Source: a virus
Length of the DNA stretch: 64,000 nt
IMG/VR virus record: IMGVR_UViG_3300021399_000007
Coordinates: 5,874-69,873 of that record
Direction: 5' to 3' (one strand)
The position numbers and the translations under genes are program-made. Of this stretch, positions 1-64,000 are shown piece after piece. Under the pieces are notes generated by a model. It saw only the letters and a list, made by a program, of their open reading frames with translations, made no database searches and was not told the DNA's origin. Position 1 is the first letter of the stretch. Every line of letters starts with the position of its first letter.

Positions 1-2
1 TA

Positions 3-1147
3 AGTCATTGGCTTGAAGTAGTAACTTGGAGAAAACAACATTACGAAAAAATTTTATTTAAAGAAGGTATATTTGAAGAAAGAAATGCAGGTTTTCAAAC
101 TAGTGGAGCACCTTCAGCAGACGGAACAAAAGTTTCTTGGCAACCTTCTGAAGAATTTTTTACTCATACTGAAGTTGAAATAAATAAAATTAGAGATTTA
201 TTTAAAACTATTGTTTGTCTTTGTCCTGGGTTAACTATTAATTTAAACAATAATGGAAAAGAAGAGCATTACATTTCAACAAAAGGACTTCATGATCTTA
301 TTGATGAAGCAGTCGGTGATAAAGAAATAATTAATAATAGATTTAGTGTAATATATAATGAACCTCATGGAAAAAATAAATTAGATATTGCATTAACATA
401 TACATCTAACTATTCTTCAACTATTGTTCCTTATGTTAATACTGGCCTAACAGAATCTGGGCCTCATATTACTCAGATTAAAACTATTATTACAAAAGAA
501 TTTAATAAATTCTTTAAAGAAAAGAAATGGTTGAAAGAAAAAGATACTAATTTAACTGGTGATGATATTCAAGAGGGAATGTATGTGGTATTTAATATTA
601 CTGCTCCTAATGTTGGATATGATGCACAGGTCAAAAGTAGAATTACAAAAATTGATATGACGCCATTTACTTCTGCTTTAAGCACAAATCTTGAAATATG
701 GCTAAATAACAATGAAAAAGAAATAAAAAGTATTTTTGAAAAGGCAGTTGCCGCGCGTAAAGCACGAGACGCCGCAAAGAAAGCAAGAGACAAGGCAAGA
801 GAGCAAAATAAAAAGAAACAGAAAGCTCTTAAATTTGATAGTAAACTTGCTGATTGCAATTCAAAGGATAGAAGTAAGTGTGAAATTTATATTACTGAGG
901 GAGATAGTGCATCTGGTAATTTAAAACTTGCTCGTGATAATGAAACACAGGCGGTTATGCCAGTTAGAGGTAAAATTTTAAATACTCAGAAAGCTACTTT
1001 TGCACAAATCCAAAAAAATGCAGAAATTATGACAATGTGCGATGCGTTTTTTGGACCTGGAGATTGGTCTATTGATCCTAAAACTCTCAAGGTAACATAT
1101 CATCAAGTAAGATATGGAAAAATTATTATCATGTCTGATGCCGACGT
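3..1147 (+). CDS. Type II DNA topoisomerase large (ATPase/TOPRIM) subunit, GyrB / T4 gp39-like, exon 1 (5' end lies outside the window)
   Basis: Open frame from the window start. TOPRIM motifs EGDSA and PVRGKILN are present. Homology to GyrB (IIIMSDADV...) stops abruptly at 1147 and resumes at 2205. Confidence 0.8.
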
Positions 1148-2204
1148 CAGTAACACGGCGTATGAAAGACTTTTCGCTTAATCAGGCGGGTAAAAATTTT
1201 TGGTCAACTTTGTATTATGTGATATGTACATTTTTCATATAATATGAAGGAGAAAAGAATTTTTGCTAACGGGGAATCCTAAACCAAATGGCATGGAAAT
1301 CCCGTGGGAAACAAATATTAATTCATTCTCTTTCAATAAATCAATGAAGGAGAATAAAAATGATAGGAATTTATAAAATTACAGAAAGAAATAATCCAAC
1401 AAATTTTTATGTTGGTCAATCAAATGATATAGATAGAAGATTTAAAGAGCATATTTATAAAACATCAAAACAATCACGTATTCCTTTTGATGATTAGATA
1501 ACTAATAAAGGAAAAGATGCTTTTTTATTTGAAGTATTAGAAGTATGTTCTATAGATGAATTAAATGATAAAGAAAAATATTGGATAAATAAATTAAACG
1601 CTATAAAATCTGGCAATAAAAATGAAGGTGGATTAACAGATGTCATAGGCAGTCACAATCCAAAAGCAAAATTAACAGAAGAAGATGTGATTCGAATTAG
1701 ACAAGCTTATGCCAACCATGAGCGCCAAAAAGATGTATATAAAGAATTTGAAAACAAAATTTCTTTTGGTTATTTTCAAAATCTTTGGCAAGGCAGATCT
1801 TGGTCACATGTTATGTCAGAAGTCTTTACGGAAGCGAATAAACAATATTATATTTATCAAAATTCACAGGGTAGTAATGGAGTTTCCGCTCAATTTACTG
1901 ATGAAGAAGTAATTCAACTTCGACATAGATATGTAAATGAAACTGCCAAAAAAATTTATGAAGATTATAAAGATCGAGTATCCTATCAAACATTTCAAGC
2001 TATGCTTTGGGGAAGAAGTTACTCAACGCTTCCTATTTATAAAAAGAAAGAAAAGAAATGGATTAATATTTGAACCTGTATCGACTATTCCCTTTGCCTT
2101 CTGGGCGGGGAAGTAGGACTGCTATTGATACGCAGTTCGAAATGGTCTCCTCTCAATAGAGAGTAAAAGATAGTCAGTGCTTATGGAAACATAAGAATAA
2201 CACG
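1148..2204 (+). mobile_element. Group I (IA-like) self-splicing intron interrupting the topoisomerase gene
   Basis: The exon reading DADV|DGAHI is restored by joining 1147 to 2205. The 5' exon ends in T and the intron ends in G. A T4 td-like core is present (CTAACGGGGAATCC ... GGAAATCCCGTGGG P3/P4/P6-like; GGACTGC...TAGTC P7-like; GNRA hairpin CTTATGGAAACATAAG P9-like). It contains a homing endonuclease ORF. Confidence 0.65.
1369..2073 (+). CDS. Intron-encoded GIY-YIG homing endonuclease (contains one in-frame TAG at ~1495)
   Basis: N-terminal GIYKITE...YVGQS...RFKEH...E..YWI GIY-YIG motifs. The frame continues through TAG into track ORF 1687..2073. Confidence 0.7.
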
Positions 2205-2613
2205 CGATGGAGCACATATTAAAAATCTTTTTTATACATTTATATGGAATTTTTGTCCAGATTTAATTAAAGATGGTTATGTATATGCGGGCGTGCCACC
2301 TCTTTATAAAATCACTCTCGCCGCAAATAAAGGATATAAATATCTTAAAAATGATGAAGCATTAGCTGAATATCAAAAAGAAAACAAAGGAAAGAAATAT
2401 CAAGTTGGACGCATGAAAGGACTCGGTGAGATGAACGTCGAAGAGACGGAAGAAACACTTACAGATCCTAATAATAGAATTATTAAACAAATTAATGTTG
2501 AAGATATTGTGGCAGCTGATAAACTTTTCAATGATTTAATGGGGAACGCAGTTATCCCACGTAAACGTTATATTAAAGAACACAGTTCCGAGGCAACTTA
2601 TAATGCAGAATAA
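2205..2613 (+). CDS. Topoisomerase II large subunit, exon 2 (C-terminal part)
   Basis: DGAHIKNLFYTF...GVPPLYKI...GLGEMN matches the GyrB C-terminal region. It is in frame with track ORF 2293..2613, with no stop back to 2205. Confidence 0.75.
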
Positions 2614-2990
2614 TCGTTTAATTCAAATGAATCAATGGGGTTCATATATCTATGTTGGAAAATATAAAAAAGGTATTTATAGAAATTGGGGAGATTATGC
2701 AGAAGATTTAAATCCTCAAAGTATAGAATAGATTATGAAAAAGTTATATTACTTTGAAGAAAATTTAGAAGCATTATAGGAGGATTTAAATAAAATAAAA
2801 TAAATGAGAAATAATTAGCAAAAATTAATAGATATTATGTTCGAAATTGCATTAATGATTCATAACCATCCATATTTCCAAGATAAAAATAATGAAAAAA
2901 TATGTGAATGGATTAGAGATCAACTAAAACAATGCGGTTTTGAAACTACACCTCTTGGCAGCAGTTGGGGAGTATTAAAGGAGATTAAAA

Positions 2991-5333
2991 ATGCAAAATG
3001 ATTTAACAAAAGAATTAGGTACAAATTTTATAGAATATGCTGTTGCAGTTAATACTGATCGAGCTATCCCTAATGCGAAAGATGGATTAAAGCCTGTTGC
3101 AAAACGAATCTTATGGGGCGCAGAAGATAAAACTAAATGTGTATCAAGTAAACCACATGTAAAAGCAGCTAAACTTGTTGGTGATATTATGGGTACTTAT
3201 CATCCGCATGGTGATAGCTCAATTTATGGTGCTCTTGTACGCCTTTCTCAAAATTGGGTTATGCGTTATCCATTAATTGATTTCCATGGTAATAATGGTA
3301 ATATTATTGGAGATGGCCCTGCACATATGCGTTATACTGAATGTAGATTAAGTAAACTTGCAGAAGATGGGCTTCTTCAAGGAACAAAGAAAAATAATGT
3401 TGATTTCATTCCTAACTATGATGAAACAACAGAGGAGCCAGTATCTCTTCCAAGTATTTTCCCTAATTTACTTTGTAATCCTAATAGCGGTATTGGTGTA
3501 GCTATGGCTTGCTCCTGGGCACCACATAATCTTGGTGAAGTAGCTGCGGCAATTAACCAATATTTATCTGGAGAAGAACCCATGTTGCCTGGTCCAGATT
3601 TTCCAACAGGTGGAATTATTATTAATCAAAAAGAAATTCCTGCAATTATGCGAACTGGACATGGTAGCGTAAAAGTTCGTGGTAAGTTTGAAATTGATAA
3701 GCAAAAAATTATTTTTACAGAAATTCCTTATGGAACATCTGTTGAAGGATTGATGACTGAAATTGGCGAAGTTTCAGATGCAAAGGAAATTGAAGGCATT
3801 GATAATATTCGTGATGAGTCTAATAAAAAAGGTGTTAGAATTGTCATTGAATGCGATAAAGGTATCAATCCTGCAAGTATTGTAAATAAACTTTTTGCAA
3901 AAACAAATTTACAAAGTTCATTTAGCTATAATCAGGTTGCTCTTGTCGATAAAGTGCCAACTGAATTAAATCTTAAAGATTGTATTAAAATCTATGTTGA
4001 CCATAATATTGATTGCATAACAAGAGAAACTAAATTTGATTTAGATAAGGCCATTGATAGACTTGAAATTGTTAATGGTTTACTGCGGGCACTTGAGGAT
4101 ATTGACAACATCATAGCGCTGATTAAAGGCTCCGAAAATGCAATTGCCGCAAAAGAAGCATTAATTAAGAAATATCAGTTCACAGAAAATCAAGCTAAAG
4201 CAATTTTAGCTATGAGACTTTCTTCTCTTGCAAAACTTGAAAAAGTTGAATTAGAGAAAGAAGCCGAAGATTTAAAAAATAAAATTTTTATGCTTAATCA
4301 GATTTTAGATAGTCGAGATGAGCAAATCGGAATTCTTAAAGTGCGACTTCAAGGACTAGTAAATAAATACGGTGACGCTCGTCGTACTGAACTAACTAAT
4401 ATTGAAGTAAAACCAGAAGATAAAATTATTGAGGAAGTTACTCCAGAAGATTGTGTTGTAATTCTTTCTCAAACTGGAGATATTAAACGTATACCTAAAA
4501 ATAGCTTTAAGGTACAACGCAAAAATGGGAAAGGCGTTAAGACAAAAGATGATGTAATTATGTCTACCATCTCTACTAATACTATTGATAATCTTCTTCT
4601 CTTTACTAAAAAAGGAAAAATGTTTAAAATTATCGTAGATGAAGTACCAGTTGGAACAAATGTATCAAAAGGCGTCCATGTTGGAACTTTAATTAATATG
4701 GATCAAGATGATGAAGTGATTGCTATCACTTCTTTGGCAAGAAGTAATACTGCAAAATATGTAGTATTCTTTACTAAACAAGGTTTGATGAAAAAAACTC
4801 TTCTTGATGAATATACAAAAGTGAAACGTAGTACAGGAATTGCCGCCATTAAATTAAACGATGGTGATTCTATTGCCAATGTAGAATTTATGAACGAAGA
4901 AGATATTCTTATTATTACTAAAAATGGAATGTCTATTCATTTTGAAAGCAAAAATGTTAATCCTATTGGTAGAGTTGCGGCAGGCGTTAAAACTATAAAA
5001 TTAGATGACAATGATGAGGTTGTTGTGGGACTTCCAATTCATTCAGACAATGATACTGTTGCTATTTTTTCTACAAAAGGATATGGTAAAAAGACTTCTA
5101 TTAAAGAATTTACAGTTCAGGGTAGAGGCGGAAAAGGTTTGGTAATTTATCGACCAAGTGCGGTATATGGTGAAATTGTAGGTGCGGCAGTTGTATCAGA
5201 TAAAGACGCCATTCTTCTTTCAGGCCAGCCTAATTCTATATGCATTGCCGCAACTGATTTACCATTATTAACTAGAACTAGTTTTGGTAATATCATGATA
5301 AAATCTAATATTTCATCGGTGGTAAAAATATGA
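2991..5333 (+). CDS. Type II DNA topoisomerase subunit A (GyrA/ParC / T4 gp52-like)
   Basis: 780 aa. N-terminal GyrA signature with the catalytic Tyr in AHMRYTE, plus a C-terminal beta-pinwheel-like repeat region. Confidence 0.85.
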   Translation: MQNDLTKELGTNFIEYAVAVNTDRAIPNAKDGLKPVAKRILWGAEDKTKCVSSKPHVKAAKLVGDIMGTYHPHGDSSIYGALVRLSQNWVMRYPLIDFHGNNGNIIGDGPAHMRYTECRLSKLAEDGLLQGTKKNNVDFIPNYDETTEEPVSLPSIFPNLLCNPNSGIGVAMACSWAPHNLGEVAAAINQYLSGEEPMLPGPDFPTGGIIINQKEIPAIMRTGHGSVKVRGKFEIDKQKIIFTEIPYGTSVEGLMTEIGEVSDAKEIEGIDNIRDESNKKGVRIVIECDKGINPASIVNKLFAKTNLQSSFSYNQVALVDKVPTELNLKDCIKIYVDHNIDCITRETKFDLDKAIDRLEIVNGLLRALEDIDNIIALIKGSENAIAAKEALIKKYQFTENQAKAILAMRLSSLAKLEKVELEKEAEDLKNKIFMLNQILDSRDEQIGILKVRLQGLVNKYGDARRTELTNIEVKPEDKIIEEVTPEDCVVILSQTGDIKRIPKNSFKVQRKNGKGVKTKDDVIMSTISTNTIDNLLLFTKKGKMFKIIVDEVPVGTNVSKGVHVGTLINMDQDDEVIAITSLARSNTAKYVVFFTKQGLMKKTLLDEYTKVKRSTGIAAIKLNDGDSIANVEFMNEEDILIITKNGMSIHFESKNVNPIGRVAAGVKTIKLDDNDEVVVGLPIHSDNDTVAIFSTKGYGKKTSIKEFTVQGRGGKGLVIYRPSAVYGEIVGAAVVSDKDAILLSGQPNSICIAATDLPLLTRTSFGNIMIKSNISSVVKI

Positions 5334-5566
5334 GTAAAAATTTTGAAATTATAAATAGAGAAAATATTTATATTGAAGATAAGCCTCAATATATTACTCT
5401 TTTTTATAAGAATAAAGCATATACATTTATAATTGAAAGAACTGGATATAAAGACTTTAATTTTTATTATTCTAGTGATTCAATTCCTGATGATATTACA
5501 AAAAAAGAAATTGAAAATTTTTGTTACAATTATTTTATAAATTATGAAGATTGGAATAAAATATGA
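5330..5566 (+). CDS. hypothetical protein
   Basis: ORF overlapping the upstream stop (ATGA). Confidence 0.4.
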   Translation: MSKNFEIINRENIYIEDKPQYITLFYKNKAYTFIIERTGYKDFNFYYSSDSIPDDITKKEIENFCYNYFINYEDWNKI

Positions 5567-5722
5567 ATAAATTAAATTGTCCTAACTGCGGAGTGCCAAT
5601 CTTCGCAGATAATTATAAAACTTAGTGATGTAAAAAAATAATATTAAATTAATTAGAATATCAATATAAACAATTAGACACTTTAACTATAGATGATTTA
5701 ATAATATAATGGGTGATTTAAT

Positions 5723-7660
5723 ATGACAATGCGTGGAATAATAGATATGCTTAATTATCATACTACATTATATGATAAAGGTAAAAGTGTATGGTCTGAT
5801 AAAGAATGGGATGAATTATATTTTAAACTTCAAAAATTAGAAAAAGAAACTGGTATTATTTATCCAGATTCACCAACTCAAAAAGTTTATTTTGAAAAAG
5901 TTTCTGAATTAAAAAAAGTTAAACATAATCATCCAATGTTGTCTCTTGATAAAACAAAAGATATAGAAGATATCAAATCTTTTATAAAAGGACATGATTG
6001 GGTGGCCATGGCAAAAATGGACGGATTAACTTGTTCATTACATTATGTTGATGGAAAACTGGTTTCCGCAGAGACAAGAGGAAATGGTATAGAAGGAGAA
6101 GATATTACTCATAATGCTTTAATAATTTCATCTATCCCTAATCAAATTAATTATAAAAAAGAATTAATTATTGATGGAGAAATTATTTGTACTTACAAAA
6201 ATTTTGAAAATTTTAACACTGAGTATAAAAATCCACGAAATTTTGCGAGTGGCAGTATTAGACTACTTGATTCAAAAGAATGTGTAAAAAGAAAATTAGA
6301 TTTCATTGCATGGGATGTAATCAAAGGGTTTAATAAAGAGACTTTGACAGAAAATCTTATTGAATTACGGCAGATTGGTTTTACAACAGTTCCATTAACA
6401 ATTAAAAATTTAATAACTCCAGATATTAATTCTGCAATAAATTTTTTAAAGGAACATTGTGAATTAAAGTCATATCCTATTGATGGGATTGTATTTAAAT
6501 ATGATAATGTTAAAGAGTATGAGGCGGCTGGCCGCACAGATCATCATTTTAAGGGCGGCTTAGCGTATAAGTTCTATGATGAAACTTATGAAACTCATTT
6601 AAAATATATCCAATGGACAATGGGAAGAACTGGTGTTCTTACTCCAGTAGCAGTATTTGATCCTATTGATATTGATGGTTCAATAGTAGAAAGAGCAAGT
6701 TTACATAATTTAAGTGTAATGGAAAATATTTTAGGTATTCCTTTTGAAAAACAAAAATTACAGGTTTTTAAAGCAAATATGATTGTTCCGCAAATTTATA
6801 GTGCAGAAAAACCAAAAGAAAAACCTAGTAGTCCTATTATTCCATTAATAGAAAAATGTCCTATTTGCGGTGAAGATGTAGAAATTATTAACAATAATGG
6901 TGTAAAAATTATTGTATGTACTAATCCCTCATGCCAGGGGAAATTTATTAATATACTTGAGCATTTTTGTGGGAAAAAGGGTCTTGATATTAAAGGATTA
7001 TCTAAAGCTACTTTTCAAAAGTTAATTGATTGGGGATGGCTTGAAAATCTTGAAGGAGTTTTTAATCTTAATCAATATAGAAATGAATGGATTAAAAAGC
7101 CTGGTTTTGGAATAACTTCTGTAGATAAAATCTTAAAATCAATAGAAGAGCATAGACATACAACACTTGATGCCTTTATATCTGCGATTGGTATCCCCCT
7201 TATAGGGCGGGCAGTAGCAAAAGATTTAATTAATTATTTTGAAACTTATGAAGATTTTCGTAATGCAATTGATGATGATAAATATGATTTTTCCATATTA
7301 GATAATTTTGGAGAAGAAATGAATAAAAGTATTAAAAATTTTGATTATGCGGAAGCTGACAGAATTTCTAAACTTTTAATTTTTGAAACTCCTGTTGTTA
7401 ACAACGTTCAAATAAATAATAGTCTTACAGGAAAAACTATAGTTATTACGGGAAAACTTACTACATTTAAAAATAGAGCTGAATTAAAAGCTGTTATTGA
7501 ATCTCATGGTGGAAAGGTATCAGATTCTATTTCTGGCAAGACTGATTTATTAATTAACAATGATGTAAATAGCACATCATCTAAAAACAAAGCTGCGAAG
7601 GCACGCAATATACCTATTGTTTCAGAACTAGATTTTATAAAGCAATATATTGAAAACTAA
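5723..7660 (+). CDS. ligA: NAD+-dependent DNA ligase (LigA-type)
   Basis: KMDGLT adenylation motif, a Cys4 zinc finger (CPICGE...CTNPSCQG), HhH region and a C-terminal BRCT-like domain. 645 aa. Confidence 0.85.
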   Translation: MTMRGIIDMLNYHTTLYDKGKSVWSDKEWDELYFKLQKLEKETGIIYPDSPTQKVYFEKVSELKKVKHNHPMLSLDKTKDIEDIKSFIKGHDWVAMAKMDGLTCSLHYVDGKLVSAETRGNGIEGEDITHNALIISSIPNQINYKKELIIDGEIICTYKNFENFNTEYKNPRNFASGSIRLLDSKECVKRKLDFIAWDVIKGFNKETLTENLIELRQIGFTTVPLTIKNLITPDINSAINFLKEHCELKSYPIDGIVFKYDNVKEYEAAGRTDHHFKGGLAYKFYDETYETHLKYIQWTMGRTGVLTPVAVFDPIDIDGSIVERASLHNLSVMENILGIPFEKQKLQVFKANMIVPQIYSAEKPKEKPSSPIIPLIEKCPICGEDVEIINNNGVKIIVCTNPSCQGKFINILEHFCGKKGLDIKGLSKATFQKLIDWGWLENLEGVFNLNQYRNEWIKKPGFGITSVDKILKSIEEHRHTTLDAFISAIGIPLIGRAVAKDLINYFETYEDFRNAIDDDKYDFSILDNFGEEMNKSIKNFDYAEADRISKLLIFETPVVNNVQINNSLTGKTIVITGKLTTFKNRAELKAVIESHGGKVSDSISGKTDLLINNDVNSTSSKNKAAKARNIPIVSELDFIKQYIEN

Positions 7661-7881
7661 AGAAAATTTTTATATAATATAATTGTAAATAAGATGAATA
7701 GTTACGAAGAGTTGTAGTCGGAAGCAAAGAAAACAAAAATTAAAAATAATATTTATTTCACCTGTTATTTTTCTTGATTTTTTAAAAAATTTTTGATATA
7801 ATAAAAATACAGATGATAAATATAAATTCATCTTAATTAAATAATAAACAAATATATATATAATTACAAGGAGAAAAAAAT

Positions 7882-8169
7882 ATGTTAAAAGAAAATAGTA
7901 AAATTGTTTATGATTTTGTAAAAGCACACGATGGAGAAGATTTTACTGCACAGGATATTGCAGATGCAACAGGACTTTCTGTTCGTTCGGTTAATGGTAT
8001 TGTGACTTCTGCTTTCCAGCGTCATAAGGATAAGGATAAGAACGAAATTCCTCTTATGGTTCGTGTTCCTGCAGAAATTGAAGATCCTGAAACAGGACTT
8101 CATAAGGCAATTAAGTTTATTCAGCTTACAGATACAGGCCGCGAATTCGACCCTGACGCCGAAGATTAA
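7882..8169 (+). CDS. hypothetical protein
   Basis: ORF with an RBS AAGGAG, following a TGTTATAATATAA-type promoter region. Confidence 0.4.
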   Translation: MLKENSKIVYDFVKAHDGEDFTAQDIADATGLSVRSVNGIVTSAFQRHKDKDKNEIPLMVRVPAEIEDPETGLHKAIKFIQLTDTGREFDPDAED

Positions 8170-8231
8170 TCTTAATTATATTGTGAGGGTTAGATAAAAT
8201 TTATCTAACCCTCTTTTATATTGGAGAAAAA

Positions 8232-8822
8232 ATGTTATTTATAATATTAAGTTTTATTTTTTTAATATTTGGTTTAATTCTTTTTTACAAAGCCAATCAA
8301 ATAAAAATTAATAAAAATGAATAGCAAGAAAAATATAAACAAATATTAAAAAATCAAATTACTCAATTAAAAATTGAGATTGATGCTTTAAAGCAATCTC
8401 AATTTAAAAAACAAAAAGAAATTGATTAGTAGTTAATACAATGGCAGGCTAATCGTAAAAAAGAAATTGAAGTATATATAGAAAGTCAAAAACAATTAGC
8501 TGATCAAACTGTAAATACAGTATATGAATCTGCCCAAAAGCAAATTTCAGATATTAATAATGATATTCAAAGTACTCGTAATATAGCATTGCAAGAAAAA
8601 AAATAGATACAAACTGAAATTAATAAATTAAAAGCCTCATTAAGTGCGGGTGTTGAAGCTCGTCTCCGCGAACAATAGAAAAAAGATAAAATTAATTTTT
8701 ATAAACTTTCTATTTCTGAAGCAGATTTAGCTGATGTAAAAATGCTATAGAATTTAAAATCTTCTTTTCATAAACCTGTTGTTTTAAGTAAACTTATATG
8801 GACTCAATATTTCCAAAAACAA
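8232..8822 (+). CDS. Membrane-anchored coiled-coil protein with 6 in-frame TAG codons (possibly fused to the downstream endonuclease frame)
   Basis: ATG at 8232, an N-terminal hydrophobic helix, and a Q/K-rich coiled coil. TAGs include a tandem TAGTAG. The same frame continues into 8823 with no TAA or TGA. Confidence 0.4.
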
Positions 8823-9149
8823 ATGACAGAATTATGTGATAGAATTTTAGGAAAAAAGACTGTTTGTGGCATTTATAAAATTACTAATTTATTAACAGAA
8901 CAATGTTATATTGGTCAAAGTGTTAATATTAGTGATAGATGGAAGCAACATTGTAAATGCGGTTTAGGTATTGAAGCATCCGCAACAAATGTTTTATATA
9001 ATGCCATGCAAAAAAATGGAGTATGGAATTTTAGTTTTGAATTATTAGAATAGTGTTCAAAAGATCAATTAAATGAAAAAGAAAGATTTTGGATATAGAT
9101 GTATCAAAGTAATAAATTTGGTTTAAATACTACAAAGGGGAATTTATAA
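8823..9149 (+). CDS. Free-standing GIY-YIG homing endonuclease (2 in-frame TAG)
   Basis: GIYKITN...YIGQS...RWKQH...FELLE(TAG)CS..NEKERFWI(TAG)MYQ parallels the intron HEG segment LEVCS..NDKEKYWINKL residue for residue, with TAG at sense positions. Ends at TAA 9147-9149. Confidence 0.6.
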
Positions 9150-9379
9150 TGATTAAAGTTTTTACTTTAAATAAAAATAATAAAATTGAATTAACTAAAT
9201 AGGAATTACAAAAGTTATTAGATGAATCTTATTGGGAGGGCAGAAATTCAGTTTATATCTCACCCTCTTGGACATATGTTTCTCCAACTAAATGGACTTG
9301 TGATACCACAACAGAGCCATTATCAACAAACGCAGCAACCGCAACAATTATAGTAGGAGATAATAAAAATGAAATTTGA
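9149..9379 (+). CDS. hypothetical protein (1 in-frame TAG)
   Basis: ATG overlapping the upstream TAA. One TAG. Stop TGA at ~9377. Confidence 0.3.
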
Positions 9380-10256
9380 AAATACACAAGTTTGGGGATT
9401 TGAACATGCAATACGAGGTATGAGAAATCCTAAAAATAGTTGGGATAAAAGCGATAGTTATTTTAATATTACAGATGATTATGATGAAGGGATTCTTGAT
9501 GTAGCTGACGCCTGGGTTTATCAAAATTATCCTGAGTTGAATGGGCATGAAGATACTAAAGAATTTTTTGATTTAGAAGATAAATGTTGTAATTGGTTAC
9601 TTACAGAAGGAATTTTAAAAGAATCCAAAAATTATCAGTATAGGGATAATGCTTTTATCGGACCTAATGATATGAAACTTGCCCAAACATTGATTAAGGC
9701 CGGTCCAGAACATCGTAAATTTTTACGACAAATTTTTGTATCAGTTGATATTACAGCTCCACTTTATTGGTGGAAATAGATGGATACTTATAAAATTGGA
9801 ACCATCGCTAATAGTACATCAACAATGCATAAATTAACTAGTAAACCTATTACTATTGATTGTTTTGAAACAGATGATATGAATCCTGATTTAATATATT
9901 ATAGTATTCCAGAATATGCAGGTGGACCAGCAAAAAATGATATTGGAATGTTATCTGATTTTATGATTGAACAGCTTGAATTTCTTCGTCAAAAATATAT
10001 TGAAACAAAAAATAAAGGATACTGGAAAGAACTCGTGCGGTGGTTGCCTGAAAGCTGGTTACAAACTAGAACTTGGACCGCAAATTATGAAGTCCTTCAT
10101 ACTATTGCTCATCAACGTAAAAATCATAAGTTAAATGAATGGAGCGGGCAAGATGATCCATCTAAAAATAATTTTATTAAATGGATGCATGAATTACCTT
10201 ATGCTCAATATTTAATTTTTGATGATGAAAATATTCCTTTTCAAATTGAAAAATAA
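9369..10256 (+). CDS. hypothetical protein; track ORFs 9369..9779 and 9780..10256 fused through a single in-frame TAG; weak ThyX-like segment
   Basis: Both ORFs share one frame, separated only by TAG at 9777-9779. APLYWWK(TAG)MDTYK resembles the ThyX APIFVARQWFRHR region, but the RHR motif is absent. Confidence 0.4.
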
Positions 10257-10323
10257 AAAATAAAATGTTATAATATAATTACAAGATGAAAATTATATTA
10301 TAAATGAAAAGGAAAAATCACAA

Positions 10324-10695
10324 ATGACTAAGAAAGAAGCCTTTATTGATTTTGTAAATTATTTTTTTGAAGATAATGATGTACGTTTTGAGAATGATGG
10401 AAAATTTCAATTAGCTAAAGAATTTTTTGAAGATTTTAAAAATAATAAAATCAAAAATTCAGGAGCCATGACAGAAAATGGTAAGAAGTTACTTTCTTGG
10501 ATGCAGGAGAATGTAGATACAATGACTAATCTCTTTACATCCAAAGAAGCAGCTGAAGCCCTTTTTACCTCAGGTCGCTCTATTGCAGGTTCTATGCGTA
10601 AATTGGTAAATGATGGATATGTGGAAAAAACTGGTAAAGATCCCGTCCAGTATTCTCTTACTGAAGCCGGTAAGAGTTATCAATTTGAAAAATAA
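10324..10695 (+). CDS. hypothetical protein
   Basis: ORF with an RBS and an upstream TGTTATAATATAA motif. Confidence 0.4.
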   Translation: MTKKEAFIDFVNYFFEDNDVRFENDGKFQLAKEFFEDFKNNKIKNSGAMTENGKKLLSWMQENVDTMTNLFTSKEAAEALFTSGRSIAGSMRKLVNDGYVEKTGKDPVQYSLTEAGKSYQFEK

Positions 10696-10754
10696 AAAAA
10701 TTTTTGTTATAATATAAAAGTAAAAGTTGATTAATAAAAAGGAGAAAAAATTAA

Positions 10755-11741
10755 ATGAAAGCAAACGCAAGATTTATTAACACAGAAAAAATTGAAGGAT
10801 ATGTTTATAGTACAGGTAGTAATTTTAATCAGCTTTCTGAAAGGGTTTCTGGAGAGAACTCCAAAAATCCTGGTACTAAATATATTGCAGGTGATCTTGA
10901 CATTGCAGTAGATGAGGCTGGTTTGAACGTAATCAGCATTCATTATACTTATGTAACTGAAACTTATAAAAGTGGTCAGACAAATAATACATATACCGCC
11001 CTTAAAAAGATTATTGATAACCCCGAAAAGACCTGGGTAAATGGCGGAAAAGAAAATGCTTTCAAAATCCAGTGTACTGGAACAGCTCTCGCAATTAATG
11101 ATTTTATTGCAGCAGATGGATCAAAAGTTGCCGCAGTAAGAAATGAAAATGGATTCTGTTCTATCGTGAATGAACTTGGACCAGAGGCAGAGAGAAATAC
11201 TTTTACAGCAGATATGTTGATTACAAAAGTAACTCATGTAGACGCTGATCCCGAAAAGAATATTGCTGAAGATTTTGCAACTATCAGCGGAGCAATTTTT
11301 GGATATGGGCCAGTTCTTTTGCCTGTTTCTTTCGTTGTTCGTAATGAAATGGGTATGAATTATTTTGAAAATCTTGAAGCGACTCCTTCTAATCCTGTTT
11401 TCACAAAGGTTTGGGGGCGTATCAATTGCATGACAATTAAGACAGAAAGAACTGAAGAATCTGCATTCGGTGAAGCAGCGGTTCAGACTTATGAAAGAAA
11501 GAGTCGTGAATATGTTGTAACTGGTACTGCTAAGGTTCCTTATGATTTTGGTGATGAAGAAGTTCTTACCGCAGCAGACGTAAATAAGATGACTCAGGAT
11601 CGTCAGGTTATGCTGGCAGAAGTTGAAAAGAGATATAATGAGCGTCAGGCTAATAAGGCCACTGGTGGAGTAAATTTTAATGCAGCTGCTGCAACAAAAG
11701 CTGCACAGACTGCAGTACCTGAAGGTGGATTTGTATTTTAA
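10755..11741 (+). CDS. hypothetical protein, possibly recombination-associated (adjacent to a Sak4-like ATPase)
   Basis: 328 aa ORF with an RBS AAGGAG. No motif I can name. Confidence 0.4.
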   Translation: MKANARFINTEKIEGYVYSTGSNFNQLSERVSGENSKNPGTKYIAGDLDIAVDEAGLNVISIHYTYVTETYKSGQTNNTYTALKKIIDNPEKTWVNGGKENAFKIQCTGTALAINDFIAADGSKVAAVRNENGFCSIVNELGPEAERNTFTADMLITKVTHVDADPEKNIAEDFATISGAIFGYGPVLLPVSFVVRNEMGMNYFENLEATPSNPVFTKVWGRINCMTIKTERTEESAFGEAAVQTYERKSREYVVTGTAKVPYDFGDEEVLTAADVNKMTQDRQVMLAEVEKRYNERQANKATGGVNFNAAAATKAAQTAVPEGGFVF

Positions 11742-11792
11742 TAAAAGGGGAATTAATCTTTCCCTTTCTTTTAAAGAAAGGATATTATAATT

Positions 11793-12833
11793 ATGGCAGA
11801 TATTGATATTTTTAGTATCCAACCCCATCAGGTAAGTCGTGATCTTCGCGGTTATTCTGTATTTTTCTACGGTGGTTGGAAAACTGGTAAAACTACAATT
11901 GCATCAAAGTTTCCTAATGCGCTTCTTCTTGCCTTTGAAAAAGGTTATAATGCGTTGGCGGGTGTTCGTCCACAGCCGATTAATTCTTGGGCAGAATTTA
12001 AGAAAGTTTTACGTCAGTTAAAGGATTCCCGCGCAAAAGAAATGTTCGAAACTATTATTGTAGATACTGCGGATATTGCTTATGACTATTGCACAAAATA
12101 TATTTGTGATAATGCGCAAAGATCTGATGGCGGATATGGAGTAGATTCTATTTCAGATATTCCATTCGGAAAAGGATATGGAATGGTTGAAAAGGAATTT
12201 GACACAGCTCTCCGCTCAATCGTTCAGATGGATTATGGTCTTGTAATTATTTCGCACGAAACTGATAAAACTTTCACAGATGAAGCAGGGAATCAGTTTA
12301 ATAAAATTGTTCCTACTCTTGATAAAAGGGCAAATAATATTTGTGCAAGAATGTGCGATATTGTTGGTTATTCAAGAGCAATCACTGATAAGGATGGGAA
12401 TCTTACCACTAAATTGTTTATGCGTGGAACTCCACGTTATGAAGCTGGTTCAAGGTTTAAATATACTCCAGATTTTATTGATTTTTCATATGATAATCTT
12501 GTAAATGCTATTGCGACTGCTATTGATAAACAAGCAGAAGAAGACGGCGCACAGTATTTTACAGATACTCGTAAGAATGCATATGAAGATACTACTAAAG
12601 ACCTTAATTTTGATGAATTAATGAAAAATTGCAATAATCTAATTAAGGAAATGATTGATAATAATTCTGAGGAAGTCTTTAAAGAGTTTTATCAACCTCG
12701 TATTGTTCAAATTACAGATAGGTATTTGGGCAGAGGCCAAAAAATGAGTCAATGTTCAAGAGAACAGGTAGAAGCTCTTTCCTTAATTTATGATGATCTC
12801 CTCTTACTTTCCAAAGAGACTGAATCAGAATGA
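11793..12833 (+). CDS. Sak4-like P-loop ATPase (RecA-superfamily recombination/replication ATPase)
   Basis: Walker A GGWKTGKTT and Walker B IIVDTAD. Confidence 0.55.
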   Translation: MADIDIFSIQPHQVSRDLRGYSVFFYGGWKTGKTTIASKFPNALLLAFEKGYNALAGVRPQPINSWAEFKKVLRQLKDSRAKEMFETIIVDTADIAYDYCTKYICDNAQRSDGGYGVDSISDIPFGKGYGMVEKEFDTALRSIVQMDYGLVIISHETDKTFTDEAGNQFNKIVPTLDKRANNICARMCDIVGYSRAITDKDGNLTTKLFMRGTPRYEAGSRFKYTPDFIDFSYDNLVNAIATAIDKQAEEDGAQYFTDTRKNAYEDTTKDLNFDELMKNCNNLIKEMIDNNSEEVFKEFYQPRIVQITDRYLGRGQKMSQCSREQVEALSLIYDDLLLLSKETESE

Positions 12834-12840
12834 TTATATA

Positions 12841-12905
12841 TTAAAGACTTGTCAAAAATTTATTTTTTTGACAAGTCTTCTTTTTTTTGTTATAATATAA
12901 TTAAA
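12841..12905 (+). promoter_or_regulatory. Terminator hairpin + TGTTATAATATAA middle-type promoter module (one example of a recurring module)
   Basis: GACTTGTCAAAAA..TTTTTGACAAGTC hairpin plus T-run, then TTTTTTGTTATAATATAATT. The same motif recurs at ~7666, 10267, 10705, 18405, 20352, 24396, 32704 and 50662. Confidence 0.5.
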
Positions 12906-12930
12906 GAATTTTTAAAAGGAGATATTGTAA

Positions 12931-13449
12931 ATGGCTCATCATTATGTAAAATGCTTATATTGCGGTGAACAATTTGATAGAGACACTGAACCAACAAAAC
13001 AAGTCTCCGCACGTAGATACGCTCATATAAAATGTTGGGAAGAACATATTGCTAATATGTCCCAAGAGGAAAGGGATATTGAAGCATTTTATGATTATAC
13101 AAAAAAACTATTTGGAGAAGATTATAATTATATTTTAACTAAAAAACTTGCTGAAAGATATGTAAAAGAAAATAATTATACTTATAGCGGAATGTTAAAA
13201 ACTCTTAAATGGTATTATGAAAAAGAAGGTAATTCTTTAGACAAAAGCAATGGTAGCATAGGAATCATTCCATACATTTATAAGCAAGCATTAAATTATT
13301 ATTATGCATTATATCAGGCACAATTAGTAAATAAAGAAAAAGATATCACTAACTTTACAATACCAAAAGAAAAGATAGTAGAAATTGAATCTCCACGTGT
13401 ATATGTGCGGCCGCCGCGTATGTGGTTAGAAGAGGAGGAAAATAAATGA
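12931..13449 (+). CDS. hypothetical Zn-finger protein
   Basis: CLYCGE...HIKCWEEH cysteine/histidine cluster. Confidence 0.4.
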   Translation: MAHHYVKCLYCGEQFDRDTEPTKQVSARRYAHIKCWEEHIANMSQEERDIEAFYDYTKKLFGEDYNYILTKKLAERYVKENNYTYSGMLKTLKWYYEKEGNSLDKSNGSIGIIPYIYKQALNYYYALYQAQLVNKEKDITNFTIPKEKIVEIESPRVYVRPPRMWLEEEENK

Positions 13450-14990
13450 GTTCAAAATATTATGATGTTTCTGCTTGTATGCAGGTAATAGGAGATGTAT
13501 TCATTAATCCTTCTCTCTTGGATTTAGAAGAAAAATATAAATTTCATGAAGAAGATTTTGTTCAAGAATTTCATAAAATTTTATTTGGATGTATTTATAA
13601 TCTTCATCAACTTGGAGCAAAACAAATATCAATAGAAGATATTGAAAAATATTTAGAGCAAAGACCAAAAAAATATGCAACTTATAAAATAAATAAAGGT
13701 TCTGAATATTTAGAAAATATTAAAGAAATGTGCCAACTTGCAGCATTTGATTATTATTATAATCGCATGAAGAAAATGACGCTTTTACGAATGTATAATA
13801 AAAATGTTGGAATGGATTTATCTTGGTTATACGATCCTGATAATGTATTAGATGTTAAAAAGAAAGAAGCACAAGAGTCATGGTTTGATAACACTCCAAT
13901 AAATGAAATTGCAAATACCATTAATGACAAAATTGATGAAATAAAAGCAAAATATATTGATAACTCAGAAGATGGAATTATTCAGGCGGGAGATGGAGCA
14001 TTAACATTACTTGAAAGATTAAAAACTAATCCAGAAATTGGTTATCCTCTTTATGGAAAATTAGTTAATGCAGTACATCGAGGAGCAAGATTAAAAAAGT
14101 TTTATTTGCGGTCAGCTGCTACTGGTGTCGGAAAGACGCGTTCAATGATAGCAGATGCCTGTTCCATTGCTTGTAATAAAATCTATAATCTTGAAACAAA
14201 ACAATGGGAAGATAATGGGACTCGTGAACCAACTCAATTTATTACAACAGAACAAGAAGAAGATGAGATTCAAACTATGATGATTGCTTTTCTGTCTGGA
14301 GTAAATGAAGATCATATTCTTGAAAATACATATACCGAAGGTGAATGGGAGCGAGTAAGCGAGGCCGCCACAATTCTTTCAAAAAGTCCTTTATATATTA
14401 AAAAATTACCAGATTTTTCACTTCAAGATATTGAAAATACAATTAAATTTGGTATTCGTCAATATGATGTGAGATATGTTTTTATGGATTATATTCATTC
14501 AAGTATGAAAATTCTTAGTGAAATTAGTTCAAAAGCTGGAGTAAAAGGATTACGAGAAGATAATATTCTTTTTATGATTAGCGTAAGAATTAAAGACTTA
14601 TGTAATCAATATGGTGTATTTGTTATGTCTGCAACTCAATTAAATGCAGATTATGTATCAGCTCAACAATATGACCAAAATCTACTTCGTGGAGCAAAAG
14701 CTATTGCAGATAAAATTGACTGTGGTATGATTATGCTTCAAGTCAGTCAAGATGATAGAGAAGCATTAAAAAATATTGTTAATTCTATGGGCATTGAAAT
14801 GCCTGACATAAAAATTTCTGTTTATAAAAATAGGCGCGGTCGCTATAAAGATATTCTTCTTTGGTGTAAATCTGATAGAGGAATATGTCGTATCAATCCT
14901 ATATTCGTAACTAATTATAATTATGAATTAATGGATATTGAAGATTTAAAAATTAAAGTAACTCCAAAAATTGAAAGTAGTGCATTTTAA
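13446..14990 (+). CDS. DnaB-like replicative DNA helicase
   Basis: 514 aa. RecA-like core with Walker A AATGVGKTR. Overlapping start coupled to the upstream gene. Confidence 0.7.
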   Translation: MSSKYYDVSACMQVIGDVFINPSLLDLEEKYKFHEEDFVQEFHKILFGCIYNLHQLGAKQISIEDIEKYLEQRPKKYATYKINKGSEYLENIKEMCQLAAFDYYYNRMKKMTLLRMYNKNVGMDLSWLYDPDNVLDVKKKEAQESWFDNTPINEIANTINDKIDEIKAKYIDNSEDGIIQAGDGALTLLERLKTNPEIGYPLYGKLVNAVHRGARLKKFYLRSAATGVGKTRSMIADACSIACNKIYNLETKQWEDNGTREPTQFITTEQEEDEIQTMMIAFLSGVNEDHILENTYTEGEWERVSEAATILSKSPLYIKKLPDFSLQDIENTIKFGIRQYDVRYVFMDYIHSSMKILSEISSKAGVKGLREDNILFMISVRIKDLCNQYGVFVMSATQLNADYVSAQQYDQNLLRGAKAIADKIDCGMIMLQVSQDDREALKNIVNSMGIEMPDIKISVYKNRRGRYKDILLWCKSDRGICRINPIFVTNYNYELMDIEDLKIKVTPKIESSAF

Positions 14991-15406
14991 TAAATAAAGG
15001 TATTTTAAATGAAATATGTAAAAAGTATATTAGATTTAATAAATGAGGGATAGATTATTCTATGCAACAATTTAAAAGAAGAAGAAAAAGAAATTATCGT
15101 ATCAATTTATGATTATTCTGAAAATCCAAAACATTCATCTGTTCCTTCTTGGGGGTATTTAGAATATCCAGGCTGTAAATATTGGCATTAATAAAAGTTA
15201 TAAATAAAGAAATAAAAAACCTAAAATAGAAAGTAGTGTTTTTTAATGAAAAAACAAAGAAAACCAAGGCCACAACCTCCTAAATGGTTTTGGCCTGATA
15301 GCGATAATTGTTGGGATTGTAAATATAATTATACTAAATGTAATAGCTGTAAAAGATTAAAAATATTTAGAAAAGAATATAGAGATAAAAAAGCAAAGGA
15401 GAAAAT

Positions 15407-15823
15407 ATGATTATTTGTGGTTTTCCTGGAGTTGGAAAATCTACCTTAGCAAAATTTTCTAATTGGGTAGATTTAGAAAGTACCCCATTTGAAAAAGATT
15501 GGGTTCGTTATGCAAAAGTAGCAAAACATATGAGTGATAATGGATATAATGTTATGGTGTCTACTCATCCTCAGTTGTTAGAACAATTTGAACAAATGGA
15601 AGTAAGATACACTGTTGTAATTCCTCCTATTGATGATTTTTCTACTTATAAAGATAGATATATTAACAGAGGAAATGATATTAATTTTATCATTTCTATT
15701 GATTATAATTGGGGTAAATGGATACAGGATATTATTAAAAAATCTTCAGTTAATAAAACCGTTGTAATATTACCAAAAGATGGATGTTTACAGGCTTATA
15801 TTGAAGGGTATAAAAACATATGA
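15407..15823 (+). CDS. P-loop NTPase / nucleotide kinase-like
   Basis: GFPGVGKST Walker A at the N-terminus. Confidence 0.5.
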   Translation: MIICGFPGVGKSTLAKFSNWVDLESTPFEKDWVRYAKVAKHMSDNGYNVMVSTHPQLLEQFEQMEVRYTVVIPPIDDFSTYKDRYINRGNDINFIISIDYNWGKWIQDIIKKSSVNKTVVILPKDGCLQAYIEGYKNI

Positions 15824-15915
15824 TTATAACTCTTTTTATTCTAATTTGTTTATTTATAATTTTTATAGTATTATTTGCAGAAAAATTATATGAATGGACA
15901 AAAGGATAATATAAT

Positions 15916-16104
15916 ATGGATGATAAAGTTTTTAGATATAGAAAAAATCATAAAAAATGTAAATATTGTAAATATTATCATGTTGACGGAGCAATACAAT
16001 TAGGTATAGTTTATGACCATTGTAAAGCCAAAGATACTATTATTTATAATATAGACATCCCACGATGGTTTTGTTCATGTTATGAGGTTAAAAATGAATT
16101 TTAA
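15916..16104 (+). CDS. small Cys-rich protein
   Basis: CKYCKYYH...HCKAK...CSC pattern. Confidence 0.3.
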   Translation: MDDKVFRYRKNHKKCKYCKYYHVDGAIQLGIVYDHCKAKDTIIYNIDIPRWFCSCYEVKNEF

Positions 16105-17191
16105 GTATAATAAAGATACACTTAAAGAAAATCTAACAATAGAAGAAGTATTTGATCTTGTAAGTGAATTGGGCGGTGAACCTATAATGGGAAATGGATT
16201 ATTTACCGCCCGCACAATTTGTCATGGTGGTGATAGTCATAAATTATATTACTATGAAAATACTCGATTATTTCATTGTTATACAGGATGCGGCGATGCT
16301 TCATTTGATATATATGATTTGGTATTAAGAGTTAATAAGGCTGCTGGTATTCAAAATTTTTCTTTACCTCGTGCTATTGCATTTGTAGCTCGATACTTTG
16401 GATATACAGCAGAAACATTCAATTTTGAAGATAACCAAGAAGCAAATGAAGATTGGCAAATTATTAATAACTTTAAAAGAAATAAGGAAAAAAATCAACC
16501 GCAAATTGTAGAATTAAAAACTTATAATAATAAAGTGTTAAGATATTTACCTCATCCGCATATTATTCCTTGGGAGCAAGAAAACATAACATTTGATATT
16601 ATGGAGTCAAGAGGAATCTGTTATGACCCTATTAATGAAGGAATTGTTATTCCTCATTATGATATAGATGGAAATCTTGTTGGTATTAGAGAGAGAACGC
16701 TTATAAAAGAAAATGAGGTATATGGTAAATATCGCCCTGCATATTTAAAGGGGAAGCTTTATAATCATCCTCTTGGATTTAATTTATATAATTTAAATAA
16801 TAGCAAAAAAGCAATTTCTACATTTCAAAAAGCTATTGTATTTGAAGGAGAAAAAAGTTGTCTTAAATATGCTTCATATTTTGGACAAGAGTCAGATATA
16901 AGCGTTGCTTGTTGTGGCAGCAATTTAATTAATTATCAAGTCAAACTGCTTTTATCTCTTGGAGTAAAAGAAATTATTATTGCACTTGATAAACAGTTTC
17001 AAAAAATTGGTGATAATGAATGGCAGAAATGGGTTATTAAATTAAAAACTTTATATAATAAGTATGGTAATTATGTAAATATTAGTTACATGTTTGATAA
17101 AGATAATTTACTTGGATATAAAGATTCACCAATAGATTGTGGGAAGGATACATTTTTACAATTATTTAAAAAAAGGGTTACAATAGAATGA
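16082..17191 (+). CDS. DNA primase (DnaG-like, CHC2 zinc finger + TOPRIM)
   Basis: CHGGDSHKLYYYENTRLFHCYTGCG zinc-binding motif, and TOPRIM-like EGEKS...D.D segments. Confidence 0.6.
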   Translation: MRLKMNFKYNKDTLKENLTIEEVFDLVSELGGEPIMGNGLFTARTICHGGDSHKLYYYENTRLFHCYTGCGDASFDIYDLVLRVNKAAGIQNFSLPRAIAFVARYFGYTAETFNFEDNQEANEDWQIINNFKRNKEKNQPQIVELKTYNNKVLRYLPHPHIIPWEQENITFDIMESRGICYDPINEGIVIPHYDIDGNLVGIRERTLIKENEVYGKYRPAYLKGKLYNHPLGFNLYNLNNSKKAISTFQKAIVFEGEKSCLKYASYFGQESDISVACCGSNLINYQVKLLLSLGVKEIIIALDKQFQKIGDNEWQKWVIKLKTLYNKYGNYVNISYMFDKDNLLGYKDSPIDCGKDTFLQLFKKRVTIE

Positions 17192-17571
17192 ATATAAAAA
17201 TTTTTATTTTAATATCAATGATTTTTTGTCACATTGTTGATGATTATTACTTACAAGGATGGCTAGCTTCTGCTAAACAAAAATCTTGGTGGATAAAAAA
17301 CGCTCCAAATAAATTATATAAAAATGATTATTTAATGGCTTTATTTTGTCATAGTTTTAGTTGGTCTTTCATGATTCAACTACCCATTTTAATTTATAGT
17401 TTTTATACGCATTTATTTATATGGAATATATTATTATTTATTATAAATGTAATTATTCATATGTTTGTAGATAATTTAAAAGCAAATAAATTAAAAATTA
17501 ATTTAATTCAAGATCAAATTATTCATTTTATTCAAATTGTTGTAACTTGGTTTATAATAATCACATTTTAA
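17188..17571 (+). CDS. small integral membrane protein
   Basis: Several hydrophobic helices. Overlapping start. Confidence 0.4.
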   Translation: MNIKIFILISMIFCHIVDDYYLQGWLASAKQKSWWIKNAPNKLYKNDYLMALFCHSFSWSFMIQLPILIYSFYTHLFIWNILLFIINVIIHMFVDNLKANKLKINLIQDQIIHFIQIVVTWFIIITF

Positions 17572-17587
17572 AAGAAAGGTAATAAAA

Positions 17588-18388
17588 ATGAATGCAAATC
17601 CGTGGAGATATAAAGAAGATAATAAAATAAAAGCACAAAAACAAATTAAATATATGGATGAGAATTTTGCTAATGAAACTGCGACGGCCATTGCTGACAC
17701 AAATATTTATACTGGTCCATTAAATAAAAATGACTGGACTAAAAATGGCTTTAATCCAGTTCCATATTCACAACTACTTGATATGGGTACTGTTGATGCA
17801 ATTTTTCATGTTCGAGAAGTCTTAGGAGAAGATAATAAAGAAATTAAAGTTGCTGCTCTCAATTTTGCATCATATAGAAATCCTGGCGGAAAATTTATTG
17901 ATGGTAGTAATGCTCAAGAAGAGTGTTTATGTCATGAATCTAATCTTTATAATATTTTAAGAAATTTCATATCATATTATAAAGAAAATAATTCTAAACC
18001 AAATAAAAATCTTTATACTGATAGAGCATTATATTCTCCAAATGTAATTTTTAATAGAGGAGATCATATAGTTAAAGCGGATGTGATTACTTGTGCCTCT
18101 CCAAATTGGACTGCCGCCCGAGAATGGAATGCTTCTCAAGTTGAAAATACTCTTGTATTAGCTCAACGTATTCAGTTTATTAAAGACATTGCAGAACTTG
18201 AAGCAGTTGATGTTCTTATTCTTGGAGCATGGGGATGTGGAGTATTCGGACAAAATCCAAAAACTGTTGCAAGATTATTTGATTTTATTTTTAGAGAAAG
18301 TGAAATTAAAAATATTGTATATGCCGTTCCTGGAGGATTAAATTCTGATAATTTTAAAGCCTTTGACGAATATATTAGAAAGAGTTGA
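17588..18388 (+). CDS. Macrodomain protein of the bacterial-type PARG (DUF2263) family
   Basis: PARG signature GG-X7-QEE (NPGGKFIDGSNAQEE) and diphosphate-binding loop GAWGCGVFGQN. Confidence 0.55.
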   Translation: MNANPWRYKEDNKIKAQKQIKYMDENFANETATAIADTNIYTGPLNKNDWTKNGFNPVPYSQLLDMGTVDAIFHVREVLGEDNKEIKVAALNFASYRNPGGKFIDGSNAQEECLCHESNLYNILRNFISYYKENNSKPNKNLYTDRALYSPNVIFNRGDHIVKADVITCASPNWTAAREWNASQVENTLVLAQRIQFIKDIAELEAVDVLILGAWGCGVFGQNPKTVARLFDFIFRESEIKNIVYAVPGGLNSDNFKAFDEYIRKS

Positions 18389-18457
18389 TTTGATAACTCT
18401 TTCTTTTTTTGTTATAATATAAATAGAAATATTATAAAACTAAAGGGAAGAAAATGT

Positions 18458-20257
18458 ATGAAATATGAATTAATTAATAAACCAAATAAAAATTTTTCAG
18501 CAGTTCAACAAATCCTATATAACAGAGGAATTACAGAAGATGAAATTTTACATTATGTAAATTTATCTGACTAGGATATTAATTCTCCATTATTATTAGG
18601 CGAACAAAATTTAAAGCAAGGATTAATATTAATTTTAAACACTATAAAACGAGATGATAATGCAGTAATTATTGTAGATTGCGATTGTGATGGATATACA
18701 TCTGCCGCATTATTAATTAATTATTTATATAGATTATTTCCAACATGGGTAATTGGTAATTTAGATTGGATTATGCATGATAGTAAACAACATGGGTTAT
18801 CAGATTGCTATCAAAATATCGTTGAAGGAAATTTTATAACTAATAAACAATATTCATTGGTTATATGTCCAGATTCAAGTAGTAATGATTATAAATATCA
18901 TAAATTTTTATATGATAATGGAATCCAAACATTGGTATTAGATCACCATTTAGCAGATCATATTAGTGATTATGCTGTGATTATTAATAATCAACTTTCT
19001 AATTATCCTAATAAGGAGTTATCTGGAGTTGGTGTAGTTTGGCAATTTTGTCAATATATAGATTCAATATTAGAAGTTAATTATGCAAATGATTTTCTTG
19101 ATTTAGTGGCACTTGGAAATTGTGGAGATATGATGTCTTTACGTTCTTTTGAAACGCGCTATCTTATTACAAAAGGATTCAAAAAATAGAATATAAAAAA
19201 TCCTTTTATTGATTATATGCTTGATAAAAATTCATTTCCATTATCAAAAGCAGATTATATATCTTCTGATCCATAGATGGCATGTACTTCTATGGGCGCC
19301 GCTTTCTTTATTGTTCCTTTTGTTAATGCTATTACACGGAGCGGGACTCAACAAGAGAAAGAATTACTTTTTAATTCCATGCTAAATCATAAAGCTTTTG
19401 AAGAAGTTCTTTCAAACAAACGAGGACATAAATTAGGAGAAAAAGAAAAATTAATTTTACAGGCAGTTAGAACAGTTACAAATGTTAAAAATAGACAAAC
19501 AAGAGCAGAAGATGCAGGTTTGGCTATGTTAGAAAAAATGATTGAAACTAATCACATGCTTGACCATAAAATTCTTTTATTCTTATTAGAACCAGGCCAA
19601 ATTGATTCTGAAATTCGTGGTTTAATTGCAAATAAATTCATGGCAAAATATCAAAGACCATGTTGCTTATTAACACGGACCAATAGAAATGGAAAAGAAA
19701 CTTATGAAGGTTCAATGAGGGGATATACAAAAACTGGCATTGATAGTTTTAAAGAAGTGCTTGAACAATGTCCTGGTATTACCTATGTAGAAGGTCATGA
19801 TAATGCGGCGGGCGTTGGTATTGAGGCAAACCATATCGAAGACTTTCTTTACCACATTGACCAGCTTTTAGAAGATGTTTCTGTTGAGCCTATTTATAGA
19901 GTAGATTATGATTTTAAAGAAATTGATAACAATAATCAACTCATTTTAGAAATTGCAAGTATGAATGATTATTGGGGTCAAGATATTGATAGAGCATATG
20001 TAAATATTAATTTTAAAATTACAAGTTCTAATTTTCAAATTATGAAAAGTAATACTTTAAAATTTAATCTTCCGAATGGGTTATCTATTATTAAATTTAA
20101 TGGAACTGATGAGGAAATTACTCAATTTACAACTACAGGATATTTAGAATTAAATGCAATCTGTAAATGCAATGCCAATGAATGGAATGGTCGCGTTTAT
20201 CCGCAGCTGTTAATGGAAGATTATGAAATTATAGATTCCTCTAAATATTTCTTTTAA
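18458..20257 (+). CDS. DHH-family phosphoesterase (RecJ-like exonuclease), 3 in-frame TAG
   Basis: DCDCDGYTSAALL and LVLDHHLADH DHH motifs. TAGs at ~18570, 19189 and 19274 join the N-terminus to track ORFs 18773..19189 and 19277..20257 in one frame. Confidence 0.6.
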
Positions 20258-20398
20258 TGGCTCGGCACGCAGGCAGCCGTCCGCAGGAAATGGAAAATGC
20301 ATTTGGACTTTTTTCAATCACATTTTTCTTTTTTTGATTTTTTTCTTATTTTTTGTTATAATATATATATAGAATAAAATGAAAGGAAAATAAAAATA

Positions 20399-20680
20399 AT
20401 GGAATTTAAATGTTCAGAAATAAAAAAAGTAGCTATTGGAGATGAAATTTTTACAATAAAAACAGAACAAGATGAGAAGAAATTAAAAGGCTATCAATTT
20501 GATTCTTTAGTATATAGATATATTAGGGCTAGAGAGCAAATGGCAGAATATGAATATTTGAGAGATCGACAGAGTAATATCTCTAAGCATACTGAGTGGA
20601 CTGTATATCGACAAAGAGCGAATAGAGATATAATGCGTTTTGTTCAAATTTTAGATGAAGTAATTGGAGAGCATGAATAA
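20399..20680 (+). CDS. hypothetical protein
   Basis: ORF following a terminator/promoter module at ~20280-20372. Confidence 0.4.
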   Translation: MEFKCSEIKKVAIGDEIFTIKTEQDEKKLKGYQFDSLVYRYIRAREQMAEYEYLRDRQSNISKHTEWTVYRQRANRDIMRFVQILDEVIGEHE

Positions 20681-20689
20681 TGATATGTG

Positions 20690-20854
20690 AAAAATGCAAA
20701 TTTTTTAAAGATATTTTTGGAAATTATGTTCAATGTTGTAAAACTGGAAGATTCCTTAATTATGAATATTGGCATAATGAAGATCCCTATGATTGTCCAA
20801 TAAAATCTAAAGAAAAGGAGGAAGTAGAACCTAATGTTTTTAACTAAAAAACAA
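20690..20854 (+). CDS. small Zn-ribbon protein
   Basis: CEKC...CC...C pattern. ATGA overlap with the upstream gene. Confidence 0.3.
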
Positions 20855-22023
20855 GAAGAAGGTTTGAAAGTTGCCGTAGCCAGACACCGTGCAAATGAAA
20901 AATACACAGTGATTGCTGGCTACGCCTAAGAGCTGGTACAGGAAAATCCACACTTGTAAGATATATTATTGATGCTCTTAATGTTGAAGAAGATAGAGTA
21001 TGTCATTGTGCTTTTACAGGTAAAGCCGCAGAAGTATTAAAGAAAAAGGGAAATAAAAATGTAGCAACTCTTCATCGACTATTATATGAACATATACCGC
21101 GGCCAGCGGGTGGTTTCTTTAGAAAACCAAAACCATTTATTGATTATGATGTAATTGTAGTTGATGAAGTTTCTATGGCTCCTAAATCTTTAATGGAATT
21201 GCTGTTTAAACATCAAGTATATGTTATTTGTTTAGGAGATCCATTTCAGTTGCCGCCCATTGATAAAGATGAAGATAATCATTTATTAGATGATCCTCAC
21301 ATTTTTCTTGATGAAATTATGAGACAGGAAGAAGATTCTGAAATTATTCAGCTTACCATGAAAATCAGAAATCAAGAACCGATTGATTATTTTAATGGTA
21401 ATGAAGTAAAAATTATTCCTTACTCAGATTTAAACACTGGGGTATTACAATGGGGAGATCAGATCCTAACCGCAACAAATGCAAAGCGTCAAGCTATTAA
21501 TAATCAAATGCGCGCACTACAGGGTAGGACTGGTGAGCCTGTTGATGGAGATAAAATTATATGTCTTCGTAATTATTGGGAAGATTCAAGTTTAAATGGT
21601 GATGCTTTAATCAATGGAACTATTGGTATTCTTCAAAATAGTTTTCAAACTTGGAGAGAAATTCCCAGATTTGTACAAAGTGATATAAGAAAATTTGATG
21701 TTTTAGTTGGTGATTTAGTGGTACCAGAAACTAATGATGTTTATCAAATGACAGAAATGGATCGTCAAATGATTATCACTGGAGAAAAATGTTGCGGATG
21801 GCAATTGTCATATAAGTTAGGAAAGCTTCGATTAAAATATGGTGATTTAGTGCCTAAAGAATTTGCCTATGCATACGCAGTTACTTGTCATAAAGCACAA
21901 GGAAGTTCTTGGCCTAATGTAGTAGTTTTAGAAGAATCTTTTCCATTCGATAGGATGGAGCATGCTCGTTGGCTTTATACTGCATGTACGAGAGCAGAAA
22001 AAAAATTAGTTTTAGTACGATAA
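20834..22023 (+). CDS. Dda-like SF1B DNA helicase; N-terminus and Walker A lie in different frames (-1 frameshift or indel near 20920-20930)
   Basis: MFLTKKQEEGLKVAVARHRANEKYTVIAGYA(TAA) continues in the -1 frame as LRAGTGKSTL...VVDEVSM..., matching the T4 Dda N-terminus LTEGQKNAF...HHVTINGPAGTGKTTL. The downstream frame is track ORF 21175..22023. Confidence 0.65.
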
Positions 22024-22095
22024 AAACCGGTCAAAAGTGTATAATTTATATAATCTAATTTTTATATATTATAGAAAAACATAGGAGGAACGATT

Positions 22096-22848
22096 ATGTC
22101 GAAAATAATAGATATGACTGGTGCTAAAATTAATTATTTAACTGTTATTGAAAGAGGTCCAAATACAGCAGATGGCCGAGCTCAATGGCTGTGTTAGTGT
22201 AAGTGTGGTAATAAAAAATTAATTAAAGGAAAAGATTTGCGAAGCGGAAGAGTTAAAAGCTGCGGATGTTTACAAAAATAGCGAGCCAGTGAAGTAAATA
22301 CTATAAATGAAGTAGGTAATCAATATGGATTTTTAACAGTATTACGGCGAGCTACAAAAGAAGAAGCTCCAAAAAGTAATCAAAGAAATGTTTTTTGGGT
22401 TTGTTCTTGTTTGAATTGTGGAAACCCCTATTTTATTGCGGATGCTCATTCTTTAAGAACTGGACGATTAAATAGTTGCGGTTGTTTAATTAGCAAAAAT
22501 GAAACTAAAATTAAACAATTACTAACAAAAAATAATGTTTCTTTTGAAACCCAAAAAACTTTTAATAATTTATTAGATAAACAAAAATTAAGTTTTGACT
22601 TTTATATAAACAATCAATATATAATAGAATTTGATGGTAAACAACATTTTATTCAAGATAGTGGTTGGAGTAATAGAGAAAAGTTAGAATATACTCATAA
22701 TCATGATTTAATAAAAAATAGATATTGTTTTGAACATAACATTCCATTAATTAGGATACCATATAATGCAGAATATACTTTTGAAGATTTAAAACTAGAA
22801 ACTACAAGATTTCTTTTAACTCCAGAGAATGAAGAAAAATATTATTAG
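22096..22848 (+). CDS. Putative free-standing homing endonuclease (repeated Zn-binding C..C..GN/SCGC modules + C-terminal EFDG..H nuclease-like domain), 2 in-frame TAG
   Basis: Repeats KINYLTVIER...WLC(TAG)CKCGN...KSCGC and FWVCSCLNCGN...NSCGC. C-terminal IIEFDGKQHF...HN. TAGs at ~22197 and ~22280. Confidence 0.45.
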
Positions 22849-23131
22849 AAAGGAGAATGATATGAAATATATTCAAACTAAATTTTGCAAAGGAACTTTT
22901 ATTCTTGAAAAACATATTAATTTAAATAATTTTTTAAATGAAGATGAGCAAAAAAGATTTTATGATTTAAAAAATACTGATGAAAATGAAATGTCTGATG
23001 AAGATTTTGAATGGTATGAAGATGTTTTAAATAGAATTAAAGAAGAATCTGATTTTGTTGAATCAGAAGTAGTTTCTTATGAAGTTGATGACTGGGAAGA
23101 ATATGATGATGAAAATTATTTAATGGAGTAA
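22829..23131 (+). CDS. acidic hypothetical protein
   Basis: D/E-rich ORF. Confidence 0.4.
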   Translation: MKKNIIRKENDMKYIQTKFCKGTFILEKHINLNNFLNEDEQKRFYDLKNTDENEMSDEDFEWYEDVLNRIKEESDFVESEVVSYEVDDWEEYDDENYLME

Positions 23132-23135
23132 AAAA

Positions 23136-23318
23136 ATGCAAGATGTAATTATATTTATTAATAAAATGAAAGTTGTATTTAATCTTCTTCCAGATGAAGA
23201 AATAGATACTTATAATAATATTTATAATGAATCAACAGAAGAGTTTATAACTTGGATTAATAGAAAATATGAAGAGTATATGAATATTATAAATAAATTG
23301 AATGAGGTTCCAAATTAA
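23136..23318 (+). CDS. hypothetical protein
   Basis: Short ORF. Confidence 0.3.
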   Translation: MQDVIIFINKMKVVFNLLPDEEIDTYNNIYNESTEEFITWINRKYEEYMNIINKLNEVPN

Positions 23319-23320
23319 AA

Positions 23321-23704
23321 ATGTTTTTTAATAAATATAAAAAGAAAATTGAATCTTTAGAGAGAGACTTGGCTTTTTGGCAAAAAAGTTGCAATGAACT
23401 TCAAAAAACAATTGACGAATTAAAAGAAGAAAATAATACTTTAAAAAATAGTAATACCACATTAAATAATTAGGTAATTAAAATAAACAAACTTTCTCAA
23501 GAAAATGAAATAATGAAAAAATATTATAAATTAAATGAAGAACCTTCTTCTGACGTTCAGGCAAAAGTATTAGTAGATTTAAGACTGCACGATATGGAAT
23601 TTAAAATACTTCAAGAAAAATTAAGTAATTGTCAACAACAATTATCACTTAATCAAAGGTTACTATCATTACCTTATTATCCTATATATCAGAGATATTA
23701 TTAA
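23321..23704 (+). CDS. coiled-coil protein (1 in-frame TAG)
   Basis: Leucine-zipper-like heptads. TAG at ~23470 joins it to track ORF 23513..23704. Confidence 0.4.
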
Positions 23705-24147
23705 TGAAAATATATACCTCATATTTTTATCAAATTCGCAATTTTAAACAAAATATGGTACCAGTTTCAACTTGTTTATCAGATCCAGAATGGTTTAAAC
23801 CACCAATCGGAAAAGAATATTATATAGATAAGAGAGGTATTATATGCGGCCTTCGCTATAAACCTCTTATAGTCCAGTCCCAAGGAACACATTATTGTCC
23901 CTGTGAAGAAAAAGAAATATTAAAAGGTAATTGCCCTACAATGAAGGAATATAGACAATTACTTGAAACTGTTGATTTTGATAAAATGATAAAAGCATTT
24001 GAATTTTGTTTAAATAAATTTCATAAAGATACTATTGTTTTAATAGTTTATGAAGCATCAAATAATCCATGTAGTGAAAGAAAGAACTTACAGGAGTATT
24101 TTAACAATCATGAAATAGAATGTAAAGAATTAGAATATCCAATATAA
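23704..24147 (+). CDS. hypothetical protein
   Basis: ORF overlapping the previous stop. Confidence 0.45.
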   Translation: MKIYTSYFYQIRNFKQNMVPVSTCLSDPEWFKPPIGKEYYIDKRGIICGLRYKPLIVQSQGTHYCPCEEKEILKGNCPTMKEYRQLLETVDFDKMIKAFEFCLNKFHKDTIVLIVYEASNNPCSERKNLQEYFNNHEIECKELEYPI

Positions 24148-24417
24148 TATTAAAACAATAATAATAAAAGACAAATATAATACAGGAAAAGAATTATTAA
24201 ATTATATTCTAAAAGAAAAATATAAAAACAATATTAATTTTATAAAAATTACACAAGATAATTTTAAACTATTAGATTAGGAACATTTAATAATAAAATG
24301 GACAGAAAATTATCCTGGAGCAATTTATTATCATACTACAGTTGCAGGGTTACCAATAAAAATTATTTAATAAAAAAAATTTGACAAACTCAAAAATTTT
24401 TTGTATAATATAATTGT

Positions 24418-24575
24418 AAGAAATAAATATGCAGAAAGAGAGGTACGGTCCAATGGGCTAAACAATTTTTGTAACCCGTGAATTAATGTAATTATGGAGG
24501 GTACTCCAATGGACAATGTAGCTTAAATATTTATTCTTTAACCGAGTCAAGCGAGGCAACTCGCTTGACTTTTTT
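24418..24575 (+). ncRNA. Candidate small non-coding RNA between a promoter (TGTATAATATAATTG) and an intrinsic terminator (GTCAAGCGAG..CTCGCTTGAC + T-run)
   Basis: No ORF. Internal direct repeat GGTACGGTCCAATGG / GGTACTCCAATGG. Strong terminator hairpin at 24541-24580. Confidence 0.25.
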
Positions 24576-24763
24576 ATTTATTTATTGTATAATATAAATA
24601 TATAATATAATCATTGGAGAATGAGAATAATGATGAAAAAATTATTAATAAATATTTTAACAGAAGAATATGAATTAAATCTTTTTGAAAGCGAAAAAAT
24701 TATTGAAAAATTATTTTATATTTTAGAAAATGATTTATTAAAATGGAATAAAATAGAATGTAA

Positions 24764-27700
24764 ATGGGAGATAATTTAATGAAAAGATTTGAACCTCACT
24801 CTCACTCTGAATTTTCGAATATACGATTATTAGATTGTATTAATAAAATTCCAGCTCTTATTGATAGAGCAATAGAAATAGGTTTATGTGGAATTGCATT
24901 AACAGATCATGAATGTCTGAGCGGGCATCCCGAAGCTAATTTTTATGCTCAGGATATTTTAAAAGGTCATCCAGATTTTAAAGTAGCATTAGGTAATGAA
25001 ATATATTTAACACCCAATAGAGAGATGGGCCAGAAATATTATCATTTTATTTTAATAGCAAAAAATAAAACTGGATTTAGAGCATTAAAAGAATTATCTT
25101 CAAGAGCATGGATGAATAGTTATTGGGATCGCGGTCTTGAAAGAGTCCCAACAATTTATAATGAACTTGAAGAAATTGTTAATAAATATCCTAATAGTTT
25201 AATTGCAACAACTGCATGTATTGGCGGACAAGTATCTTCTCAAGTTTTAAATTTAATTAAAGCTGAAAAACATGAAGATACTGCGGGAATTACTGAGGCA
25301 CATAATAATATTGTAAATTTTATTTTATGGTGTAAAAAATTATTTGGAGAAGATTTTTATATTGAATGTGCGCCAGGTCAATCAAGTGAACAAATTGCGG
25401 TTAATAAACGTCTTAAGGCTGTGGCCGCCGCATTTAAATGTAAAATGGTTCTTGGCTCAGATGCTCATTATCTGACAAAAGAAGATAGATTTGTTCATAA
25501 AGCATATCTTAATTCAAAAGGGGGAGAACGTGAGGTTGATGCGTTTTATGAATATGCTTATCTTCAAGATGAAAATGATATAAAAGAAAATATTGCACCA
25601 TCTGAACTAAATTATGATGAATTAGTAAATAATTCATATGAAATTTATAATAAAATTGAAAATTATAGTATTGCACATAAACAAACTATTCCAAAAGTAC
25701 CAGTTAAAAATTATAAAAAAGTACCTGCTTCAGAATATTGGCATCAACACTATCCTACATTAGCTTCAATGTTTGAATCAGAAGATATATATGAAAAATA
25801 TTGGGTACATCAGTGTGTTGATAAATTAAATGAAATGTTCGATCATAATAATTATAACCATGAACAAGTAGACCCTTATTATGAAAGACTTGAAGAAGAA
25901 GCAGATATTAAAAAAACTATTAGTGAAAAACTTGAAACTAATATGTTTCGTTATCCTATTACTCTTCAACATTATGTTGATCTCTTTTGGGAGTGCGGTA
26001 GCACAGTTGGCGCAGGCCGTGGTTCATCTTGTTCAGGCTTAAATCATTATTTATTAGGTGTAACTCAGTTGGATCCCATTAAATGGAATCTTCCATTCTG
26101 GCGTTATCTTAATAAAGAGCGTATTGAGCTTGGCGATATTGATCTTGATCTTTGTCCGTCAAAACGTCCATTAATTCTTCAAAAGATAAAAGAAGAAAGA
26201 GGACAGTATTTTTATGATAATATTGATGATTTAAGTAGAAAAAATCTTGGTTGTACATTAATTGCAACTTTTGGAACTGAAGGAACAAAATCGGCGGTAT
26301 TGACAGCATGTCGTGGTTATCGCTCAGAAGATTTTCCAGATGGGATTGATGTTGATACAGGTCAGTATTTATCTTCATTAATACCTAGTGAAAGAGGATT
26401 TCTTTGGCCGCTTAAAGATGTTGTTTATGGAAACAAAGATAAAGATAGAAAACCAATTACCCCATTTATCACAGAAATAAATCAGTATCCTGGCCTTTTG
26501 GATATTGCAATGGCAATCGAAGGATTAATTAATAAAAGAAGTAGTCATGCTTCTGGTGTTATTCTTTTTGATGAAGATCCATATGAATTTGGATGTTTTA
26601 TGAAAACTCCAAAAGGTGAAATTATTACTCAATGGGATCTTCATAAATGTGAAGCATGCGGCATGACAAAATATGACTTCTTAGTAACAGAAGTGCAAGA
26701 TAAAATTGTTGAAACTATTAGACTTCTTCAAAAATATAATAAAATTGATAACAATTTGACATTAAGGGAAGTATACAATAAATATCTTCACCCAGAAGTT
26801 CTTCCTTTGAATGATGAAACTATATGGAAAGCATTACAGGAAAATAGTGTTTTAAATATTTTTCAGTTTGATTCAGATGTTGGTTCTCAGGCTGCAAAAA
26901 AAATTAAACCAACGAATATCATGGAAATGGCGGATGCCAATGGTTTGATGCGTCTTATGACCGCAGAAAAAGGCGCAGAAACACCAATGGAAAAATATAT
27001 TCGTTATAAAAATAATTTATCATTATGGTACCAAGAGATGGATCGAGTTGGTTTAACAAAAGAAGAACAAACTGCGATTGAACCATATTTTAAACAATCT
27101 TATGGAGTACCTCCATCTCAGGAGCAGTTGATGCGAATGTTAATGGATGATAAAATCTGCGGTTTCTCTCTTAAAGAAGCAAACACCGCACGTAAGATTG
27201 TTGGTAAAAAACAAATGGCAAAAATTCCAGAATTACATCAACAAATTTTGGATAAGGCAACAAGTCCTGCTCTTGGTAAATATATTTGGGAATGTGGTGT
27301 TGGACCTCAGATGGGGTATTCATTTTCAATTATTCACGCTCTTGCATATTCATTTATCGGAGCACAAACAATTTATATTGCAACTCATTGGAATCCAATT
27401 TATTGGAATACAGCTTGTCTTATTGTTAATAGCGCATCTCTTGAAAATGAAGAAGATGATGATGACGATGGAAACACAAAAGACAAATCAACTGATTATT
27501 CAAAGTTAGCAAAAGCTATCGGAGATATAACATCAAGAGGAATTAAGGTATCTTTAATTGATATTAATAAATCTGGTTTTAGTTTTGAACCAGACGAGCC
27601 AAATAATGAAATTTTGTTTGGATTAAAAGGTGTTAATAAAATTGGTGGGCCAGTAATTGATCAAATTATTAGCGGCCGCCCATATACAGGAATTATTGAT

Positions 27701-28720
27701 TTTATGAATAGATGTCCATTAAATAAAACTCAAATGATATCTTTGATTAAATCAGGAGCCTTTGATAAGATTGATAATAAATGGGCATCAGAAATTTGTA
27801 AAGAAAATCCGAGATATGCAATTATGGCATATTATATATCATTAGTTTGTGATCCAAAGAAGCGATTAACTTTACAGAATTTTAATGGATTATTAAAAAG
27901 TGGTTTAGTACCAGAAGAATTAAATAAACAAAAACAAGTATTTGTATTTAATAAATTCCTTAAAGATAATAAAAAAGTTGGTAAATATTATGTATTTGAC
28001 GAAGGTTCATTAAATTTTTATTCACAATATTATGATTTAAATGAACTTGATATTATTAATGGAATTACTTGTATTCTCCAAACTAAATGGGATAAAATCT
28101 ATCAAAAAGAAATGGATGAAGCAAGAAACTGGTTAAAAGAAAATCAAGATGAAGTATTAAATCAATATAATAATTTATTATTTAATGAAACATGGAATAA
28201 ATATGCAACTGGAAATATTTCTGCATGGGAAATGGAAAGTTTGTGTTTTTATTATCATGAACATGAATTATCTAATATTGATAAATATAAGTATGGAATT
28301 GTTGATTTTTCAACTTTATCATATGAGCCTGAAGTAGATTATTTCTTTAAAAGAGCGGGTAGAGATATTCCAATCTTTAAATTATATAAAATCGCAGGAA
28401 CTATTATTAGTAAAAATAATACTAAAGCATCCGTTGCAATTTTAACAACAGATGGGGTTGTTAATGTAAAATTTACCAAAGAATATTATGCGATGTATAA
28501 TCGTCAGATTTCTGAAGTACAGACAGATGGTAGCAAAAAAGTTCTTGAAAAAGGATGGTTCTCTCGCGGAACTAAAATTATGGTAACTGGTTATAGAAGA
28601 GAAGATACTTTTGTAGCAAAAACTTATAAAGCAACTTCTACACATCAGTTATACCGAATTATAAATATTGAAGGTAAAAATATTACATTAGAGCATGAAA
28701 GGGTAAATTTAAATGGATAA
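24764..28720 (+). CDS. DNA polymerase III alpha subunit (PHP domain, DnaE/PolC-type replicative polymerase)
   Basis: 1318 aa. N-terminal PHP metal-binding HSHSEFS...DH. Pol III alpha-sized. Confidence 0.8.
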   Translation: MGDNLMKRFEPHSHSEFSNIRLLDCINKIPALIDRAIEIGLCGIALTDHECLSGHPEANFYAQDILKGHPDFKVALGNEIYLTPNREMGQKYYHFILIAKNKTGFRALKELSSRAWMNSYWDRGLERVPTIYNELEEIVNKYPNSLIATTACIGGQVSSQVLNLIKAEKHEDTAGITEAHNNIVNFILWCKKLFGEDFYIECAPGQSSEQIAVNKRLKAVAAAFKCKMVLGSDAHYLTKEDRFVHKAYLNSKGGEREVDAFYEYAYLQDENDIKENIAPSELNYDELVNNSYEIYNKIENYSIAHKQTIPKVPVKNYKKVPASEYWHQHYPTLASMFESEDIYEKYWVHQCVDKLNEMFDHNNYNHEQVDPYYERLEEEADIKKTISEKLETNMFRYPITLQHYVDLFWECGSTVGAGRGSSCSGLNHYLLGVTQLDPIKWNLPFWRYLNKERIELGDIDLDLCPSKRPLILQKIKEERGQYFYDNIDDLSRKNLGCTLIATFGTEGTKSAVLTACRGYRSEDFPDGIDVDTGQYLSSLIPSERGFLWPLKDVVYGNKDKDRKPITPFITEINQYPGLLDIAMAIEGLINKRSSHASGVILFDEDPYEFGCFMKTPKGEIITQWDLHKCEACGMTKYDFLVTEVQDKIVETIRLLQKYNKIDNNLTLREVYNKYLHPEVLPLNDETIWKALQENSVLNIFQFDSDVGSQAAKKIKPTNIMEMADANGLMRLMTAEKGAETPMEKYIRYKNNLSLWYQEMDRVGLTKEEQTAIEPYFKQSYGVPPSQEQLMRMLMDDKICGFSLKEANTARKIVGKKQMAKIPELHQQILDKATSPALGKYIWECGVGPQMGYSFSIIHALAYSFIGAQTIYIATHWNPIYWNTACLIVNSASLENEEDDDDDGNTKDKSTDYSKLAKAIGDITSRGIKVSLIDINKSGFSFEPDEPNNEILFGLKGVNKIGGPVIDQIISGRPYTGIIDFMNRCPLNKTQMISLIKSGAFDKIDNKWASEICKENPRYAIMAYYISLVCDPKKRLTLQNFNGLLKSGLVPEELNKQKQVFVFNKFLKDNKKVGKYYVFDEGSLNFYSQYYDLNELDIINGITCILQTKWDKIYQKEMDEARNWLKENQDEVLNQYNNLLFNETWNKYATGNISAWEMESLCFYYHEHELSNIDKYKYGIVDFSTLSYEPEVDYFFKRAGRDIPIFKLYKIAGTIISKNNTKASVAILTTDGVVNVKFTKEYYAMYNRQISEVQTDGSKKVLEKGWFSRGTKIMVTGYRREDTFVAKTYKATSTHQLYRIINIEGKNITLEHERVNLNG

Positions 28721-29288
28721 AATTAAACTTCTTGCTTTGTTCGGTGAATCCAGCGCTGGAAAAGATTCAATCCAGCGTTGGCTTGGACAAAGATTAAAAA
28801 ATGCACATAATATAGTATCATATACAACACGCCCACCACGAGATTATGAAATAGAAGGTCGTGAATATCATTTTATATCTGATATTAAATTTAAAACCTT
28901 AATTGAAAATAATAAAATGCTTGAACATACAAAATTTAATAATTGGTATTATGGTACTTATATTAATGAATTAGATAAAAATAAAATTAATATAGGAGTT
29001 TTTAATCCTGAGGGAGTTCGTAATATTATTCTTTCTTATCATCAATATATTGATATACTTCCAGTATGGATTAAGACTCCAGAAAAGACTCGTTTATTAA
29101 GATCACTCAAAAGAGAAAAAAATCCAGACTGCACTGAAATTTGTCGTCGTTTCTTGGCTGATCAAAAAGATTTTTCAAATATTGATTTTGATTATGAAAT
29201 TTTTTTAAATGATGACAGTAATAATGAAGATTATTATGGATTTTTAAATATACCAAAAATTTCTGCTTTTATAAAAGGACAAAATTAA
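28713..29288 (+). CDS. Guanylate kinase-like nucleoside monophosphate kinase
   Basis: P-loop GESSAGKDS and GMP-kinase signature YTTRPPRDYEIEGREYHFIS. Confidence 0.6.
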   Translation: MDKIKLLALFGESSAGKDSIQRWLGQRLKNAHNIVSYTTRPPRDYEIEGREYHFISDIKFKTLIENNKMLEHTKFNNWYYGTYINELDKNKINIGVFNPEGVRNIILSYHQYIDILPVWIKTPEKTRLLRSLKREKNPDCTEICRRFLADQKDFSNIDFDYEIFLNDDSNNEDYYGFLNIPKISAFIKGQN

Positions 29289-29360
29289 TTAATTTATATA
29301 AGCAAATTTTAAATAATATAGTAACCCTAAAAATATTTTATCTAATTAGGAGAGGATGTA

Positions 29361-31647
29361 TATGATTTATGTAATCAAAAGAGATGGCAGAAAAATGCCA
29401 TTCAACACAGAAAAAATAAAAAATGCAATTTTGAAAGCCTTTAAAGCAGTAGATGGTTAGATTTCAGATTATGCAGAAACTAAAGCAGAAAATATTGCTA
29501 ACTATATTGAAGGTTACTGCGAAGAAGAACTTGAACCATTATCTATTGAAGAAATTCAAGATTTAGTAGAAAATGGTTTGATGTCAACAAAACGAAAAGA
29601 CGTTGCTAAAGCCTACATCAAATATCGTGAAAATCGCACAAGAGAAAGAAATTGGAATAATAACATGATGCGGGCAGCGCAAGAAAAACTCACCGGATCC
29701 CGTATCGATAATCAAAATGCTAATGTCGATGAACATTCATTTGGCGGGCGTCGTGGAGAATTTGATTCTGTTATTTCTAAACAATATGCTTTAGATAACT
29801 GTATGTCAAAGATGTCACGAGAAAATCATTTAAATAATGAAATTTATATTCATGATTTAGATGCATATGCGGTTGGTATGCACAACTGTCTTAGTATGCC
29901 ATTGGATGATTTGCTTGCAAATGGTTTCAACACTCGTCAAACGGATGTAAGACCCGCAAATTCAATTAATACAGCTTTTCAATTAGTTGCTGTTTTATTT
30001 CAGCTTCAAAGTTTACAACAATTTGGCGGAGTTTCAGCAACCCATCTCGACTGGACAATGGTTCCATATGTAAGAAAATCATTTTTCAAACATCTTAAGG
30101 ATGGTTGTCAATACATATTAAAAATAAATTTTGATAAATATGAAACAGTTTTTAATGGAACTGATCCAATAGATTTTGAAGGATATAAAACATTTCATGA
30201 AGCATATGATTATGCAATGGACATGACAAAAAAAGAATTAGAGCAAGCAGTTGAAGGAATGTATCATAATCTTAATACTTTACAAAGTAGAAGCGGAAAT
30301 CAGCTTCCTTTTACATCAATAAATTACGGGACCTGCACACTTCCTGAAGGGCGTATGGTTATTAAAGCCATATTAGAAGGTAGTATTAAAGGTGTTGGTA
30401 AATTTCATAAAACTCCAATCTTCCCTTGTGGTATTTTTCAAGTAATGAGCGGAGTCAATAAAGAGCCAGGAACACCAAATTATGATTTATTTAGATTAGC
30501 TCTTGAATCAACAGCAAAAAGATTATATCCAAATTATGCTAATGTTGATTGGAGCGGAAATGCTGGTTATGACCGGAATGATCCAACTACATATTTTTCA
30601 ACAATGGGATGTCGTACAGCCAATGGTTTCGATATAAATGCAGACCCAGGCGTAAATCCGCAACGAAAAGATGGACGCGGCAATATTTGTCCTGTAACTA
30701 TTATTCTTCCTACTATTGCAATGGAAGCAAAAAATGCTTCTGATGATTGGATTAAACAAAGTGAATTATTACATGGAGAATGGGCAGGTATTCAATCTGA
30801 ACTTTATATAGATAAGTTTATGACACTTTTGGATAAAAAAATCCACGAAGCTAAAGATATGCTTCTTGAAAGATTTGAATATATTTGTTCGCAAGACCCA
30901 TCTTCTGCAAAATTTATGTGGGAAAATCATACTATGTTAGGTTATAAACCAGAAGAAGGAATTCGTTCTGCCCTTAAACATGGCACAATAGTAATTGGTC
31001 AATTAGGTCTTGCAGAATGTTTACAAATTCTTATTGGTAAGGATCATACAACAGAAGAAGGTATGGAATTAGCTAAACACATAGAACAATTATTTAAAAA
31101 TAGATGCGCCGAATTTAAGCAGCAATATAAACTTAATTTTGGTGTTTATTATACTCCTGCCGAGAATCTTTGTTATACAGCGATGAAAAAATTCCAAGAT
31201 AAATATGGAAAAATTCCAAATGTAAGTGATAAAGAATTTTTCACTAATAGTATGCATGTTCCAGTTTGGAAAGAAATTGATCCGTTTACAAAGATTGATA
31301 TTGAAAGTCAGCTAACTGGATATTCTTCTGCGGGGTGTATTACTTATGTAGAATTAGACAGCGGAATTTTACATAATATTGATGCATTAGAACAAATTGT
31401 AAATTATGCTATGGATAAAGATATTCCATATTTTGCATTAAATATTCCAAATGATTTATGTTTAAATTGCGGTTACACTGGAGAAATCAATGACGAATGT
31501 CCTATGTGTAAAAGCAAAAATATCCAAAGACTTCGTAGAGTAACTGGTTATTTAACAGGAGATTATAAGACCGCATTTAATCTTGGGAAACAGCAAGAGA
31601 CAGAAATGAGATTTAAACATTCAACATTATTAAGAGGATATAAATAA
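29361..31647 (+). CDS. nrdD: Anaerobic ribonucleoside-triphosphate reductase NrdD with N-terminal ATP-cone (1 in-frame TAG at ~29457)
   Basis: ATP-cone (MIYVIKRDGRKMPFNTEKI) upstream. Glycyl-radical motif RRVTGYL and a C-terminal Cys4 Zn site. TAG joins the ATP-cone to track ORF 29578..31647. Confidence 0.85.
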
Positions 31648-31649
31648 AA

Positions 31650-32210
31650 ATGATAACAAATATTAAAAAATCTATTTTAGCAGGTATTCTTATTGGATTA
31701 GGTGTTTTAATTAATTCTCAATCAGATTATCCGCCTTTAGGAGCATTATTATTTAGTTTTGGGCTATTAACTATAATTCAAATGCAACTAAATTTATATA
31801 CTGGTAAAATTGGTTATTTCACTCAAATGCACGAATGGAAATTTTTAATTACCGTACTATTATTTAATTGCATTGGAATTGCGGCGACCGTAGGTTTATA
31901 TGCACTCGGTAACCAGAACTATTCAAGTATTATATCTGCGGCTGCCGCTACAAAATTCGCAAAACCCGCATTAACGTTATTTATTAACGCCTGCTTTTGT
32001 GGGGCACTAATTCATTTTGCTGTAAAAAATAAAATAACTATATTAACAATTTTTGCAGTTATGATTTTCATCCTTATCGGAGCAGAACACTGTATAGCTG
32101 ATTTCCCATACCTTTTATTCAATTTATCTCCTATTAATATTTTAAAATTTATTGCAATTATTTTTGGTAATTCAATAGGCGCAATATTAATTGAAAGGTT
32201 AAATAAATAA
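31650..32210 (+). CDS. integral membrane protein (about 6 TM)
   Basis: Hydrophobic throughout. Sits between nrdD and nrdG. Confidence 0.4.
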   Translation: MITNIKKSILAGILIGLGVLINSQSDYPPLGALLFSFGLLTIIQMQLNLYTGKIGYFTQMHEWKFLITVLLFNCIGIAATVGLYALGNQNYSSIISAAAATKFAKPALTLFINACFCGALIHFAVKNKITILTIFAVMIFILIGAEHCIADFPYLLFNLSPINILKFIAIIFGNSIGAILIERLNK

Positions 32211-32212
32211 AA

Positions 32213-32698
32213 ATGGATAGATATGCAGGTTTAATAACTAATGATTTTGCAAATGGAGTTGGCACTTGCGTCTCATTTTGGACGCAAGGCTGCCCGCACC
32301 GCTGTCCTGGTTGTCAAAACCCATAGACATGGGATTTTAAAGGTGGAAAAGAAATTCCCACAGATATACGAGGACAAATTATTAAAGCTATTTGTGCAAA
32401 TGATATTATAAGAAATTTTTCAGTCTTGGGCGGAGAGCCTTTATGTGAAGAAAATTTAGATGAAGTTGAAAAAATTATTACAGCAGTAAGAACTGCTTAT
32501 CCGCACATAAAAATTTTTGTATGGACTGGTTATACTTTAGAAGAGTTGTTAGAAAAATAGGATGAAAAAATTAATAGTATTTTATCTCAAATTGATATTT
32601 TAATAGATGGTCGTTTTATTCAAGAGGAAAGAGATATTACTCTTGAATTAAGAGGAAGTAAAAATCAACGAGTCTTATATCGAGGAATTGATTTTTAA
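32213..32698 (+). CDS. nrdG: Anaerobic ribonucleotide reductase activating protein NrdG (radical SAM), 2 in-frame TAG
   Basis: CPHRCPGC radical-SAM cluster motif and GGEP motif. TAGs at ~32318 and ~32558. No ORF appears in the track because of the TAG interruptions. Confidence 0.7.
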
Positions 32699-32739
32699 TA
32701 AAATTTTTTATATAATATATATAACAAAGGAGATTTCTA

Positions 32740-33138
32740 ATGAATAAAAATGATACACATGATGTTTCATTAGGAACATTATATGATTTTAATAAGCAAC
32801 TAATTTTGAAACAGGGTGAAATTAGCAAAACCAAACTTAAAACAATTAAACCTAAATTAGAAGAGTGGTTTAATTGGCAAATTGATGGATATGCTATGTT
32901 GCTTTGCCGCGAAAGATATGATTTTACAGTATTTCATCTGTATGAAAAACAAAATCCCAATCCACCAAGAGTTGCAGTAACAGAACTAATTGATCTGCTT
33001 AAAAATAGAGGAAAAATTCTTTCTATCGAAAAAGACTCCAATACATTAAATAATGCTTGGGAAATCTGGCTTGAAATTGACGGAGAAGCCTTCGCTTATT
33101 ACTTATTTAATTGTGATGATTGGGTTATTCAATGCTAA
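32740..33138 (+). CDS. hypothetical protein
   Basis: ORF with an RBS AAAGGAG. Confidence 0.4.
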   Translation: MNKNDTHDVSLGTLYDFNKQLILKQGEISKTKLKTIKPKLEEWFNWQIDGYAMLLCRERYDFTVFHLYEKQNPNPPRVAVTELIDLLKNRGKILSIEKDSNTLNNAWEIWLEIDGEAFAYYLFNCDDWVIQC

Positions 33139-33155
33139 AAAGGAGGATATAAGAT

Positions 33156-33416
33156 ATGAAAAAAATTATTGGAATTATCCATCCTTTTGATATGTATCAA
33201 ACTTTTTATGTTTACGAAGATGGTAATAAACTTGAAACCATTCAAACTAGAGTAAAAGACATTCCAGATACAATATTTGAGTTATCTCGTGCATATAATA
33301 CTTATCAAGTTGATTTATCTGGTGCAGAACATTTTACTGAAGGTATTATAAAACAAATTCAAGAAAAAGAAAATACTAAATACAATGAACATAAATTAAC
33401 TATTAAATGTATTTAA
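33156..33416 (+). CDS. hypothetical protein
   Basis: ORF with an RBS AAGGAGG. Confidence 0.4.
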   Translation: MKKIIGIIHPFDMYQTFYVYEDGNKLETIQTRVKDIPDTIFELSRAYNTYQVDLSGAEHFTEGIIKQIQEKENTKYNEHKLTIKCI

Positions 33417-33433
33417 AATAAAGGAGATTAACA

Positions 33434-33679
33434 ATGGCAAAATATCTAATTAGTACAATAGAAACTTATAGAGTAGATACAGAAGCTGAAGCAACAAAAG
33501 CAATCGAAGAAGCAAAAAATGATAGTGCTTATACTTTAGGTAAATATATTAGTGAACATAAAGAGCGAAAATCAAAAGGCGAAATTGTTGATGAATATTG
33601 GAAACTTTCTTTGACCAAAATATTTAATGATATTAAAGAGCCTGAATCTATTATAACAATTAATTATGAGGTAGAATAA
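33434..33679 (+). CDS. hypothetical protein
   Basis: ORF with an RBS AAGGAG. Confidence 0.4.
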   Translation: MAKYLISTIETYRVDTEAEATKAIEEAKNDSAYTLGKYISEHKERKSKGEIVDEYWKLSLTKIFNDIKEPESIITINYEVE

Positions 33680-33680
33680 T

Positions 33681-34130
33681 ATGGAATTGACTGCTGATAT
33701 TAATGTAAAAAAACTTAATGATTTAGCTAAACTTCCTACAAGAGGAAGTGAATACGCGGCAGGATATGATTTATATGCAGCGACATATTATACTACTTAT
33801 ATTGAGCCTCATTCTACTGTAAAAATTGGAACTGGTCTCTCTTTTGAATTACCTAAAAACACATTTGCGGCAATTTTCCCGAGATCTGGTATTGCTACAA
33901 AGCGCGGCCTCCGCCCCGCAAACTGTGTGGGGGTATGTGATAGCGACTATCGAGGAGAATATATTGTAGCTTTACATAATGACACAGATGAAGTTCAAAG
34001 TATTGAGCCTCAAGAACGAATTGCACAGATGATTCTTCTTCCTTTTATTGAAATGAATTTTAATGAAGTAGAAGATTTATCTAATACTGATCGAGGTGAT
34101 TCTGGATTTGGAGATTCAGGTAAATTTTAA
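33681..34130 (+). CDS. dut: dUTP pyrophosphatase (trimeric dUTPase)
   Basis: dUTPase motifs AAGYDLYA, RSG, G..DSDYRGE and RGDSGFGDSG. Confidence 0.8.
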   Translation: MELTADINVKKLNDLAKLPTRGSEYAAGYDLYAATYYTTYIEPHSTVKIGTGLSFELPKNTFAAIFPRSGIATKRGLRPANCVGVCDSDYRGEYIVALHNDTDEVQSIEPQERIAQMILLPFIEMNFNEVEDLSNTDRGDSGFGDSGKF

Positions 34131-34261
34131 TGAAAATACTATTAGCAATTAGCTTCTCAATTTTATTTATAATATTAGGATTAATAGACAGAAAAACAAT
34201 GTCTGAAGAAGAATTAAAAAAAAGAATATGGTTATTCAACCATGGATTCTATTAAATAAAA

Positions 34262-34292
34262 AATAGGGCAGATGATTAAATCATCTGCCCTT
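34262..34292. terminator. Bidirectional intrinsic terminator between the convergent + (early) and - (late) blocks
   Basis: GGGCAGATGATTTAAATCATCTGCCC hairpin flanked by A-run and T-run. Confidence 0.55.
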
Positions 34293-34298
34293 TATTTT

Positions 34299-34861
34299 TT
34301 ACTCAGTTTTAACTGGTAAATTTGTTTTTATATCTCTTCCACCATTTGCATATCTAGCAAAATCGACCACTGCTTTAAATTGTTTTGGATCAAAACTATC
34401 AACAATTTTTGCAGCAGCTTCCGCATTAGCGGGTAAATCATTAATCATTTGATTAATGATTGCACCAACACTGGTATTATTTACAAAACTTGTTTCCTTA
34501 ATGTTATTAAGTTGTTCAAAAAGTTCATTATATTCATCTTCATTGATAACTTTAAAGAACTCTTCATAAAAACCGTTACTCTTTAAAGTATCATATAATT
34601 TAAATTCATCTTCTCTTTGTTTTTCAGTGAAAGAAATGTTTGTATACATATAAACTAAATTTAATTCAAAATATAAATTTAATTTAAACTCATTATACAT
34701 TCCATTCTACAAAGATTTTTGTAATGTAATCATTAATAAATCATATTTATCTTGCGCTGGCAAATACTGAAGAACTTCTACTTTTTGTCCACAAAAATCA
34801 AAAGTTTTTACTTCTGTATTTACCTTTAATTTCATATTAGCATAAGATACTTTCATATCAA
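34299..34861 (-). CDS. hypothetical late protein (1 in-frame TAG)
   Basis: A minus-strand sigma-70-like promoter TTGACAAAATAAAAATTTTATGTTATACTATAAT plus RBS AAAAGGAG at ~34865-34935. The frame continues through TAG into track ORF 34299..34700. Confidence 0.4.
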
Positions 34862-34934
34862 TATCTCCTTTTAACTCTTGTTTATACTAATTATAGTATA
34901 ACATAAAATTTTTATTTTGTCAAATTTTTTATTA

Positions 34935-35702
34935 TTACTAAATAGATTTTATTGTTTCTCCAATTGTTTCATTAGCGATATTTTGTAATGTTTGTTTTAA
35001 ACTTACATTTATTGAACGCTATGCTTCTTTATTTTCTTTTTTCTTTTTAATTAAATATTCTTGAATAGCCTAGAAATTGTTTAATTTATTATTAATAATT
35101 TCTTGTGCCATATTAAATAATTGTTCAATACTTAATGTAGTAGCTTGATTTGATTTTACTGCCATCTACATATTATTAATAGTAGTATCACCTTCTAAAG
35201 TACCTGATAAGTTTGTTACTTTCATTACATAACTCATAAATTGTTCCATATTATCTTCTGGCACATTGGTATGAATAAAATGTTCATGTAATAATAAAGT
35301 CGCATAAGCTTCATTTATGCTACCGAAAGAAGAAACCAAAACGCCATTCCATTTTTGTCCACTATATGGATAAAGCCATAAAATATATGCTCCGCCATTA
35401 GATCTTTTATATTTATTAAATCTCTAATATGCTGTATTATATGTAGATTTTAACGAGGAATAATTAAAATTTTTAGTGTCCTATTGTATAGATTGTTCAA
35501 TTTTTGTAGCATGCTCTCGTAACATTTTTGCATTATTTCTATATCTAACAATTACATTACCATATCTATCTACATCAACTTTTAAAAAATCTGACATATT
35601 ATTAATTACATAAGTTTCTGGAACTCCTTTAGATCCAACCCATACATATGTTGTAGCAACTATTTGTCCCAATGCAGCATTTAAATATTCTTGAAATTTC
35701 AT
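34935..35702 (-). CDS. hypothetical late protein with several in-frame TAG
   Basis: Track ORF 35481..35702 continues in the same frame through about 5 TAG codons to TAA at ~34935. Confidence 0.4.
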
Positions 35703-35753
35703 TGCTAACTAATAAGTTTCTAAAATCCCTTTTTTTATTTCCTAAGAAAAATT

Positions 35754-36065
35754 CTATTTTCGAATTCTTAATCTCTCTTTTAAATAGATATCATATTCTG
35801 TAGTGTCTTTATAGGCTGCACCATTAGCTTTACAATTTGCTTTAAAACTATGCCAAGCTTTTATAGTTCGTTTTAATGCTGTCTCAAAATTAGAAATTTG
35901 CTTTATCATTATTTGATATTTTTCTATAAACTTTGATGCAGTTTGTATAATAATTTTATAGCTCTTTTGAACTTCCTGCGCTTCAACAGAGGTTGATGCA
36001 TTTAAAATAATTTTAGTATTAACATCTAATTCATTTTTATCAAATTGAATATCTACTTGTGACAT
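35754..36065 (-). CDS. hypothetical protein
   Basis: ORF preceded by a terminator hairpin AGGGAGGGTTAATTATAATCCTCCCT at ~36085-36115. Confidence 0.4.
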   Translation of the reverse strand: MSQVDIQFDKNELDVNTKIILNASTSVEAQEVQKSYKIIIQTASKFIEKYQIMIKQISNFETALKRTIKAWHSFKANCKANGAAYKDTTEYDIYLKERLRIRK

Positions 36066-36140
36066 ATTTATTTATTCCTTTATAATAAAAAATAGGGAGG
36101 ATTATAATTAACCCTCCCTATTCTATTTTTATTTAATTAA

Positions 36141-37145
36141 TTATCCCTGTACTACATCATCTGTTTCAGTTCCTTCTCCAGTATGAGTTCCATTGACGGA
36201 ATCATCAATAGATTCATCAATATTGAAACCAGTTGGATGCGGGAATAATGGCTTAACTTCATTCTTAGCCTCGGTTGCATCATCAACTACCTGAATAGCG
36301 CAAAGAACTTTATTAGTCTTATTAAAATATGTATATCCAGGGAATGCATCCATAGTAAAGGTGAAGGTACTAGGATCACCAGTAGCTGCCATTGAGAAAG
36401 TAAAGTTAGACTGAATTTTAACATTCGGGAATGTTAAATTAGCAGGTAAATCTTTACCATCGGACTGACGTCTAAACAATGTATCTGCTTCTACATAGTA
36501 ATAACCACCGAAAGTACCTGCATCAATCTGAAGCTCAGATACAGTACTAGATGCCTTAATTACATAATAATCAACCATCACTGGCCCGCTACTTGCAATA
36601 GCGGTCGCTTCTGCAACACCAGTAATCTGTAATTTCTTACCGCCAGTAGCCACAGACCAGCCTTTTAAGATTTCACCAGTAAGATCACCATACTCATCTA
36701 ACTTAATAATATAAATAGGAGCTGTAGGACAAATTGTTTCACTTTGCTCTAAAGCATCCGTTAAATCAATTTCTAATGTATTATTAGTAGCTGTAATGGT
36801 AGCAGTTGCTGCAGCGATTGCATTAGTAGTCTGATGGAAATGAACAGATTCACTAGATAATCCTTTAATAACACCAGCACCAGAAAGCATAGCGAAACTA
36901 ACAGGAGAAAGTAAGGCGTCTTCAACAGTAAATGTAAGAGTTTTCTAACCTTCCCAAGCAATTAAACGAGTATTACCACGACCACCTGTTGCATATACCG
37001 TGGTAGCCGCACCTTCCATCGAAGATGTTTTTGCAGTATCAAGATAGAATACAGGCTGACCTTTTTCAAAAGTCTTATCACCAATTTTTTGCTGATTCTT
37101 TGCCTTAAATACTACATTAGCAATTTCACGCACACCAAATTTCAT
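36141..37145 (-). CDS. Virion structural protein (possible tail tube/major tail protein), 1 in-frame TAG
   Basis: RBS AAGGAGG. Track ORFs 36945..37145 and 36141..36890 share a frame and are joined through TAG at ~36943. Confidence 0.45.
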
Positions 37146-37190
37146 TTGGATTTCCTCCTTATATTTTTATACAAAATCTTATTATTTTTA

Positions 37191-38557
37191 TTATTTTGAA
37201 TCATCTTCATAGATGTCTTTTAACCAGTCTTCAGGATCCTACATACCAGTTGCCCCAGCAACTTTAAATCGTTCCCAAGTGTCATAATGCAATTTTAATT
37301 CAAACCGATTAAATTCATCCATCAATTGATAAACAGTATAATTCATTAAATCATTTATATTTTTTTGCTATCCAACAGCAAGAATAGATATATATCGACT
37401 TAAAATAGAGATTTTTGTTTTTGGCGCCAGCTTCGCCCTTTTTTCTTGACCTCTTTTAAGTTTATTTGCAATTTTTTGTGATAAACTTCCACTTGGATTA
37501 TACTATTTATTCTTTTCATTCTTTAGGCAAAATATATCAATTAAAATCTATTTAAAATTATCAAAATTTTTTTCATCAATTTTAGACACATCATTAGTCT
37601 ATGGATTTCGTAATTGTATTGCCTAAAGTTCCAACCTAATTTCATAAGTTGGAAACAACAAAGCGAGAATAGATAAAACATTTAATCTAGCCTATTGAGA
37701 TTCTAAATTTTTTTCTCGTATCATTGTCATTATTATATTAAAATTTGACAAGTTCGATAAATCAATTTTGTCCTAAGTGAAAAAGACATCTTTATTAAAA
37801 TTTAATAATTCGCATCCAGGCCAAAACCGTGACTATGTAATATAAGCAATTTCTTTTAATCGCGGCTGATGAATTGTAATTCTAGCTTCTGGAAATGGAA
37901 TATCATTTCCCGATAATAAAAGTAATTCATCAATCATTTTTTATTAATCCATCCATCATAATTAGGCATTTTATCATGCTAACTTGGTAATACATCATCC
38001 GTACCATGAACAGCAGAATAAGTTAACGTATAACCAGAAAGAGTTTCATCAAGTACGAGCTAATTACAACCTGTAAATTGGAAAGTTCCAAGCCCAGATA
38101 ACCGCGCATTATTAAGAATCCCATCAATATATCCACAAATTTTTAATGGCCTAACTCTAAAATTACCAAGATCCCAACAATCAGTGTGACATAATACATC
38201 AATATAAACATTGCAATCTCTAAATTGTGGATTTGTTATAGTTGGTTTAAAATTATCAAAAGAAAAAATTAAATAACTTTTAACTTCCTAATGCTAAGAC
38301 ATCATAATTTTTGGTTCAAATTTTATATATCCTAGCTATCTTAATTTAGCCAAACTCATATCTTTAATCGCATTTTGATAAATAACACTGTTTGTATCTA
38401 AACAATCTTTTGTATTAATAACTAGTAATTTTTTTAATTCATTACTATAAGGTTGACTTTCTATAAACAATTTTCGTAAAATTGTTTCTAAATCTTTTTC
38501 ACATGATAAAAAAGATGAAGTAAAATCAACTGGTCTTAAAATTAAATCTCTTTTCAT
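37191..38557 (-). other. TAG-dense late coding region (at least 2 genes); frames only partly resolved by eye
   Basis: No ORF of 60 aa or more in any frame. A minus-strand frame downstream of 38336..38557 reads protein-like sequence (LGYIKFEPKIMMSQHQEV...HSHGFG...) with TAG about every 20-40 codons and real TAA TAA TGA stops at ~37725. A separate ~109 aa frame with 2 TAG ends at TAA 37191. Confidence 0.35.
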
Positions 38558-38582
38558 ATGTTTTATCTACTCCTTTTATCTC

Positions 38583-39566
38583 TTAAAGGGCAGTAATTGT
38601 TACATCTAATGTAATATCTTCTTGGCCCTCAACTCTATATATTAAAGTAAATACTCCCAATTCACCAATAGAAACATTCAATGGAATAATTTTTAAAGAG
38701 CTATTTAGTGAATCTTCTTTATCTTTCCATCTTATATACCAATGACCATTTTCAGCATTATGAATTTCATAATATGCCTTGCTGTATTGCTGAACTGCAG
38801 TTGGTCCATCAATATAAGCGGCGGTCTCATCGATAGGATTTTCCTGTCCAGACTCATCGTGTTCAGCAGCGACTGCATCCGCAATAGAATTTTCAAAAAA
38901 TTCATCTAAGAATACTTGAATAATACCATCTCCATAATAGGGATCTACACCAACTACTTGCCAAGTTTTTTCTGTATTATATCTTGGATCTAAAACTTTT
39001 ATAGTTTTAAATCTTTCAAAATAATTATTTGTAGTTTCATCTGCAGCAATATACATTACTAATGAATAATTCAATGTATTCCATTCAATACCCGCTTTTT
39101 GAGTCCATTCAATAGAAGTCTCAACAGGTCCTCGAATATAAACCCAATATAAATTATCCCCAACTTTAACCTATTGATCACATCTTCTAATCTCAGATCT
39201 AAAATAAGCATCTTCTTCAAGATACTCTAAATACACAAGCCAATGTGTATCAGTTTCTTTCCATGTAAAAACATCTCCAGGTTTAATATCAATATCAATC
39301 TCCCCCTAAGACGTTTTTCCCATTCTTGGAGTATTTAAACAAATGTCTTTATATGGGATGGAAAGAATTTTATTATCATAAGCTGGTTTATTTTTATCTG
39401 GATTAATTAAACACCTAAATTCTTTTCCATCTGATAATATCGCTGTGGCAGCTTGATAAGAATATAATAAAGCTTTTTTTAGACTTTTTAATTTATCATT
39501 AATAAATCTTTGCTCTTGATTGCCACCTTGATATTTTAACCTTTTATTTAATAATTCTAAGGACAT
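38583..39566 (-). CDS. Virion structural protein (2 in-frame TAG)
   Basis: Track ORFs 39306..39566 and 38583..39074 are in one frame, joined through TAGs. Confidence 0.45.
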
Positions 39567-39593
39567 TTTATTAATCTCCTTTAAAGAATTTTA

Positions 39594-39932
39594 TTATATT
39601 CTATCTCCATTTGATAATATACTTTTTTGTAACTCATTCATTAATCCTAAACATTCAAAAATCGTTCTACGATAACAAAGAAAATCATCATCATCTATTA
39701 ATGAATAAAGTCCTTCTAATTTATTTAATAAGGGAAAGAAGATTTCTGAATAGCCGCAATTCATTAATCTTTGCATTCCCGCTAATTCTTCTAATATTGT
39801 TTGTAATGGTTTTTTCCAATCAGCGCCCTATTCTCTACTAGGTAAAAGTTTATAAATTTGATTAATAAGATTTTGTAATCTATCATGAATTGTTAAATTA
39901 TCCATAACAATATTATATTTTAATATCATAAT
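39594..39932 (-). CDS. small late protein (1 in-frame TAG)
   Basis: ATG at ~39932 (MILKYNIVMDNL...). The frame continues through TAG into track ORF 39594..39776. Confidence 0.4.
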
Positions 39933-39934
39933 AA

Positions 39935-40528
39935 TTATCCCCCTGCCTTTTCATTGATAATTCTTTTATCAATTAAATCATCAACCGTATAATTAACAGG
40001 AGTTCTAAGCAATCCAAGAGTAGATTTCATAATACCATTCTTATTAGGAGCCCTTCTTTTATATAAACGCTGAAGATGAAATCCTTCTCTTTCGTAATCT
40101 TTCTTTAATTGAAGAAGCTTTTGCATATGATTAGCTTGAGAAGTAAATTTGAAATCAGACCCGCTATATTTCATTCGTGTATTTTCTACACTAGCAAGTT
40201 GTTGACTTAACCATTCTACAATCATATAAACAGCAAGAATATTTATCTCTTCATGTGTTAATGAATTATTAAAATATCCTTCATTATAAATAATTGCAGG
40301 CACTTCCTCATTATCACTTTCTGCCCCTTGATAAGTTGATTCTTCTGTAACTTCAAGCAATTCATAATCCCATAAATTAATACGAGGAAATTCAAATTTT
40401 TCAATAGCAGAAAGTAAAAGCTGTTCTAACATTTTGAATGTATCTAATTCTGTTAATTCTAAATACATATCATCTGTAATTTTTGAAAGAAAGGAGTCAT
40501 ATACAAGTGAAAAAGCAGTTGTATTCAT
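39935..40528 (-). CDS. hypothetical structural protein
   Basis: 197 aa ORF with an RBS AGGAGGTAT. Confidence 0.45.
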   Translation of the reverse strand: MNTTAFSLVYDSFLSKITDDMYLELTELDTFKMLEQLLLSAIEKFEFPRINLWDYELLEVTEESTYQGAESDNEEVPAIIYNEGYFNNSLTHEEINILAVYMIVEWLSQQLASVENTRMKYSGSDFKFTSQANHMQKLLQLKKDYEREGFHLQRLYKRRAPNKNGIMKSTLGLLRTPVNYTVDDLIDKRIINEKAGG

Positions 40529-40549
40529 TTATATACCTCCTATTAAAAA

Positions 40550-41137
40550 TTATTCTTTAGCAACTGGCTTATACCTACGTCCAGATGGCGCGGCGGCTGT
40601 ATTATCAGATTTTATCGGACTAGTCCTTCTCTTAATAGTAGTTTGAACATTCTCATTACTATCATTTTCTGTTTCACTATCATACTTTGTATTTTGAATT
40701 TCAATAGCTCTAGTAACATCAAATCCTAATTTATCTTTAATAGCTTGACGCTTATTCATATCATTAAGCGGCATTTTAACTGATAAATCTTTAATCATAT
40801 CTTTAATTACATCTGGAGCAAAATCTAAACAATCTAAAAATTGATCTAATGTGCCAACTGTTAATAATTTTTTCACATCATCCTCTGAATAATGATATTC
40901 AGGTTCAGAATTTTGATTAAATAATGCAGTAACCACATTTTCATCAACAATTTCAAGATATTCTTTTAAAATTACATCTCCGCCAGGGATGAAAGATAAT
41001 TTTTCTAATTCATCAAATGAAATATCCTTACTTTCATGAGGATAAAAATTTCTATGAACTCCCAACTCAGGAACATCATAGCCAACAACACCATTAAATT
41101 TATTAACGACTTTTACCATTTCATTTTTGTCAATCAT
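40550..41137 (-). CDS. hypothetical structural protein
   Basis: 195 aa ORF with an RBS AAAGGAG. Confidence 0.45.
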   Translation of the reverse strand: MIDKNEMVKVVNKFNGVVGYDVPELGVHRNFYPHESKDISFDELEKLSFIPGGDVILKEYLEIVDENVVTALFNQNSEPEYHYSEDDVKKLLTVGTLDQFLDCLDFAPDVIKDMIKDLSVKMPLNDMNKRQAIKDKLGFDVTRAIEIQNTKYDSETENDSNENVQTTIKRRTSPIKSDNTAAAPSGRRYKPVAKE

Positions 41138-41159
41138 ATTAAAACTCCTTTTATCTCTT

Positions 41160-41200
41160 TATAAAAAAAATAGGGGAGAAGAATTAAAATAATTATTCTC
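41160..41200 (-). terminator. Intrinsic terminator immediately downstream of the major capsid gene
   Basis: Minus-strand hairpin GGGGAGAATAATTATTTTAATTCTTCTCCCC followed by a T-run. Confidence 0.45.
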
Positions 41201-41217
41201 CCCAATTAAACAATATA

Positions 41218-42282
41218 TTATTTTGTTCCAATATATTTCTTAAGTGTGGTGTTTTGATAAATGCAGATTCCAGGATTAACCATATAAGTAGCTACACCAA
41301 GTTTCTGATAAGTCTGAATCTCAGTAGACCAATCACGATTATCAAAAGATTTCACTTGAGCAGTGCCTTCAAATGCAACTTTTACGGGCTTTTCAGCGCC
41401 AGTAGGAATAATATAAGCAAGAGAAGGATCAATGACCTTATCTGCATATAACGCAGTCTTACCAATATTATCTTCAAAAGATTGAGGAAGAATAATTACA
41501 CGATGGCCCTTATAAATTGCAAAGTATCCATTATTCCAAATTTCCTCTTTCATCCCATCCGACCAAGTATTAGCACTTGCAGGAAGCATTGTAGCAGCAA
41601 ATTCAAAAGTGCAATAAATTGTGCTCTTTCCACCATAAGAATCAGCGATCTGAAGTAATTTATCCATTTCAGCTTCACTGAATGTTGTCTGAACAGACTT
41701 CTGAAGATTAGGAACATTATTAATTAAAGCTTCAAGAGCCTTAGCAATTTCCTTATAAACTGCTTCATCCATTCCTTCAAGTACAAGACTATAATAATCA
41801 TTCATAGTCATGCGGCCATCAAGCAGCTCTTCCCATTCAATACGAGCAGCGCCGCCATAAGCAGCAGTTGGTACTTCGAGTGAATATCCGTCTAACTTGA
41901 AGACTTCATATCTACCAGCTAAACCAACTCTAGTAACGAACTGTTTTGCACGTTTCTTAGAAGCCTCACTAATTCTTACCTTATAAACAGGCTTTACTCC
42001 CTGAGCAAAGGTACGGACATCAGCAAACTGACCGTATGCTTGAAGTACCTTCTGAGGAAGAACCTCGGTAAGACCGACTTCCATTAATGTATAAATAAGA
42101 TTTTTATTTTCTCTAAAATCTTGAGGAGTAGAACCAAGTTCATTTAACTCCTTAATAAATGTTTTATTCAGAGCTTCCGCTGAAAGCTTCTCTCCGCCGA
42201 AAGAATAAGCGACAGAAGGATTTAATGAAGCCTTAGCATTGGCTCTAGCTAATTCAATAAGCTGATCTCTTGTTAATGCCAT
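41218..42282 (-). CDS. Major capsid protein (probable HK97-fold), no in-frame TAG
   Basis: Position downstream of the protease/scaffold gene. Strong RBS AGGAGG before MALTRDQ. About 354 aa. Followed by a terminator. Confidence 0.55.
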   Translation of the reverse strand: MALTRDQLIELARANAKASLNPSVAYSFGGEKLSAEALNKTFIKELNELGSTPQDFRENKNLIYTLMEVGLTEVLPQKVLQAYGQFADVRTFAQGVKPVYKVRISEASKKRAKQFVTRVGLAGRYEVFKLDGYSLEVPTAAYGGAARIEWEELLDGRMTMNDYYSLVLEGMDEAVYKEIAKALEALINNVPNLQKSVQTTFSEAEMDKLLQIADSYGGKSTIYCTFEFAATMLPASANTWSDGMKEEIWNNGYFAIYKGHRVIILPQSFEDNIGKTALYADKVIDPSLAYIIPTGAEKPVKVAFEGTAQVKSFDNRDWSTEIQTYQKLGVATYMVNPGICIYQNTTLKKYIGTK

Positions 42283-42299
42283 TGTCTTTTTCCTCCTTA

Positions 42300-42887
42300 T
42301 CACTGAACTCTCTGAATCTTAACGCCCTGTTGACCATCAGGCATTGTATAAATTTTTACAACCTTCCAAGCCATTCCAGTCACCCCAGAAAGACTAGAAG
42401 CTGCACTACCACCAGACTTAATTACCTCTAAGAATCCTGTGGTCCCAGGTGTTAAATAATTACCCTCAGCAATTGCAACGCCAGTAGTTTCTGCAGTATC
42501 AGAAGTATTAGCTTCAAAAGTATTAGTTGTAAAAATATCACCAATATTTGTTTTAATTAAACGCGGATACATTTTACCATCAGTAAAATCATCCACTTTA
42601 TATACAAAATCTTTATGACTTTGTTTCCTTTCATCATAAAGTTTCTCTTCATTATAAACAAGCATAAATTCGCCATCACCAGTAAAATTTACTTCACCAG
42701 CCGCATAATCATATTTAGCAAATTGACCCTGTTCAAGTTGGGTAATTGCATTGCTTGGTTGACCACTTGCAGCCGTATTTCCTTTTGCAGGTAACTGAGC
42801 GTAAATCTGACCAGTGACAATACCAGAAAGGTGATTAGGCTCAACTTGTCCATAACCTTTTCTCTTAATTGTTGCCATTTTCAGCAT
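42300..42887 (-). CDS. hypothetical head protein (decoration/head-associated?)
   Basis: 195 aa ORF between the protease/scaffold gene and the capsid gene. Confidence 0.4.
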   Translation of the reverse strand: MLKMATIKRKGYGQVEPNHLSGIVTGQIYAQLPAKGNTAASGQPSNAITQLEQGQFAKYDYAAGEVNFTGDGEFMLVYNEEKLYDERKQSHKDFVYKVDDFTDGKMYPRLIKTNIGDIFTTNTFEANTSDTAETTGVAIAEGNYLTPGTTGFLEVIKSGGSAASSLSGVTGMAWKVVKIYTMPDGQQGVKIQRVQ

Positions 42888-42906
42888 CCTCCTAATAATT
42901 AAAAAA

Positions 42907-44238
42907 TTAATTAAGTCTTTCTTGTTCTTTAACAGCTTTCACCCAATCTGGCAGGCTGTTGTTCTCATCACCTAAATTATAGGTTATAATATCTTCTTCG
43001 TTTTTCTTTTCATCAGTCTTTTTTTCTAAAGAAAAACTAATTTTTTTATCAAAGCAAATTACAGAAAGTTTTGCTTTAATTTCATCTAAAGTATACTTCT
43101 CTTTATTACTAATAACATCTGCTTTATCTTCATCGGAAAGCATATAAAATTCAGCAATAAGAGCATCCTTCTTCTGATTATCAATTTCTTTCTTGAAATT
43201 TACAAGTTCTTGATATTGACTCTGAAGCGTACTATAACTTTCTTTTAAAGTATTAAGCTCTTCTTCGAGTAACTCATACTTTTTAGCACTATTCTTATCA
43301 TCATCATCCTTGTCATCATCAGGATCATCATCAGGATCATTTTCACCCTCATCATCCACGGGCTTATCATCCTTTTCATTATCCTTTTTAACGTAATCAG
43401 TAGGAGCAGAAGTATCCTCTATGTTATTATTAACCTCTGGAGTTGTTTCAGCATTCACTTCTTCCGCCTGAGTAAACTCAGTAACAGGTTCAATATTTTC
43501 ATCTTCAACAACCACAGTGTCTTTAAGATTCTCCATCTGTTGTCCTCCTCCGTTCAAGGCATTCTTTAAATCTTGCATCATACTATAAAGTGTGTGCTTA
43601 AAATTATCATCTAATGTAAATCTTGCACTTACATTTGGAGCCGTTACAGAAGCGCCTTCGAAGCAAGGCTCAACATCGTCTCCTAATATGCAAATTTTTT
43701 GAATAATTGCATCATTTATAATAAAGAAATCCATTCCATTGTCATAACTAGTTTCCCAATGTCCCTTAACAGATTCCTTTTGAAGTTCCATTGATTGCGG
43801 ACGCCCCTCTTCCACAGGTAAGCTGGATTCTGGGAATTGATCGGTCCAAAGGTATCCAGTAGTCATAAGATATTTATGAACAATAGTGTTACCCATGCCA
43901 TCATTGTCTTCAAAATTTTGGAACCAAACTTTTGCGTCTGGTGCTACAAATCCATAAGGAACAGTTTGACATTCGAATTTAATTCCTTCATCATCAATAA
44001 TAACTTTTTCTCCATGATCTGTAAAATCTTCTTTACTTTCTCTATAATAACCAACAATAGGAGCGCCGCGAAGAGTTTTACCAATTTCAGCTGCAACTTC
44101 TTCTGTAATGAAAGTATGGTTTCTATTAGCTCCTACATAAAGAACCTTAATCTCACATTTTGACATTAAGGGATTAATATCAAGAGGTTGAAGATTTAAA
44201 AATTCAGGAGAGTCTATAGTCGCAACTGATTGATGCAT
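42907..44238 (-). CDS. Putative prohead protease/scaffold fusion protein
   Basis: 443 aa with a globular N-terminal domain and a C-terminal highly acidic stretch (DDDPDDDKDDDDK) plus coiled coil (ELLEEELNTLKESYSTLQSQYQELVNF). Lies between portal and capsid. No TAG. Confidence 0.45.
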   Translation of the reverse strand: MHQSVATIDSPEFLNLQPLDINPLMSKCEIKVLYVGANRNHTFITEEVAAEIGKTLRGAPIVGYYRESKEDFTDHGEKVIIDDEGIKFECQTVPYGFVAPDAKVWFQNFEDNDGMGNTIVHKYLMTTGYLWTDQFPESSLPVEEGRPQSMELQKESVKGHWETSYDNGMDFFIINDAIIQKICILGDDVEPCFEGASVTAPNVSARFTLDDNFKHTLYSMMQDLKNALNGGGQQMENLKDTVVVEDENIEPVTEFTQAEEVNAETTPEVNNNIEDTSAPTDYVKKDNEKDDKPVDDEGENDPDDDPDDDKDDDDKNSAKKYELLEEELNTLKESYSTLQSQYQELVNFKKEIDNQKKDALIAEFYMLSDEDKADVISNKEKYTLDEIKAKLSVICFDKKISFSLEKKTDEKKNEEDIITYNLGDENNSLPDWVKAVKEQERLN

Positions 44239-44415
44239 AATAAAATTCTCCTTTCATTCCCTCATATTTATATTAAAAATTTAGGCATTTTCTTTAACGG
44301 CTTTTGTCCAAAAAATTTTTTAGCTCATTGATTCTTTATTTTGTAAAGTTTTTGTTGATTTTTCATCATCAGCTTTTTCCGGCCTGCCCGCGCCATCTCC
44401 ACTTTCTGAACCACC

Positions 44416-45888
44416 CTACTTGCGATTAAGAACTTCCGCATTCATAGTGCTAGACATTAATGGAGGAATAAATACATTAACCAAATCAAGAATATCATTT
44501 TCAAAATAAGCAGTAGCCAATACCGCACTTTGTGCTTGACCCAATGCTATTTGCGGCAACATTTTAGAATAACCTAATTGAGTATGTTCCTTATATTGTT
44601 TAGCTAAATCTTTATAATTATAGATTGTAGTAGGAAGAATTTGTGCTCTATAAGTAACCTTTTTTGGACTTCGATTATAAGGTATTAATAGAGTATTTAA
44701 AAATGTTTCAAACTGTTGAATCAAATTCCACATTGAAGCTTCATCATTTAAGATAGATTTTTCAAGAGCAATGTTACCATCTGTGTTAAATTGCATTTGT
44801 GAAACACCTGCTTCATTATAAACAGTTCGTTCCACTTTTTCCAAATCATCTGTAGTAGTTGATGTCTTATTATCAGCCATGTCTGCGACTTCAACATCCG
44901 CAAAAGTAGTTAAAACATCAATTCCAATAGCCTTAGATAGCATTTGAACCGCATTGTTATGAAGTTGTTGCGCTTCATCTACATCAAATACTAAATCACC
45001 ATTTTTATCAATAGGCATTTTCTGAATGATAATTTTTAACAATTGTTGTTGCATTTTGCGGCGGTCGAGGTCTTGTGCCGCATCCAAATCAATAATTGCA
45101 GGAATTACCGCAATAAAAGGAGGAAAATCCTCCCCATTTAAATTGAATTTAATAACAGAACCAATTTCAAGTAAATACCACCCAGATTCATCTCCAGGAA
45201 AATCAGGCTTTAATTTTCCTTGTCTATACAGTTTATATCCTTTTTCAAATTCTGGTGGAAATACTTTTAACATTCTTGCAAGTTGTTCTGCATTAGCAAA
45301 CATATCATTAAAATATTTCATATTAAATTCAACCGCAGGATGACCATTTACCATAAAACGCGATCTACAATATTTTGGTGGCAATTCTTGTACAATAACA
45401 GTTCCATTTTGTGCAATTAAATAACCATAATAACAGCCATTTTTCATTACTTTTAATGCAACTTCTCCAAAAAATTTCTTCGCTTCAAAATTATCCAAAT
45501 ATGCTAAAACTTTATTAAAGCCCTCAAGAAGTTTTTCAGGTTTTATTGCTTCAGTATAGTAGGGTGTAACAAGCCAATCATATCTATACATATATGCCAT
45601 ATAACGGCACAATCTTTGATAAATACCGCTAATTTTATAAAAATAATTAGAGATATCTCTCATTTTATCAAGGTCGTTATAATAAATTGCTCTTAAAACC
45701 TGTTCTTTATCTGCTAATTGTGGATTTACTTTACGAAGGTCACCTAATTTAAGAATCGCATCAGATATTGACTTTACTCCAACTTTAATTTTTGCAAAGT
45801 CAATAGGCACATAACCAGTAGCCTAATTAGGAATTTGGTAATCTTCAGTTCCAATCATGTTAAAGCCTTTTTTCTTTATCTAAGCCAT
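44416..45888 (-). CDS. Portal protein (by size and position), 2 in-frame TAG near the N-terminus
   Basis: Frame extends upstream of the track start through 2 TAG to ATG at ~45888 (MAQIKKKGFNMIGTEDYQIPNQATGYVPIDF...). Lies directly downstream of the large terminase. Confidence 0.5.
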
Positions 45889-45948
45889 TCGATTAATCAA
45901 CTTTAGATACCTCTCCTTCTTTAATATCCAGCCGCCTCTAATATATAA

Positions 45949-48074
45949 TCATAATTTATTCTTGCTTCATCCCAATAGGGAATGATTACTAAATTGATCC
46001 CATGATCTCGACAATATTCTCTTTTTTTCATATCGTTGTATTGTTGTTTTCTTAAACCATTATATCCACCAAATTTTTCTTTAGCTTCATAATGTTGAAT
46101 TCCTTGAAATTCAATGAGAAAATCAATATTATGCTAATCGTCGAAAACCGCAAAATCAAATCTTAGCGGGCGGCCTGTATTACTTACTAAATCTGGAAAA
46201 GAGTATTCTTCTGCGAACTCTAATCCAGACTCTTGTAGAATTTCTTCTATTTTAATTTCTCCTCTAGATGCTCGCATATTTTTTCTCCTTCACTATATTA
46301 TATAAAAATTTTATCTATAAAATTAATAAACTTTGACCTTAAGCTGGAGTAAAAAATAAAAAGTCAGAAATATTACGTTTTTTCTTCTTTTTATTTAATT
46401 CCTATTCATAACGAATATAATATAATCCATATATAAAAGCAGAAAATTTATCTTTCTTAATACTTCTATTGCTCTGTTTCAGAATAATATTAACTCCCTA
46501 ATTTTCTTCTACAAGATTTAACATTTGTTCTTTCAAAATCGAGGTTAATATAAAAGGTCGTAAATAATCATTTCTTTCATCAATATTCATATTTTGACCT
46601 TGTTTAGTTGACATTAATTTAGTTTTTGCCAAGCCTTCATCAATTAAAAATCTAATCTTCCCACTAAACATCTGAGTTTGTGCATAACTATATGCCTATG
46701 TATTTATAGGCGCATTAGCTTTAATTAAAAACAAAATATCCCGCTCTGTCTCAGGAGTAACAAATTTTTTATATTCTGGATATTCATCTGTATTATAAAC
46801 ACCAAAAGGAGGTAAATATTCACCATCATCTGTATCTTGCGCTTTAACTAAATAATCAATAAGCCCAACTCCTAGACCATTAGCATCAACTGCAATTCTA
46901 CGCGGCCTATATTTATAATACAAATGTTTTATATGAATACATTGAGTTTCAAAGTGTTCTGCATCATAAGTATAAATATTTACAAGAGTCTTATGAGCTG
47001 CCCCTTGAACTTGCGGCGTAACTTTAAAAACACAAATCTCTGTAGTACATCCCACACGTCCAACGTCTATACCAAATACATAATAAGCATTTTTTGAAGA
47101 CCGCCCGCTATATTCATACTATGGTTGTAATAATACTCTGTATTTATCAAATTTTTCAGAAGAAAAGAATGCATTTTCAACATCGCCAGACCAAATACTA
47201 CGATATTCTCTATTGAATGATTCATCATTAAAAGTCCCTTGTAATCTTAATTGCTATACAAAATCTTCATCCAATAGACCAGAAATCACAGGTGTTTCAT
47301 AAGTTCCGCCCATAATCATATATTCTTCTGGATCAATGATAGAATTAATTAAAATTTCAATTAATTTGTGATAAGCAAAACTATTTTTCCATCCCGCTGT
47401 GGTTATATAAATTTGTGATTTATTAACATTCTCCTCTTTGTGGCGGCTACCATCTGAAAGTCTTCTATCAACGTTTGTAGTAGGAATAATAACTTCATTT
47501 AGAATATCACCATCAATTAATACGCACTCTTCCATTAATCCACCAGTACGACGTTGACCTCTAGATGACTGCCTCGCCGCTAAGATATCAATAGTAGAGC
47601 CATTCTTAAATACATATTTAACGTTATCTTTTGATTTAGTAGATACACCGCGATCCCAGTTAATTTCATTATTTAAACCAGGTATGAGTTTACATATTTC
47701 CTAAATTTTAGCAATAGTAATAGAAGCTGCCTGCTCCTTTCCGCCTGTAGTTACAAATAAATGTGAATTAGGATATAAAATGCATCTAATCATTAATGCC
47801 ATCATTGATAAAAAAGACTTAGAATATGCGCGCGGGAATGTTGCGTACACATACCGGTGCCGCATCACAATTCTAAGAAAAATTCTTTGATAAAATAAAA
47901 AATTAAATGTGCTATCTTTTCCTTTTATAAAATCCACAAAAATATCAGGATATTCCCTAAAATAAGCAATTAAATCTCTTAATCCATCTATGTCTTTCAA
48001 TAGCCGCTATTCTGATAAACCTTGTTTTTTATACTATCTGTCGGAGGATAACTGAAGTAATTCTTTTAAATTCA
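45949..48074 (-). CDS. Terminase large subunit with multiple in-frame TAG (track fragments 47701..48000, 47254..47535, 46696..47055)
   Basis: Start MNLKELLQLSSDR(TAG)YKKQGLSE(TAG)RLLKDIDGLRD... at ~48074. One minus-strand frame carries the three fragments, separated only by TAG. Deviant Walker-A-like PRAYSKSF. TGA stop at ~45949. Confidence 0.55.
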
Positions 48075-49409
48075 TTCGTGTTTAAGCCTCCTATTTATGT
48101 ATTCTTCTTCAATTAAATCATCATTTAAGTCATCATCATGATCTTTCATGTGATTTAAGGATTTTTTATAATTAGTAAAATCATCATCATCTAATTCCAC
48201 ATTATCTAATCCTTTAGCTTTTGCATCTTTTTTATCTTTTTTCATTTCATTTGAAATGCGTTTATCTTGCAAATATTTTTCAATTTCTTGCGCTAATGAT
48301 TTATCTTCATAAATTAAGTTTTTATTATATGCTTTTAAATCTAAAATAATTTGATCAACAATATCTTGCGGCTAATTGCAATGATAACGTGGAATTTCTC
48401 CGCTATGAGCCTCAACAAAATCAACAATAGCAGAAGCAGAATCAATTGTATCAGCATCTTTATCTTTATTCTGCGCCTATGTAAATTTTGCGGACTTCAT
48501 CATAGCATCATAGACACGCGATAATTTCTGGTAAGAATCGATGTCGCCGCAATCAATAGCCTCATTCATTTTGAGGGATGTCTTGCAAATCATTTTTAAT
48601 GTATCAATACGTGCCGCCCCTTGAATATCAAATGAATTCATAAATTCATTATATAATTGTTCAAGAGCAACCCACTGACTGGGTTTATAAAGTCGGCCCC
48701 ATTTAACCGCAAGATACATTTTATCATCATCATCTAAATTCGCGCCAGGATCAACTATTTCGCTTTCCGCCATAAAATTTTGTTCTCTAAATGGATTTTT
48801 TGCTTGATTAAGCGCCTAGGCGTATGACTATGGTTGACCGTAAACCTGGAATATTTGGCCTAAATGTTCTCCTGTAATAGCATCCCCCCACCGCGGTAAT
48901 TCCTTATTTTGAGTTTCTGTGCTAACAAGAGTCTGATACTAGGCGGGGGATATTTTTCCTTCGCTCAATTTAACTTTTAACGAGGCCTAATACCGCGCCT
49001 TCTCTTCTGCTTCGGCCTTTTCTTTTTTAGCCTTTTCCGCGTCCATTTCTTCTTGAATTTTTTTGGTATCCGCATATCCATATTTGCTCCATTGTTTGAG
49101 CTTCATTTTAGCAAGATATTTACCAATAACAGACATTCCATTCATTTTATAAGGGTCTTTCGCAAACGCCTTATCTCTTAATACATTCCATTCAGTAGGA
49201 ATATAAGGAACATCCATTTTTTCAAGAATCCATTCAAAAGTACTAGGATCAAAATTATCTATATGCGCGGTTAAGCATGGTTTGCAAATTTCGCATTTAC
49301 TGCCATCTTTATATGTATAAAAATTTATTTGTGCAATTCTTTTGCCACACCGCTCGCATTGACATTTACCATTTGCGTCTTCTTGCTGTCCTTTTAATTT
49401 TTGCGCCAT
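48072..49409 (-). CDS. Zn-ribbon protein, possible small terminase subunit; about 7 in-frame TAG
   Basis: Track ORFs 48987..49409, 48477..48773 and 48072..48272 are in one minus frame, joined only by TAG. N-terminal CxxC...CxxC. Immediately upstream of the large terminase with an overlapping stop/start. Confidence 0.35.
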
Positions 49410-49444
49410 AAAAGTCTCCTTTCTTCATTTTTTATTTTTAAAAA

Positions 49445-50562
49445 AATTCTTTAATGAATTAAAGACTTTTGTCCTTTTTCTTATTTCTACAACATTTACA
49501 AATACTATACCAACCATCCTTTGAAGTTCTATTTCTTGTAAAAAAATAAGGATGAGCAAGTTTTACCTAATGACAGCGCGAACATTTTTTCCATTTTCCT
49601 TTTTCTTCTATTGTATAATGCCAAATTATCCAATCTTCTTTTGCTTTTTCAGAAATAATTTTTGGGATTTTTTTCCGCCACACTGAAGATAAATATTCAA
49701 TAGAATAAGTGATATTATATTTATTTTTTATCTTTTCCGCAATTTCTTTATTTTGAAGTCCATCTATTTTATAAATCATAATATCATATAAAATAGGATA
49801 ATCATCTTTCAATGCTTTTTCTATAAGATTATCTAGATCCTCCATTAAGTACCACCAATCATCGTCAAAATGGCCCCAAACGTCTTCTTTTAATTTAGAA
49901 TAATTACACAATAGACAACAAACATGCTATGGATTAAATAGTGATACTAAACAGTTACTTTCTGGGTCAAAATTTTCATTTATTTTTATTTTTTCATTTA
50001 AATTTATTTGATTAGCGCTTTTGGTTATCCGCATCATAGTAATGGGCGGTTTGTAGATACTTTTTAATACATATTGATCTTGTCTAGCTTCAATTAATTG
50101 TTTTGTAAGTAAGAATTTTTGTTTTCCCTTAGCCGCCTTTTGCCGCGCCTCTATTTTTTTAATTTCTTCTCTTAATTCTTTTAATCCTGGTATAGTTATT
50201 ATATCTTCTTCTGTGATTTGTATTTTTGGAACTAATAAAATGTTTTTATCGCCGCCAGTCATAAAGTTATAAATGCCATCCTCGCCATTCTATAACTTGG
50301 AAACTAGACCTTCATAGGAGATTTCTCTTTTGTTGATAGTTACCATCCTATTGTCTGTTAAGACTTTCCGCTCTTTTTTATTATCATAAGTTTCTGTTAA
50401 GTATTTTGTAAGCTATTCTAAATAATAAGGAGTAAGTTTTTCTGAGGGAATATTATTAACAATTTCATGTACTATTTTATTACGCTATTGAGGGTCAATA
50501 ATAGTATAGTCCAAGGTGGGATAAGGTCTTTTAGACTACATATTTTTTAACTCTTTTTCCAT
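49445..50562 (-). CDS. Late-operon leader protein with a sigma-70 region-4-like HTH (candidate late transcription regulator / sigma-like factor), about 6 in-frame TAG
   Basis: RBS GCAGAAAGGAG and ATG at ~50562. One frame joins track ORFs 49927..50262 and 49567..49911 through TAGs. DIMIYKIDGLQNKEIAEKIKNKYNITYSIEYLSSVWRKKIPKI resembles sigma region 4. C-terminal Cys cluster (CSRCH..CKCC). Confidence 0.4.
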
Positions 50563-50680
50563 GAAATACTCCTTTCTGCTAATTCATTAATTACATTATA
50601 CCAAAAAAATTTTCAAAAGTCAAACGCGGCAATTGGATATTTTTATTGATTTTTATTAAAAAATATTTTATAATATAATT

Positions 50681-50896
50681 ATGAATAATAAAGAAAGGTA
50701 TATGAATATGAAAGCAATAGCAAATTATAATATGGGCTTTGATAAGGGGACCTTTGTAAAAGGGAAAGCCTATAATTATAGGAGGGCTGATGAAGAAAAT
50801 TCACAAAGATTTTTTATAACAACAGAAGAGAATGCAGAACAAGAATTATGGGACACAGAATTTGATATATTATTTACTATAGAAGGAGAAGAGTAA
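50681..50896 (+). CDS. hypothetical protein
   Basis: ORF after a TTTTATAATATAATT promoter motif. Confidence 0.4.
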   Translation: MNNKERYMNMKAIANYNMGFDKGTFVKGKAYNYRRADEENSQRFFITTEENAEQELWDTEFDILFTIEGEE

Positions 50897-50898
50897 TT

Positions 50899-51264
50899 AT
50901 GGAAAGTAATAATTGTCGTGTAACTACTGAATTTAAGGTAAATGCGGAGAAGCGAACTGTATTGTGTATTATAACTGCGATTAATGATGTGCCAATTCGA
51001 TTGGCAAAATATGGATTAGCAGATGAAGATTATGATAATATTGATTTTGATATTCGTATTTATAAGGGGATTGCGCGGTGCGCGCCTGAAGATACTTGGG
51101 ATGAGTCTTATGGAAAGAAATTGGCAGAGTATAGAGCATCTTGTGAACGCCGCACCGATGTTAATAATGAGTTGAAAGCTTATATTAATGATATTTCTAG
51201 ACGGATTGATAATCTTTATGATTATGGCCTTATGAAAGATCCCCATATGCTGGAGGAGAAGTGA
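50899..51264 (+). CDS. hypothetical protein
   Basis: ORF, tightly spaced with its neighbours. Confidence 0.4.
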   Translation: MESNNCRVTTEFKVNAEKRTVLCIITAINDVPIRLAKYGLADEDYDNIDFDIRIYKGIARCAPEDTWDESYGKKLAEYRASCERRTDVNNELKAYINDISRRIDNLYDYGLMKDPHMLEEK

Positions 51265-51291
51265 TGGTCGCCGCCATCACTTCTAATTGCT

Positions 51292-51495
51292 ATGAAGAAA
51301 ACATATTGTGATAGATGCGGCAAAGAAATTTATTATGATCCGCAGCAACAAGCTATTTTACCGACGTATAATATAAGTTATGCAACATATGGTATTTGTT
51401 ATCAACCAAATCATTTTGATTTATGTGGTAATTGTCAAAAGGAATTTAATAATTGGATGGGAAAATGGTTAAAGGAAAAAAGAAATGAAGATTGA
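51292..51495 (+). CDS. small Zn-ribbon protein
   Basis: CDRCGK...CGNCQKE. Confidence 0.4.
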   Translation: MKKTYCDRCGKEIYYDPQQQAILPTYNISYATYGICYQPNHFDLCGNCQKEFNNWMGKWLKEKRNED

Positions 51496-51817
51496 TGTAA
51501 AATATAATATAGGAGATAGTATTCAATATATTGAAAAAATATCTCATTCAGTTTGGGGTCGTTGTCCATGCTGTGAAGGTGAAAAATATATTATTGGTGC
51601 AGATGGAGAACAATATGAATGTCCTAAGTGTGATGGGAATGGTAAAGTGTACAAGAGAGATTTAAATATTGAAGATGAAAAAACAGGAACAATAAAAAGT
51701 ATTCATATTCATTATGATAGTGATATGGACTCTTATCATGGAAAACCAGATATTTATTACACCATTCCAAAAAATTTTCATCATATTCAACAAGACGATA
51801 TTATTGGAAAAATATAA
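51485..51817 (+). CDS. small Zn-ribbon protein
   Basis: CPCCEGE...CPKCDGNG. Confidence 0.4.
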   Translation: MKIDVKYNIGDSIQYIEKISHSVWGRCPCCEGEKYIIGADGEQYECPKCDGNGKVYKRDLNIEDEKTGTIKSIHIHYDSDMDSYHGKPDIYYTIPKNFHHIQQDDIIGKI

Positions 51818-52131
51818 TGGCTGAATTTATTTTTACAAAAGAAAAAGTTGTTATGCCAGGAGAGAAGATAGGAATGATATTACAGAAACATACAATAGAT
51901 GAAGTCCCACCTGCAGATAAAGAGCTATTAATGGTTATTGATATTGGAGCGGAAAATGGATATAATCTTTGGACGGTGGGAACTTGGGATGATGAACGTG
52001 GTTGGTGTTGTCCTTTTGATGAAGTTGGATATACTGTTGTTGAATGGTATGAATTGCCGCCGCAAAAGAGAATAGTAGAAGATTATTCTTATCATCAGAT
52101 GAGAATGGAAGAATTTTGGAATGATAAATGA
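51817..52131 (+). CDS. hypothetical protein
   Basis: ORF overlapping the upstream stop. Confidence 0.4.
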   Translation: MAEFIFTKEKVVMPGEKIGMILQKHTIDEVPPADKELLMVIDIGAENGYNLWTVGTWDDERGWCCPFDEVGYTVVEWYELPPQKRIVEDYSYHQMRMEEFWNDK

Positions 52132-52361
52132 AAAATGAAAAAATGTGGGAAAATATAAGTTTGCAAGAAATAATTAGGATGGCTTTTCCGCGGGGATGGG
52201 ACAAAATAAAGTATTGGAGGCGAAAACCGCAGGCTTATACTTTAGAAAAGGCTCTTGAAACTTTGCAAATAATGTTAGCTACACAAGATATTAATTTAAT
52301 GATAGATTGGGCGTATAATGAATTTATTCCACCTTACGCGGTGCATAGTATAAAAAGATGA
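52128..52361 (+). CDS. hypothetical protein
   Basis: ORF overlapping the upstream stop. Confidence 0.35.
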   Translation: MKNEKMWENISLQEIIRMAFPRGWDKIKYWRRKPQAYTLEKALETLQIMLATQDINLMIDWAYNEFIPPYAVHSIKR

Positions 52362-52744
52362 GATTTATAGCAGAAGATAATCCAAATTTATATATTGATG
52401 TAGAAAATTATAGTGAATTAGAGAAAAAAATAAAAGAATTTGGAAATCCTAATTATAATTATGAAGTTATTTTTGAATTTCATGATCCTCGAATTGCGGG
52501 AAGAATAAAAGCAAAAAAAAAGGGGATAAGTATGGAAAGAATAATTAAAGGACGTTTTAAAAATAATGGAGAATATAAAGAAGAAGATAAATATACTCCT
52601 ATTTTAAATAATGGTGCAGTTGTAGGTTTTATTGAATCAGTAGAAAAAGAAAATATAAATATTATATTGTGGGGAAAATGTATTTCTAAAGAATATTTAT
52701 ACGGTGAATCAGAGAATATTCTTTGTTCAATTTCTTTTTGTTAA
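52358..52744 (+). CDS. hypothetical protein
   Basis: ORF. Last gene before the non-coding repeat region. Confidence 0.4.
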   Translation: MRFIAEDNPNLYIDVENYSELEKKIKEFGNPNYNYEVIFEFHDPRIAGRIKAKKKGISMERIIKGRFKNNGEYKEEDKYTPILNNGAVVGFIESVEKENINIILWGKCISKEYLYGESENILCSISFC

Positions 52745-53590
52745 GAGGGGAAGTCATTTCCTCGATTTAGAGAGGGAATCGCTTTTTCGATTCAAAAATA
52801 CTTTTGGAGAGAGAAATGTGGAGCCCAAACCCTTTTATTAAATTCAAAAAATTTTTTTCACAAAATATACCCCCCGTAATACTGACTACCTTGACTAGAT
52901 TTCGTGAGGCCTGAATGAGATAGGGCGGAAATAGGTCCCTACAAAAATATTCACAGCCTTGATTAAAACAAACAATTAAATAAAAATAATTACAAAGATG
53001 ATGAAATAAAAATAAAAAAGTTTCATCATCTTTTTGTTTGAAAGAAAAATAAAACACAATAGTTATTATTTTAATAAACGTGCTGCTGGGCGGCAAACGC
53101 TCGTTTGTCGCCGAGGTTCTTCATGGAGTAGGGTTGCAGGTTTTATTCGACCAATTCTGAGAAATCGGCAAAGTTGGTCATTTCCTAGAATTAGGTAAAT
53201 TTACCTAAAAGTGAAAAATTGGTAAAGTTCTTGTTAAAAAATTAACGAAGTTAGAGGCCAGCGACTCTTGTTAGTCGCAATGAACTTTGACCAATTTTTA
53301 TTTTTTGGCTTTAATAAAATGAGTTTACTAATTGGCAAAGGAACAGGATCAGATAGTAAACAGACTGTACTAATTAAACAATGTAACGAATACTTCAATA
53401 CACTAAAGTGTTAGAGAACTAAAGCAACAGCAGACGAAAGACACACAAAGCGACTAAGTAACAACTGTTTACTATATTAATAAGAACTAATGTAGAAAGA
53501 TTGTTAAAAAATTAACGAAGTAATGATACTTACAGACTTAAAAACACTAAAAAAGTAAATTCATTTTACAATATATTTTTTTCAAAAAAG
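52745..53590. repeat. ~850 bp non-coding region with iteron-like direct/inverted repeats and strong hairpins (candidate origin of replication or regulatory hub)
   Basis: Repeats AAATCGGCAAAGTTGGTCA / AAAATTGGTAAAGTTCTTGTT / inverted AACTTTGACCAATTTT at 53155-53300. Hairpin GGCGGCAAACGCTCGTTTGTCGCC at ~53087. Two TTGTTAAAAAATTAACGAAG boxes at 53230 and 53505. Confidence 0.45.
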
Positions 53591-53660
53591 TGTTGACTTT
53601 TTTCCGGACTTTTGATATAATCAAATCATCAAAGAGAGGTACACAAAACAAGAAAGAGAG
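53591..53660 (+). promoter_or_regulatory. Sigma-70-type promoter with a conserved downstream leader (first of about 20 near-identical cassettes in 53591-63780)
   Basis: TTGACT-17-TATAAT followed by AATCATCAAAGAGAGG. Most cassettes carry GTTAAAAAAATAACTTTTAAAA immediately upstream of the -35 element. Confidence 0.55.
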
Positions 53661-53669
53661 GATAAGGAA

Positions 53670-53933
53670 ATGAAAAAAGAGACTTGCGGAGTTGCTATAG
53701 AGAACAATCTGAAAGTAAATGCTTTCCATTACATACCAGAAACAAAGGAAGAAGAAATCAAAGAAACCGAACAAATTATCGCATTCCTTAAGAATCAGCT
53801 GGCTGACTATGAAAAAGAACTCCAAGGAACGGTCAAGGCTCGGAGAAGAAACGAAATCAGCTTCCACATCAATCTGATTCAGCGAAGAATAAAATTCGAA
53901 GAAAAAAATCTTTTTTTCCAAAAAAACGCTTGA
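53670..53933 (+). CDS. hypothetical accessory-cassette protein
   Basis: Sigma-70 promoter GTTGACTTTTTTCCGGACTTTTGATATAAT plus leader AATCATCAAAGAGAGG. Confidence 0.45.
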   Translation: MKKETCGVAIENNLKVNAFHYIPETKEEEIKETEQIIAFLKNQLADYEKELQGTVKARRRNEISFHINLIQRRIKFEEKNLFFQKNA

Positions 53934-53989
53934 CAAATCCGGTTTAATAGATTATACTATAATCAGAAAAGGAAAGGAGAGTAAAAGAA

Positions 53990-54430
53990 ATGACAAGAAC
54001 AATCTTCTTCGACATGGACGGAACAATCGCAGACCTTTACAAAGTAGACGGATGGCTGACCGACCTTATCAACAAAGATGTAAGACCTTACAGAGAAGCA
54101 AAAGTAATGCACAACATGCAAGTACTTGCAAGACTTCTTAACAGACTTCAGAAGAAAGGAAACAAAGTAGCAATCATTAGTTGGTTGGCAAAAAACAGCA
54201 CAGAAGAATATGACACAAGAGTAGCGCAGACTAAAAGAGAGTGGTTGAAAAAACATCTCACAAGCGTTAACTTCGATGAAATCCACATTGTAAAATACGG
54301 AACAAGAAAAGAAACATTCATCCACACAGAAAACGACATTCTCTTTGACGATGAAGAACAAAACAGAAACAACTGGACGGGAAAAGCTTACAACGTGAAT
54401 AACATCATTGAAACACTGAAGAGCCTTTGA
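53990..54430 (+). CDS. HAD-superfamily phosphatase (5'(3')-deoxyribonucleotidase-like), paralogue 1
   Basis: FFDMDGTIAD motif I and DILFDDEE motif. Promoter TTGACAAATCCGGTTTAATAGATTATACTAT. Terminator AGAGCCTTTGAAAAGGCTCT. Confidence 0.6.
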   Translation: MTRTIFFDMDGTIADLYKVDGWLTDLINKDVRPYREAKVMHNMQVLARLLNRLQKKGNKVAIISWLAKNSTEEYDTRVAQTKREWLKKHLTSVNFDEIHIVKYGTRKETFIHTENDILFDDEEQNRNNWTGKAYNVNNIIETLKSL

Positions 54431-54703
54431 AAAGGCTCTTTTTTAATGCGGAATGTTAGTTATGACTAATTCTTGCGGCGAGCGAGATTGTTAAAAAATT
54501 AACAAACGTCTGCGGGCGCTGGGGGCCGAAAAATTTTATCACAGGTGGGTCGCAGTTGTCAAGACAGAAAAATGCACAAAATAGTTAATTATTAGGTTTC
54601 CCATTTTGTGCATTATTTTTTTCAAAATACGTTGACTTTTCCGGTCAAATAGCTTATAATTAAATCATCAAAGAGAGATACACAAAAGAAAGGAGAAAAC
54701 ATC

Positions 54704-54889
54704 ATGACATTATTATTCGCAATCTCAATCGCAATCTTCATTATCAGTTCTTTTATCATTTTCATCTTCTCTTGGAAAATTACTGAAAAAACTCAAGACA
54801 TCTTAAGAATTGTTGCTCTTGTTAGCGCAATAATGATAATCGTATCAATATTTATTTTTCCATTTATTCAAGTATTTTTTTTAAAATAA
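54704..54889 (+). CDS. small two-TM membrane protein
   Basis: Own TTGACT-17-TATAAT promoter and RBS AAGGAG. Confidence 0.4.
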   Translation: MTLLFAISIAIFIISSFIIFIFSWKITEKTQDILRIVALVSAIMIIVSIFIFPFIQVFFLK

Positions 54890-54951
54890 TGATTGACAAT
54901 CCAGTCAATCTCTGTTATAATCAAATTATCAAAAGAAAGGAGATATAAACA

Positions 54952-55083
54952 ATGAAAACTACAAGAGGTTGGTACATCTTCAAGGACGGCACGCAGGCAT
55001 GGTTCAATGGTCTCTCCGCTAGAGAGAAGAGGAACGAAGTCATAAAGCACGGCGAGATTGTCAAATTCATCCCCACACCTTGA
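54952..55083 (+). CDS. small protein (43 aa)
   Basis: Promoter TTGACAATCCAGTCAATCTCTGTTATAAT, RBS AAGGAG, terminator GAGGCTCTACATGAGCCTC. Confidence 0.35.
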   Translation: MKTTRGWYIFKDGTQAWFNGLSAREKRNEVIKHGEIVKFIPTP

Positions 55084-55255
55084 GGCTCTACATGAGCCTC
55101 TTTTTTATGCGCGGGGCGTTGACATTTACATCAACGTATTCAAAAGTTAAAAGTTGGCGATTTTGATTGTTAAAAAAATAACTTTTAAAAAAGTGTTGAC
55201 AAAAGATCAGACATTTGCTATACTTAAATCATCAAAGGAAAGGAGATTAAAACAA

Positions 55256-55422
55256 TGACAAGAGAGGAAATGTTAACACTGGTAATCAAAAAGTTTGGTT
55301 TCGAGCATGAATATACAATCCAGTTCGCAGAAGCGATGGAATGGTTAGGAAGAAAAGAGCTTGAAGCTCTTATGAATGAAGTGTTAGCACTTCCACTTGA
55401 TATTGAAGATGAGGATGAATAA
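55256..55422 (+). CDS. small acidic protein (55 aa)
   Basis: Promoter TTGACAAAAGATCAGACATTTGCTATACT, RBS AAGGAG, terminator GATGAGGATGAATAATCCTCATC. Confidence 0.4.
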
Positions 55423-55585
55423 TCCTCATCTTTTTTTATGCGCGGCGCGCTGGTGGCCGCACCAGCGCGTTTTTCCATTATACCATACCCATCGGGTTTT
55501 GTCAATTGACATTTTGCACAAATTTTAATGCTAAAAATATCCTAAAATTCGTCATTCTTTCAAAAGTTAAAAATCGGTAGATTTC

Positions 55586-55690
55586 TTGTTAAAAATTTAA
55601 CAATCGACTAAAAGTGAAAAATCGGCAAAGTTCTTGTTAAACTTTTAACAATCTACCTACCACTCCTTGTTAAATTCTTAACAAGGGAAA
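55586..55690. promoter_or_regulatory. Array of three tandem palindromic operator-like sites (TTGTTAAA-N4-TTTAACAA) upstream of the 55745 promoter
   Basis: TTCTTGTTAAAAATTTAACAATCG, TTCTTGTTAAACTTTTAACAATCT and CCTTGTTAAATTCTTAACAAGGG, spaced about 45 and 33 bp apart. A perfect palindrome TGTCAATTGACA sits at ~55500. Confidence 0.5.
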
Positions 55691-55803
55691 AATTAAAAAT
55701 CAGCGGTTTTGACTTTGTTAAAAAAATAACTTTTAAAAAGGGGTTGACAACCGGAGTAATAAGGCTTATAATAAGGGTACAAACAAGGAAGGGGGACAAC
55801 CTA

Positions 55804-56265
55804 ATGACTACCAACACCGCACTCCACATCAATCTGATTGACCGCTACAACGCAGTTGCTTATACCCATGAGTATGTATGGGGCTTCACCTACAAAAAAA
55901 ATGTCTATATGACAATCACCGACGCAACTGTGATGCCGTTCGTTACCTGCCTTGACAAGGCAAGCCGTGGTGCTGGATATGCACTTCGCTTCTGCCCCAA
56001 CACTCAGCAGAAAGTGGCCCTGCTTCCATATGCGACCCTCCTTTGCTCTGAAGCTTACTTCAATGAAGTAGTAGCCGACAGCAAGTACAATAAAGGCGAG
56101 ATTTTTGAAAAAATGGTCACCGAACATTTTGGACAGACCTGGGAAAAGGATAATGTTCCCTTTACTGAAGATGGTGATATCACAGTCGATGGTACTGCAT
56201 ATCAAATCAAGTTTCAGAAAGCCACCTTCTGTAACGAAAAGAGCATAGCCAACCTTGAAAAATAA
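55804..56265 (+). CDS. hypothetical accessory protein
   Basis: Promoter GTTGACAACCGGAGTAATAAGGCTTATAAT. RBS AAGGAAGGGGG. The track ORF starts earlier at 55744, inside the promoter. Confidence 0.5.
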   Translation: MTTNTALHINLIDRYNAVAYTHEYVWGFTYKKNVYMTITDATVMPFVTCLDKASRGAGYALRFCPNTQQKVALLPYATLLCSEAYFNEVVADSKYNKGEIFEKMVTEHFGQTWEKDNVPFTEDGDITVDGTAYQIKFQKATFCNEKSIANLEK

Positions 56266-56362
56266 GGTTGGCTATATAGCCCGGGCGCTTGAAAAAAAAT
56301 TTCATATTGACATTTTAAAAAAACTATTGTATAATGTATATAGAAAGTGAGGGAAGAACAAA

Positions 56363-56623
56363 ATGAAAACTTTTATATGTGCTTTTTTCTTGACTATTGC
56401 AGGAATCATCGGAACATGGGAATCTAAATATTCTAGACCCGTAATCTGCACATACTACGACCCCTGCACTAACATTTCCACTTTCACAGACAATAGCGGG
56501 AATGATTGGGAATGGGAAAATGGAAATGATGAGGTTTTTGAAATCGGAAAGTCCTATACTCTTATTATGGATGATAATCATTCTTCTTCTATTTATGACG
56601 ACCTCATTAAAAAAATAAAATAA
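56363..56623 (+). CDS. small secreted/membrane-anchored protein (N-terminal signal-like helix)
   Basis: Promoter TTGACATTTTAAAAAAACTATTGTATAAT. Hydrophobic N-terminus MKTFICAFFLTIAGIIG. Confidence 0.45.
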   Translation: MKTFICAFFLTIAGIIGTWESKYSRPVICTYYDPCTNISTFTDNSGNDWEWENGNDEVFEIGKSYTLIMDDNHSSSIYDDLIKKIK

Positions 56624-56698
56624 AAAATAAAAAACCTATTGACAAATTAAAAAAGAAAGCTTATAATAGATTTATCAAAAGAAAGGAAGAAAAAAATT

Positions 56699-56929
56699 AT
56701 GACGAACGTATCCTATGACATCTACCGCAACAATCAGAAAGTAAAAAATGTAACTACCTATGCCGAAGCGGTTGCTTCTGTTAAAGAGCTGGGCGGGCGC
56801 GGGACTTTCAAGACTGTTTACACTAGCTTCAACCCCGAAGACACCGCAGAAAAGCGTGAATATGCTCATTCTCACGCTCAGAAAGTACATGAAGCGCTGA
56901 AGCGTAAAGCAGGGGTTAAGAAACATTAA
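56699..56929 (+). CDS. hypothetical small protein
   Basis: Promoter TTGACAAATTAAAAAAGAAAGCTTATAAT. RBS AAGGAAG. Confidence 0.45.
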   Translation: MTNVSYDIYRNNQKVKNVTTYAEAVASVKELGGRGTFKTVYTSFNPEDTAEKREYAHSHAQKVHEALKRKAGVKKH

Positions 56930-56976
56930 CCCCTGCACCCCCACAAATAAGAGTATAATAGAAAGGAAGTAAAAAA

Positions 56977-57198
56977 ATGAAAGTATCTATTAACTATTCA
57001 ATTCCTGTTTCAGCGGTTATTGTTTTTGATGAAATTTTTCGTTGTTCTGAACTGACTGACAGCTCTTATCCCCTGCAGAGATACATTGATAAAGCTGAAG
57101 AACTTATGCATATGTACGGTTTTGAATGGGCAGATATCATTGATGATGATGACGGTACTGTGATTGCTCAAATTGAAAGAGAGGACGATGATGAATGA
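56977..57198 (+). CDS. hypothetical small acidic protein
   Basis: RBS GAAAGGAAG. Co-transcribed with 56699. Terminator GACCGAGGTTTACATGACCTCGGTC. Confidence 0.4.
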   Translation: MKVSINYSIPVSAVIVFDEIFRCSELTDSSYPLQRYIDKAEELMHMYGFEWADIIDDDDGTVIAQIEREDDDE

Positions 57199-57394
57199 TA
57201 CTAATGGTATTGTTGATGATGACAGCGGCCTTCCTTATAGTTTTACTGAATGATGATGGCCCAAATAGACCGAGGTTTACATGACCTCGGTCATTTTTCG
57301 CCCGGGCCGCATGTTAAAAAAATAACTAACAAAGACCGCTTGACATTCTTCTATTGTTTTGATATAATCATTATCAGAAAGGGGATGTAACATA

Positions 57395-57886
57395 ATGAAA
57401 TTTTTAAATGAAGATTTACTTATTTCCTTGGTAGATGATTTTCTTAAGCCTTTTGGTCTTGATTCAGATTTTGATTCCGATTTTTCTTATGACCCTGACG
57501 ATGAGAGAGTTTATTTTTCAATCGCAGTTTCTGAAAGAGCAGATAGACTTTTCAAACAATATGTGCTTTCACATTTCCATTTTAAAATTTCCAACATTTT
57601 CATGATTTCTCTTTTGCATGAGGTTGGACATGCTTTCACCCTTGGAAATTTTTCTAAAATGGAAATCAAAACTGACCACTTTGAAAAAGAAACCATCGAA
57701 GAAATGCTTGATGCGGATGACTCCGATGACATTTATTCTTTATATTTTGATTTGAAAATCGAAAAGGTTGCTACTGAATGGGCGGTCAACTACTACAAAG
57801 AAAACACCAAACGCTGCGAAGATTTTTATTCAAAGTTTGTAAATGCCCTTAGAACGGAATATAAAAGGCTGGGAGTGACTGAGTAA
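57395..57886 (+). CDS. Putative HExxH zinc metallopeptidase-like protein
   Basis: LLHEVGHAF motif. Promoter CTTGACATTCTTCTATTGTTTTGATATAAT. Confidence 0.45.
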   Translation: MKFLNEDLLISLVDDFLKPFGLDSDFDSDFSYDPDDERVYFSIAVSERADRLFKQYVLSHFHFKISNIFMISLLHEVGHAFTLGNFSKMEIKTDHFEKETIEEMLDADDSDDIYSLYFDLKIEKVATEWAVNYYKENTKRCEDFYSKFVNALRTEYKRLGVTE

Positions 57887-57998
57887 GTCACCCCTAACCG
57901 CCCGGGCAGCGAGATTGTTAAAAAAATAACTTTTAAAATGGTATTGACATTTGTTCCTTTGTGTGGTATAGTATAACCATGAAAGAGAGGTAAACAAA

Positions 57999-58340
57999 AT
58001 GGCTCGTAAAATTTTCTTCGCAAGAGATTGGGACAAAGTTGGTAGAAATTATTATGAAATTTATACCACTGTTTGTATGGGATATACTTTTACTGTTGGA
58101 AAAGGAATTGAAAGAGACCCGAACTTTTCTATCTTTTATGTAACTAATGATGGACAGCATGACCATTATGAAATCCTTAATGTTTACATTACTGCAGGCG
58201 ATACCATCGAAGATACACAGAAAGGCGTTCTTACTACTCTCAAAAGAGAAATGAAAAGAGTTATTCAAAGAGGGTTGACAACTCGTGTAAAAAGTGGTAT
58301 GCTTACTATAGAACAGATAGAAAGGTGGGTAACAAAATGA
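57999..58340 (+). CDS. hypothetical accessory protein
   Basis: Promoter TTGACATTTGTTCCTTTGTGTGGTATAGTAT. RBS AGAGAGG. Confidence 0.45.
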   Translation: MARKIFFARDWDKVGRNYYEIYTTVCMGYTFTVGKGIERDPNFSIFYVTNDGQHDHYEILNVYITAGDTIEDTQKGVLTTLKREMKRVIQRGLTTRVKSGMLTIEQIERWVTK

Positions 58341-58475
58341 CAAATTTAAAAGATTTTATGTTATTTCAAATAGGCTCCTATCAAGTTATGGGATTATTCA
58401 GTAAAAAAGCTGATACGAAACTCAAACGTATTTTACATTATTTGCCTGTATTGATTATTAAGAAAGGATAACAAA

Positions 58476-58721
58476 ATGTATAAACTCTATTCAAGAATAA
58501 GTGACCATGAAACAATCCTTGAACTGTGGGGCGCATCAACCAAACATCCTGATAGCGTGTTTTTCTTTTCAGAATTTGAACCAAGCCCATGGTTTGACAG
58601 AGCCGACCAAATTGTTCCTTGGCTTCTGGAGTGCGCAAGCAAGATGAACTGGCCTATCCATTCTTACGAACTGGCAAAATGGGCGTGCATGATTTACGAG
58701 TCATGGCGCGGTTGGAATTAA
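58476..58721 (+). CDS. hypothetical accessory protein
   Basis: RBS AAGGA. Same operon as 57999. Confidence 0.45.
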   Translation: MYKLYSRISDHETILELWGASTKHPDSVFFFSEFEPSPWFDRADQIVPWLLECASKMNWPIHSYELAKWACMIYESWRGWN

Positions 58722-58737
58722 TGAAAGGAGATACATC

Positions 58738-58869
58738 ATGCAGGAACTTTTCGATCTTTTCTATCTCTATGATTACATGGTTATGCACACTGTTGATGAA
58801 GAACATGAGGAATACATACACCTGCGTCGTTACGTTGCAAAGCTGATTGAGGGGTTGGGGGCTGAGTAA
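58738..58869 (+). CDS. small protein (43 aa)
   Basis: RBS AAAGGAG. Ends inside a terminator hairpin GGGGCTGAGTAAGTCCCC. Confidence 0.3.
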   Translation: MQELFDLFYLYDYMVMHTVDEEHEEYIHLRRYVAKLIEGLGAE

Positions 58870-59170
58870 GTCCCCACTAACTTTGCCCGGGCGGCCCGTC
58901 GATTTATACAAAAGGATCCATATTTTCAATTTGATTTTTGTGCAACATTACGTCTTTACAAATCAAGAAACCTTTGCTATAATCTAGTTACAAGGTGAGG
59001 GAAACAAAAAGCCCTCAAAACTCAAAAGGGTTAGACAACAAGGCGCGCTGAGTCTAGCTTTTGGATTGAAAGGAGACAAGCAAAATGAGAATGCCGAGAG
59101 ATTGGATTTAATCCCTTTGGCTGAGTAGGAATGCCACTGTATGATTTGTAAAAAATAAAAATAAAAAACC

Positions 59171-59400
59171 TCTTGACAAATAGGGCGACTTGTGGTATAA
59201 TCTAATCACAGGTTAAGAAAGGAGATAGATAAGCCCATGATGAAAATTAAGAAATGAGCGCTTAGACTTGGGCATGGAGCGCTATGACATAAATTAAAAG
59301 GACTTGTCCATGGTAGCGGTGGATTGGCCACCCACCGAACTACCGAAACTTAAAAAAATTTTTTTAAAAAAAGCTTGACAACTGAATAAGGAACTGATAT
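59171..59400 (+). repeat. Leader module copy A (promoter, mini-ORF MMKIKK, two conserved hairpins, second promoter) upstream of wHTH paralogue 59444
   Basis: Homologous to 62491..62760. Conserved segments are AGCGCTATGACATAAA and GGTGGATTGGCCACCCACCG. Hairpin 1 shows compensatory changes (GCGCT/AGCGC versus GCGTT/AACGC). Confidence 0.5.
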
Positions 59401-59443
59401 AATAAAATCATCAAAAAGATAAACAAATCATTTAAAAAAGGAG

Positions 59444-59824
59444 ATGTATACTATGACAAAACTTACCTACGCTATGGCTATCGACTTCGCAACCGCAATC
59501 ATCACCAATGGAACTGCTGATTTCAACGGCTTCTCCGCTGATGAGTACCTTGAGAAGCTGGAGTCCCTCAAGGCTTCCCTTGCAAGACGCAACGGAAGTG
59601 AGAGAAAACCCACCAAGACCCAGCAGGCAAATGAGGGTCTGAAAGAAGATATGTGGGCTTACGTTTCTGAGAATGGTGCAAAGCGTGCCAATGAGGTCGC
59701 TGAACACTTCGCTATCAGCGGTCAGAAGGCTTCGGCTCTGCTGAACGCACTGGTCAAGGAAGGTCGCCTTGACAAGTTCACCGAGAAGCGTGTGACCTAC
59801 TTCAGGGTTGCTGAGGGGATGTAA
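59444..59824 (+). CDS. KPTKTQ-motif winged-helix-like small protein, paralogue A
   Basis: Shares the KPTKTQ..N(D/E)G(F/L)K motif and a C-terminal wHTH-like segment with 62777 and 63774. Promoter CTTGACAACTGAATAAGGAACTGATATAAT. Confidence 0.5.
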   Translation: MYTMTKLTYAMAIDFATAIITNGTADFNGFSADEYLEKLESLKASLARRNGSERKPTKTQQANEGLKEDMWAYVSENGAKRANEVAEHFAISGQKASALLNALVKEGRLDKFTEKRVTYFRVAEGM

Positions 59825-59995
59825 TCCCCTCACCGCTACCCCCAAGCGTGCCGAATCGTGATTGAAATAAATCCGTAGATTGAGGACGCTTGGGGGCGCG
59901 CCCGGGTACTCGTTAAAAAAATAACTTTCAAAAAGGGATTGACATCTCAATAGAAAAGGATTATAATGTAATCACAAAAAGAAAGGAGACAAAAA

Positions 59996-60199
59996 ATGAT
60001 TGCAGTTTTAAGATGGACAGATGGTTTTGGCCATGACACTTATGTAAAGGCAATTTATCCTACTCTTGAACAAGCAAAACAGTATTTTTCAGAGGGGGAC
60101 CGTTGGGTAGAATTTAATTATGGACTTGTTGATTTTGATTGGTATGAAGCCAATGAGTTCAGAGAAATAAAACATAGAAAAAAGAAGAAAAAGACTTGA
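59996..60199 (+). CDS. hypothetical small protein
   Basis: Promoter ATTGACATCTCAATAGAAAAGGATTATAAT. RBS AAAGGAG. Confidence 0.4.
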   Translation: MIAVLRWTDGFGHDTYVKAIYPTLEQAKQYFSEGDRWVEFNYGLVDFDWYEANEFREIKHRKKKKKT

Positions 60200-60253
60200 C
60201 AAATCTTTTAAAGTATGTCATAATCAAATCATCAAAAAAAAGAGGTAAACACC

Positions 60254-60553
60254 ATGAAGATTAATTACAAAGAAGTCACCATTACCACCACTTGCCCCTT
60301 CTGCGGACATATTAACGAAGTAGCGGTCAACAAATCCGATTACTGGGAGTGGCAGAACGGCGCACTTGTTCAGGATGCGTTCCCCTATCTCACAGCTGAT
60401 GAGCGTGAGACACTTGTGAGTGGCATCTGCCCCGCTTGTTGGGACAGAATGTTCAGCTTTCCCAATGATGAGGAAGATGATGAACTTTTTGACGACTGCG
60501 ATTATGAAATGGGTTTTGATCCCTATCTTGGGTGTTTTTCAGATGACTGCTGA
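60254..60553 (+). CDS. small Zn-ribbon protein
   Basis: CPFCGH...CPACW. Promoter CTTGACAAATCTTTTAAAGTATGTCATAAT. Confidence 0.45.
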   Translation: MKINYKEVTITTTCPFCGHINEVAVNKSDYWEWQNGALVQDAFPYLTADERETLVSGICPACWDRMFSFPNDEEDDELFDDCDYEMGFDPYLGCFSDDC

Positions 60554-60874
60554 GGTCATCTGACCCACCCGGGCGCCCGTTAACAATTCTGTAACAAAAT
60601 TAATAAATTGTTAAATTGACAAAATAAAAAAGATTTATTATAATTGTTACAGAAAGAGAGGTAAAAAGCTATGAAGAACACTTGGAAAATGGAAACATCT
60701 AAGGATTTTACCGCATGGGATTTAAATTGCCGAAATGTAGTCCCCCACAAAAAGCATCACAATGAACTTGAAAAAAAATTAAAAAGAAAAAATCGTAGAA
60801 AAGTAAAAATGACGCTTGACATTCTTTTTAAGTGATGCTATAATACAATTACAAAAAGAAAGGGGAATAAAAAA

Positions 60875-61312
60875 ATGACGATTTGGTTTGACATGGATGG
60901 AACAATTGCTAATCTCTACGGAGTTCAAAACTGGCTTGACTATCTGATGGCAAGCGACCCCACCCCTTACGCAATCGCTAAACCGCTTCTGAGACTGAAC
61001 GCACTGGCAAGAGTTCTAAATAATCTTCAGCGCAAGGGTTACAAAGTCGGAGTCATCAGCTGGCTTGCTAAAAACAGCACCGCCGACTATGACGAAGCGG
61101 TCACCAAAGCAAAGATTGATTGGTTGACTAAACATCTTGCAAGCGTTACTTTCGATGAAATCAACATCGTAAGATACGGAACTCCAAAACATCTGTTCGC
61201 TACCTGCGAAGCCGACATTCTTTTCGATGATGAGGAAAAGAACCGCAACGAATGGACAGGAAAAGCGTTCGATGTGAATAACATTCTTGAAGTGCTGAAG
61301 GGACTGGATTAA
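60875..61312 (+). CDS. HAD-superfamily phosphatase, paralogue 2 (GC-richer codon usage than paralogue 1)
   Basis: WFDMDGTIAN and DILFDDEE motifs. Collinear with 53990..54430 at the protein level. Terminator GGACTGGATTAATCCAGTCC. Confidence 0.6.
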   Translation: MTIWFDMDGTIANLYGVQNWLDYLMASDPTPYAIAKPLLRLNALARVLNNLQRKGYKVGVISWLAKNSTADYDEAVTKAKIDWLTKHLASVTFDEINIVRYGTPKHLFATCEADILFDDEEKNRNEWTGKAFDVNNILEVLKGLD

Positions 61313-61419
61313 TCCAGTCCCAAATTTTTTGGCCCGGGCGCCCATTTTTTTCATTAAACCCCTTGACAAATCAAAGAATATCAATTATAATTGATTTATC
61401 AAAAGAAAGGAGCAAAAAA

Positions 61420-61791
61420 ATGAAAACTGCAAAATTATCTCTTTTAATATTATTTTTCCTCTTTGCTATTGTTATTATTTCATCCTCTGCGACTGCCGCC
61501 AAAAACGATTTAAAAATCATTAAAACTCTTTGCAAAAATAGACCATTTAAAGTGGTTTCCCACAAAGACTACAAAAAAATAACTCACAGGAAAAACAAAC
61601 CTTACATAATAGTTGTAAAAATCATTTCCCGCTCAAAAGGAAACTATGGTTTTACAAAAGAAGGATATTACATTTCCTATAACAAAAGAGTCAAAGTAGG
61701 AAAAAAGGTTACTAGTTACCTTATTTATAATCCAAAAAACAATAGTCATGATGATGTGCTATGGGTTGTAGATAATGGGAAATATAAATAA
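61420..61791 (+). CDS. small secreted protein (signal peptide)
   Basis: MKTAKLSLLILFFLFAIVIISSSATAA. RBS AAAGGAG. The track start at 61363 lies within the promoter CTTGACAAATCAAAGAATATCAATTATAAT. Confidence 0.45.
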   Translation: MKTAKLSLLILFFLFAIVIISSSATAAKNDLKIIKTLCKNRPFKVVSHKDYKKITHRKNKPYIIVVKIISRSKGNYGFTKEGYYISYNKRVKVGKKVTSYLIYNPKNNSHDDVLWVVDNGKYK

Positions 61792-61846
61792 AAAACATGT
61801 TGACTTTTTTCTTAATCAATGATATAATCTAATCAAGAAAGGAGAG

Positions 61847-62188
61847 ATGAACATGACAAACAAAGATAAACTGATTGAAAAAATCATGAGAGAATGTGAA
61901 CAGGAAGGCGAGCCTGTTACAAGAGAAGAAGCTGAAGAAATGGCGGAGATGGAAATCAAAGCCAATGGCATCAAGCGGTATGAACAGTCCGATAAACCGC
62001 GGAAGGCCACCAAAAAAGAGCGGAAGGTGGATACCACAAAGAAACGCCTGCTGATGGATTGCAAGGTGCTTCTTGAAGGTCTTGGCGCTGAGGTTCTCAA
62101 TGTGAAAACTGAGACCGAAGTCACTTTCAACTTTGAGGGCGAAGAGTATAGCCTGAAACTGGTCAAGCATCGCCCCAAGAAGGAATAA
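61847..62188 (+). CDS. hypothetical basic/acidic small protein
   Basis: Promoter GTTGACTTTTTTTCTTAATCAATGATATAAT. RBS AAGGAGAG. Terminator GGCAGAGGATTTTTCCTCTGTC. Confidence 0.45.
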   Translation: MNMTNKDKLIEKIMRECEQEGEPVTREEAEEMAEMEIKANGIKRYEQSDKPRKATKKERKVDTTKKRLLMDCKVLLEGLGAEVLNVKTETEVTFNFEGEEYSLKLVKHRPKKE

Positions 62189-62490
62189 AAACAAGGCAGA
62201 GGATTTTTCCTCTGTCTTTTCCAGCGGGGCGCGAGCCTTCGGTTCGCGCCGAAATTTCCATTGTACCACACCCCGCACTTTTTGTCAAGCAAAATCTGCA
62301 AAAAAACTACACAAAATTATATCCCAAAATTAGTGCAACATTCCGATGTTGACTTTCTAAAAAACTTATATTATAATATGTTTACAAGGTAAGGGAAGGG
62401 CAACACAATCGAGTAGGATGGTCGGCAGAGCCTAGCGCCTTCTGATTATTTGAATAGACAGATAGCCACTTCAAAAAAAATAAAAAAACT

Positions 62491-62760
62491 TGTTGACAAA
62501 TAAAAAATCTTATGTTATAATAAGTACATAAGATAAAGAAAGGATTGATACAGCTGATGAGACTTAGGATGTAAGCGTTGGGGCGCAAACGCTATGACAT
62601 AAAAGAGGCGCAGGGGTAGATACGCGGACGCGGACAGAGTGAGAAAGGCGGTGGAATTGGCCACCCACCGCTCCCCGAAAAGTTTTTAAAAAAAGCTTGA
62701 CAACTAAATGAGGAACTGTTATAATAAGCACATAAGAAAACAAAACACCACTTAATCAAG
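62491..62760 (+). repeat. Leader module copy B (promoter, mini-ORF MRLRM, two hairpins, second promoter) upstream of paralogue 62777
   Basis: See copy A at 59171..59400. P-b TTGACAAATAAAAAATCTTATGTTATAAT. P-c CTTGACAACTAAATGAGGAACTGTTATAAT. Confidence 0.5.
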
Positions 62761-62776
62761 AAAGGAAGTATCTACC

Positions 62777-63136
62777 ATGACGAAGAGAGAAATGTTCACC
62801 AAAATCCGCACTGCTGTTGCTAACGATGCTGAGATGGTCGCCTTCATTGACCACGAAATCGAGTTGCTGAACCGCAAGTCCGCAACCCCGAAGAAACCCA
62901 CCAAGACGCAGGTGGAAAACGATGGTTTCAAGGCTGAAATCCTTGAAACGTTGGCTCAGGTCGATGCGCCTGTGACCATCAAGGAACTGTGCGGTGCCTG
63001 TGAAGCTCTCGCAGGTCTTTCCAATCAGCGTGTGACTCACATGCTGACTGACCTCCGCAAGGATGGCAAGGTTGCTCGGTCCTATGTTAAGAAGGTTGCC
63101 TACTTCGCTCTTGGTTCTGAGGACGAGGTAGAGTAA
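62777..63136 (+). CDS. KPTKTQ-motif winged-helix-like small protein, paralogue B
   Basis: MTKREMFTKIRTAVANDAEMVAFIDHEIELL...KPTKTQVENDGFKAEI is near-identical in its N-terminal half to 63774. Confidence 0.5.
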   Translation: MTKREMFTKIRTAVANDAEMVAFIDHEIELLNRKSATPKKPTKTQVENDGFKAEILETLAQVDAPVTIKELCGACEALAGLSNQRVTHMLTDLRKDGKVARSYVKKVAYFALGSEDEVE

Positions 63137-63773
63137 GAAAAAGGGTTTGCGGTTATCCCTTAAAACCGCATTTTATGGGGGATTTATAGTGAAGCCTGAG
63201 GTGACAAGTAGTTGCGTAATAGCCCTTGTGTAATTCCTGGGAAGATGTGGTGCAAGTCCCATTCCCCCAACTCTACTGACAATATTCGTTCCTCCTTTCT
63301 TTGAAAAGACACCATCTTTTTAGATGGTGTCTTTTTCATTTGGCGCCACGCGACCGGTCGGCCGCGGGGCGAAACTTCCATTATATCATACTCTGGGCTT
63401 TTTGTCAAGTGAAAATCTGCACAAACATCTCGCCGCAAAATTCCCAAAATTAGTGCAATATTCCGACATTGACTTTTTCAAAAAAATTTATTATAATATA
63501 TTTACAAGGTAAGGGAAGTCAACCGCTAAAAAAACTTAAAAAGTTAAAAAAAGTTCTTGACAAAACAAAAGCCTTGTGCTATAATAATCTTGTTGGGTGG
63601 TAGAAGCAACATAAAATAAAAGATACCCGTGGAGTTGATGGTACGATAGTCTCCGAAAAAAAACCATCAAAAAATTAAAAAATCTATTGACAAATCAAAA
63701 ATCTTATGTTAAAATAAGTACATAAGATAAAACAAAAACAAATCAATCAATCAAAAGAAAGAGGTGTTTATTA

Positions 63774-64000
63774 TGACAAAGAAAGAAATGTTCTCCAAAA
63801 TCCGTACTGCTGTTGCTGATAACGCTGAAATGGTTGCTTTCATCGACCATGAGATTGAACTGCTGGAGAAGAAGTCCAGTTCCCCGAAAAAGCCGACCAA
63901 GACTCAGCTTGAGAATGACGGCTTCAAGGCGGAGATTGTCGCCTACCTCACGGATGCTGATGCTCCGAAGAACATCAAGGAACTTCAGGCCGAGGTCGCT
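63774..64000 (+). CDS. KPTKTQ-motif protein, paralogue C (3' end outside the window)
   Basis: MTKKEMFSKIRTAVADNAEMVAFIDHEIELLEKKSSSPKKPTKTQLENDGFKAEI. Promoter ATTGACAAATCAAAAATCTTATGTTAAAAT. Confidence 0.45.

Follow-up and report, generated by a model that had tools for sequence, protein, structure and literature searches.

A conserved, modular 5'-leader RNA, absent from Rfam, precedes genes for predicted winged-helix proteins in uncultured phages

Background

Virulent phages carry tandem early promoters with structured leaders, as in T7 (tandem A1-A3 promoters and RNase III sites) and in the host-takeover region of SPO1/SP82; phage SP82 is also the origin of the polypurine stabiliser. A leader pseudoknot autoregulates T4 gene 32, and minigenes are known from lambda bar.

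In bacteria, Arg/Lys-X-Arg/Lys (+X+) is a ribosome-arrest motif with macrolides or ketolides; it is used by the leader peptides MTASMRLR*, MTASMRLK* and MTHSMRLR.., and ribosomes stalled at such peptides also stabilise mRNA (PMC8298421, PMC4335068). In Bacillus subtilis, 5' roadblocks (i.e. a stalled ribosome, or a strong Shine-Dalgarno (SD) sequence without start codon) stabilise downstream RNA (PMC3997798), and a polypurine sequence is among the 5' stabilisers of this species (Hue et al. 1995, as listed in PMC3997798). Natural homo-oligomeric RNAs, both bacterial and phage-associated, are also known (PMC12286853).

In this work, we analysed a 64-kb stretch of phage DNA (the window), for which a first-pass annotation had proposed three small winged-helix genes, each behind a duplicated leader resembling an attenuator or riboregulator. 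We named the leader of the first two genes M1. M1, for which Rfam has no match, occurs in uncultured phages as a conserved 5'-leader RNA of modular build.

Results and discussion

Winged-helix genes and distribution of M1

The proposed family of three KPTKTQ winged-helix paralogues was borne out (A, B and C, with KPTKTQ codons at 59606, 62894 and 63890; Table 1), pairwise identities being 76/113 (B/C), 36/119 (A/B) and 41/113 (A/C). An alternative upstream ATG is possible for gene A (59444), and gene C is complete in the relative L243 (113 aa). The predicted winged-helix fold is supported by Pfam FaeA matches (23.1 and 21.2 bits, cut-off 20.7), by an AF2 model (pLDDT 90) and by Foldseek matches to ArsR/SmtB, MarR and Zalpha wHTH proteins (E about 1e-2).

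The window holds M1 at 59202-59349 (M1-A) and 62522-62679 (M1-B). As annotated, leaders A and B are homologous: 169 positions are identical between them (73.5 % of the shorter leader), and they align with a score of 56.5 against -2.5 +/- 5.5 in shuffles and match by nhmmer at E about 1e-29. A leader duplicated before each paralogue holds for A and B; unit C has promoters but no A/B leader homologue upstream of its gene (nhmmer --max, E<=100), and its leader (63592-63672) lacks a mini-ORF as well as any detectable homology to M1.

M1 is represented by 38 distinct homologues, the comparison having been extended by 37 further ones from phage metagenomes. The suspected link to small winged-helix genes holds, a KPTKTQ gene lying directly downstream and co-oriented in 37/38 copies; in L192, another gene has M1 immediately as its 5' UTR, without promoter in between. 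Conversely, M1 was present in 29 of the 135 distinct KPTKTQ-family upstream regions (about a fifth). Rfam gave zero matches for the window and 11 relatives, in line with the annotator's failure to assign the leader to a known class. The sole DNA similarity to cultured phages linked the P1_B promoter, as query, to stretches in large Enterococcus phages that are intergenic or encode hypothetical proteins. Judged from their sequences, promoters and ribosome-binding sites of the phages carrying M1 look Firmicutes-like.

Table 1 Features of the three units in the window
Feature	Position	Strand	Remarks
P0_A promoter	58955..58983	+	TTTACA-17-TATAAT, TG-extended; promoter scan
Mini-ORF MRMPRDWI* and hairpin	59085..59136	+	ORF 59085-59111; SD GAAAGGAGA 59069-59077; hairpin UGGC..GCCA 59118-59136
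P1_A promoter	59173..59201	+	Perfect TTGACA-17-TATAAT; A-rich UP-like tract upstream
M1-A mini-ORF MMKIKK*	59237..59257	+	SD GGAG at 59221-59224
M1-A pseudoknot	59257..59310	+	S1 59257-59263/59277-59283; S2 loop UGGGCA 59269-59274/UGUCCA 59305-59310; linker L3 59284-59304, includes AUGACAUAAA
M1-A P3 (GGUAG/CUACC) and hp2 (CGGUGG/CCACCG)	59312..59349	+	Helices 59312-59344, then GAAAC; 9-nt hp2 loop AUUGGCCAC, palindrome UGGCCA 59325-59330
P2_A promoter	59375..59403	+	Perfect; spacer conserved with P2_B and L009-L011
Gene A, A-type KPTKTQ winged-helix protein	59453..59824	+	123 aa from MTKLTY start
P0_B promoter	62349..62377	+	TTGACT-17-TATAAT; promoter scan
M0, conserved structured RNA	62384..62474	+	SD-like 5' end; outer GGC/GCC helix
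P1_B promoter	62493..62521	+	Perfect; -10 within 9-bp inverted repeat ATCTTATGT/ACATAAGAT
M1-B mini-ORF MRLRM*	62557..62574	+	Core R-L-R, ending two codons 5' of S1
M1-B pseudoknot	62574..62611	+	S1 62574-62579/62588-62593; S2 GCGC 62583-62586/GCGC 62608-62611; linker L3 62594-62607
M1-B three-way junction	62613..62679	+	P3 GGGG 62613-62616/CCCC 62673-62676; P4 62623-62632; hp2 62647-62672, loop AAUUGGCCAC, palindrome 62658-62663; then GAA
P2_B promoter	62697..62725	+	Perfect; between M1-B and gene B
Gene B, B-type KPTKTQ winged-helix protein	62777..63136	+	119 aa
Unit C	63469..63715	+	P0_C 63469-63497; P1_C 63557-63585; P2_C 63687-63715
Gene C, B-type KPTKTQ paralogue	63773..64000	+	Cut off by window end

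Structure of M1

The evidence for structure in M1 is comparative, single-sequence folding energies being ordinary (z = -0.2 to -1.7). Covariation across the homologues is genuine, and the compensatory change reported in hairpin 1 is real (AGCGCUU/GAGCGCU in A, AGCGUU/AACGCU in B, i.e. C-G to U-A). Hairpin 1 is one stem (S1) of an H-type pseudoknot, its loop pairing just 3' of a conserved AAUGACAUAAA linker to form S2. S1 covaries across the family (GCGC/GCGC, GGGU/GCCC, GCGGA/UCCGC, GCGUG/CACGC, GCGUU/AACGC and others). For S2, cognate duplexes averaged -7.95 kcal/mol against -4.45 kcal/mol for non-cognate ones, a value reached in 0/20000 permutations. In alignment A6 as a whole, 92.7 % of cells were paired, against 79.5 % when shuffled and <=52 % with partners slid, and 4/5 S2 pairs had changed on both sides. 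The motif TATGACATAAA lies at 59283 (A) and 62593 (B); the supposedly invariant UAUGACAUAAA is shared by the two window copies only, the family consensus being (A/U)AUGACAUAAA with variants.

The hairpin 2 motif, GGTGGA(A)TTGGCCACCCACC, was found in both copies (59318 and 62650), and the element is better described as P3 plus hp2 (59312-59344 in A, 62613-62676 in B), which in B form a three-way junction with conserved joiners UAGAUA and GACAGAGUGAGAAAG. This junction occurs in window copy B and 11 relatives. P3 pairs were G-C, A-U and U-A in alignment A6, and hp2 stems vary in sequence yet remain complementary across homologues. A 6-nt palindrome was present in 20/21 distinct large hp2 loops (2.1 expected), off-centre within the loop, of seven types plus GUGCAC in L192, and unique in most loci (few kb of sequence per locus). 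Tetraloops replace the palindromic loop in 11/36 members (GACG n=8, GCGC n=3).

Since these GC-rich palindromes stand out in an AT-rich genome, are followed by A/T tracts after hp2 and neighbour a gene for a dimeric-looking wHTH protein, the element might work as DNA, i.e. as operators for the winged-helix proteins or as a promoter-plus-A/T-tract replication origin. We give this hardly any credence: the helices covary, G-U pairs included, instead of being fixed in sequence, interleaved pairing is meaningless in duplex DNA, and even close relatives (protein identity about 75-80 %) differ in the palindrome.

The self-complementary loop, which resembles that of HIV-1 DIS, could also mean that M1 (and M0) are stand-alone dual-function small RNA genes, homodimerising through an hp2 kissing loop and acting in trans, for instance on proteins or RNAs of host or phage; adjacency to the winged-helix genes would then reflect only co-inheritance of modules. 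Every module is served by a perfect promoter of its own and is followed by the next promoter, the junction sequences and pseudoknot are conserved, M1 is optional for the KPTKTQ family, and homo-oligomeric bacterial and phage-associated RNAs offer a precedent (PMC12286853). This alternative is unlikely, though it carries real weight; the 3' end is not marked by any terminator, 37/38 copies strictly keep one position and orientation with respect to the gene, the L192 copy is plainly a 5' UTR, and 11 members lack the palindromic loop.

Mini-ORFs and upstream modules

The annotated mini-ORFs MMKIKK*, MRLRM* and MRMPRDWI* were all found, each with an SD sequence, and the leader mini-ORF looks translated. 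SD and ATG were present in 37/37 analysed leaders, in frame 0 to S1 at 12, 18, 21, 24, 30 or 33 nt, and the M1 ORF spans 3-20 codons, many reaching 13-20. Its Arg/Lys–hydrophobic–Arg/Lys core sits a fixed two codons 5' of hairpin 1; in M1-A this core is K-I-K and the stop codon abuts S1. Position 1 is R or K in 33/37 leaders (Arg codons AGA, AGG, CGA), the middle position L/Y/F/C/I/V/M in 37/37 (Leu CTT/CTG, Tyr TAT/TAC) and position 3 R or K in 34/37. This codon table points to selection on the M1 peptide.

Other modules lie upstream. M0, located 3' of the 'TTACAAGGTAAGGGAAG' transcript start, contains an 11-bp covarying hairpin (loop AGCCUAGCGC), and 10 of the 22 pairs of M0 show compensatory changes (31 distinct homologues). 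The counterpart of MRMPRDWI* is MRKPRDWV* in L007; L009 and L011 have MRDPP* followed by the same hairpin as MRMPRDWI*, and MRDPP is conserved in 37 contexts, where its codons vary synonymously and the tails differ. The pseudoknot, the +hydrophobic+ core, the palindromic hp2 loop and M0 were all absent from the earlier annotation.

Such conservation of MRDPP, together with very strong promoters and SDs, lengths of only 5-7 codons and a fitting early-region location, recalls lambda bar: the M1 ORF, like MRDPP in the relatives, could be a toxic minigene that sequesters tRNAs in the form of peptidyl-tRNA or keeps ribosomes occupied as part of host takeover, the RNA structures being secondary. We consider this very improbable, as M1 ORFs often have 13-20 codons and the covarying structures just 3' of the mini-ORF indicate that the RNA itself is selected.

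Promoters and transcription units

Promoters are abundant, as annotated: we detected 52 promoter-like sites where 18.7 +/- 5.0 would be expected, and 13 sites were perfect (12/12). The early region has about 20 consensus promoters within 8 kb and SD-like sequences (AAGGUAAGGGAAG, AAGAUAAAGAAAGG) at inferred 5' ends. The annotated transcript-start motif TTACAAGGTRAGGGAA is present in all three units (58988, 62382 and 63502), two of the positions first given for it (58968 and 62376) being slightly off. The P0_A transcript would start near 58990 with SD-like AAGGUGAGGGAA, and a 5' hairpin GAGGG..CCCUC follows (58996-59017). A perfect promoter, P2, separates M1 from the gene in 37/38 cases (motif at 59374 in A and 62696 in B); P2_C is of the same type as P1_B.

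With this architecture, in an early region resembling that of T7 or SP82, the structured parts might simply serve transcript processing or stability, without sensing: long transcripts from tandem strong promoters would be cut by host RNases (RNase III, Y or J1) at conserved stem-loops, and the products guarded by their SD-like 5' ends. B. subtilis 5' stabilisers, including the polypurine stabiliser, are documented in the literature listed in PMC3997798. We regard this explanation as unlikely; it accounts neither for the conservation of the peptide core, nor for a mini-ORF of fixed frame and spacing, nor for the pseudoknot with its conserved linker, and the helices do not reach the length of classical RNase III substrates.

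Attenuation and the favoured role of M1

The initial view of the leader as an attenuator was not supported. No U-tract or terminator was found 3' of M1 hairpin 2, and no conserved helix sequestering the gene's ribosome-binding site was found in M1 leaders. Because P2 lies downstream of M1 in 37/38 copies, control by M1 would be bypassed and much gene mRNA need not include M1; moreover, M1 accompanies about a fifth of the genes and is missing from copy C. A classical attenuator is thus unsupported.

A drug-responsive variant of the erm/mef/msr type, in which a macrolide-bound ribosome at +X+ melts the pseudoknot and turns the downstream gene on, would mean that the phage could sense translation inhibitors. 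MRLRM*, MRRFRI*, MLTRLRI* and others do resemble MTASMRLR*, MTASMRLK* and ErmDL, and the spacing between the motif and the first helix is constant. It is nevertheless improbable, given the lack of both terminator and RBS-sequestering helix, the circumventing P2 promoter, the occurrence of Cys and Tyr among middle residues and a downstream gene that encodes a winged-helix protein and no resistance determinant.

M1 is best read as an accessory module stacked with M0, MRDPP minigenes and SD-like 5' ends, not as an on/off attenuator. Our tentative preference, at somewhat less than an even chance, is that it acts in cis as a ribosome-gated 5' leader within an early region crowded with unannotated RNA modules. 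M1 would be transcribed from its own consensus sigma-70-type promoter, and a ribosome translating, pausing or terminating on the mini-ORF would occupy or unwind S1 and the 5' arm of S2, so that ribosome traffic would decide whether the pseudoknot and downstream domain fold. The 5'-proximal ribosome and compact folds may form roadblocks to 5'-to-3' decay, as in Bacillus subtilis, and the folded state may set the stability or processing of P1 (and upstream P0) transcripts crossing P2 into the winged-helix gene, possibly with a contribution from hp2 loop-loop dimerisation. However, if M1 were just a roadblock, it could dispense with pseudoknot, conserved junctions and palindromic loop; neither a conserved alternative pairing (anti-pseudoknot) nor an output helix was found, and P2 in 37/38 copies, M1 in 29/135 regions, tetraloops in 11 members and ordinary folding energies also speak against a ribosome-gated leader. 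We know of no +X+ ribosome arrest in the absence of drug.

Comparison with known systems

The early regions of T7 and SPO1/SP82 likewise stack consensus host-type promoters before small early genes, with structured RNA from promoter to gene; their leaders have no sequence homology to those described here and, to our knowledge, mini-ORFs, a pseudoknot or a palindromic loop have not been described in them.

Bacillus 5' mRNA stabilisers (ermC stalled ribosome, cryIIIA STAB-SD, polypurine) share with this locus SD-like polypurine runs (AAGGUAAGGGAAG) and 5' hairpins (GAGGG..CCCUC) within about 10-30 nt of inferred starts and a mini-ORF with strong SD at the 5' end. The leaders described here add an elaborate, conserved, tertiary-looking structure, and their stabilising role is putative.

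H-type pseudoknot leaders (preQ1-I topology, T4 gene 32) have the same a-b-a'-b' helix order and 5' leader location, a short GC-rich S1 and an A-rich third loop crossing S1. The preQ1 Rfam models did not match M1 even at E<=10; M1 differs from these leaders in its conserved AAUGACAUAAA linker and in the fusion of its pseudoknot to an upstream ORF and a P3/hp2 domain.

Like hp2, HIV-1 DIS presents a 6-nt GC-rich self-complementary sequence with unpaired A flanks in a 7-11-nt apical loop, variable but remaining palindromic, and the L192 hp2 loop AAGUGCACA contains GUGCAC, a prevalent HIV-1 DIS palindrome. DIS belongs to a packaged RNA genome, whereas hp2 lies in an mRNA leader of a bacteriophage with a DNA genome, has tetraloops in 11/36 members and would dimerise only putatively.

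Macrolide-resistance leaders (erm(D)/erm(K) ErmDL, mef(E)L, msr(A)L) rely on alternative 1:2/2:3/3:4 hairpins in place of a pseudoknot; M1 is without terminator or RBS-sequestering hairpin, has a promoter between leader and gene, and precedes a phage winged-helix gene. Both place a short ORF with a strong SD close to the 5' end, and both have an Arg/Lys-X-Arg/Lys core (MRLR) that often adjoins the stop codon, and a first RNA helix reachable by a ribosome on the motif; in macrolide-resistance leaders the stalled ribosome can stabilise the transcript too.

Distribution of the M1 leader among related loci

We gathered 187 related loci by protein-guided retrieval from IMG/VR and from JGI and ENA metagenomes. 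The sequence features listed in the first-pass annotation were all recovered in the window, within a few bases of where it had placed them. The homology it had claimed between the leaders of genes A and B, two of three small winged-helix paralogues with a KPTKTQ motif, was also borne out (73.5 % identity; score 56.5 versus -2.5 ± 5.5 for shuffles). Its statement that each of the three genes is preceded by such a leader holds for A and B, i.e. two out of three: gene C has three promoters and no leader homologue. We ruled out that the copy C leader is a degenerate M1, since no homology to the A/B leader was detected; it carries a perfect 8-bp helix of its own, with no U-tract after it.

A profile search of the related loci with the A/B leaders returned 38 distinct copies of M1, the leader RNA made of a mini-ORF, a pseudoknot (stems S1 and S2) and a helix, P3, enclosing hairpin 2 (hp2). 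All but one (37) are on the coding strand, immediately 5' of a KPTKTQ gene of either type, each followed by a perfect P2, the promoter between M1 and the gene. As only 29 of the 135 distinct upstream regions of the family genes contain M1, it is an optional module. The sole copy found apart from KPTKTQ genes (L192:11308-11470, minus strand of the locus) directly forms the 5' UTR of an ORF of 145 aa that is unrelated, with no promoter between them, and has the mini-ORF MRVKIKA*, the pseudoknot CCCAC/GUGGG, a three-way junction and the hp2 loop AAGUGCACA. In the same contig, which has 7 tRNA genes, a tRNA-like sequence follows the 145-aa ORF. Two exact-pattern scans of IMG/VR gave mostly chance matches, from which nhmmer retained only the known loci and L192; a junction-core pattern scan of genome contigs gave one match, inside a coding region and judged to be chance, and no prophage or host was found by it.

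Features of the interval (window positions unless a related locus, L, is named; P0, P1 and P2 are the promoters of each unit, P1 lying upstream of M1)
Feature	Position	Strand	Remarks
Gene A	59453-59824
Gene B	62777-63136
Gene C	from 63773		runs off the window end
M1, copy A	59202-59349
M1, copy B	62522-62679
Helix in copy C leader	63635-63670		UUGAUGGU/ACCAUCAA, 20-nt loop
Inverted repeat at P1_B	62493-62530		9 bp, ATCTTATGT..ACATAAGAT
Inverted repeat at P2_C	63687-63724		9 bp, ATCTTATGT..ACATAAGAT
P2_A	59374-59403		direct repeat in spacer
P2_B	62696-62725		direct repeat in spacer
GC-only motif GCCCGGGC	56279, 57300, 57900, 58885, 59900, 60568, 61332
M0	62384-62474		own promoter, outer GGC/GCC helix, 11-bp hairpin, conserved loop AGCCWAGCGC
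MRDPP mini-ORF (examples)	L009:2650-2667, L011:2632-2649, L013:2875-2916		relatives only
3' cassette after gene B	63140-63345		conserved
Pseudoknot-like 30-mer	in 3' cassette		interleaved, AAAGGGUUUGCGGUUAUCCCUUAAAACCGC
Degenerate tRNA-like element	63177-63269		acceptor stem and T-arm
Trailer	63289-63302		with UUCCUCCUUUCUU, 16S rRNA 3'-end-like
Bidirectional terminator	63308-63336		closes the cassette
Antisense unit	62183-62288	minus	perfect promoter 62288..62260, diverging from P0
Antisense unit	63300-63408	minus	perfect promoter 63408..63380, diverging from P0

Structure of the M1 RNA

The compensatory change in hairpin 1 that had been described between copies A and B is confirmed by the family as a whole, across which the hairpin-1 stem, S1, covaries; the hp2 stems covary as well. 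Comparison also revealed a structure that is new relative to the first-pass description, a predicted H-type pseudoknot formed by base-pairing between the 3' portion of the S1 loop and the nucleotides that immediately follow the conserved linker (A/U)AUGACAUAAA. The resulting stem, S2, occurs in at least ten forms, among them CCAC/GUGG, GCAC/GUGC, CGGU/ACCG, GUGCC/GGCAC, CUGCC/GGCAG, GUCGC/GCGAU and GCCUA/UAGGC. Its duplex energy is -7.95 kcal/mol for cognate and -4.45 kcal/mol for non-cognate partners (3.5 better), and none of 20,000 permutations reached the observed value. In an alignment of 12 sequences, 92.7 % of cells pair, versus 79.5 % after shuffling and at most 52 % with partners slid; four of the five S2 pairs have changed on both sides, with 95 % of cells pairing. 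M1 thus has the covarying pairing between loop and 3' segment that defines this type of pseudoknot. Single-sequence folding of the leaders was uninformative (z -0.2 to -1.7).

P3 adjoins S2, and its fourth pair is G-C, A-U or U-A. It encloses hp2 alone in copy A, and in copy B and 11 relatives a three-way junction with the conserved joiners UAGAUA and GACAGAnUGAGAAAG. In nearly all members, CGAAA and an A-rich tract come directly after hp2, and the tract also serves as the upstream element of P2.

Twenty of the 21 distinct hp2 apical loops of at least 7 nt hold a 6-nt palindrome, versus 2.1 expected. Seven types were seen (UGGCCA, CUGCAG, CCGCGG, GCGCGC, GUCGAC, GGUACC and GGCGCC), in addition to GUGCAC in L192. 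The palindrome is off-centre in the loop, with 1-5 unpaired bases on its 5' side (mostly 1-4) and usually 0-1 on its 3' side, and is therefore no extension of the stem. Within the few kb examined per locus, it is unique in most loci, and no consistently placed second hp2 palindrome, i.e. no heterologous kissing partner, was found. The sequence features of a kissing loop of the HIV-1 DIS type are present, which makes dimer formation a candidate property of M1; the palindromic loop is replaced by a GACG or GCGC tetraloop in 11 members. That M1 is a stand-alone dimerising RNA, a reading to which the palindromes lend themselves and the tetraloop members less so, appears rather unlikely.

The mini-ORF and its peptide

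A Shine-Dalgarno (SD) sequence and an ATG are present in all 37 leaders analysed, in a frame that is constant relative to hairpin 1: the distance from ATG to hairpin 1 is always a multiple of three (12, 18, 21, 24, 30 or 33 nt). The peptide core is placed exactly two codons 5' of hairpin 1. R or K stands at its first position in 33 of the 37 leaders and at its third in 34; at the middle position, all leaders have L, Y, F, C, I, V or M. Synonymous codons are used in the core (AGA, AGG and CGA for Arg, CTT and CTG for Leu, TAT and TAC for Tyr), which indicates that selection probably acts on the peptide and not on the RNA alone. The frame is closed at the base of hairpin 1 in 20 of the 37 leaders and otherwise in the S1 loop or the linker, never past the linker. 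Programmed frameshifting or readthrough at the pseudoknot was considered and rejected, as no long ORF follows and the ORFs stop at or before the linker. By sequence match, the core corresponds to Arg/Lys-X-Arg/Lys, a recognised ribosome-arrest motif (definition in PMC8298421).

Comparison with known RNA classes

The first-pass annotation could assign the leaders to no known class, and our Rfam scan agrees, as no match in the window reached gathering level. With Rfam 15, including preQ1-I and other pseudoknot riboswitches, none was found at E ≤ 10 in the window over the M1 pseudoknot/junction core or over M0, a structured RNA 3' of P0_B. The overlaps seen were at chance level only (snoRNA DdR18, 59292-59383, E 9.1; rne5, 62419-62527, minus strand, E 8.7). 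In 11 relatives, at E ≤ 0.5, there was likewise none over the M1 core or M0, the only matches being tRNAs and one weak tmRNA-like match in the slot 3' of the gene.

The earlier interpretation of the leaders as an attenuator or riboregulator is supported in part: the conserved structured RNA with its in-frame mini-ORF stands, the attenuator does not. No U-tract is present 3' of hp2, hence no intrinsic terminator, and a terminator scan of the leaders found none. Neither did we see a conserved alternative pairing, i.e. mutually exclusive helices ending in a terminator or in a helix hiding the RBS. Between M1 and the gene RBS lie P2 and 60-90 nt. A classical attenuator was rejected for want of a terminator or RBS-sequestering helix, and because P2 bypasses M1. 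Compared with attenuators of the erm/mef/msr type, the leader ORF with its SD, ATG and conserved frame is found, as is the arrest motif. A drug-sensing switch would be in keeping with these two features and would be expected to act through such a helix; we consider it improbable.

The KPTKTQ proteins and their genome setting

The three paralogues proposed in the first-pass annotation were retrieved as such, B and C being identical at 76 of 113 residues and A showing about 30 % identity to both. Each consists of an N-terminal helical hairpin, the conserved KPTKTQ linker and a C-terminal winged helix. Pfam FaeA-like (PF04703) was matched marginally, at 23.1 and 21.2 bits for a cut-off of 20.7; an AF2 model (pLDDT 90) has an H-H-H-strand-strand C-terminal domain, with Foldseek matches to ArsR/SmtB, HlyU, MarR and Zalpha (probability ~1, E ~1e-2). 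These proteins can thus be classified as winged-helix proteins, of no specific subfamily. NCBIfam gave no match on the winged-helix proteins, and a search of NCBIfam, PHROGs and Pfam gave weak wHTH matches only and no informative name. Databases contain 1,701 members of the family, all unnamed. Its genes were found in no cultured phage of INPHARED at the protein level, and one uncultured faecal phage matched; at the DNA level, the sole similarity to INPHARED phages was 80 nt of large Enterococcus phages, over the P1_B promoter stretch.

The window is a phage-like segment of low GC content (31 %) that encodes a DNA polymerase, a topoisomerase II, a NAD-dependent ligase, a DnaB-like helicase, NrdD and a portal protein. 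From ~56 kb to its end runs a series of small plus-strand genes, almost all with their own consensus TTGACA-17-TATAAT promoter and A-rich upstream tract. Promoter-like sites number 52, 13 of them perfect, versus 18.7 ± 5.0 expected. Promoter and SD types suggest a Firmicutes-like host. Genes A and B have a GC content of 51-52 %, some of their neighbours (60254-60553, 60875-61312, 61853-62188) reach 45-46 %, and the small genes interleaved with them are at 29-34 %; from this contrast, the early region looks like a mosaic.

Several short motifs accompany these promoters. A 9-bp inverted repeat flanks the -10 hexamer of P1_B and P2_C and is possibly an operator; in the family loci, 28 of 858 promoters have an inverted repeat of 8 bp or more around the -10 hexamer, versus 22 of 4290 in shuffles. 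P2_A and P2_B have a conserved spacer in common, containing the direct repeat AACTG-N7-AACTG (CTTGACAACTRAATRAGGAACTGWTATAAT), which L009, L010 and L011 have as well and the other promoters lack; it is possibly a regulator binding site. The motif GCCCGGGC occurs seven times within 5 kb, often as the overlapping palindromes CCCGGGCGCCC and always in the gap from a gene end to the following promoter; a protein-binding site and a vestige of the GC-hairpin unit are both conceivable. That M1 itself is a DNA-level element, for which one might invoke its palindromes and the A/T tracts after hp2, is hardly credible beside the two-sided changes in S2.

Other RNA modules of the early region

The 'TTACAAGGTAAGGGAAG' start runs on into M0, which has relatives in, e.g., L001:2612-2710 and L019:2718-2815. 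Among its 31 distinct homologues, 10 of the 22 predicted pairs show compensatory changes.

In the relatives, a promoter-driven mini-ORF whose peptide begins MRDPP was found in 37 distinct contexts, with synonymous changes in the codons for Arg, Asp and both prolines and with tails of 0-21 residues; none occurs in the window, where copy A has MRMPRDWI* in its place. X-Pro-Pro is a type of EF-P-dependent stalling motif, and C-terminal Pro-Pro is a poor termination context. MRDPP looks like a conserved arrest or minigene module. Toxic minigenes of the bar type are another way to read the mini-ORFs; short promoter-driven frames are common to both. We regard this as highly improbable.

The conserved cassette 3' of gene B may represent an mRNA 3' end defined by RNase P, or else a trailer-derived anti-SD small RNA. 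ARAGORN called no tRNA in the window, its tRNA-like element included. In relatives, this slot or the sequence beside it has true tRNAs (Lys in L176, Asn in L132; Rfam tRNA in L133, L143 and L129). The tRNA-like element in the 3' slot of L015 (L015:3403-3505), with a 7-bp acceptor stem, a T-arm and ~65 nt between them, gave a sub-threshold Rfam tmRNA match (26.3 bits versus gathering 47, E 8e-7). A minus-strand ORF through the tRNA-like element was dismissed, its frame not being conserved among relatives.

Each antisense unit is predicted to yield an RNA of ~70 nt with a covarying GC-rich hairpin followed by the terminator hairpin of the upstream gene. There are 76 distinct versions in the relatives, and the unit is a candidate antisense or small RNA.

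Proposed mode of action and comparison with known systems

The observation that opened this analysis was largely confirmed and extended. Comparison among relatives shows M1 to be a genuine RNA element, conserved in its structure and in its in-frame mini-ORF, and, on this comparative evidence, a new structured leader motif, a variant of leader-peptide leaders and of pseudoknot leaders. S1 is 0-9 nt away from the arrest motif and the stop codon, so a ribosome on the mini-ORF would have to cover or melt both S1 and the 5' arm of S2; translation would thereby gate pseudoknot folding. Strong SD-like sequences and mini-ORFs are present near the inferred transcript 5' ends and may act as 5' stabilisers. 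On these two grounds, we favour a cis-acting ribosome-gated leader, which would tune how stable transcripts from the upstream promoters are, or how they are processed, and may also drive their dimerisation. That M1 consists purely of RNase-processing signals would leave the conserved peptide core unexplained; we judge it unlikely.

The ribosome-gated reading can be carried further, to an RNA device whose arrest-type mini-ORF gates a pseudoknot/junction domain that self-associates via a DIS-like kissing loop. The state of the host ribosomes (inhibitors, EF-P or tRNA status, or the phage's own shut-off) would thereby set the stability of early regulator transcripts, their processing or their dimerisation and, together with M0, the MRDPP minigenes, the antisense GC-hairpin units and the tRNA-like and anti-SD 3' cassette, M1 would form an RNA-centred control layer of the early region. 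In this full form the proposal is quite doubtful. The early region is unusually dense in unannotated RNA elements, which makes the locus more interesting, yet calls for caution in viewing M1 as a gene-specific regulator.

Irrespective of function, the comparison yields testable RNA families that are unannotated (M1, M0, the MRDPP minigene, the antisense GC-hairpin unit and the tRNA-like 3' cassette) from one poorly known group of large uncultured phages. Compensatory mutants would give a handle on how phages use ribosome-arrest peptides and RNA structure in host takeover. If mini-ORF and pseudoknot are coupled, M1 would be the first leader-peptide-gated pseudoknot in a phage early region; we know of no earlier one. 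RNA downstream of a ribosome near the 5' end, or of a strong SD-like sequence, is stabilised in Firmicutes (PMC3997798). By its sequence, the hp2 loop shares the format of the HIV-1 DIS (PMC5874298), a self-complementary hexamer in an apical loop that is kept through sequence change, and M1, if coupled as proposed, would provide a bacterial-virus example of such a loop.
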